DNA of 64,000 bases, taken from NCBI GenBank assembly GCA_017654855.1, contig CM030336.1:2728001-2792000 (forward strand), read 5' to 3'. The DNA comes from Podospora anserina (taxonomy: Eukaryota). This document shows positions 1 through 64,000 of the stretch, piece after piece; the first letter of the stretch is position 1; every line of letters begins with the position of its first letter. Below the pieces are notes generated by a model. The model did not search any database. It was given only the letters and a program-made list of their open reading frames with translations, and had not been told where the DNA came from. The translations under genes were made by a program, and so were the position numbers.

Positions 1-391
1 GTCAGGCCCGTATCCTCTGGTCCGTCTAGAAAAGTAACTCCCAAAGCGTAGACAAAGTAGGGTCTTGGATATTTGGTAAGTCGGTTGGTGGGTCTGGAAA
101 GAATCGATCGGTGAGGGCCGTGGCTTTTTGGTCGTGGGTAGTTAAAAGTGTACCGGTATCACGGCGGTTGCACCGTGATCGTCGTTAATCTAGTAATGGA
201 GCTTAGCACGTGCAGAGTACGGGCCAATACAATTTAAATAACTTCATATCTCGCTACCGCGAGACCTATTTATAGCTCTTTGAGTTACATCTTGACAATA
301 GAGCCTGCCCATACCCGACGGAACAAAGCCCAGACCGTAGCTTAGCTGAATATCACTGTCATTAATCTATCAACCTGTCTTGCCCGTGACA
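1..391 (-). mobile_element. Probable solo LTR of an LTR retrotransposon (left end at or just before the window edge)
   Basis: The minus strand begins TGTCACGGG at 391. The window opens GTCAGG, consistent with (T)GTCA...TGACA terminal inverted repeats. There is an internal TATAAATAG on the minus strand near 266-274, no coding capacity, and it abuts and truncates a LINE fragment. The TSD cannot be verified because the left flank is outside the window. Confidence 0.5.
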
Positions 392-485
392 GACTGCTTC
401 GCGGGCAGTAGTTTGATTTGTTGTGTGGATTAATCCACGGCTCTTGGATAGCCAAGAGGTCGAATTTTGCTTCCTCCAGCAGTAA
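392..485 (-). mobile_element. Remnant of a LINE (Tad1-like) ORF2 endonuclease N-terminus
   Basis: Manual translation gives LLLEEAKFDLLAIQEPWINPHNKSNYCPRSS, matching the D-x-x-AIQEPW-x-NP motif at the start of fungal LINE APE endonucleases. Confidence 0.7.
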
Positions 486-487
486 TT

Positions 488-793
488 CTAGCTGGCTTGG
501 TTGAGAGGCTTGATGCGAGGCAAAAGGTAGCTCTCAATGAAGTGCTTGTAGCCAAGAACGAAAGCACCATCGATCTGGCCGTCCGAGTCCGTCAGAGTGG
601 TTCCACGTGTGACAAAATTGCCATGGTGGCTCAAGGTCAAGTTCTTGGGCTTCTCGTGGTTGTCGACCATCTCACAGTCCAAAAGGCAGTTGAGCGAGGT
701 GTCTGCTTGGAGTGGGAAACGAGACTCGATCTCACGCATCTTGGCACCGTGGACAGGATCCTTGTAGGGGGGAGTAGTGTGGCAGCTTGTCAC
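488..793 (-). pseudogene. Fragment of an uncharacterised protein-coding gene
   Basis: The frame looks protein-like (LNCLLDCEM...GAFVLGYKHFIESYLLPRIKPLNQAS), has no proper start, and ends at the LINE scrap. Confidence 0.3.
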
Positions 794-916
794 CAGATGC
801 GCGAAGAGCTTGTGTTACTCTTCCCTGTCACAAAACAAGTACCATATGATGTGGAGAAAATCTCCGTGTTTCTAGCTAGGCCACTGGCTACTACTCTACC
901 AAGCCCCCAATCTAGC

Positions 917-1608
917 CTAAGGCTTTCTCGCCAAAGCAGCTTGAAAACCCGGGCACCCCTTCCTCAAATCATCCTTCGTAACCTTGTGCTTAGCATCTCT
1001 CTTCGCCTGCCTAAGACCACGCCCAGAATTCTTGACAGCACTCTGCTGGAACTCCAACGGCGCGACGGCGAAGTCGGCATCAGACATGCACAAGTGAAGG
1101 TGCATCTCTCCCGTGTTCACACGGCAACTTCTAGCATCGGGGTGGTCATCCTCCTGGTAGACATTCACGCAGATTGCGTTCTTCTTGCACTACAGAATTT
1201 GGCATGTGTTGTAGGCAGGCTCGGAAGAGCCAGGGAAAGTGACTTGGACGTAGACGTTTTGGTCGTTGAAAGGGCTTGCCGTAAAGGCCGGGGCCTTAAG
1301 CTGGTATTTGTCTGGACCTTGTCCCCACGGCGAATCTTGACCGAGACGCCTTTGTCGTTCTTCAGAATGACATAGCCGTGTGCAGAGCCTGCCGCTGCCT
1401 TAAAGGGCTCACCACCCTTGCCGATACAGAGGTCGTTCACGCCCTTGTCACAGGCCTTGGGGTCGTCAGCAGAGGCGCTGTGCCACCAGTACAGGGGGAA
1501 GCTGCAGTGGTTGTGGACTTGAACCAAGTCGGCAGCGGAGGCGGACTGGGTGAGGAGGCCGAATGTATCGGCCAGGCCGGCTAGAAAGAAGTTGGTAAAG
1601 GAATGCAT
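917..1608 (-). pseudogene. Secreted BYS1/thaumatin-like protein pseudogene
   Basis: Signal peptide followed by VQVHNHCSFPLYWW. After a frameshift near 1290 the frame reads SPFNDQNV...TCQIL*CKKNAICVNVYQEDDHPDARSC...MHLHLC, with an in-frame TAG at 1190-1192. Confidence 0.55.
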
Positions 1609-2237
1609 TTTGCTGGCTTTTCGATGTAGGTGAGGATGATGGGGAGAGAAAGAATTCTAGAAAGAAAGTTGACAGATATATATACGTCTTGAAGGCCCCT
1701 CAAGAGCAGAGTGAACGAACTGGCGGAGTGGATCTGTGGAGGTAGCTAAATCTCTGATGGGTAACGAGTTGATGCTCCTGGTTTTGTTGAAAAGTAGCTC
1801 TTGCTGGAAATCTTGATAGACTATGTGGTGATAGCTTGATATCTTACTCATGTGAGAGCAAAGAGCAACCCGTTCCCTGTTACAAGTATCTGCTCTCAGA
1901 TACAGGTGGGTATTAGTTCCTTACAAAACCCAGTTCTACTGGTTCAAAGCCATTATGCTGCTCTTTCAACTTGACATGAAGTATGACTATAACCAGAGGA
2001 CGATGGGATGATGACGCCAGTATGGAATCTTTCAAAGTGCTGTAAAAGAGCAAATTCAGATGATTTTGTGAAACGTCTAGAAAAAAAGAAAATTACAAGG
2101 GCGTACATCTGGCTCCCTTGTAGGAAAACAACCGCATTGGATGTCAGATGATTCCATCTGACATGAAAACAAGGAAAGCAAACTCATAATGTGCTAGCAT
2201 ACCTTGCAGATTGGTATGACTCTTACATCATTTCCCG

Positions 2238-3652
2238 TCATACCCGGCGGCGTGAAGCCTGACGCTGGTGTGTTTCCGGCATAGTTGTAGAAAGACCGCC
2301 CAGGTTCATCCTCGTCGTCTTGATCCTATTTCCCTCTGACCACTTCTTCAACTCATCCAACAGCTCCACAGGCAGCCCGTCAAAGCCTATCATCAGAGAA
2401 TTCTGCTCGTCCTTCTTCGCATCGGCGGTGGCTGCAAAGTACGGTTCAGAAAGATCCTCGATCAGGTACCCAACACCAACGGGTTCCCCATTCTCGTAGG
2501 CAAGTAGAAAAAGCGACTTGCTGGACGAATTGAAGGGAATAAACAGATGGAGATCTTCTCCACCATGCCGCCCATTGGAATCGTGTAAAAACACTAGCCC
2601 CTCGCGAAGGAAGTAGCTGTGGCCTGAAAACGCACTCCTAGCTCTGATGTGGCTCTATAAGTCCCGGCCAATGATAGAAATGGTTGGTATACCTCTGACG
2701 GTCCTTTGGTGAGGCTGATAGTTGAGCCGGAACCTTGCTGTCGTCTTCCCTTCCCAAATCCCAGCTTTTTGGAAGTCCGTAGCATCAATGACAGACTTGC
2801 CAAATGACTTCAGTTTCTGGTTGAAGACCTTCCTGAAGACCGAGAGATATGTGTCTTTGCTGGCATCAGCTGCCTCACCAATTGTTCCAATGAGGTCCTT
2901 GTCTGCGTTCTTGTTCGGCAGGCTGTATGAGATGATCTTGGGGTACTTCCGTTTGATGGGGGAGAGGCCAGTGGCGGCGGTGGGCACGATAAGCACGCGG
3001 TGGTTCTTTTGTCTCTTGGCTTTGGGCTCTGGGAGGATGATGACATGTTCTGTAACAGGTTATCAGCAAGCGAGGATCGGCAGTGGTGCTGGGAACAAGA
3101 TGATGACTTACCGATATTGACGAAAGGAATCATCTTGATCCCGTCTGCTCCGCCGATTATCCGCACACCCCCACTCTTCTTGATCTTAGAGTTCCCACTC
3201 TGTACCTCGAAACGCATATTGCAAGGAGAGGGATATTGTGAGGGAATATGCTTATTCGTTCCAGGCAAATGGAATCCTGTTCCAACGCTGATATGCTCTT
3301 CCTCGTTGCCATAGCAAAACTGATTTCCACGGGTCAGGGTGCTCCAGTCAAAGGAATCGACGGCTGAAGCCTTCCGCTCCTCTGAAGCATCTTGACCTGC
3401 GGCGGCATCATGAACCTCCCCGGCAAGCTCCTCCTCAATGGCGGCCTGTGTGCGGGGACTGCGTCTGCGAGGTCTGTGCCGAACTGTCGAACTCTTTCGT
3501 GGTTTTGGCGTTGCTGACGCTGATGCCTTCGTAGCTTTTAAGCTTGGCGGATGTGCGGGCTCCGGTGTGGTCGTGGCCTCCCTGGCAGCGACGCGTGATG
3601 ATCGACGCGTCGGCGCGGTGCTTGGAACTCCAATTTGCTTGCGAGGAGGCAT
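2238..3652 (-). CDS. Divergent Rtt106-like (double PH domain) histone-chaperone paralogue, about 427 aa, 3 exons
   Basis: Exons 3652-3112, 3049-2693 and 2623-2238 join in frame across GT-AG introns 3111-3050 and 2692-2624. Segments NIEHVIILPEPK...HRVLIVP, AADASKDTYLSVF and GHSYFLREGLVF...LFIPF resemble recalled fungal Rtt106 blocks. Confidence 0.6.
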
Positions 3653-4603
3653 GTTTGCAGCCAAAAAAGGTCTTGAAGCAGATGGGCAGGAATGATACAA
3701 TGTCGTCGAGATAGAAGTCGCTTTGGGCTTTGCGTTAACTTTTTATATAGTTCGGGGGCCGAAAAACTGGACAAGATTTGACTTTGTGGAAATCATTTGG
3801 TGCCATCTGGGGATGGCCCTAACTCAGCTGGTAATCTCAGCCACAGTTTGGATCCTTTTCTGCTGTTTGCGTTCATTGTTCTTGAGACAAGGGTATGATC
3901 TGTCGAAGAAACTCGTAGTGCTCGCTCGTCGAGCCTTCTCGTTGCAAAGAGAAAGGTAAATAATGGAACCCATACATTAAATGATTGGCCTTCTCAGCAC
4001 AAGATGCAATCGAAATCCAGTCTCTGTTTGTTGCTGTCCAGGTGCATTTCGAAACAGTTAAAATAAAAAAAGCAAAAGGAGAAAGACGTGACCATGATGG
4101 GCTTGAACCCACTACCTGGAGCGAAGGGTCGGTCCGGTCCACACAACCCCAACTGGCCAGGCCAGGTGGCTCGCGGCTCCTTAACCATTGCGCTATCTAC
4201 ATACAATGTATAGCTACTTCGCTGGTGGGAAGAGCCAAAGGGCGGTATATAAGCTGCCGCCTACTGGATCTATCAGGTACCTATCTCGCACCATCGAACC
4301 TGGAACCCTTAGGGGCCTTTTCACACCAAACGATTCTTGTCCTCGACGTCGATGTGCTTGCTGCTGCCTTTTGTATTGTCCTCCTGCCACTTGTTTGTCA
4401 AGTTGAAGAGGCAACCGATGGAATGTTATGTCCAACAATGAAGCGACTGTGGTTGTATTCGGGAGACAAGCTCATAATGTTGGCAGGAAAGAAAAAGTCT
4501 TGTCCTCTGGCTTGTCCAGGCTTTTCCCACCCAGGTTGTATTGTCCACCTCGCATCTCCCAACCGCTGCCACTAGCACCGCCCAGACGACGCCACCTACC
4601 TAC

Positions 4604-5068
4604 TCAACCTTCTCCAGCCTCTCCCTTCTTCAGGTACTCCATATAATTTATTCTCTCCTGACACCGATCTCTATCCATCCCCGCATTGTCCACCTTCGCC
4701 TGGAGATCATTCAGCCTCCGCTCCAAAGCAAGGCTCCGGAGAAAATACGCCGTCCTCAACGCATTCAGCGAGGCATTCTCCTGTCTAAGCTTGACGATCG
4801 TTGCCTCCAACTTGACAATCTTTTGACTCAGTTTTGACTCATCCAATTCCTCTTTATGCCGCCTCTCCATAGAGATCATATCACTTTCCATCTTCTTCTT
4901 CTCGCCCTTCAACGAGTCGCAGTGCCGTTGGAGCCGAGTGTATTCTTTGAGGAGCGTCTTGCGGTTCATACGTTCAGGGGGCCGTGGTTCGCAAGATGAG
5001 GCGGGCTTCTCGCGCGTTAGATGGAGGCGCGAGCGGACGCCCTGCATCCGTTCTGAAAAGTTTCCCAT
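4604..5068 (-). CDS. Orphan coiled-coil protein (154 aa), paralogue of 58634-59375
   Basis: ATG at 5068 (MGNFSERMQ), heptad-like E/K/L-rich body, and visible similarity to the gene at 58.6 kb. Confidence 0.6.
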   Translation of the reverse strand: MGNFSERMQGVRSRLHLTREKPASSCEPRPPERMNRKTLLKEYTRLQRHCDSLKGEKKKMESDMISMERRHKEELDESKLSQKIVKLEATIVKLRQENASLNALRTAYFLRSLALERRLNDLQAKVDNAGMDRDRCQERINYMEYLKKGEAGEG

Positions 5069-6268
5069 GTCAGATGTGTGGTGAGGGACTGATATGATGG
5101 GTTGTGTGTTTGCGGTGAAGTGTTGCTTGAGAGGCACCAAGAACGTCAGGACATGGAGACACCGCCTTGACAGTCCTGATGTCGAGAACGGAGAACCCCA
5201 TGGGGAGGCGATGGATGGCTCAGGGTGGCTTCGCAAGACTTTTGGCGGGTGAAAGCTTAATGTTCAACACAAAATGTGGTAGACCCCGGTTCCTGAATCG
5301 CGCAATCACGGGAACCGGGGTTTGGAAATTGCAAACACTCAAGACAAACGTCGTCGATTAAAAAGCCAACTGCCAGCTTCATGGTGGATGGATTATGCCA
5401 CCTACTCGATGCACAAAATGCTGTTGCAAGAGCCCCCTGTTTGGGTTCCTTTCCACCTTCCACCCACCTTCCTTCCGGCTTCCCCTACAACAAGCCAATA
5501 AATCTTCAACAGCTCTTCCCCAAGTTTTGTGAAACCCAGGTGACCGGGCAGCGGTAGTCGCAGAATGGAAAATGACAAAGATGGTCAAAAACCGGCGGAG
5601 GGGGATAGGATGTGCGATGAGAAGGACGATAAGGGAGATGACCAAGATGGGGAAAATGAAACTTGTCACCCGGATGGTATTGATCACTTGTGAGGGGAAT
5701 TACACCGCAACGCCTTCTAGACATAATAGCAAGCAGCCAGTGATAAACAAATGTTTTTTCGCTCTGCAAATTGCCCAATTGCTTGACAGCGGCACAAGCC
5801 GAATAAATGAGGCTGCCCGTCGTGTGGTGGTCCTCGGCGCTTAACCTACCCGCCAACCGTTTGGAAGCGCCGCAAGCGGTGCGCCGCTCCACTAAGGCAA
5901 TATGTGACAGCCAATTATGACTTGGTGCAGGTAGCAGCCGCGATTGACTTGTCGGAAGGGGATTAGCTACCGCTCAGGCGAGATTTTTGGATGCAAGCCC
6001 TGGTGTTGGATGAGTGGGGGAGAGGGGAGGTTCGGGGGGAAGGCATGCAAGTGTTTTGGCCGATTGGGCGGTTGAGGGAGGATCCTGGGGTTTGGGAGCT
6101 TGATTTTTGATGGGGGTCTGGAGAAAGGAGAAAGGCTAGGTAGTTTTACCAGCCTCTGGAATTTCAAGTTGCATAGGTACGGTTGGGTAGGATATAATTA
6201 TGCTGTTTTGAGCCACGTCCGATCTGTTCTGGCTTTGTCTAGTTCCATGCTATCATTACGACAACAAA

Positions 6269-7039
6269 ATGCACCCCCTTACTACGTCAGACCTCGCCTT
6301 CTTGCTTTGCACGTCTTCATCTACCTCCCCACCAAGAGCGCCACTGATGTTGAGGACAACGTATGGGTTGGTGGTTGTTATTCAGAGCGATGGATCGTTG
6401 GACATATCGATATCAGAACAAAAGCCACCGCGTGGAAAGGGGATGGTAGTCGGGGGGGTTGGCTCTGCTCTTGCCAGCCCTGTCATGCTTCCCGTTCCAC
6501 GGATATCGCCACCGCAAAACGAGCATTATCTGCTTTCTCCAGATTTCACCACGTCGACGTACCTCTGGTCACCAAGCTCGGCGAGCTTAGACGAGTGGAC
6601 ACCGGCGGATGAGGTACTGCTAGAGTCGTTGTATTCTGGTGAGGTGGAGGAGGAAAGGGGTTGGTTTGACGGTTATCTTGATTGGGTTGGGAGGGCGGAG
6701 GATCAGCTCCATGGTTTGGGTTCGTCGAGGCTGTGGAGAGGACCGGAAGAGTCAAACGATAGCTTTATCAGCGTTGATTCTCCAACAGAATCAGGAGAGG
6801 GGATTGACGGGCAGCTTTTCAAAGACGAGGGCGAGAGAACGCTGTGGTTAGTGGAGGGTATGTTGTTAGCGTCTTGGTTGGCGCTGCAGGAGGGAATCGA
6901 AGGAGTTGGTTATCGCGTTGGCAGGTCCGAGGACGCTGTGGAGGGGGAGCAGGACGAGGGTATGTATTTGTTGGAAAGAGGGGGCACTGAGAGTTTGGGC
7001 GAGGTCGTTGCGGCTTTCTTGAGGAATGTGAGATTTTGA
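6269..7039 (+). CDS. Hypothetical protein (256 aa)
   Basis: ATG in CAAAATG context, uninterrupted ORF, and the C-rich 5' / G-rich 3' skew seen in the other host genes. Confidence 0.6.
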   Translation: MHPLTTSDLAFLLCTSSSTSPPRAPLMLRTTYGLVVVIQSDGSLDISISEQKPPRGKGMVVGGVGSALASPVMLPVPRISPPQNEHYLLSPDFTTSTYLWSPSSASLDEWTPADEVLLESLYSGEVEEERGWFDGYLDWVGRAEDQLHGLGSSRLWRGPEESNDSFISVDSPTESGEGIDGQLFKDEGERTLWLVEGMLLASWLALQEGIEGVGYRVGRSEDAVEGEQDEGMYLLERGGTESLGEVVAAFLRNVRF

Positions 7040-7540
7040 ATGACATTGCCAGGCATTTGGGGCATGATGCATAGCATGGGATTGGGAAAGAACATTGACG
7101 AATATCATGACCCATTCCGACATCGAAACTGAGAGAGAAAAAATGGCGGTTTTGCATTTCGTTTGACCATGATCATTTGTAAAAAAGGTATGACGAGAAA
7201 ACTGTTTATACCGTGGTATTATATGTGCTGTGATGAAGACCCCTTCCCGTCGGCTCCCTTAACCTCCCCTTCCATCCTCATGCACAACCTGTGCTTGTCA
7301 TTGACGCGCTCCCCTCCAGTCCTGATGATCCAACCTTGACTCGGCATGACTCGATGATGTAGCCCTCTCCCCACCATCCCCTCCGCGCGTCAAAGTCAAC
7401 TTGGGCATAGCAGCCCACCCCATTCATCTCAAAGCCTTGGAAATCATGAGCCCGTCCTCACACGCTGGCAACTGTTCTGAGACTCGTTCCTTCTCACCCA
7501 GACTGAATTATCCTATTTCTTGTCCACTGAGATAACCCGA

Positions 7541-7813
7541 CTACCGACTAGACATTGCGAAATAGAGCATAATCATCGGCCACCCCGTCGATAGTAAGAA
7601 CGCCGCCAGTACCGAAAATAGGTTTGGATCTCTGTCCGATTCCCTGCCCGACCAACGAGAAAGCAGCGTGACGGCGCACCAGATCATGCCGATACCATAC
7701 ACCGACCCAGCCCACGCGATGCCCAAGATGATGCTGTTCATCTGGTCCTCCTTGGCGAACACGGCACCAGCGGTGTCGGCGAAAGGCTCCTCGAGAGAAA
7801 GATTCTGACCCAT
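7541..7813 (-). CDS. Small membrane protein (90 aa, two hydrophobic segments)
   Basis: CAAAATGG start context; hydrophobic stretches IILGIAWAGSVYGIGMIWCAVTLL and LFSVLAAFLLSTGWPMIMLYF. Confidence 0.6.
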   Translation of the reverse strand: MGQNLSLEEPFADTAGAVFAKEDQMNSIILGIAWAGSVYGIGMIWCAVTLLSRWSGRESDRDPNLFSVLAAFLLSTGWPMIMLYFAMSSR

Positions 7814-9983
7814 TTTGGCGGTTGGTGTGTGGTGCTACTGAGATAAAAAGGGAGGGTGTGGTGTTGTCGTTAGTTGGTGGTAAAAATGAAGGAGAGCGAG
7901 GTGATGGTTCGACCAGCGACAGACAAGGAAATTCCAAGCACAGGGTATATAATAAAATGATAAAGTCAAAATCTGACCTAGATGACTAAAAGGTCAAATG
8001 CAAAAGAGAATGGTAGAATCGAAGTGGTATTGTGTTGGGAAATGACTGCGACCAGCGACCAGCGATCAATAACCTGCCCGACAACAACAGTGGGAAAAAA
8101 AAGAACGAATGGGAATTTGTTGGTGGAGAGAGGGAAAAGGTGGAAGAAAAGAGATGGGAAAAGAGAAGCAGATGGAAAAAGAGAAGAGTCGAATCTCAAA
8201 CACACCACCTCGTCTTGGGTAGCGCAAGGAGGTCAAAAGCTGAGGCGATCTAACAGCGAGGCGAGGTTGGTGATTGGCCCCTCCCCCAGACTTGAGACGG
8301 TTGGTGATCCGGACGAGCCTCCTTTTACAGGGGGTGACCTCCTGGTCGGTGCCCCGGTGGCCCGTGCTGGAAACGATGCCATGTTACCCTCCTTGACTTA
8401 CCGCACGGCTTTGGGAGTTTCCGGATGGAAAACAGATGAGATCGTCGGCTCATGGTCATGCTGGATGCTACCATTGATCAGATGCAGAAAGTCAAAATGT
8501 ATAAATATCGACGCGTCTTCTTCTGCAGTTTGCGTGAAGGGCAAGGGGGCCAGACACGCGAGGTTGCACTGACGTCACTTTGATCAGTGGGTCAATGTGG
8601 GGCATCAAAGGGCCCCAGCGTCTTTTGCTTTTGCGCCTGCCATCTCATCTCTGACACGCCCAGCAACACCCTGGGGCAACACCATCGGGCTGTCTCCCAC
8701 ATGAGTTTTCTCATCAATTGCATTTGAAGTTGAGGGTCGAATCAGGAGCGGCCAAGCGCAGAAACAAGCGCCAAGGCAGTATCCGACGGCGCTTGTGTTG
8801 GGATGCCAGGCCTGGCCACCTTCCTGGCCTATCAGGACGGCCTGGATGCAATTGCTGTTGTGACAGCGAGAATCCCATCCTTTGTTGTCCTTTGACATTC
8901 TTCTGGTTTTTCGCTTGAAATGTTGAGTTTTTTGGGTGGGTGGGTGCATTTAAGGGTTCATTTTCATCAACGCTGGGACCCCTGATATGGCTGTCTGGGA
9001 TTGGTTTTCTATGTTCGTGACCTCGTGCGACGAAGAACAATGGAATTCTTGACATCTTTGGCACCAAAGATGCAGGAGGCAAAACAGAGCATTGTATGGA
9101 CATCTGACATGGACCACTCGCTTTACCAAAGTCTTAAGGACTGCTATAAGTAGGTGGTGTGGACTTTGCCTCTTCCCCAAGGCTGAGTCTTCCAAAGCCA
9201 GCACACTATCGGTCAAATCTGCAACCGCAACTCGCTACCCAGGAGCAAGCTGGCATGGCAGTGAATCAGGAGTGCCAATATTCCTTGAAATACCTTAACG
9301 ATCTATTCTCAGCCCTGTATAACGTCATCTATGGTCACACTTCAGCCCAGCCGGGAGAATGCATGGCCTTATTTTATAATCTTCTCATTGCTCTAAGATT
9401 CTATCTCAGTCGTTTCCCGGAATGCGACTATCCTGTTAGCACAATTCGAGATCTTGATGCCCCCCGGAGGGGACCTTTCTAGTAGTAGTATACTGGAAAT
9501 GGAGACCGCGGTAAGAAAACTTGTCCTGAATCATGAATGACAATTTCTCCATTTGAGTATCGTGGCTCATTGAAAGACTTTGCAGGAATCATGAGTGCTG
9601 GATTACGGTTGCTGGACGACCGAGTCAAAGCGGCTTGTGGTAATTGGATTGCATCATCTGACGGTTCTGTAGATTTTCTTTGGCGCACACCGTTGCGCAT
9701 GTTATGAGTTTGAGACGTACCTAATGCACCTTCAATTCATAAGAAAAAATCATTGTTATTCATCGCCATCAAAGAGCATCTGAAGAAGGCCATAATGTGC
9801 AGCAAGCAAACAGGGCTGTGGTGGAGTGTGGCGCCAGGGTGGTTGAACTTTGACCTTTCATCGCTCCTTCCCTTACTGTTGACTGCTGCCTTGAACTTCC
9901 TTCAAAAGTCTTCATCCCAACTCTGCTTGCCCCGTTCACCGCAGCCTCCGACTTTTCCCGACACATGCCCAGTACCCAGCAAA

Positions 9984-10364
9984 ATGACAGATACGGATCA
10001 GCCACACTCGCACCTCGAGGAATCACAAGACATTGTTATGGAACATGATGAGCCACGGGCTTTCCCAGAAGTGCCACGGACTTTGCCAGAAGTGCCCCAA
10101 GTGCCGCAAGATTCGCAGACCCTCAACGAATTCCGGAAGTCCGCTGACGAAATCGCCCGCCTCGCCCTCCTAGTACAGCAGGAACAAGAAAATGATCAGC
10201 TTTTGTGCACCGCAAGCTCGGTTAACCTCATTGGCGACTTTGTCACTGCCTGGAGGATCCACGATCGGCTATTTCCGGGGCACGGCTCACCCAGTTCATA
10301 TTTCCACGGAAAGGCCAAACTGAGGTGGGTGAGAGCTACTCAGCTGCGATCACGACCGAAATGA
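9984..10364 (+). CDS. Hypothetical protein (126 aa)
   Basis: CAAAATG start, protein-like composition with PEVP repeats, G-rich region downstream. Confidence 0.45.
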   Translation: MTDTDQPHSHLEESQDIVMEHDEPRAFPEVPRTLPEVPQVPQDSQTLNEFRKSADEIARLALLVQQEQENDQLLCTASSVNLIGDFVTAWRIHDRLFPGHGSPSSYFHGKAKLRWVRATQLRSRPK

Positions 10365-10916
10365 GATGATGAGGCATTTCTGGCAAGGTTGAAATGCCTG
10401 GGGTGGGGTGGGCAAAAATGATGGTGAGCGGCATATCCGGGCAAGGCAAATGAGAGAGATTCTAATGTTAGACAGTTTAGATACCAGCAAAGAGAATCTT
10501 CCCGCGGGAAGGGATGTTTTCAGGGGAGGATACCACAGCAAAAATCTCGATCAGACGTATGTTTGTACTCGTAGATTCTATTAATGACTAGCACAACAGC
10601 GATGGGTTGTGATATTGAGATTCCCGAATAGAGGCATGTCGAGAACATGGCCGATGGATACATACGTGAGACTTTGGCTCAATTGACGCATAAAGCTGCG
10701 GAATTCCATCTCCATTCCAGGGACGGGACATGTGAGGACCACGCCGGGCTGACAGTCGTTGAAAGATGGGATCTCACCATGCAATACGACATCGACGTGG
10801 TACAGCCGCGCATACGCTGACAATATTCTGCGAGGTCCGAAGCGGGGTCTCAATGTGTCGGGAATCAGACTTGACCTTCAAAGGTCGAGATTTCAATGAC
10901 CGAGCAGAGCCAAAAC

Positions 10917-12482
10917 ATGTTGCTGATTGTGCTTTCCTTCAAGCTAGCAACCACCGCGGTTGCAACCACTGTTCAATCGTTATCCTGCCAGTCGGCAATT
11001 GCTCAAGATGTCCAAGTCAAAACCACATCCGGCCTCATCACCGGGCACCTCTTCCCCGACGCCTCCTGTGCACTTGAATTTCTCGGCATTCCCTACGCAA
11101 AACCCCCTCTAGGTGACCTACGATTCGCACCACCCCAAAGGCTCCTCACCCCGGACCTCTCCCGTAACGCCTCCTCCTTTGGCTACGACTGCCCCCTGTC
11201 CCCCTCCAAGCCATCCAACTACCCAGGCTTGACTCCCCAAGCCCAGCGAATAATCAACTTCTTCGCTTCCGCCGCCGGCACCCCCCAGAATGAAGACTGC
11301 CTCACCCTCAACATCTGGTCTCCCCTCCCTCCTCAGCCGCAGCCCCTCAAACCAGTCCTCATCTTCTTCTACGGCGGCCGCTTCACAATCGGCAACACCA
11401 ACACCCCCTTCTACCACGGCGGCCGCCTCGCCTCCGCCCAGGATATCATCGTCATAACAGTCAACTACCGCCTCAACATCTTTGGCTTCCCTGGCTCATC
11501 CCACCTCCCGTTTCAAAACCCCGGGCTTCGTGATCAACGCGCTGCGGTGGAATGGGTGCGTGATAACATCCTTTTCTTTGGCGGTGACCCAAGCAAGATC
11601 ACCCTTGCAGGACAGTCCTCTGGTGCCGTGAGCGTGGATAACTGGGCATACGCCTACCACGGCGATCCGATTGTCCGGGGGTTGATCGCCCACTCCGGCA
11701 CCGCGCTTTCCTTCCCATCAAATGCGAAATCTGTTCAGCAATCCAATTTCGAAGCTGTCGCCAGTTTGGTCAACTGTTCCCTTCCCAACCCAATCACTTG
11801 CATGAGGGCAGTCCCCTGGACAACCCTCCTCTCGGCAGCCTCGTCTATCAAACCAGCCAAAAGCAGCAGTCGATTAAGGGGCATACCACCCTTTTGGCCC
11901 GCACCGGATAACATTACCTTTTTTGCTGCTGATGAGCTCGCTGGGCTGCCTTTGGCGAGGATTCCTGTTTTGTTGGGGAGTGCAGATAATGAGGCGGGGT
12001 ATTATCGTGTTCCGGCTTATGCGCAGATCATAACTCCTACTGTGGAGGAGTTGTGGTCGTTCCATTTGGAGAGTTTTACTTGTCCGGTGTTGTATCAGGC
12101 TGGTCAGAGGAGGGGGAGGGGGGTGCGGGTTTGGGTGTATAGGTATGGGGCTGATTGGGAGAATACGAGGTTGTATGAGGGGTCAGGGGCGTATCATGGA
12201 GTGGATATGAATATGGTTTTTGGGAATGGGGAGGTGGTGAGTGGGATTGAGATGGAAAAGGAGCAAAGGGAGTTGATGGGGTTGGTTCAGGGGGCTTGGG
12301 GGGGGTTTGTGAGGGATCCGGAAGGGGGGTTGGAGGGGGTGGGCTGGGAGGGGCTTGGGAGGGGGAGGATGGCGGTTATTGGGAGGGGGAATAAGGCGAT
12401 GATTGAGTTTCTTGATGTAGAGGGATATGAGAGGGATTGTGAGGGGGTTGTTCTCGGGGCGTTGGGGGTGATGGGGGGTTGA
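10917..12482 (+). CDS. Secreted type-B carboxylesterase/lipase
   Basis: Signal peptide, FLGIPYAKPP, EDCLTLNIW, VNYRLNIFGF, nucleophile motif GQSSG, and catalytic His region GAYHG. Confidence 0.93.
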   Translation: MLLIVLSFKLATTAVATTVQSLSCQSAIAQDVQVKTTSGLITGHLFPDASCALEFLGIPYAKPPLGDLRFAPPQRLLTPDLSRNASSFGYDCPLSPSKPSNYPGLTPQAQRIINFFASAAGTPQNEDCLTLNIWSPLPPQPQPLKPVLIFFYGGRFTIGNTNTPFYHGGRLASAQDIIVITVNYRLNIFGFPGSSHLPFQNPGLRDQRAAVEWVRDNILFFGGDPSKITLAGQSSGAVSVDNWAYAYHGDPIVRGLIAHSGTALSFPSNAKSVQQSNFEAVASLVNCSLPNPITCMRAVPWTTLLSAASSIKPAKSSSRLRGIPPFWPAPDNITFFAADELAGLPLARIPVLLGSADNEAGYYRVPAYAQIITPTVEELWSFHLESFTCPVLYQAGQRRGRGVRVWVYRYGADWENTRLYEGSGAYHGVDMNMVFGNGEVVSGIEMEKEQRELMGLVQGAWGGFVRDPEGGLEGVGWEGLGRGRMAVIGRGNKAMIEFLDVEGYERDCEGVVLGALGVMGG

Positions 12483-13021
12483 ACCTTTGGGGGTCGGGTA
12501 GTAGTCGTTGATGTGATTGTTGTGTAGGATGGAACCTTTTGAGAAGTAGTATCATAACTTTAGCACGAAGTATTAATATATAACGGACAGAGTGTGAGGA
12601 GGTGGCCTTTGAGTTCACTATCGGCTGTGGTGCCTAAACGAAATGCCTGTAAAGTTGCCAGCCTGAGTTGATATTGAGGGTGTGTGAGGTGATTTTCAAA
12701 GTCTGGGAGCCTTCCTGGCGTGTGTGTGTTATCAGTAATGGCCGAATTCGAAGGTTCGATCAAAAGTCATCCAAGCCATTCATCTGAACTTCAATCCTCA
12801 GGCTCGCACGCTGACGAGTTGAAGACCAGTTAGGTTCGACTTTTCTTCGTGCCCATGGCCGCCCGGATTTTCACAGCCAATGACCTAATGTCAGTCCTTC
12901 TTTTTCCACGTTATTGTTCTTAGACAACCTCCATTCTTACGGTCCCAGACCTATCTTTACAACTTCAGACGAACACTCAACCTTTCGTCCCATATTTGAA
13001 GCCACAAAGGCACCGCCCACC

Positions 13022-13665
13022 ATGGCCCCAATGAGCTTCAAAGACTCTATTGCCCGCGTGGCAGGCTGGCACCTCCGAATCACGCTCGCCTGGAGATACG
13101 GCGGCCAAGACATCGGCCACCTGTTCCAAAGAATGAAATGGGCCCTGGAAGAGCACGAGGAACGCTTCGACAAACACTTTCCCCCTCCCGACCTGGACAC
13201 CGAGGAAGGTCGCAAGGCGGAGGAGATGCTGGAGGAGTTCCTTGCCACCTGGGAGCTCGACATTGAAAAGATGGAGACGCCCGAGTTCTTGACCAGCTTG
13301 ATGCACATCTCCAACGAGGATCTGGAGCCAATTTATCAGCTGAAGGACTTTAACTCCGACTTTATCAGCCCTGGTGGTGTTTGGAAGACGATGGAGACTC
13401 TGGGGCCGATTATTGATAGAGGGGTATGTTGAGCTGTTCTTTTTTGTTTGAGTAGGATCCAACTGACAGAGAGTCGCTTTATCAGATGCCTGCCGAGTCC
13501 CCCAAGAACGAACCCGAGCTGCCCAAGCTCCCTGAGCGACCACCGCCTCTCCTCGTCACCTGCAATGGCTGTGGTGGAAAGAAGCTGTTTGGCACAGGCT
13601 GGCTGGCTCTCAAGAAGCACCGTGGGATTGGCCGTCTTCGTCGCCAGCGCCAGCGGAAGGAGTGA
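13022..13665 (+). CDS. Hypothetical protein, 2 exons
   Basis: Exon 13022-13423, intron 13424-13485 (GTATGT..CTGAC..CAG), and exon 2 in frame to TGA at 13665. Confidence 0.6.
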
Positions 13666-15150
13666 TGGCATGGGACTTCTTCTCACTGATTCGGTTGAAG
13701 ACATGTCAATCCTCGGGTGAAGGCTCAGTATCACAGATATCATCATACAAGAGTCATCTTTCAACACTCATGGACAAAATATTACACATTGCAATTAGAA
13801 TTTTGTTGCAGTCTCTTTGTCTACAGGGTGTTGAACCACCAGTCAAATCTCCCTGAGACGAAGTTTGACCACAGGGCAGTACCAAACTCTCATCACCAAA
13901 AAGAAAATGCTGTTGCGCCGTTCCAACCCCCAGCCACAACTCCGGCTGGCGGTCTTTTCCGCAACATTTCAATGTAATCACACATGTCAACAACATCTTC
14001 ATCACACTGGACTTAGTAATGTCGATGTCATGCTCTCACTCCCAGAGGGTTGTTAGCATGCGAAAAGGTCGCGGTGGGTTGGTATGGGAGGAAACTGCAC
14101 TGAACCTTCAAGAGACAGTATGAAAAAACAAAACCGATTTTGGTGGGAGATAGGAAGAGATGGAGGGGGTTAAATAGCTGGGATCTGGCACCTCTACGGC
14201 ACGTGCTAAAGGCTGTGGGTGACGCGTGGCATCGTCTGGAAGGCTCTGGAGAGGGCAGAATCGACAGGAGCAGGGTCGAAATTGCGTCACTGGGGTCTTC
14301 AACGAGGCAGGCACGTAGTACCTGGATGATGGGAAGGCAGGAGCGACAGTCAGGTTGCGGGGTTAACGTTGTTGGTGGGTTGCTCGTGAGTGCTTTGAGT
14401 TGGAATAATGCGACGTTGTGGATGGCAGCCATAGATTGTGGAATCAGATGGAGTTTGTTGTCACTCGGTCAAGACACGTCAAGACAAAGAGGATAACATT
14501 GGGAGTCAGAAATGTGACTGTAAATTGTGTCTCAGACGCTGACTTGATTTTGAACGTCTACCATGTAAAATGAGTCCTTGTGGTCATACCCAGCGGCGTT
14601 GACTCCGCAGTGCTGCATTAGCATTCATGAAAGGAAATCAATCTGTTGTCCATGTCCCATTTCCATTCCAAGTAGATGGCTATAAGTTCTTACACTGATC
14701 TACCACGCCCAACATGCCCCTTACCAAGAAAAGGACAGGTCTTTTTGAGTGCAGAAGCTAATGAAATAGATTGTTGCTTGTTAAAATCACAAAGATTTTT
14801 GCTGGGATTGTATGTAGTGTCCCTTGACATAGAGTGTTATGCCTTATATGATAAGCCTTGATGAGCTTCACTGGCTGCCCTGAGTCACGATCGAGTTACT
14901 GCATTGGTCTCTGTGATAAATACAACAATGAAACGGAAGCCTATACCCATGCTGTTTTCGTTTCTTTTGGCTTTTGCAACCTCCATCAAATCATCAACCA
15001 ACTGTACGCCTCGACTATCTTTCAAGGTCTATAAACCATCTTGAAACCGCATATTTCCTTGCCTCCCTACCAGCACACCAACCCCCGTAAGACGAGCAGG
15101 ACAAAAAGCGCGCTCATTCCTCTCCCAGCACCTGTATCTCCTCATGTGCC

Positions 15151-15432
15151 ATGGGACGAACACCAGAGCACATCGTTCAGCTCCCCGTCAGAAATGTGTC
15201 TGTTACTGCACCCGCCGAGGGTGAGACTGCTCCTGTCGCACAGCGGCATCAACAACGAGCTCAACAGCTCCAGCCTCAGGTCAGCACAGGTAGCCCACCT
15301 GAGCGCATCAATTTCACCAGTCCACCCCACTACTACCCGACCGCCTACCCGCCATCCATTCAGAGGCCATCCAGTTTTTCAGCAAGCGGCCCAGGAAGGC
15401 CGTCTCCCTATACCACAGGACCTGGAATCTAG
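15151..15432 (+). CDS. Possible small Pro/Gln-rich protein
   Basis: GCCATGG start and a 93-aa low-complexity ORF; no family recognised. Confidence 0.25.
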   Translation: MGRTPEHIVQLPVRNVSVTAPAEGETAPVAQRHQQRAQQLQPQVSTGSPPERINFTSPPHYYPTAYPPSIQRPSSFSASGPGRPSPYTTGPGI

Positions 15433-16553
15433 AGTCTCAAAATTCCCAGTCCCACCTCTCCGACGAGCTCTTATCCTCCGCAGCATACCCTTCCTTGAGA
15501 ACTGCTGCCATCAATCTTATTTACGGACTAGACGACACGCAAAAAAAACAAAAAAAAGAATATCAGCTACCAAGAGCGAACACCGAATCCACTTCTCAAA
15601 ACATCACTACGATCGAAACGACACCTTCTTCTCCCGCGATCTCACCAGTCAGCAGACAACCACAACAGGGGTAGTACATACATTACGCTACATGTAATTC
15701 GACGCATCCAACACGCTCTCTTAACAGAGGCGCGACCGGAAACATTGGACGATCCACGAATCACCATCAGAAAGTTACTTTTCTCCCTTCGCCTCTACCC
15801 CCACCAGGAAAGAAATCCCCTACAAAAGACGACTAGGCCAAGAAAAGCGTTACATTCTTCCCTCCCTAACCGGAAAACCTCAACATGATGGCTTCCTGCT
15901 GAGTTGATACCATCCACTCAATTCCCAGCATTCACGCCCCCTCTCCTTTCGTCTCTCCTGAGCAAGCCGATCATGAGGTATTCGAAACCGAGGCTACACG
16001 CCGTCACCAACCTGAGTTTGCTCACAGTGTTGCATTGCCTCTCCTCAGGGAACCTTTGACTCTGGCTGGGATCGCGGCGCTGGTCGTGTTCTCAACTTGC
16101 CTGGTCTCACCGGCCACTCTGACACTTACCTATCTCTTTTGCAATCATGACATCTCAATCTTTGACAAGTGACACATCACATCACATCGCAAAGCAGCAG
16201 GTACCATGGATACAAAACAATAAAGGTTCCTTTCATCAACTATCAAAACACGCACCAAAAAGCCGAAGTCATACCACAGTGCTAAAACAACACGTGTGTG
16301 CCAAAGAACAAAAAGTCCCGCCCGCAATCCATATTTCTCCCACGCCCTCTACCATTTAGTCATGTACTCATCAACCTCACCCCTCTGACCTCCTCAATCT
16401 CCTCCTCTCAACCCTCTCCTCCCTCGACCTCCTCCGACTCTTCCTCCTCCCACCCCCATCAGTCCTAACACTCCCAGTCCCAGCACTCCCAGTCCCAGAT
16501 CTACTCCTCCCCCTCCCCCTCCTCCTCTTCCCCTGGTTCAGCAAGCCACGTTC

Positions 16554-19500
16554 CTACTCCAACCCCCTAAACCTCCTATTAAACTCCTCTACCGCCACCG
16601 CCACCATCCTATAAATAAACGTCCTCCCACTCTCCTCCCCAATAGGAATAAACGGCCCGTTCGTCCCCCCCCTCAACGTCAAGCTCAGCCCCGTCCTCTC
16701 CTTGGCAATAGTCTGAATATCCTTCAACGGCACATCCCACTCCGTCTGCAACCTCCGGCTCCTAATCAGCAAAATCCTCGAGTACGTCACCATAACCACC
16801 ATGTCCTCCGTCGGGAGCTCCAGGTGGGCAATGTACTGCTCGTCAAAATACTTCCCATTGTCCACTTGCTTCAGCCATGACTGACCGAGCGCTTCCCGTT
16901 GGCTGTAGGGGCGGACGATACCGTCTGCGGGAATGTAACGGGGTAGACGGACACGATCGAGTTCCGAGCCGTCGAACACGGTCGTGGTGTTGCGTACGCC
17001 TTCAGAGATGTTCGACGCGAAATCCAAGACGCCAATGGCTGGTTTGGTGGCTAGACCAACGACACCCTTCCCGATACCCTTGAAGAAACCCAGCGCACCT
17101 TCTTGCTCCGCACCCTCAAGTGGCTTCCTCGCCAGACCTCCCACACCTGAAGCAACAGAGGTGAACAGGCTGTTAGCGCCCGCAGTGACGCCGTAAATGG
17201 CGTGCTTTGGCCGGTTGCGAGCACGAGTAATGCGTCGCCTGTCCTGGAACTGCTTATCCATCGTTGCCGCCGCAAGACCCTTGGCGAAACTGCCAGTGAC
17301 CTTGGAGAGCGAGTCACTGACGCCAAAGACCGATTTTTTGAAGAACGAACCCGCGCCACGGGCGACGCCGAGACCAAAGTCCTCGGGTTTGTCAGACATG
17401 ATGAGCCCTTGGTAGGGTTCGTAAAAGATGTCGGCGAAGCCAGAGCTGATATTGTTGAACAGACCGACTGGGTTACCTAGGAAGTCGGCACTGCCCAAAA
17501 TCTTGTGAACTTGGTACAGTGCTTCTTGGCTGTAGTGGTTCGAGATGTTCTGGATCAGGATCGGGATTGAAACACGAACGTTCTCCAGCATCAAGGCGTT
17601 GAACCGGATGGGCGCATCGTTGATGTTTCCAATGGCCATGGTCATGACATTGAAGAAGAACATGACAGGGTTCCGCGACGAAGTCTTGTCTTCGGCATTG
17701 ACACGCTCCGTGCGCACAAAAGACAGATCAAGCTGCATGGGCTGAATGTTGAGAACCTCAAAGTAGATGTCCTTGCCGGACTGCTGCTGCTTGGGCTGCG
17801 GGATGTCAATGTTGTCATCGCAGAGCTTGTCCTCCTCGACAGTGTCTGACCACGAAGCCCCCGGAATCTTGGAGTACTCCAACACCGCATAGATGAAGTC
17901 TTCGTCGAGTTCGACAGTCATCTCTTGCAAGAGAATGGTAGCGTACTTGATGTACTCGACGCCATAAGAATCATCCTTGACACGAGTGACCATGGCGTGC
18001 AGCGACGGGTGAGCGTCAACCTCCTGGGCGCGCTTCGGAACCACGCTGGGGTAGAGAATCATGGGAAAGATGCCGCCATAGAGTTGGTTATCAATCTGGA
18101 TCCACTTGACAGCCAAGCTGATAGTCTGGTAGAGAGGCGAGTCACTGTACCGAAGCGCCACATCACGGAAGGTGATGTAAGCCAACTCCTTCAGCTGTGA
18201 GTTGATGAGGGATACGCCAATGCCAGACAGACGCAGCTGCGCCCTAAAGGTAGTGCCTGTATCCAACTCCTTGGCCTCGAAGCCTTCGCGACTGGTGGTG
18301 GATCCTGCGTTGGACTTTTGCCGGTACAAACTCTTGGACTGCTTAAAGTTGGACAGGATGAGAGTCTGTGTCGGACCGTCGGCGGTGACATTGATGTCAA
18401 TGATCTTGGACTGCCCGTTGGTGCCAATAAACTTCATGGGCATCAAGTTTCCAATCTCGGCCAGCTTAACATAGCGCTCCTTGTTGTAAGCACTGATGCA
18501 AACCTCCTTGTGCTTCGCGGCTGGGAAGTCCCAGGCATAGGGCATGATGCTCCTGGGTGGCAGACGGTAGCGCACAGGCCTCCAGCCAGATCGGTCCTCG
18601 GTGCCATCCTCATCGATATTGGGGTTGACCTGATAAAAGGTGAACTCGGTATCACTCTCATTGCGCATGGAGAAAGGCCAGGCCTTTTGCTCCATGGACA
18701 GGTTGAGGAATATGGTGGCATCCTCCATGAGAATGTCAACCCGGACGAGGCGCTGACGCTGACCAGCCTTGGCAATCTTGATGTGAGTTGTGCCGAGATC
18801 TGAGATGTTGAAAGGTGCTGTCCATTGGTTGTCGACACCAGGATGGCACATGCAAAGTTGCTTCACATGACCTCTGTTGAGAAAGTGTAATGGCCGGAAG
18901 GCACCACTCTTGAGCGAGATAAGGCCAGATGAGCTGGGCTCCCGGATGTTGATGTCTTCCCCAAGCTTGTTTTGGATGACATATCTTGGCGCCAGGGTAA
19001 CCGTCTTGATCATCTTGTACTTGCCCTGACCCGACTCGACAGTAACACCAAGATGGATCTCGGCATTCCGTGTTGGAGAGTTGAGCACAACTTCCGACGT
19101 GCTTCCGATCGCGTCAAAGCTCTGCGGCTTACTCCACTCCGAGTCGCCGACCTTGAGTAGAGCACGATTGCGGTGGTCGTCACTGTTGAAGGAGAACATC
19201 ATGGGCTTAGTCTTGCGGTGGCTTCCGTCACCAATGTCGATGAGCGCCTGACCCGCCGCAGCCTTGGCCTGTTGCATGAAGCCCTTGGAACGGACGCTGA
19301 CATCCATACCCGTCTTGTTGAGCACGACGTAGGGGCTGTACACGGTGACCTTGAACGCACCACCGCTGTCTGGAATACGATAGTAGTGCAGCCGCAGGTT
19401 GAGCGCCATACCAGCATCGTCCTTGCAAACGAGATGTGTTTCCTTCTTGAAGTCATCGGTGGCCCCAGCGTTGATGATGGCAAACTCGCTCGGCTTGAAC

Positions 19501-22500
19501 ACAGTGTCCTGCATATCGACACTGAGGAGCAAGAGGTGCGACAGCTCGACAACGTGGACAGGACTGACGCCGCCCTTGCGCAAGAAGTTGGACCAGTCCT
19601 TCTTGGTGTTCTTGTCGTATATCCTATACTTGAAGTCATAAGGCAGCAAGTTCTCCAAGGTGACTGGTGCTGAGAGTTTGAGACGCATGTATGGGTAGTT
19701 CCTGCGATGGTCAGTTATTGCGTTGCAAAGGCGCAGGTGCTGGGACAACATACCTAGTCATGGGATTTGCCTTGTCGAAGCGAGCAGACATCTGGAAATA
19801 GAATGGCTCCGCATGGTCCCCCTTGCACACCATCGTCTTGGTTGGCCGCTTAAGCAAGTCCCTCCACCACAGCGTGTCGTTGCTCCATCCATATCCAAAT
19901 CCAGGATCAGGACGGACAAGCAAACTCTTCAAGTACACAGCCCCAACCGGTGCTGGCCGGCTCTCACCTGGCGCAATCTTCTCAATTTTGAGAAGGTGGC
20001 CCTCGTGCGCATCGTACACACCAATCTCGACAGGGATATCCGTCTCGTTCTCAACCAACAATGGACTGCGCAGAGTCACATATTTGACGTTGTCGGTTCC
20101 AAGCTCGACGTGGACCAAGAGCTTGTGCAGAACCTGATCAGCCTTTGGCTTCAAGGCATACAAAAACTCGCCCTCTCGAGTGAGGCGAATGTTCTTAACC
20201 ATGTCGAAGCCACTGCCCTCCAGCTGCACCCCAACGCTGCTAACACCGTTCTCTGCCAGAAGATTCTCACGCATCTTCTCCCAGTCCTCAAAACTCCAAG
20301 GTGCTTCCTGCCCATCTTCCAGTCTGAGAGACGTCGGCTCCTCACTGCTCTGTCGCTTGGCATGTACAGCAACGTTGAACCCCGTGTAGTTGCGGATGCG
20401 ATATGGTGCTTCAGCACCGCGAGGCTTGGACAAAACATCCTGGTCCTGAGAAAAGAAGGCGAAGGACTTGGACAAGAGAGCAATGCTAGCAGTGGTGACG
20501 GTGACATCAAAAGTCCGGTTAGAGGCAACATCAACCGAGGTGACACCAGAGGCCTGGTCACGAGCTACACCAAGACCAACTTGCCAGGGCTCGATCAGAG
20601 GCTCCCAGGCGGACTTGGCAAAGTTGTAGATGTTGGTGTACATCTCGATGGATGCCTCCGCCTTCAGGTTGGAAGACCAGTTTGCAGCGGTGCTTGTGAA
20701 TTTCTTGATGCTCATATCCAGAATGGGAAGTTCGTGCAAATCGCCGATCAGCACTAGACGGACTCCGTCAATAGCGGCAGTGAGCTCTTCGTGTCTAGGA
20801 GGCGCCTTGACAATATCATGCGGCACGAGTTGCCCGGACTTGGTGGAACGACCAGAGGTGCTGACACCGCCGACACTCTTCTTGCTTGCCCGTGTTCTCG
20901 CAGCGAGGGTGGACCCGCCCTTTCCACTGGCCGATCGTTGCTTCAATCCTGGCGGTGCCTTGAGCTGCTTCGCCTTCTGATCGGAGGCTTTAGCAGTATT
21001 ATTGTTGGCGGGAGTGCCACCAGACAGCTCAGATGCTTTTGTGATTGTCTGCATCACCAGCAAAATATCTCGGAGCGAGACCCTAAGAATAAGAGGCTCA
21101 ACATCGACATGGATCTTGGTTGTCTGCGGTTGCGAGCTATCCATGGACATCTGGACGGAGAAGTCGTCAATGATTCTGAGCCGTGAATCGTCGAAGCGGT
21201 CCATCCGACACAGGAACATGCCGCATTGAGAGATCTGGAAGGTGAAGGCGTGCTGCTGTGACAGGAGGACTTGCTTCGTTCCCAGCACGAGAGCCTCTGA
21301 GCTTGCACTCAATGGGTTGGCGATGAGAATGACTTGGGCATCAACCACGTTGACGCGGTAGGCAAAGGTCAACTTCTTGGGCTCCGGTGCTTTCGGGGCT
21401 TCAGCTGGCTTCGACGGAGAGATGCCGCGGCTGCTACTCTGGGAAGGTCTGCCGAGACTAACTTGCATGGAGTCTGCATCGCTCATCTCCTCCGGGCTCT
21501 CTATTGGGCTCTTGTCTGGGATAGCAGGTGGCTCGACAACCTGCGTACCAACAGTAATGAACTTCTGCAACGCAAAGAGGTAGTCCAAAGCAAAGATGAC
21601 ACGAGGACTGTCGATAGCAATCATGGCGATGACGTTCCTCTCCTCACCACCCGACATCGTGATGCTGGCCATGAACTGTTGGACATCCTTGTTGTTGCTC
21701 GTCATGATGCGACGGAACTTGTTGGTCTCGCGATGCCGTGTGTCAAAGATGGTGAAGGCCTGAATAACAAGTTCAGCCTCGAGACTCCCATTCGAGTCCA
21801 TCCGGGTCTTGATAACGCTTGAATCCAGGCTAAACTTGGAAAGACTGGCAGCGTCCATATCGCCAACTGGGGCATCTTCCGGGGCACGAATCAACTCCAA
21901 GCCAATGGTGTTGACCGTGAAGACAAGGTCCAACTTCGTCCAGGCCTGGCCGTGAGTGCCAAGTTCAGGGCCCATGTCGATGAGCTTCTCGTTGCTGCTT
22001 TCGCTATTAAAGCCAGTCATGGTCCTAGCACGCTCCAGAGTAGCATCGTCAACGTCACGCTCAGCCTCCTCGTCACTCTGCTCAGCACCACCAGCAAAGG
22101 CGGCAGGCACAGACCTGGACAGCTCAAGAAGAGAATTGAGCTGGTAGGGAGTGATGCGGAGGTTGAAGTCAGTCATGGTTCCCTCAATGTCAAAGTCGGG
22201 CCGCTTGACGCCCTCCTTGTGCTCGGCGTACGTGACCTTGAACTCGAGATCAACGTGGTCGATCAGTTCCAACTCCTCCGAGCGGTCACCAGTGTAGTGG
22301 AAGTTGGAAGTCAGACGAATGTTGCGGATACCAGCAGACAGCTTCATGGCAATATCTGCGTTCTCCGAATCGTCAAGCGGGGCAAACTTGTTCTGGGCAT
22401 AGATCTCTCCCAGGTAGGCCGTGATGACGTCTCGCTTCGGCCTTTCGGGCATCACAACTCGAGGGAAGACAACAATGGGGGTGTTGATGACAACGTCGAA

Positions 22501-25500
22501 CTTTATCCTACTTGACGTCTGTTGCAGCTGGTTGGCCTGGTTGGCCGCAGCCTGACGAGCAGCATTGTAGATGGCTTGCATTTTGCCAAACTTGACGAGG
22601 AAGTCCACAATCTTCCGGAAAGGCTCTTCAAGGAAATTGACCTTGACCGAACCGGCACGCAAGAAGATGGACGAGTCATAGCCTGGGTACAGCTCCGGCT
22701 TGAGTGGATCAAAAGTCTCGTACCGGAAGTTGGCGAGCTCTTTGCCCTGGATTGTTACCAGTTGACGAAGACTAGAGTCTTCTGAAACACCCTGGTTGAC
22801 ATCGTCCACCAGAGTCAGGTCGCCGAGCTTGGTGTTGACCCGCATGGTTCTGCCAAGAAGGAAGACTCCAACATCGGCATGGTTGAACGACAGAGTGGCC
22901 AGCCGGATCCCATCATTATTCAGGATCATGCGAATACTCTTGAGATCAACCTTGACCCGGATTGCCCCGGCCTCCTGCTGGAGCTCTTCCTCTGGGGGGA
23001 CCACTTCCACATCAACTTCCGAGTCATCGTCGGTAATAGCCTTTTGTGTACTGGCGTTGTTGCTTGCATTGTTATTGGTGAAGGTGACGAGGATGAAGTC
23101 GAGCAGCGTGAGAAGAGTCTTGCGCGTGACGACGAGATTGATGGTGGAGACGGCGACATCAACGTTGGTCTCGATGCCTTCATAGACACTCATGAACTCT
23201 GGCGACTCCTTCTTGACCCTAACAAACTTGACATGAACCAGGTTTCTCGCTTGCTGGCGATCTTCTACATCACCAGACGACACGATGGACTTGAACTCGG
23301 CGGAAGGGTTATCCACAAAGTCGTCGACGGTCACTGAACCCAGTGCCACTTCAGCTGCCATGTCATAGGGCCGAAGGTAGTACTCAACACCAAAGTGTTC
23401 GGCCACGAGTTCCACAAGAAGCTGATCTGGGCGTTTCTTGTCAGGATCGCTGCGGTAAAGTGACCCCTTGAGCTGGTCAACTGTGAACTTGAACTCGAAT
23501 ATCCGTTGCTGGAGCTTCAACTGGTCCTTAGAAGAGGTGTCTTTGGCGTCTTCGAACTTGTCGTTATCATCATCCAAGTCGTCGTCGTTCAAGATGATGG
23601 CTTGCTGAGCGGAGGGGAACTGGAGAAGCTGAGTAGACGGCGCACGGTCCGCCCACCGCTGTGACCGTGACGAGGCATTGCTGGCGAGACGGGGTCGCTT
23701 GGGGCGGGTTTCCAGTGACGTTTGTGTCTGGTCGCCATCAAACTTGGGTATCGCGACTTCGATGATTCGCATGAGAGTCTTGTACTTGGCATCCGATGCG
23801 CTGACATGTAGCACGGGGAGATGACCAGACACTTTGAGCTTCGTGAGGTTCGGAGCCTTGGGGATGATGGACGTCTCGACAACAAAATTGACGTTGATCT
23901 TGTCAACAATGTGAAGCTTTTGACGTTCGTCCTTCTCTACCAGCTGTTGTTTCGTCTCCTTAATAGAGGGTCCAATCAAGACCTGAGTGGATGTGAGCTT
24001 GACCAAGAACCGATCATACATGAGAGATTCTAGCCGCTTAAAGTCTTCGTCTGTGTAGCTCTGGTTCTGCTTGGACTGGACCTCCTTCATCGTATCCCTG
24101 TCCACTAGCTCGCTGGTCAGGCTGATGTGACCGGCATCCAGAATCAGGCATGTCGACTTCTTGTTGGTGATGCTCTCGGGGATGATGATAAGGGGCGCTT
24201 GCAAGTCGAGCTTGGCATTGACAGTCTTGTGTTCCTCCAAGGCAAACTCCAGACCTGCTCTCGTCTGCTCCCGAAGGCCCTCCACCGTAGCACCAGCTGT
24301 CTCCATGAGCGCGTTGATGGACTCCATGTGCCGGTCTGGTGGCCTGAAGAAGTCGGCCACACCTACGACGACATTGGGATTCCACACAATTTCCAGAGGC
24401 TTGAGCTTGGCAGTCACAGCCACATCACCTTGTCCATCCAGAGGGTTCTGCTCGACCTGGAACTGGAAGAATGCCTCGTTACCGTTCTTCTCCAGCTCAG
24501 CGATGGACAGGCGTTTGTCGGGGTCGCTCTCCGGGGCATCCTTGACGCGGACAATCTCCTTGTAGACACTGTTGGGAGTGGTGCCATCGTTGACGCGCAG
24601 GCCACCAAGACTGAGGTCAGCCAGGAACGAGTCGGGACGCTTAATACCCTTCGCCTTGAACACATCAAAGTGAAGACTAATCAGATCTCGGGTGTCACCA
24701 TGAGGACTTTGCTTGAGCGTGAAACTTCCCATGCTAAGAGATGCCTCCAGTTGCATCTTGACAGTGTCCCTCGGTACGTCGACCTCGGCGGCAAGTGCCG
24801 TCTTCTCATCCCAGTCGATGACCTCGTAAAGCTCCTTGCGTTGCTCCTCGGTGATCTGGATGTTCTCAGAGTCATCCTGCTTCTCTTGATGTTGCGGCTT
24901 GGAACCCCACGCCCAGGCCAGCCAGCCCTGTTGTTGCTGTGGTTGCGCGGGTGGACGGTTCCTGAGGGCTTCCGCATTCTCCCTCTTAAGCTGGTTACGG
25001 GCGAGCGAGCGCCAGAACCGGAGATCCTCGTAATCGAGCTTCCACTCCAGCCTGTTTAGGTCGTCATTCTCCTGGGCTGACAACTGTTGGCTCTGCTTCT
25101 TCTTTTTGAACAACTCAATGTACCGCCTCCTGTCATCCCTGCGCTCTTTGAAGTAGTCCCAGGACCAACGCCTGTTGCGCTCGTGGATCTTGCTCAGCAC
25201 AGCATTGCCGGCAAACTGGAGCCATGCGCGCGGATCCTCTTTTGGTCTGACTCCCTTGGGCTGGTATTTCTTGTACTCTTGATGTCGAATAAAGTAATGG
25301 AAGAGGTCCACCATCATCAGCGCATCACGGTATTGCTGGTCATCCAACACAAGACCGATTTCATCAAACAGCAGGTTGCCCTTGAACTTGGGCACCTGTC
25401 GACTTCCGGTCTTGTCGAGCTCGATCTTGGCCTGGCCGGAAACAGGCTTCAGGATGAACTGATGCGTGCCAGATTGGTCGTTCTCCCCGCTCACAATCAT

Positions 25501-38730: not shown

Positions 38731-39676
38731 ATGGCCGAACGTTCAAATCTGACTTCAAGGGCTATCCCATCAATTACACTCCGTTTTCCAAGCTCTCCAG
38801 CTCCGACACCGTCCGACTTGCACGATGGAAATGCCGATACAAACCTAGCCATCGAACGCTTCCGAGTCTCCGGAGTTGCAGTCGTAGCTGGCGGAGCAGG
38901 CGATTTAAATGCTGCCTCCAGCAAAGCCCTTCTTGAACATGGACTCCAGAAACTAGCCATATTCGATGCCGCCACAGAAGATATAGCCAAGCCCGTCATC
39001 TTCCAGTTCAGTTCTGACTTCCCCTTTGCCAAGATCACATTCACCAAAGTCGATATCACTGATGCTGATGCTGTGGAGAAGGCAGTGGCCGCCGTTGTTC
39101 AGAACTCGGACCTATCACGATATTGGCCAACTTTGTCTGCATTGTGTGAGCGAGCATGCTATGCAGCACTCCATAGACTCGTGGAGGCAAACTCTCGAGG
39201 TTAACACCACCGGGTCATTAATCATTGCTCAGGCCGTTGCCAAAACAATGGCGGAGGCCAAAACAGGGGGCAGCATTGCTCGGGTGGCGAGCATATCGGG
39301 CACTTGGGTGAACTTCCCGCAGCTACAGGCTGGGTACAACGCTTCCAAGGCGGCTGTTATTATGATGAAGAGTTCTTTGGCTGTGGAGTGGGATCGGTAT
39401 GGGATTACGGTGAATACCATCAGCCCCGGCTATATGAACACCATTCTCAACGAGGGAGAGGGACTTGATGAGGTGAAGAAGATTTGGCTGGCCAGGAACC
39501 CGATGGGGAGGATTGGCGAGCGGGAGGAGCTGTGTGGTGCTGTGGTTCTTCTTGCTTGTCGAGCGGGAAGCCACATCACTGGGGCAGATATCGTTGTGGA
39601 CGGCGGTCAGTCTCTTTTGTGCTCTCGCTTTGAAGTCCTTTGGTGTATGAAAAGGAAAAGGCCATCAAACACATGA
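38731..39676 (+). pseudogene. Short-chain dehydrogenase/reductase (polyol dehydrogenase-like) pseudogene
   Basis: Degenerate Rossmann motif VAGGAGDLN, catalytic YNASK, VNTISPGY and HITGADIVVDGG. Two frameshifts lie at about 39100 and about 39145. Confidence 0.8.
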
Positions 39677-39932
39677 AGCTGGATTGTCAAATATGCACTC
39701 AACCTTTCCACAGAATTTGATGTTTCACTGTCGTCTCCAGACCAATTCCAAGCCCTGCAACTAATGCAGCAGGCCCAGTCTTCTGCCACGTGGCTACCCC
39801 GTGGCTACCCGGTGGCTCAAACTTGCCTACCACCTTCCTCCCCATGCTTACCTGCAGTGCCCCCACCGTACCACGCCAAGTGGCGTGATATGCCCAATCT
39901 CTGCCAATTGATATCATCAAACAAAGGAAAAC

Positions 39933-40039
39933 AGTCCCGTGGTCTAGTGGTTAAGATTTCGCTCTTATACCTTTAAGTCGTTTCACGGCTAACGGTCATG
40001 ATCAATGCGGATACCCGGGTTCAAACCCCGGCGGGACTA
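39933..40039 (+). tRNA. tRNA-Ile(TAT) with 35-nt intron (39970-40004)
   Basis: Acceptor stem AGTCCCG/CGGGACT, D arm GTCT-AGTGGTTA-AGAT, anticodon TAT at 39966-39968, T arm CCGGG-TTCAAAC-CCCGG, and a T5 terminator downstream. Confidence 0.85.
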
Positions 40040-40390
40040 ATAGTTTTTGTCTTTCCTTTTTGCAATGATTTTAGCCCCTACATCATGGAGACATTGAGTA
40101 GCTAAAGCTAGAGTTTGCAAAGTCGGCAGTGAAGAGCAAGACCTCCAAGGGTGTATATATTATTATTATATTTTGAAGGCTCTGAATATAACCCAGATAT
40201 ATATCAATAGCATTCGAGGCCTTGATCATCCTCTGTTGCAAGTCTCCATTACGTGTGCTGCGGCGTGACATCCTAAGCAGACAACACCCAAACGCCGTCC
40301 CCAGATCCCAGCGATATCCCTCCCCACATGATCCCTTAGATTCATCTTCCAAGTTCCATGAAAAACTCGTGATTCCCATGTGCTCCCCCC

Positions 40391-41251
40391 CTAGTGATGG
40401 AAACCCCCGTGACGTCTATTCCTAGGCCTCTGCCTTTGCCTCTGCCTCTCCGCCGCCTTCAACGCCTCCTCATGATAAAACGTCGCCCCCGTCACGGCCG
40501 CAACCCGGGTGAAGTCCTGTCCCAACTCCCCCGTTGCTCCGCTCCCCCACCATTGAAAGAAGAACACTGGCTTCCCCCACCCGAAATTCCTCGCGTACGC
40601 CCAGGAGGCGACGATTTCCCGGCCTTGCTTGTCGTAACCGAGTGGTGTTTCCTCCCCCTTTTTACCCTTGGGTTGGACACCCCGTCCTGTGACCCTCACG
40701 AGGTAATACCCGCCCCCTGCCCCCATCCGAGGGGATTTCTCCCTGGTCATACCAGTACTGACAATAGGGTTTTCCCTCCTGCAGATTGTCCTTATCTCTT
40801 GCGTCAAGGCATCTGCCTTAATCCATTCAAATACTTCGTCTCGGGTATTAATTCTCATCCGGAACTGGTAGATGTCCTGACTGGTCTGGGGCATGTCGAT
40901 TGTTTCGTTGTGGGCGTTGGTGCGGTGGAGGATGATTTGGTAGTTTTCCGCGCCTTGGGCAGGGGTGCTCGTCCATTTGACGTTGCCAATTTGGGTGGTT
41001 GCTGTCCAGCCTGACTTGCGGTGTTGATGCTTGTGGACGGAGACGAGGGCGGGGGAGTTGTCTTTCTTGTGGGAGGTGGTGTGGAGAGATAGGCGGAGGG
41101 TGTCGCGGGTGGAGGAGTGTTTGGAGAGGTAGTGAAGGGGGGCTTTGTAGTTGGAGCCGGTGATTTTGAGGCCGCGGCCGGCGTTGCGGACGGCAAAGCG
41201 GTTGGGGAGGGAGTGAGGGCCGGGCACGTCGAGGGCGGGACCGGGCTTCAT
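40391..41251 (-). CDS. Hypothetical protein (286 aa)
   Basis: CAAAATG start and intact ORF. The C-terminal block REIVASW...FQWWGSGATGELGQDFTRVAAVT looks conserved. Confidence 0.75.
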   Translation of the reverse strand: MKPGPALDVPGPHSLPNRFAVRNAGRGLKITGSNYKAPLHYLSKHSSTRDTLRLSLHTTSHKKDNSPALVSVHKHQHRKSGWTATTQIGNVKWTSTPAQGAENYQIILHRTNAHNETIDMPQTSQDIYQFRMRINTRDEVFEWIKADALTQEIRTICRRENPIVSTGMTREKSPRMGAGGGYYLVRVTGRGVQPKGKKGEETPLGYDKQGREIVASWAYARNFGWGKPVFFFQWWGSGATGELGQDFTRVAAVTGATFYHEEALKAAERQRQRQRPRNRRHGGFHH

Positions 41252-41986
41252 TTTGATACCGAGTTTTGGTGATTTTATGAGTGATGTATGTGGGCTTGGA
41301 CGGACTGGAGATTCGAGGACTTCAGATAGGTGGGGGAGTTGAGACGGGACTTATATCCCATTTGCCATGCCCAGAAGAGGAAGCATGTTGGAAGTGGTTC
41401 GTGTGAGGTTTCATGCGCCCCGCGGCGGAGCTCGGTCACCCAGAAGCGGCTGCAAGAGACCACAGTGACAGCGCCTGGGAATGACCACAGGAGGGCACTT
41501 TCATGAATGCGAGATCCAGTCCGCGGAGTGGGTCTGAAGCCGGTGGTGGTCGGGGTGGGGCCGCCTTTCCGGGCCGGGTGGATCATGTTCCAAGAACTCA
41601 GCCGGGCCCAACAAGAACTTGAGACGGCAAAGCCACCCTGGTCAGTGTGAGACTTGAGTTGGACCAGTCATTAGTTGACCAAAAGAAGATATCGCCAGGT
41701 TGGATGATTACCGACTCGGTCGCTTCACCGCGCCAGGTGGTTGCTGGCACATGCAAAGAGTGTGCACAGCAGAGTGAGGTGGTGAGCCAGTTGCATCTCC
41801 CAGTGTCGAGGTGTGTGTGTGCGGTTGGAGAGCATGTAGGTGGAGCCATTTGTGACAGGTCTTCAGCAAGTAGATGGGAAACCTCAAACCTGTGTTCGCA
41901 ATCTTGAAAGGTCTACATTTGCTGAGAGGGGAAACCCTGCTATCGAAATGTTCTCAAGTTCCAACACCAGCTGACATCTCAATTCA

Positions 41987-42075
41987 GCCCGTATAGCTCA
42001 GTGGTAGAGCGCATCACTCGTAAGACATCTCGACTTGACATGATGAGGTCCGCGGTTCAATCCCGCGTGGGGGCA
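41987..42075 (+). tRNA. tRNA-Thr(CGT) with 17-nt intron (42023-42039)
   Basis: TAGCTCAGTGGTAGAGC A box, anticodon stem CATCA/TGATG, CGT at 42019-42021, T arm CGCGG-TTCAATC-CCGCG. Confidence 0.88.
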
Positions 42076-43674
42076 TAATCCTTACCTTTTGGTATTTGAA
42101 GCCTATATAGTTAGGGGAGAAACCTTTCCTCCGTCCGGTCACGTTTGTTTTACCTCCAAAATTCAAGTTAACAGGCGTGGCGGAATGATATTTTTGAATC
42201 CGATCCTAAAATGCGGATGGGACGTGCGCACGGAGCCGGGCCGGCCAGTATGGCCCGTGCATTACCGCCGAACTGTTGTGGATCAGCGACGGCACCCCTT
42301 CCAGAATGCACCGGCGGCAGTCTTGTTGATACGAGGTTTTTGGTTCTCGAGCTAGCCACGGAGGACGGCAAGGCGAGTGGAGATGTCCTTGCAAAGCCTC
42401 CCGTTTCAACTTGTTAGTGCTGACATCTGGTGGATAAGCCGAGTGAGGATGGTGTAAACTTTGACTTCTCGATAGACAGCACAAATGGCCAGTGAAGGCG
42501 GTAAAATATCTCTGTTAACCTTTTGGACTTCCCCAGGCCTTCGTGAGAGCGGCAATCAGTCGAAGAAAAGGTTCATGTCGCGTCTTATCGATACGCGCGT
42601 CAGATCGCACTGGGAAAATACTGGGTGCCTGAAATCCTTCTCCCAATGCGACAACTTGGCACCCAGCCAATGACACCATCTTCTGGAACCAACAACCAAC
42701 AGACTGTCAGCCCACTGGCACTGCTTGGCTAACCCTCTCAAATTCGGAACTTGCACGAGCAAATCTGTTTATGGTGAGGATTTGTCCTTATGATAGCAAG
42801 AAACTGTTGTTTTGGCGATGCAATGTTGACTGTTCGCGCCTAAAATCTCATGTGTCAAATGCGCCGGTGATGTCATCGATCCATTCCACCACAGGAGCTC
42901 CATCCCCACGTTTGCGGGACTGCCCCGCTGTTGTTTATCAGGACGGCTGGCAGGTACACACTCAATTGGCTCATCTCTTTAAAGTAGAACAGCTAGCAAT
43001 ATTCTCTTGTGAATGAAACAGGCTGTTGGCATCGTTGGACTAGTTTCAGGGTCCAGGAAGACGCCGTCCGTACGCCAGTGATGATAACCGTTGACGAACA
43101 CACTGCTTTTCAAACGGCTTCAAAGCCGCTGTTTGGAACTTGTGTCCTAGCCTTCGCAGCTCAGCAACCAATCATGAAGAGTCTGACACTGTCCAACGCG
43201 GCTTGGAAATCGGTACACCCCATGTCACCTCGCCCTGCCTCGTACTAAACCCCGATCCCAGGTCCACCATGCCCCCAATCCCGCCCGGTTGGGAGAATTT
43301 TGAACTTTTTTGTCCCCCTTTTTGTCCGTTGCGATTTAACTCTCAACATTCGGCCGGACCATACCACGCCGTCCTCTGCGATCCAGCCTCGGCAGCGGCC
43401 GTCCTTATGCCTTGCAGACCACTCCAGTGCTGCCAGCAATTGCCAACTGCCGAATCCGTCACCCGCTTGAACGTCAGGTCGGTGTCTGCTCGATAACGCG
43501 ACCAGTCATCGATCCATCGAACGCTCCTGTCGCATCAATTCCACCATCATCCAGGAATCTCACTCACCCATGAACTCTCTGGCGACCTCACTTTGAGAAC
43601 AAATTCTTCAACCTCCCAACCCCCCAGGGCTCACGACCCTCACCAGTGGCCCTCGGTGGCCCCCAACTCTCAAA

Positions 43675-45148
43675 ATGCTCATCTCCATGCCCAGTCCCCG
43701 CCAGCTCATCACCATCCTCTCCGCCGCCCTCGCCAGTCTCCTCATCCTAAGCCTCATCATCCCCTCAAGCCGCGACACCGTCCGCGACCTCGTCCGCGAA
43801 AAGCTCCCCGGCGTCGACAACAAACCCTCCTCCAACAACGAAGAAAAGCGACCCAAATACAAACCCACACCAACCTACACTCCTCCTCCAGTAAAAGAAA
43901 ACTTCCCCCTCCTCGCGACATCCACCCCGCCCCCGATCCCAAAATGGAACGTTCCTCCCCCCGACCTCCACCAGGAATACGATCTCCCCGTCGCGCCCCC
44001 CCTCTTGATCGGATTCACACGCACCTGGCCTCTGCTCCAACAAGCTGTGGTATCCTACATCACTGCCGGCTGGCCCCCAAGCCAGATCTATGTTGTTGAA
44101 AACACGGGGGTCCAACAGTCGAATGTCAGGGGTCAACTCTCGCTTCAAAACCCCTTTTACCTCAACCACGCCGCGTTGAAGAAACTGGGCGTCAACGTCG
44201 TCACCACTCCGACACTTTTGTCTTTTGCCCAGATGCAGAATTTTTTCTTGAGTTTGACATACACCCACAAATGGCCTTACTACTTTTGGTCGCACATGGA
44301 CGTCGTAGCCTACGCCTACGAAGACGGGAAGCCGGGTCTGAGCGGGAAATACAACGAGAAGAACTACAAATCCCTGTACGAACTCGCTCTTGTTGCGCTG
44401 AAGGAAGCAAGAGAGAAGGATGATAGGTGGGGAATCAGGTTTTTTGCTTATGACCATCTCGCGCTGGTGAACCCAGCTGCGTTTGAGGATGTAGGAGGAT
44501 GGGATACGCATATCCCTTATTATATGACTGATTGTGATATGCACTCCAAGTTGATTATGAGGAACTGGACGCAGAAGGATGCCAAGGCGGGGATTATCAC
44601 CGATGTGGCGAGCGCGCTGGCGGATTTGAGTGTTTTGTATAGACTGGAGGGGGGGCCGGAGCCGAGTTTTGTTGATCCAAATCCGCCTCCGCCGAAGAAG
44701 GAGGAAAAGGAGAGGAGGGGGAAGAGTAGGATTAAGAGGGTGGGTTATGGGGAGGATGGGGGGCCGTTGCCGGCGGATAGAGATAAGAGGGAGGAGGATC
44801 CGAATTGGAGGAAGTGGAGGAATTTGGTTATTACGGCTGATAAGCAGTTTCGTGAGTTTTTTTTTTCCTTTTTGGTCTTGTGATGTTGGGATGGAAGACT
44901 GACTTGAGGTGAATTAAACAGAACATAAACATGGGGATAGGGAGAGGAATACTTGGCAACTTGGGCAGCAGGGTGGGAAGGGGGAGCCGTTTTATTATCC
45001 GGCCGTTGGGTTGGCAAAGTCGATTGAGCTGATGACGGAGACGGGGAGGGAGGTTTTCAGGCAGAAGTGGGGACATAGAGGGTGTGATTTGGTTTCGGGG
45101 GCTAAGTTGAAGTATGATGATGCTTGGATGGTGGAGAAGGATTGGTAG
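43675..45148 (+). CDS. Type II membrane protein, putative glycosyltransferase
   Basis: N-terminal transmembrane helix and Pro-rich stem; LLIGFTRTWPLLQQAVVSY, YFWSHMDVV, VGGWDTHIPYYMTDCD. Intron 44852-44921 joins a last exon ending WMVEKDW*. Confidence 0.8.
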
Positions 45149-48100
45149 ATGGGTAAGGGAAGGGAGTTTTGGTTGGTGAATTTTAATGGTTTTATGAATA
45201 GGGTGTTTTCTTGTATGATATATAGATATGAGTGAGGGATGGATGTATATCTCGGTCTTGTAATACACATATTATGTGAGATGGATGGGACTGATATCGA
45301 TACCTCCCTGGATACGTTTCGCTAGGCTGGAGGTTGAAAAAACAATCAACGTGGGAGTTTCCAACTTTGGGCAGAAAGACAAGTCTAAGTCAAGGCTGTT
45401 GATCAATGTCTTGTAAAAGTCTAGAGACCCTCCACAGGCTACAAAGGTTACTGCAGTCTGTAGTTACCTACCATCAAGCCTTGTCGACCCTTCCGCACTT
45501 ACAGTGAGTGGTTTCATACAGACCAAAGGTAGTGTTCTTTAGGGTTGGGTACCCCATATAAAGGTTTCAGTTCAAGCTTCCCTAGCTAAGATTGAAGACT
45601 TCAAATACTCAGATCAACCGTGTGACTTATTCTATACTTGTGTTACCAAGATGTCTCGGTCTTGTCCGGGTTGCACCAGTTTCCCCTGGTCATAATACGG
45701 GACCGCGGCATGGATAGGTACCTGGTCACAACTTGAGGGAGAAGAAAAATGGGATATGTGGAAGTAGAATACACAGAATTATGGCCATGAACTAGACATA
45801 ACACAGTCGATATTTGGATAAACCAAAGAAGGCGAGACGAAGTAATTTGGTCAGCCATTGGCGTTTGCGTATGGGGTTGTGGTGTGACATGGTTGACACC
45901 AAAGGACTATCAAGTCGAGCAGTTATATTTCCCAGTAGATGGTGAGGATACACGACGCTTAGCCACTCCTCACTACCTAGATCCAGTCTACTTCTTGATA
46001 TCACCCCATATTCATAATGATGAAGCTCATGACCACACAATGACCCCTCGCCACAACTGTCTCTCCACCGTTTAACCATGAACAGCACCGTCCACGATAA
46101 CCTACCTTTCCTGACCGTCTCTACCCATACCCTCAAACCTCCAAGATCCCAGTGTCCCGATCATCGGACCCCCAATTCCCAAATCTGGGGTCCAAAGCGC
46201 GGGAGCATCAAGGGACCAAAAGTGACGTCATTGTTTTGTGCGATCAAGGCGGCGCGCCGGCACCAAAACCTTTCTTGTCTATGCACCCCGCAATCTTGGA
46301 CAAGCTTGACAAGGCCCCTGGATTTTCTTTCTTTTACATACAGGTTTCAACTTTGACGGGTAGAGTTCGTCATTCTCATGCCATGGGTGATGCGGTGGTT
46401 ATTGTTGGTTTTTGAGATGCGTCGTAAGCCTGGCAATCGGGAATCGCTAAATATTTTGAGTGTGGCGCATGGCCGGGCTGATGAAGAATCGCGGGGTAGT
46501 ATTCGGGAGATCCGTGCAGATTGAGGTTGGGATTCTGGAATTGGCTATGAGGTTTTCGATAAAATAGACTCACCGCTGGAGAGGCGATTATTGCATCGCG
46601 ATGGGTTGCAGTAGGTGGGAATGATGGTGGTGGTTGTTAGAAGCTTATTTTAGGTGCGTCGATATTAGGCTTGCTGCAGGATATCTAGCTGAAGCTTTTG
46701 CTGCTGCAGACGGACGGATGGTCTGTGTTGTTCTGGGCTTGAGGAGAGCTGAATATGAGAGACATGGTCGCGGTGAGGATTGGGGAATCAATGACGAGAT
46801 TGAACGTATCATCTGATCCCAACTCCATGTTCTGGAGAGCAGTCGCAAGATATTTGCATGTGATGTTCTGGCGTCTTCTGAGATGGTGGGGAAGTTGGTG
46901 AGTATGCTGGGATCAAGGTGGGGGAACAGTGAGGGCAGGACAAACGGAGGGTGGGGTGGACAAAACGGAGAGGGTATTGAACTTGAGAAGCAATCGCTTA
47001 TTAGCAAGAGTTCGAAGATGGCGATTAATCTGCACAGAATCGAAACTTGATAAACTTTCTTTGGTATCGATATTCTCCGCAATGCCCCAAGATAACATGC
47101 CTGACCAAGAAGGAAGGCGCAGGGCCTCACTTACATGAGTTTAAGCTCACATAAGGTACGGATGTCCGCTTCAGGAAGGACGGCGGTTTGCTACACGCGG
47201 CATGCAGGTGGCATCGCTGTGCTACTGCATGTCAACTCTAGCCAAGGAATTTCCACTAGATTGTCGCCGTAATCGAGCCTGGTGGTCATCAAGCACATAG
47301 GCAAGAAAAGAATGGAAGCAGTCGATGTCCCGCAGGCTCAGCCCTATGGCGTTGACAGCAAATAGCCACCACTTGGCCCGAGCTTTGCGCCCCGTCACTG
47401 TGGAAGACTCAGCTGTGAAACGGAGTTGGGGGCGGTCAACGCCCAACTGTCGTGGCAGACCAAACATGGTGACCCGTGGACGACACAAGGAACAGCTCAG
47501 AGAATGGGATTCTAAAAGACAAGAAATCATGTTGTACAGCATGCGTGTCATCGAATCCCGACGAGGTCCCATCTGCTCCCAACTTCGGGTTTGGCAGCCG
47601 ATACCCAAAGCGGACTTTTGGACATGGCTCAGCGTTGACCCGATCTCTGACGCTGTCATTATCGCCGGGAACATCGTGGCAATTTTCCGCCATTAAATCA
47701 TAATGGAAGGCGGTCCCGTCATGCCTGGTTCATGTACTGCGTACTGTTGTCTCATCTCAAACTATTTTTTTTAACAGATGAACCTGTGGTAGTGCTAGGA
47801 ATAGAAATACCTTGCACGACAGTTCAACGTTGGGATTTAGTGTCGCGTCTTGACAGCCTGCTAACTATCGGCGATAACACACCGAATATTCAACACCACT
47901 GCCCATCGTCAGTTTTTAGTGATCGCCCCGAGAGACCCTGGATCTTCAACGTCGACAAGTGACCAAAAAACCAGATCCGGGATACCAAGCCAGGGGGATT
48001 TCAGCGCTGAGGTGCAGACTTTGCGTCATAGTTGAGCTGTCAGTGGTAGTGCAGCAACCCCAACTCCCGTTCCCGCCAGCATCCGGGCAGATCCATCACC

Positions 48101-49665
48101 AACACCCCAACGCGTCCCGCTCAGCACTTCCGATCGCCGGCAGCTGCCCGTTAGTTAACAGGGTGCCATCCACCGTCCGGACACCGCTCCAGCCTCGAGG
48201 TCCGGATACATAGTGCGGCAGTGAGACATTGCTTCATTGTCATTACTACTTCGTATTTCCGCGGCATCTGCAAATAAACGGTTATTAGTTTCCACGACTC
48301 ACTTTGGCGGCTAGAGCGTGGTACGAGCAGGACCACCTCACCTCAGCAACACTGTCTCTGCCGCCGTCAATATTTTGGCGGGGCAGCGCCTGCAATCATA
48401 GCAGCGGGACTTAGTGTTCCGCAAAACCTGGGTTCGCCCTTGCGCAAAGAGCCGGCAGCATTGAGAGCAACAGATCCGAAAAGAAGCCAAGTCCCGCTGC
48501 TATAACTTGTTGTATGTCCTCCCGAAAAACTTGAAAAGTCTTCAGCGATTCTCTTTGCAGTGGCGGCGGCGATACTCCGGCTCTGTCTGTCCGCCTCACC
48601 AAAACGTCATCGCTCAGCTCGTCGCGTTTCCCTGCTCGCTTTGGTCCCAAGATACGACCGATACGCTTATGCGACAAATCATTGATCATTTGCACGGTAA
48701 TCTGACTGCTCAAGTGTTTTGCATTTATTTATCTGGCTGCTTTGTCCGCCCGCCCTGCCCACGAGGTCCCATTGTTCCCCCCATCTGACACTTTTTTAGC
48801 GTGTCCTGTCCACCAACCCCACCATCAAATCTTCAGCACCGAGTTAAAAAACGTTCTCCGATATCGAATTGCGCCGACCGAGGCCCGTGTTCCGTCGAAT
48901 AAGTCGCAGCCACAGCCACCGGACGCATTGAGAGACGCCTACCTATCTTTTCGGCCCTTTCACCTTGTTATCACCGGTCACCACCGATATCTATACATAT
49001 CATATCGCGACAATTCCCCTGCTGGTGTCCACCACAAGACTCGAACATTCCCAGACGGGCAGCTCAACTCCACAACTCCGTTTTTACCCCGCGCAACAAG
49101 GCAGGGATTTTGGCTTTTGGCGAAACGTCGCCCTGCTGTACCCCGCGTTTTGCCCACCCTCTCTGCCTCTCTGGACAGCACTTATACCCCGCGACCTGAC
49201 GACGCACAAACAACGCGCCTTGTCAGCCAGCCTCCCCCGAACTCCTTGAGCAATCATCTCAACCTTTTCGCCCTTTTTTTTGTGTCTCGGGCAGCCGCCC
49301 CTCAGCACCCAGTGAGTTGTTGCTCTCCTGTCGCCCCGCCCTGCAACCGTCCTCTGACCGCCTCTTCATCTTCAGGTCTGCTGGCCAAGCATTTTGATGA
49401 CTTGTGTCACTGCAAAGTCAGTCAGACGGCAGCCCAACAACAAGGCACTTGTGTAGGATCGCCCTTACCGAGCCTCCCGTTTGCCTTATTAGGCAGGCCA
49501 CCCCGCCTCTCCCACCACCACAAAGACGCCGACCCCTTTCACCAGAGCCTCACAAAGCATATAAAGCAACAAAGAGAGACCGAACCCCTCCTTTGTGTGC
49601 CACGTGGTTTTATATTTTGTCCTGTCTTTTCTACAGTTCCTCCCCACTTCAACACCACACGCGCA

Positions 49666-50019
49666 ATGTCGTCTCCACAGGGCTCACCAAACGACATGAA
49701 CGCCCAGTCATACATGCTCGTCCCCAACCTCCACGTGCCAGACGCAAACACCAGCGAGATGGACCTGAACAGCCACTCATGGATGATGGCCACCGTCATC
49801 GAAGATGATGACTTGATGTTTGGCGGCAAGCCTCTCAGTGCTTGGTATGAGGAGGACCGCCGCAGATTCAGCTCTGGCCAAGACGAGGAGGAAGAACCAA
49901 GGGGCCGACAGAGGGAGCGCACCGAGAGCTCAACCCACCACTCGCATCAGCACCATCCCCAACAACCACAACAACATCGCCACCACGGAAAGAACACCAA
50001 AGACCCAAAGCAACAATAA
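49666..50019 (+). CDS. Small hypothetical protein (117 aa)
   Basis: ATG at 49666, motif IEDDDLMFGGKPLSAWYEEDRRR...RGRQRER, and a probable 5'UTR intron at 49311-49376. Confidence 0.7.
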   Translation: MSSPQGSPNDMNAQSYMLVPNLHVPDANTSEMDLNSHSWMMATVIEDDDLMFGGKPLSAWYEEDRRRFSSGQDEEEEPRGRQRERTESSTHHSHQHHPQQPQQHRHHGKNTKDPKQQ

Positions 50020-50077
50020 AAACCTTTCCGCTTATCGATATCGTTCCCTCAGGCAGTCTCACAATGTCTGACGCATT

Positions 50078-50116
50078 GCATGTCTGTCCCACCTGGCATG
50101 TCTGTCCCACCTGGCA
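50078..50116. repeat. 18-bp perfect tandem duplication GCATGTCTGTCCCACCTG
   Basis: Two adjacent exact copies plus GCA, in the presumed 3'UTR. Confidence 0.9.
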
Positions 50117-53100
50117 CCAGCAAAGGCAGGCCTAGCCGGTGTCGGCATCCCACCATCGCGACCAATAGGATCATCAGTGCCTTGTGCTTTGGGGTTCTCG
50201 GCCTGGACCCTTCCGTACGAGTGTGGTTGCAACCGTCCTGTACCACCACCACCACCCATCCAACACCATTTTACTCGTGATCTCCTCATGGGTCACACAG
50301 CATTCCGAGCTGGGTTATTAAGCATATAGCTGCGTTCGTTTGCCTTGGGGCTTCCGGTCATGCCTATTTCACGCCTGGCCTTTTGTCACTGCCGGTCGCA
50401 CCCGACGTCGGGTCTTGATCAACACGGATCCTCGGATGCGGGTTGCATAGCATCTCTTCAAGCATCAACGGCGTCGGGAATCTTTTCAACGCATATTTCC
50501 TCCTGTCATGCATTTTAGATGTTGTTCACATTTTGCGCCGCGGCGTTTTGTCAATATCCGATTCTGAATGGCCCATGGTACCTGGCCGATCGGACGAGAG
50601 CGATTCTTTGTTCATTGTTCCTCTCTCTTTCATTCCTGTCGTTTTAATGATACCATTTTGCATAGTTTTTTTTTTGCTCTTTGTTCTTTCTTTCACATCA
50701 TGTCAGGTCATATGACAACATGAGGATGGGTTGCATTTTGCGCTGCGTGTTCTCGATATCTCGATTTCTATCTTGTGATTAGATGTCTCAAGTTGCACAT
50801 TATAGAGATAACAATGAGGACTTGTCGGTCGGACCGATATTTGGTGATGGCTTGGAAGGGAAAGGATGATATTATGGTATTGGTCTTGTTGTCTTTTGAC
50901 GGATGGGCAGTTGGGAGGAAGGCTTTGGGATTTGGGGCTTGATAGGTGGTGTTGAGATTCAAGAATGAAGATGGATTGACAACTATTTCACCACAGTTAG
51001 CACCATGTGCTAGATTCCAGGTGATTGTTGCTATGGGACTGTCTCGGACTGCACAGCGCCACAGCACTGCCTACTGGGATATGGGCAGAATTAGTAAATA
51101 TGCAAGCTCGCCTCATATTTTGATTGGACTCAGCTCGCTATGGCAAATTTTTATGAGGCAGTACGTGAGGCAGATCCCGCCAAGTCCATCACCCAGCTTT
51201 GAGAAGCAGGCTCTGTGGGCGGTCATATCATTGGTCGTCTGGGTGACCCCTCATCTGAATTTTGACACCTTTCCGCGAACTCTTCTGGCCAACACACGTC
51301 GTTGATATCGAGCAGAACAACTACTACCTATAACATCATTTAATACTGCATCACCCAATCAACCGCCGTGCACATCATGGACAGCAACTGCGAAAGGTGT
51401 CCCGATCAAGGGCTAGTGTGCTTTGGGGGGCCAGGAAGACATTGTGGTGAGGGCGATGCTCCGTGGAACAAGTCCAGCTATGCTACATCAAGAGGGGACC
51501 ATTGCCTTGCCACTGTCTGAATCTCCCAGGTTGTCTGTGTCTCATTCGGAGGATCATTATGAATGGAAAGACAACATAACGGCCTTGGCGCTGACAAGCC
51601 AGGGTGAAGACACTCCGAAAGTAGCCTACAAAGTTGAGGAGGGAAGTCAGAACGATGAGTCCGATTTTGACGAGGTTGACTACCGCATCCCTATGAAAGG
51701 AAAGGAAAAGTGGAAAGCGGCCGTGACAAGCGAAAGTATGGGGGAAGATTCAGAGCGGACTGTCCCTCAGATAGAGAAACCTTTCTTGAGAAGACCGCAG
51801 AATGTAGACTCCAGGGAGGGGAAGGATAAGTCTGCGTTGTGGAAGTCAGTCACATTGCAAGATCGGGAAGAGGAGAGACGACGTATTTTTTAAAGCATTG
51901 CTCGACGGAATAGTGAGTCTTTCTGCCATCTTACCCTTGTATTCAAACGCCCCGCGCCGCCCCCCCTCCCCGGTTTCCTTGTCTACCTAGCTAAGTCTCT
52001 ACATACTTATCATTTAAAAAGGATACAAGTATCGCGAACAGAAGGACCGAGAATATCGTGAGGCCTTGAACAAACAACATGTCGATGGCAGTGATCGCAT
52101 TCTTAGGATGGATGAGCTGGTCGCTGAAGGGAATCAGCCATGGAGTACATTCAATATGAGGCATACGTTGAAGGCCACTACTGCCCATGACATTCCGTTA
52201 CAGAGCTCCAAATCGCACCCCGTGGAGAGCCATGACGTCCCCCTCAGCGATCATGATTGGATATCTGGGAAACATCCAGACGATCCAAGGGCTGAAGATC
52301 GTTTGGGTACCAGATGCTTTGACCGGACCGTCACACGCACAGGGCTGCCAAAGTGGATTACATACCATAGTAGCGATCTCGCACCATCGGAAAATTTGTT
52401 TTGGAAGATAACAACAAATCAGATGGGCCCAAAATTCAGAGGTTCGGATCCGTTAAAGCTACTACCCTTCTGAGAAACTCTGGTCCGTCAGGACTTATGG
52501 ACACCAGCCCGACTCAGCATCTGAAGCCAAAGCCTTAGTAGCATCTGAAAAAATTCAAGCGCCGGAAGATGTGGATGTGAAGCTTGCACCCTTGAAGGAC
52601 GACACTGCCATGGGTTCCGTACCTGATTTAGGATATGGATTGCCCAGGGAATTGTCTATTAGGCCCCAAAACGAGTCAAAGACGGACGATGGCAATATAC
52701 AGGAAGATCAGTCTGATAATCAGACAGTTTATTCGGACGATGGCAGCATTGATGGTGACATCCTCAATGTCTGCAAGACTGAGCTGGCCGATTCCCTTGC
52801 CAATCATATCCGCCAGCTGGAGGTAGGACCGGAAGGCTATGCCAACATCACCAGGAAGCTACCCCCGTTGCTCAAAGCCTTCGCCTTGAGAGTAGGAATC
52901 CAGGCTCATCGCGGATGCCGAGGGATGCTATGTTCTTTGTGCACAAGTATCGCGAGTAAGTTAACGTCCAATTGAGGTGCAATTTGGAGCATATGAGCAG
53001 ATCGCTAATCCTCAGCAGCGATATATCTGAGCTGTGCCGATGTTCGTTGACAACATCTACTGACGATAGACTGTCAGCGAAGCCGGCATCAGAATATAAT

Positions 53101-53474
53101 GGGACTAGCACTGAAGCCCTGGGATCACGGATCATAAACTGGATTCAACATGATGAAGACAGTGACAGCACTGGACTCGAGCAGCAACCTTCCAAAGAGA
53201 CACCAGATGAACTACCAGTTGAAGTTGAAGCCGACGGAATTAACTTCCTGCCGGACGACCACCAATATCAAGAAGCGTTATTTGAGTCTCCATCTTATCA
53301 ATGGCTTCTATCCAGCCTTGTTCGAGACAACACTGTGTCCTGCCACGCCATGAACGCTATCAGATCCAACATCCTGGCACAGCGTCCCCGTACGCGACAA
53401 GTGAGTCGTCGTATTCCCTCTGAGGTCCATTCTGTATGTTTTAAGACCGGGCTGGATTCGGTTGGGTTTGTAAG

Positions 53475-53668
53475 TGTAGGGCGGTGGCCAAGTGTAGTCA
53501 CTGCCCACAAAAGAGAGGCTAAAAGGCAGAGAAATTGGTTGACAAATTGATATTACAGTTGGTTGTTGTTAGTTGGTCCGAGTAAAAGTAAACAGTAAGC
53601 CAAATCCAGCCTTAAGAGCAAAAAGGTGTGGGTCTGGTGAAAAGCAGGCCCTTTGTAGGTGCCCCACA
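53475..53668. mobile_element. 194-bp solo LTR
   Basis: TGTAGGGC...GCCCCACA termini (7/8 inverted match) and 5-bp TSD GTAAG/ATAAG. Removing it restores the host reading frame. Confidence 0.85.
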
Positions 53669-55065
53669 ATAAGACATCAGCATGCAGACCAGACACACAA
53701 GTCATTAGGCTGGCACATGCCCGACGTGATTACTCTGACGGGGTCCGAACAAAATGCGCAAGGACTCACTTGTGCTGAATATATATGTCAGACATAGCCT
53801 GTCACCGGTGCATATGTTTTGCGTATTTTGGATGTATTCGGTGATGGAATGGACTGTAGTGATTCAGATAGGAAATTAGGTAAGACACCCTCTAAGCTAT
53901 CGCACAGGTACCTACATGTATATATGCGAGACACTAATACTGTTAGTAACATTGCCCGACCGGTCCTTTATAACGGCTTTGGTGACGTCGTCCGACGGGC
54001 TGGTTAAGGCTGTAGGCACAGCTGCCTTTCTCTGCGAGGTTGGAGTAATCTTTGGTTTGGCTATGTGCTGCTTTTCGGACATGTCCAACAGAAGGCCAAA
54101 TCGCTTCGGGCACGTCACAAATCAACAAGGTTATCGAATTGCATTCGAAAGTACTTTGTTTCGAAACGAGCGGCGTGATTGGAATGGCGTGGCGGAAAGA
54201 AGATTCAAAGCCAGGACAGTGCTGGCACAGCTTGTTTGGCAACCCTATTGTCGTCGAAGGGTATCCAATGTCACAACGCCCAAAAGGCAATACCGGAATC
54301 GAAATACCACTTCATATGGCGGCCGCATTTATAGCAGCTCTAAGGCTGCACCGTTTTCTGGGACACTACTATCTCAAAGGCTTCTCCGCAATACTCATTG
54401 CTGTGGAGGTTGTGGGAAATGTTGTCCTGTGGCATCATTGGTACAACCCTACCGGGGAGAGAATCTCGTATCTAGACGCTGCTACGGCGGAAGGCAAGAT
54501 TGAGATAAGCTTGGAAGACTTGCGTTCTCGAAGACACGTCGGCTGGTGTTCTGAGGCACTGTGTATGGCTGGTAAGTACATAAGGTTGTCAGGAACAGGG
54601 CCCCTGTTAACTTGTTTCTTCTCCAGGAGACAAAAGTGCTAAGTATCAGATTGGAAGCTCCAGGCTACCTTGTCCGAGCCGCGAGTTCTCTCTCGAGAAG
54701 GTGTCATTTTCAGTGGGACAGACTGTGACTGGTGGATGTCAATTTAGCATTGGCAAGAAATATGTCCCTCTCCACATAACTAAACAGGGTTATATTGCCA
54801 AGCTAAGGCGGATAGATCAGAAATATGTTGTCATGTGGGATGAAGAGGACAAACGGGGCTGGCTTGTTAAAGGAACCAGGGCCTTGCTGCACTTAGTCAG
54901 AGCGTCACTAGAGCATTGTCGTGATGATAAGTTCAGCTCTGAGTTCCTCTACGACTTCAACGCCTTTGAAGAACCGAATACACGATTTTAAAGGGACTCA
55001 TCTGTCCAAGCTCTTCTCAATTCGACTAACAGAAAGCTTCATATCTGCTGTGAGGAAAGAATACA

Positions 55066-55615
55066 TGAGAAGACGCCTACAAGGCCCCCCTTTTCACTAG
55101 ACCCACACCTGGTGTTTGCTCTTGGGGCGTATTTCTGTTGGTTTTCCACACTCTGTAATTTTAACCTTGAAATGTGACAAGGGCTGTAATATCAGGGCTT
55201 GGAACTCATGGTTCAATTCAGGCTAATAATCTTCAATGGCCTCGAAGAGCGTGATGACCAAGAAGAAGGTCTAGGAATACAAACAGATCTCAAAGACGCG
55301 TATTTATCCATCGTCAGGTGGTCCGTGCCCAGTGGCCTCAGGCCGCTGCCAAGTCCTTCAATATCTCGGGTTGACCAATATCATTTCCTTAATAACCGCG
55401 AAGCCTGTGATTGTCTGCCTCACTTTGACCACTGGCTCACAGCGTGCAGTTACCCCTCCTTGCGGTGGTATCGACAGTGTTGTTGGCCGTGTTCACGGTG
55501 GTTGGTTCGTTGACGTGTGACATGAAAACTCAATAATACTGTTTGTTGATCAATTTCCACCTGCTTCCTGGGCCTCATTTCGCGGTCAGCGACCTTCCTA
55601 AGCCGCTGTCCTACA
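55066..55615. mobile_element. About 550-bp LTR-like insertion related to 53475-53668, in opposite orientation
   Basis: TG...CA ends. The first about 60 bp align with the reverse complement of the other LTR's end (CCTACAAGG..CTTTTCAC.AGACCCACACCT..TTTGCTCTT), and CTGTAATATCA is also shared. The host gene resumes immediately after 55615. Confidence 0.7.
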
Positions 55616-56619
55616 TTTTCTGGGAGCCTCTTTGGCAGACCTGGAGGAGATTATTGTCAACAGACCGGAGGCAAAGGTCGAGATTCTGGACAGGCTCTTC
55701 AAGTCTGAGAACGTCGATCCACAAACATTCCCACGTGGCGGAATCATATTCAGCCTCCCAGCGAAACTAAGGCGGGGCCACGGAGAGGATCTAACAAGCC
55801 CCCCCGGTCAGGCCATAGCCTCGACATGCTCGACAAGGACCGATGATCAAGGTCCCACTCCCTGTCCAACAATTGCCAACAGTTCAAGTGCCACCGGCCC
55901 CTCAGACAACACTGTGGATACCGACGCATCAAGCCAGAACACGTCGGCAACACCGCCGGGAATATCTCGCACAGTACCCTATTCAACCAATGCTCAGGTA
56001 TCAACCCCAACAACCGAAAACACCTCCATCTCTGAGGACAACGGAGCAGGCCTTAGTTTTGGGGTTGGACTCTTCACAAAACCGACGAAACGACCGGTAG
56101 ATGGCAATGATTCGCAGTACGAAGACGGCGCTACGAAAGGCAGCAAGAGGATGAAGCTTTTGAATCTGGTCTCGAGAGGTTCTTACAGTTCTGATACATC
56201 ATGGGCACAGGTTCTGGGAACTCAATGGTAGTGGTCCCCCGAATGTCAGGTTCTTTAATCTAGGTACCTACCCTTTCTCTGATGAGTAAGAGCAGCGCGG
56301 AAATAAACCCAAAGGCAAGCCTGTCGATAATCTATTGACCATCTTTTCCAGGGCGCGCCTCCTTTATGACTGAAGCGACTTGGGTTTAGTCATAAACCCA
56401 AGCGCCGGAAGCCTGCCTGCATAACGACGAAATTGTACGCTGTAGAACCCCGTAATAGGCATTCCCCTCTTTCACTTGAAATTCTGCCGGTGGTGCCAAG
56501 AACCAACCACCCCGGCCTACCTCCGCGCTGTTAACCTCAAAGTCACAACTGTTCCCCTTGTTCGTCGTAATCTGGTGTAGGTGTATCCGGTTGGCAATTC
56601 ACGGCCAAGATAGCGATCA

Positions 56620-58376
56620 ATAATCTCCCCACTGCACAACACAAAACCCATACCTTGAAAGAAACCAGAACCCCATCGGTGTGCTCAAGGCCTTGACCAT
56701 CTCTGCAGAATCTATGAAGAATTCCAGTACTAAAAATTCTCTCGCCCCCAGTTCCATCAATGTCGAGACGGGTAGTTTTCTGGCGTTGCAGTTCGGTTTC
56801 TGCCCACCGACCAAAGGTCTTGCATTGATCGGGGATATCCGCTGTCTAGTACTTAAAACCAAACGGCGATAGTCATGCAAAGAGATGCTGGTGAGATGCT
56901 GGAGATACCTGCCCCCTGGCCCTCCAAAAAGGCGTCCAAAAGATAGGCTTGAACCCCAGCAGGTATAACTTCAGTGGGTGGAATTTGTCACCGTTGAGTT
57001 GGATGTCGTCGGGTGGAACGTCGGGATACCACAGCCCGGCTTTCTTGAGTTGTCGGGCCGCCGTGCTTTCAGAGATGTCACTTGTATTCATGCCGACAGC
57101 ACTCTCGTCACTGTTGTCACCACACTTTTTGGTCCTGCCAATGCTGATCAGACGGAAGCCCTATGTGATATACAATTAGCGATGTATCTCCCTGAATGGA
57201 TACTGTAGGAGTTGACTTACATCAAAGCCGAATCTGACCCCCTTCATTGGATATGATGACGTCAAGCGCTTTGTTATGAGGCCGTTGTCGGGACAGCCCA
57301 GCCAGCCACCAATCGATGACGAGGGTGCCGGTACATTGTATGGCGTGAATGCCGCCTCTCCCGACTGCAATTCTGAAGCCCGTCAAGTCGTTGAACCCAA
57401 AGTATGTGTGTTGCTGTTTCTCGGCGGGACCCATATAGCCTATGGTGATGGTGTGGCCTGGACTGGTGAGGGCAATGCCGGAGATATAGCTGAAGTCTCC
57501 AACCTCGACAGTCGACACAGAGACCCGCAATATGTAGTCAGAAACGACGATCCTATGATTCAATAGCTCTCGACAGGCAGTTGGCAGTGGATAAAGTAGA
57601 AAGTCGAGAGTTTGCATACTTCCCGCTACCATCGACCAGCGTCCATCATCTGGTGCAGGAGTGGCATTCCATGGCGGCACTGAACTGCCCACAGCCACCT
57701 GACTGTTGGCTTTGATAAGGTCAGCAACCTTCTGAACAGCTTGCAAGATGTGATTCCTGCTATGAAGCGCATTCTTAGTGTCCTGATCGTTCCGTCGAAA
57801 GTCCGTGTTGATTGGGTGATAATGGAATGGAGGCGGACCACCTTCCTGCGACTCAATATTAATCTCCCAAGGAAAGTACTCTGCTGAATTTACCCCATAG
57901 CCGTAGCCCCAGTCCAATTTCTTTACCCGAATCACCAGGGTGAGTGAATCGAAAATCTGGAAAGTTGTACCGAGAGGGATAGGCTTGGGCCAGAAGGCTT
58001 CCTCCAGCAGCGTCCAGCAGACATTGTGGAAAGCAAATCCACGTCTGTTCTCAAAAGGCTGATGACGATCGAAGGAAAACATGTCGTCATCGGACTTATC
58101 GTAGCCTCCATCGTCGTATCTCGCGCCTGGGTTCTGAGGAGCAATGAAGGATCCGAAGTGGGCCTCATCACCATTTTAGACGCCAATTCCAGTCAACGTG
58201 GTCTGTCCATTGGCGACATCCATCCACACTAGCAAGTAGCAGCATGTTAGCATGGCCAGGTACATTGAAATGTGTCACATACATCCGCGAACTTGGTTGA
58301 ACCAAAATGCAACTTCCTCGGTTAGACCGTCAATGTCCCATCCACAGATGGGGCAAGCCCAAATGATTGGGATCAT
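56620..58376 (-). pseudogene. DUF7600-type (F-box-associated) protein pseudogene
   Basis: Exon 1 MIPIIWACPICGW, intron 58282-58229, in-frame TAA at 58176-58178. Later blocks GFAFHNVCW, GFRIAVGRGGIHAIQ, WLGCP and AGLWYPDVP lie in shifting frames. The 3' end is approximate. Confidence 0.7.
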
Positions 58377-58633
58377 GATGTTGAGTTGAGCCCGTTTGTG
58401 CGGTGGGGATGCGGAGGAGGAAGATGAAAAGGTGAAAAAAAGAAAAGGTTAATATGCTGGGCAGTGCTTTTGTCAGCAATCAGCAGTCCATCACAAGTCC
58501 AGAGCCCGAATCGCGTTTTAGCTTTTCCCCAACCCAACGCCTATCGGGTTGGTACGGTACCCAAAACAGACTTCCTCCTCTTTCCCACCACAGGCTTTGG
58601 CCAAACGCAACCCATCAACGTGGCATCTTCGAC

Positions 58634-59375
58634 ATGGGCACCTTCCGCGATCGATTGCGGTGCCTGCGCATGCGCTCTAGGCAAGACGAGATCTGTGAGC
58701 TTATGAAAAATAATTCCGATCCCGAGGCTCGCTACAGGAGAGACTTAAGACTGCTGGCCAAGCTGAATGCAAGACGCGATGCCACAAACCCCGACCCCGA
58801 CCACCCCGTCAAGATCGAGGACAAGCAAGTCGACCCCAAGACGCAAGGCACCACCGACGAGAAGCCGCCCGCATCCAAACCGGATACCCCCCCTCCCCAA
58901 GCCCGCCCCGGAGCAGGAGATCAAGCCCCCCTCACCCACCGAACAACCAAACGCCTACACCCTGACCACAACCGAAGCTCAAACCATCATCGACTGGCAT
59001 CGCGAGTCCCAGGCCCTCTACGACACCCTCAAGCGAGAGAAAGACAACCTCCAGGCGCAACACAAAAAGCTACAAGAGGCCCACGACAATTTGGCGAGAG
59101 AGGTCAGCTCGCTAAACATGGATTTGACCAGGGCAAAGTTCATGTGTGGTTGGTATGAGCGCTTGAAGTTTACGCTTGAGGGAAAAGTCGCAGATTCACA
59201 AAACGAGATTGACAAGATCTGGGCTGAGCTCGAGAAGGCAGTCGAGAGGAATACCACGTATCAAGAAGAGGTAGCCAAGCTGAAGGCGGAGGTGGATAAG
59301 CATCGGTTGTCCGGCGGGGATGGATTTGGAGACGTATTTGACAAAGAGAGGGAGGCATTGTACAGGATTGAGTAA
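58634..59375 (+). CDS. Orphan coiled-coil protein with an apparent 1-nt frameshift at C7 run 58887-58893
   Basis: The MGTFRDRL frame reads to a Pro-rich linker, then the coiled-coil body continues in the +1 frame. Paralogue of 4604-5068. Confidence 0.55.
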
Positions 59376-60011
59376 AGGAGCTTGGAGGTGGGTTCTCCAG
59401 GGGTTCTGGCAGGGCGGTGGGGTGATGAAGGGCGGAGAGGACGAAGGTCATGCCACCACACTGGGGAAGTTCAACAGCAAGGTGTCGATTGTTTGTTGGG
59501 TGATGGGTGATGCGGAGCGAAAAGGGTTATGACTGTAGGGTCTGTGGTGGGTGGAGATGGGGAGTTTGAGAATATTCACCTGGCTCAATCCATCTCACCA
59601 AAAACAGGAGCAATGGTTTTGTTGGACAAAGGGGCAGCATAGACAAAAGAGATTGCGAGCAGTCACCATCCTGGATTCACTCAAGCAATGCCCACTTATA
59701 TAGCCGCGGTTGATCCGCAGATATACCATTGCAGCACTCGTGACTTGATGAGGCTCCAGGTTTTGAGATTCAATGCGATCGTGATTGGGACAGTGACTCA
59801 GTGAAGTGAATGGGGACATGAGACGAGGCTCACTAAATACGGGGCTCCTGGAGGGTTGCTCCTTGAGATGGCCCTGGTCTCGATATAAATATTCGACCGC
59901 TTCCACCAAGCACTATTCCTTTCCCTCTCCTCACCTCCACAGCATCAAGGCACCCTTTGAGCTTGCAGACCATCACCCACCACAACCAAACTCTTTCCCA
60001 ACTCCATCATC

Positions 60012-60688
60012 ATGCTCACTAAGACATTCTTCGCCGTCGGCGCTCTCCTCACCCAGCTCGTCCACGGAGCTGCCGAGCCCCCGTTTCCAGCTACTCCGTC
60101 GTCGAAGTCGAGTGGTCTCTCCCAGTCGACCCCGACAAACCCAACGGCGCCCGCGAGTTTGTCACCGGTACCATCGAGGAGGCCATCGCCCAGATGGACG
60201 CCGCTCACCCCGGCTGGAGCCAGACCTTCACCAGCAACATCCAGACCGTGGATCCTCACGCTTTGATGGCCCGTGGCAGCAGCCCCGAGAGCCAGTCTGT
60301 CAACTGCCACTTGGACAGTGGAAAGGGAGCTGCCAACTGTGTCGACATCCGTGATGGCGCCCGTTACCTTGGATCCATCGACAGCCCTGCCCCCAATAAC
60401 TCCCCTCACAGCTGCGGCTGTGTTAGCTGCGCTTACAACTCCGCTATTTGGTGGTGCAATGACGTATGTTTCTATTTTCCTTTTCTATCCCAATCTTCCA
60501 TGCAGATATGCGCTGACTAGTTGTTGTAGAATGACTCCGTCAAGGAAATCACCTGGAAGAACATTGCGAGCAGCGCCTGGTTTCTCCAGGACAACTGCTG
60601 GTACTACGAGGGAAGAACCGAGAAGGTTTCCGCCCAGGAGTTCACGAAGGACAAGTGGAATGTCTATGTGACTGGGGACAGGTGCTAA
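60012..60688 (+). CDS. Small secreted cysteine-rich protein with an apparent 1-nt frameshift near 60080
   Basis: The signal peptide frame shifts to YSVVEVEW...GTIEEAIAQM...CGCVSCAYNSAIWWCND. Intron 60464-60529; last exon ends WNVYVTGDRC*. Confidence 0.7.
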
Positions 60689-61595
60689 GTTGATCAGCAT
60701 TGCGGCAACATGAGGGCTTGTTGATGGAGGCGGAGCAACAGGCGGATGAGCGGCCTGGACTTTGGAGAATAGCGGCCTGGAGTGACTTAGTCAGCAAACA
60801 ATACATCAGCTAGGCTTGTTCCGTACGCTATCTCCCTTTCTGCTTGTGTAGACACTGTGTTGAAATGATGTGATTACGGCATAACTGATGTCTCCCGCCC
60901 GTGCTTGATGGTATGGGATGATATCCAGGTTAGGGTTATTTGAGGTAGAGGACGGTTGACGTGCGAGGCTTGCACTTGACATAGTCAATTCGGCCAATTC
61001 TGGTTGAAATTACGCATGTTGGCAGGGGGAGTCCGGAGGGTTTGTGAGGTATAAGAGGACGTCGTGGGCAGTGTACTCTACCTTCCTCTTTCTTTTCTTC
61101 TTTATCCGACAATTCAATCCTTTACCTGTGACCTACGCCTGTACCCAGCCGTAGGCCCTTAACATTTGACAACCGAAATAAATCGGCGAGCTTCTCTGTG
61201 CCTGAGTCGAAACGCCTTGAGATGAACTGGAAGCTGGGTCATGTGAGACATGAATTGGAAGGCTCAGTCGGCAGTTACTCTCCCTGCTGTTTACACTTGT
61301 TTGTGCCTCAGGAAGGAGTCACCACACCAGAAATGTCAGCACGTTTGGGCTTGCCAAATACATCAACTTGACACTTCACACGTCATCTTCCTGCCACGTG
61401 GGCTGCCAGATTCGCTCAGGCAAGATTGAGCACCGACTCCAGCTTAGGTTGGCTTTCTTCGATCATGAATCATCGATCTTCAACTGGTCATTATTCTCCC
61501 CCAGGCCACGCAACAGAGATACCACCGCTATTTTCATTCTTTCCAGATCAACGGTTTACTTTCCATCATCTTAGCCCAAAGCAAAGTTACGCAAC

Positions 61596-62528
61596 ATGAA
61601 CATGCCGCCACACCGCCGCTACGGAGCCTCCTCGTCAATTTCCATCCTCGAGACCATCCTCGAGACCGATGCACAACAAGAGGAACAAGATAGGGAATCG
61701 TTAGACTGTCCCACTTTGAAAAACTCCCACTCCTCTAACTCCTCCCTCGTGTCCACCAGAGCCGCCTCCCCGTATAACCTCGTCAGCCGCCCCCGCCCCC
61801 GCCGCAGCGCCATCTCCGCTCTCCGACCAGGTGAACCAACCTACACCTCAATCGTGAGCAACTCCAAGAAGGATGAGTCCAGACACGGACTTGGGTACGA
61901 CCGTGAACGAAGCCGCTTTGCCCCATCCCCTTTGACCTTCCCACCAACTCCGAAAAAAGAACCAACATCCAAGATTTTTCCCCTTAACAAACATGTGCCT
62001 TGGGCACCCCCAACCAGATTCTGGCTACCAGGACAGAAGATGAGATGGCACAAACCCCCGCTCGGGAAGCTGATGACACCGGGGCAGTACCGCGCTTGGG
62101 AGAGGACAAAGACTGGGCCGAGGTGTCAGACTTACATGATGTATCTTATGGCATTTAAGCGGAACGTGAAGGGGCTTGTGCCTGCTCCGTATCGGAGATT
62201 GGAGGATGGGAGTGAGGTGCCTGTTGAGTATTGGGGGATGGTTGTGGATCATGGTCATATTGAGGAGGATGGTGGTGTTGAGATTATAACAGGGAGCAAG
62301 GCGGATCATGAGGCTGCGGATGCCAGGGCGGTGCAGGGTTCGAGTAAGGTGGCGTCGCCGACGCAGAACGGCCACGCTGAAACTCCTGGGAGTGAGAGGA
62401 TGATACCTATCAGGGTTGGGTCGTATTCTTTGACCAAGGATGTGAACAGCAAGAAAAGGGACCACAGTGATAGCTCGGGTGATGAGAGAGCGAACAGATC
62501 GAAGAGGAGGTTGGTGGGAGGGGGATGA
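61596..62528 (+). CDS. Hypothetical protein (310 aa, largely disordered, basic C-terminus)
   Basis: Intact ORF with host-type C-to-G skew; NLS-like KKRDH...RSKRR. Confidence 0.65.
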   Translation: MNMPPHRRYGASSSISILETILETDAQQEEQDRESLDCPTLKNSHSSNSSLVSTRAASPYNLVSRPRPRRSAISALRPGEPTYTSIVSNSKKDESRHGLGYDRERSRFAPSPLTFPPTPKKEPTSKIFPLNKHVPWAPPTRFWLPGQKMRWHKPPLGKLMTPGQYRAWERTKTGPRCQTYMMYLMAFKRNVKGLVPAPYRRLEDGSEVPVEYWGMVVDHGHIEEDGGVEIITGSKADHEAADARAVQGSSKVASPTQNGHAETPGSERMIPIRVGSYSLTKDVNSKKRDHSDSSGDERANRSKRRLVGGG

Positions 62529-63402
62529 GGAGGGGGATGGTGGGGAGAGTGAGAATGGTGTAGAGAAGGAGAATGATGCGAAGAAGCATGACTCTGGTGA
62601 TGAGATGGGGGGGTTGGAGCAGACTGAATGAGGTGTATGGGCTGAACGAAACTTGGACATGTGGGGATTGTGTTTGTGGGTTATTATACAGCATTGTAGC
62701 GAAGCATGATAGTAAGCGATGAACTTGATTAGTGGGGTGTCGTTATTGGAGATATCTGGCTTAGTTGTCTCTTGGGCTTGTCCACTTACGTCTGTTACAT
62801 TTAGAATCCTTCTCTTCTTCATGCCCATTGCTCGCCCACAAGTGCAAAGATAGTTTGATATGCTTTAAACTCATGTCAATGTGCCTTTGAAGATAACTAG
62901 CATGCTTTCAAAGAAAGTGAGAAGGCCTTAAAATGTCTCCATGGGCCTACTTTTTTTCAAAATATTTTCAATGACCCCCGAAAGATAGTTAATGCGATTT
63001 TGATCTACCCATTCTATCAGGAGACGTGCTGAAGCATGCAGTGGGGATTCCGGTGGAGAGAAGAGGCCGTGGGTAGTAGTAGAGCTTTATCATGACCATG
63101 AAGACATCAAAGACGCCGACTGTGCCTTGAAGTTGACGGGCCGTCAACTTCAAAGGTATTGCGGATGTTGAGCCACACTGTCCAACCTGACTGGATTTGG
63201 GTTGTCTTTCACCGTGACATGGGTATCAGGGGCATTAAAGTGTCTACAGGTCATTAGACCACTTGCGAGCTCATTCCTTCTCTGTCAAGTAGGTAGGTAC
63301 CCTTGGAACTATCCATCCTGATACTATATGCCCGTAATAAGGTATCCTCAACACCCGGTGTACAATACAAGGGAGCTCCTCAAACAGCCATTAGTGATGC
63401 CG

Positions 63403-64000
63403 TCAATTTTCCCCTTTCTCTCCAGTCAAATACTGCTTCATCAGCTCAACCAGCTCTTCGCCGGTGGGATCTTGGGACAGAAACACCACATTCACGGCCG
63501 CAAAGCTAGATGTCAGACCCCAGAAAGCATCACTATGAGTAATCCTTGACTAATCAATTTCACAGAAGGGGAGGAAACATACGCAGCAGTGGCAGCAAAC
63601 ACCTCCACCCTTTTGGCCTTCGTCATGATTGCTAGCGCCAACGCAAAGATCGCCGAGAATATCACCAAGGCCATGAACTTGAACTTGTTATTGTCGCCCA
63701 GGAAGTAGAGCACCACAATGCTCAGCACTGGAAGCAGGGCTGCGACGACGGTGACGAATGTCTCGATGACGATTTGAAGATGAGACTCGCTGTAGATGTA
63801 GATACCAGTACCGAGGTTTTTGGCCGCATCCTCCGGGTCCTACACCTTTATCAGCCACAACCTACATCTGGGCAGGGAACAGTGATGAACTGCTGTGCTA
63901 ACCTTGATCTTGGCCCCGAAGAATTTGTGATACCAGGGGAAAATGATGTCGTTCACCCAGCGGGAGAGGCGATCCAACGGCACCCGTGGGCTGATAGCCA
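63403..64000 (-). CDS. 3' part of a DUF6594-family membrane protein
   Basis: Hydrophobic C-terminus LSIVVLYFL...FSAIFALALAIMTKAKRVEVFAATAA, spliced to FAAVNVVFL...GEN* (stop at 63403). The gene runs off the window. Confidence 0.75.

Follow-up and report, generated by a model that had tools for sequence, protein, structure and literature searches.

A candidate decaying member of a fast-evolving, putatively Rtt106-derived tandem-PH protein family in Podospora anserina

The window, by which we mean the whole stretch of 64,000 nucleotides of Podospora anserina DNA analyzed here, carries at positions 2238..3652 of the minus strand a gene of two introns, referred to below as the window gene. About 1.8 kb downstream of it lies a RIP-like repeated stretch, the end (1..400) of a tract of about 4.4 kb that extends upstream beyond the window. 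The TpA/ApT ratio is 1.06-1.38 in this tract versus 0.39-0.61 across the window gene, and part or all of 155-398 has copies at 14 further genomic sites. The ORFs of the tract gave no match in Pfam that would name its repeat class; the tract is probably transposon-derived. A small neighboring gene (920..1608, minus strand) shows a weak hint of Bys1 (E 0.018, below the Pfam cut-off) and possibly encodes a secreted protein. Part of 920-1608 resembles C7:3045768-3046299 (73-74%), and the annotated model of P. bellae-mahoneyi (P0004) joins the last 90 aa of this neighbor onto the family gene. On the side opposite the RIP-like tract, about 13 kb from the window gene, lies VPS13 (16557-26262, minus strand), which consists of two overlapping long ORFs (2183 and 1067 aa) with the VAB domain split between them, either by an intron or by a frameshift. 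A protein with NPHP3_N and WD40 domains, resembling fungal NLRs, is encoded at 34148-38095 on the plus strand. The description of the neighborhood as TE-scarred in an earlier note on this DNA is supported on the side of the repeated tract.

Joined by script, the window gene reads from the ATG at 3652 to the stop codon at 2240-2238 as 427 codons with no internal stop. Exon 1 (3112..3652, minus strand) encodes a basic, Pro/Ser/Thr-rich N-terminus of low complexity (about 70 aa), a short acidic patch, and the first strands of the first PH domain (PH1); it is 95% identical to the copy in P. bellae-mahoneyi and 36% identical to that in T. verruculosa. Intron 1 (3050..3111, 62 nt) is in phase 1, with the borders GTAAGT..CAG and a branch-like GCTGAT. 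Exon 2 (2693..3049) encodes the remainder of PH1, including the family motif IVPTAATG and a helix common to filamentous Rtt106 proteins, and the first strand of PH2. Intron 2 (2624..2692) is also in phase 1, has the borders GTATAC..CAG and no match to the branch pattern CTRAY, and its length of 69 nt is a multiple of three. It contains an in-frame TAG at 2657-2655, so that the protein would stop at about 311 aa, ahead of most of PH2, if the intron were retained. Exon 3 (2238..2623) encodes most of PH2 with its C-terminal helix, followed by about 20 residues past a frameshift. An imperfect inverted repeat of 34 nt (74%) at 3076-3157 has its arms on either side of the intron-1 donor, possibly by chance; it is the only informative repeat found in positions 1-6000 of the window.

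We favor the 69-nt intron 2 because phase-1 GT-AG introns occur at both sites in the paralog L005 of the same genome and in all six distinct metagenomic gene types. These six types represent 13 loci, with one representative each, and come from a single sample series, hence not from independent campaigns. The other open options of 45, 51, and 63 nt would add an insertion that the relatives lack and were rejected. In addition, many database fragments of the family end at these two intron positions of the profile. By this comparison of gene structures, the predicted two-intron, 427-codon gene is confirmed as real. Sequencing contigs were available from four runs, three of which were RNA-like (that they derive from RNA is a guess); such contigs show presence, not absence. 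No exon-exon joint is listed for the window gene in the four runs, and intron 1 is covered by none of the three RNA-like ones. Exons 1 and 3 are covered by some RNA-like contigs at a depth of 2-3, and the acceptor of intron 2 is crossed ungapped by a single 151-nt contig of depth 2-3 in each of two RNA-like runs from two studies, possibly through carry-over of DNA.

Residues 1-70 of the predicted protein contain 17 K/R, 2 D/E, and 12 P, and its last 60 residues contain 11 K/R and 8 D/E, in agreement with the Arg/Lys/Pro-rich N-terminus and the lack of an acidic tail noticed earlier; the motifs quoted at that time are also found in the protein. Pfam returned zero matches to the three exon pieces. 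The spliced model scored 24.7 bits against the HMM of the canonical Rtt106 core, a match above chance because 300 shuffles reached at most 3.0 bits, and the HMM of the family described below scored 292 bits (E 1.9e-89).

The genome (36 Mb in 9 contigs) contains three PF08512 loci above the cut-off: a Pob3-like gene (L001), a Spt16-like gene (L002), and a canonical RTT106 (L003), whose protein ends in an acidic tail. The last is the RTT106 ortholog of this genome, being 98% identical to the named Podospora RTT106. Overall, the closest relatives that carry a name are Podospora proteins, with identities of 89-99%. Canonical Rtt106 coexists with a family member both here and in the eight named species checked. 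The window gene is, as judged from these comparisons, not an Rtt106 ortholog, let alone the only one, and a canonical RTT106 does exist elsewhere in the genome as the earlier note expected. A DNA-level duplicate of the window gene was not found in the genome, and protein searches of it returned only the window copy and L005, besides two weak matches to the low-complexity N-terminus. L005 (L005:845-2393, corresponding to C6:4244560-4246108, plus strand) encodes 476 aa in an open frame with two canonical-looking phase-1 introns of 59 nt each, and is 76.5% identical to its ortholog in T. setosa (P0053). It looks like a working member of the family. L005 stands tail to tail with the apparent 3' part of a HET-domain gene.

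Exon 2, used as a query, returned 11 relatives among 284 candidates, every one of them hypothetical or unnamed. When a profile of eight relatives was compared with 1.84 billion representative proteins, 184 clusters were recovered at E<=1e-3 and 124 at E<=1e-10. Among the best 150 of the 184 clusters, 30 proteins were looked up: 28 bear the name of a hypothetical fungal protein, one has no name, and the remaining one is a canonical Rtt106 (P0152, recovered at E 8.6e-9). P0152, whose record reads 'histone chaperone [Quercus suber]', has neither the acidic tail nor the N-terminal domain; it clusters with the Rtt106 proteins of fungi and is probably contamination from a fungus. Named members of the family come from the Sordariales, Coniochaetales, Glomerellales, Hypocreales, Diaporthales, and Xylariales, with species of Fusarium, Colletotrichum, and Diaporthe among the hosts, and also from Xylographa, Pyrenula, Knufia, and Elasticomyces. 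We take these orders and genera to represent four classes of filamentous ascomycetes, a spread that does not fit the lineage-specific factor proposed at first. That the factor was undescribed agrees with our literature search on Rtt106 paralogs, domains, and residues and on filamentous fungi, Sordariomycetes, and Podospora, in which no title or abstract describes such a family, although a gene table might mention it. Within the reach of that search the family is undescribed, and the named members looked up carry only the label 'hypothetical'.

The comparison of a 38-row family alignment with a 19-row Rtt106 alignment gave a profile-profile probability of 98.3 (E 2.4e-14) over 250 columns. Against single sequences, one for each protein and not profiles, the family alignment gave E values of 1.3e-10 for Rtt106, 0.049 for Pob3, and 0.14 for Spt16. 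The family HMM scored 18-62 bits on 22 held-out canonical Rtt106 proteins, 0.3 on Pob3, and -0.5 on Spt16, and of 67 family rows, 13 matched PF08512 at E<=0.05, with 3.9e-5 as the lowest value. The window gene and the canonical RTT106 (L003) also have intron 1 in common, both in its site, ahead of an E-H/Q-x-I strand, and in its phase. The sequence scores and the common intron therefore favor an origin from Rtt106 over one from Spt16 or Pob3, and the family is very probably of Rtt106 descent.

One quick tree and two from FastTree were built, none of them reliably rooted, as Pob3 and Spt16 are too distant to serve as outgroups. A long branch (support of 98 and 100) parts the canonical rows from the family rows, the window copy among the latter, and the branches of the family are about 5 to 10 times longer than those of canonical Rtt106. 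The window copy is sister to the T. verruculosa protein P0007 (support of 99), and L005 is placed beside that of T. setosa. The proteins of two lichen fungi of different classes, Xylographa (P0021) and Pyrenula (P0025), form a weakly supported group within the Sordariomycete rows, which could reflect hidden paralogy or horizontal transfer.

The fold was examined with AlphaFold models of two relatives, P0007 (pTM 0.73) and P0029 (pTM 0.89), not of the window protein itself. Both are tandem PH structures, and the ESM Atlas is in agreement; among its unnamed clusters there was no usable match. Structure comparisons of the two models with Foldseek and VIA-align gave Z-scores of 13-17 against the middle domains of Pob3 (Pob3-M) and Spt16 (Spt16-M) and against Rtt106, compared with about 9-10 for unrelated PH folds. 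Together with the profile match, this bears out the earlier reading of a tandem PH protein derived from Rtt106. The Z-scores are tied among the three domains, so the fold itself does not separate them. The middle domain of Pob3/SSRP1 (2GCJ, 4IFS; L001) is alike in its tandem PH (Z 15-17), but its sequence similarity to the family is marginal at the E value given above, and the family lacks the N-terminal PH pair and the acidic tail of that protein. The middle domain of Spt16 (4KHO, 4Z2M, 4IOY; L002) is likewise a tandem PH (Z about 14-16), but its similarity in sequence is undetectable, and the family has neither the other Spt16 domains nor the acidic tail. Family alignments used as HMMs against the PDB sequences gave nothing significant (the best were Mpe1 at E 0.032 and Pob3 at E 0.98). 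The terminal extensions of the family model (residues 15-27 and 310-332) superpose on those of Spt16-M and have no equivalent in the Rtt106 or Pob3-M structures; Spt16-M alone aligns to both of them, over residues 15-332 of the model rather than 28-309. In the models, this likeness may be either a convergence or an ancestral feature.

An older, fourth tandem-PH paralog, or a derivative of Spt16-M or Pob3-M, would explain the tied Z-scores and the alignment of Spt16-M alone to both extensions. It would also suit the quick tree with Pob3 and Spt16 included, in which the family does not fall on one side of any branch (two changes, with long branches). We nevertheless regard an origin outside Rtt106 as very unlikely, since the family HMM recognizes canonical Rtt106 but neither Pob3 nor Spt16, and the intron and the helix insert in PH1 are common to the family and filamentous Rtt106.

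Taking Rtt106 as the parent (PF08512, PF18469; 3GYO, 3FSS, 3TVV, 6THL; L003), the family is alike in the tandem PH, the helix insert of PH1, the phase-1 intron, the basic cluster before PH1, and the hydrophobic positions of the core, which are retained. It differs in what it has lost. The canonical N-terminus was recognized (HMM >15 bits) in none of 32 family rows versus 21 of 22 held-out canonical rows. The last 50 residues contain 6-24% D/E in 28/28 family rows and 52-70% in 20/21 canonical rows, so that the acidic tail is found in none of the 28; in one family model (P0039) an acidic tract lies upstream of the domain. The surfaces of Rtt106 that bind histones or DNA, a basic patch on PH1 and the H3K56ac-binding residues of PH2, are reportedly those described by Su and by Zunder in 2012. 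With yeast residue numbers counted from the 3TVV alignment and 21 canonical rows as the reference, in which these surface positions hardly vary, the residues equivalent to S80, R86, K88, R226, and K229 occur in 2, 0, 4, 0, and 0 of 28 family rows, and those equivalent to G243-F244-K245-K246-P247 in 0, 0, 6, 2, and 0. For Y261, T268, F269, M285, Q288, and Y291 the counts are 0, 0, 1, 0, 1, and 0, and S80, R86, Y261, T268, F269, Q288, and Y291 are kept in 16-21 of the 21 canonical rows. At the level of motifs, PQRKK, RGSKDG, GFKKP, Y-TS-VL-x-RTFN, and EFGMLDQ are all replaced.

The family also differs from Rtt106 in a second intron, in its longer branches, in its multi-copy and patchy occurrence, and in conserved elements of its own: a segment Q-Y/F-Y-Q-G on the N-terminal side, the loop IVPTAATG, and, on the C-terminal side, a strand with an FY-D-Y..P..GW/F hairpin. 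Three motifs peculiar to the family are present in 21/32, 19/32, and 22/32 family rows and in 0/22 canonical rows, and those at the N- and C-termini fold with a pLDDT of 91-97 in P0029. The earlier idea of an inverted charged tail is not supported, as all 21 held-out canonical proteins have a K[RK][RK][RK] cluster before PH1 and the N-terminal net charge varies across the family from -34 to +11. Basic N-terminal clusters occur in 26/30 family rows, and the basic N-terminus may be a region for nuclear localization. RTT106-EGFP of Sordaria macrospora is nuclear (PMC6293562).

With its N-terminal domain, its acidic tail, and the invariant surface residues gone, the family is likely, as far as its sequences tell, to lack the canonical chaperone function, contrary to the name of histone chaperone given to it at first. 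In the yeast work, which sets out the domain order of Rtt106, the H3K56ac peptide binds PH2 and Bcd1 binds PH1 apart from histones (PMC7994586), and the homodimerization of Rtt106 is essential for binding the H3-H4 tetramer (PMC6028955); a dimerizing role of the N-terminal segment in filamentous fungi would be carried over from yeast (PMC7994586, PMC6028955). The members might still be histone chaperones, or decoys that compete with Rtt106 for histones or partners, as their fold is that of three H3-H4 chaperone domains, basic clusters are frequent at their N-termini, and a canonical RTT106 stands alongside in each of the eight named species that were checked, as in the present genome. A decoy would need one surface only, and the binding of Bcd1 to PH1 shows such a separation from histones. 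However, the fold alone is no proof of histone binding, because hSSRP1 PH3/4 in isolation did not bind histones (PMC8639466). In addition, both of the reported histone-binding surfaces are replaced, and the N-terminal domain and the acidic tail are missing. We consider a chaperone or decoy unlikely. A predicted complex of P0029 with histones (two chains each of H3 and H4), in which the alignment was not used, scored 0.00 and counts neither for nor against binding.

The window copy itself shows signs of decay. In tblastn comparisons with the intact relatives P0007, P0010, and P0029, the reading frame moves from -1 to -3 in the interval 2304-2298. The conserved C-terminal motif FY-x-Y...P-x-SGF is present on the minus strand at 2194..2298 in another frame than that of the gene. 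The end in the displaced frame has a mean score of 35.5 versus 14.1 for the native end, and 200 shuffles gave 16.1 +/- 1.3 with a maximum of 20.9. This motif is matched by 22/32 family rows and has a pLDDT of 92-97 in an intact member, and the final 20 or so residues of the window protein have no match in relatives outside the Podospora complex. The frame called intact in the earlier note is indeed open, but the motif has been shifted out of it. The frameshifted end is common to 4/4 relatives within the complex and has thus persisted. The signals of intron 2 are weak, and its in-frame TAG is missing from two Logan relatives. The lack of a branch match in that intron is weak evidence, because 3/14 introns of other members also have none.

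The window protein differs from those of two sister species, P. bellae-mahoneyi and P. pseudopauciseta, at 31/396 (7.8%) and 28/280 (10%) residues, whereas canonical RTT106 differs from the same two at 8/472 (1.7%) and 7/473 (1.5%). The 26 variable core sites fall in 9/61 conserved columns versus 17/129 elsewhere (p 0.82), with the reservation that three of the nine conserved-column variants (positions 181, 182, and 199) may stem from the ends or junctions of gene models. The changes among the sister Podospora copies include radical ones (G>W, I>N, G>D, D>G, and E>K). As read from the annotated proteins and not from DNA, the P. bellae-mahoneyi model implies a lost or changed intron-2 donor with a change of frame, and about 130 residues are missing from that of P. 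pseudopauciseta. Among the six metagenomic gene types, the C-terminal motif is in frame in two, close to one-base shifts in two (possibly assembly errors), and absent in two; decay is common across the family.

A working gene that evolves fast and ends in a new C-terminus, the lesions in its sisters being local losses or annotation errors, would accord with the open 427-codon frame, the canonical intron 1, the lack of a RIP signature over the gene, the altered end common to 4/4 members of the complex, and the RNA-like contigs (RNA by guess) over exons 1 and 3. Against this, a motif of most family rows is displaced, the changes do not spare conserved columns, and the intron-2 acceptor is unspliced in the two contigs, which may be carried-over DNA, with no joint listed. 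We hold a working gene to be rather unlikely, and the window copy to be probably decaying.

Outside the window copy, codon comparisons show a constraint on the family. In three unsaturated pairs out of 28 family pairs, dN/dS was 0.28-0.35 (L018/L025, 0.30 with an interval of 0.20-0.46), and pairs with the window copy were saturated (dS about 2 or more). At about 0.3, these estimates show apparent purifying selection on the family. Two metagenomic copies that are 84-85% identical have no flanks in common, and the family seems to move as a single gene. Three different copies (L018, L026, and L028) occur in one metagenomic sample. One copy has a DDE_3 transposase fragment, below the cut-off, immediately upstream (L020:3660-4130), and another has an HNH_2 protein downstream (L023:5788-6606). 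HET-domain ORFs near family genes were seen at L019:1491-3785, L028:8329-11454, and L017:1235-2572.

HET-domain genes lie within about 2 kb at 3/6 family loci with usable flanks (L005, L019, and L028; two 2-kb contigs were left out), compared with a background of roughly 5-10% per 12 kb (149 matches in 36 Mb). The family might accordingly be a sensor or bait in a fungal conflict system, such as non-self recognition or defense against selfish elements, that acts beside HET-domain cell-death genes; the copies without common flanks, the patchy spread, the long branches, and the frequent 3' lesions would suit such a role. The association was, however, noticed post hoc at six loci, of which the metagenomic ones are from a single series of samples; HET genes are in any case abundant in accessory regions, and no HET gene was found near the window copy. 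A role in conflict seems to us improbable. More improbable still is its extension, by which the family would be a mobile mimic of a chromatin chaperone, trapping effectors that selfish elements or competitors direct at Rtt106 or FACT and signaling to linked HET-domain cell-death proteins.

We lean, by somewhat more than an even balance, toward the window copy being a decaying member of an old, fast-evolving, repurposed family of Rtt106-derived tandem-PH adaptors. The family would have been born by duplication of RTT106 in filamentous ascomycetes. It has kept the tandem-PH core and gained motifs of its own; the N-terminal domain, the acidic tail, and the Rtt106-invariant surface residues are gone. 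There is perhaps an even chance that its proteins are nuclear adaptors; these would bind a partner other than H3K56ac-H3/H4 through the new surfaces, would probably not dimerize in the manner of Rtt106, and would have a basic N-terminus that arose as an expanded nuclear-localization cluster of the old linker. The family may have evolved by birth and death, and the window copy would have lost constraint before the radiation of the Podospora complex and be decaying now.

The tandem-PH chaperone domains returned by the structure searches are those of Spt16, Pob3/SSRP1, and Rtt106, to which the family adds a further one. A fast-evolving family that lies below the Pfam cut-offs and is called 'hypothetical' in the named members looked up would mean that this fold has been repurposed in fungi. 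For genetic work in this model genus, the intact paralog L005 would be a better target than the window copy, and the family may offer a direct test of which surfaces turn a tandem PH into a histone chaperone.
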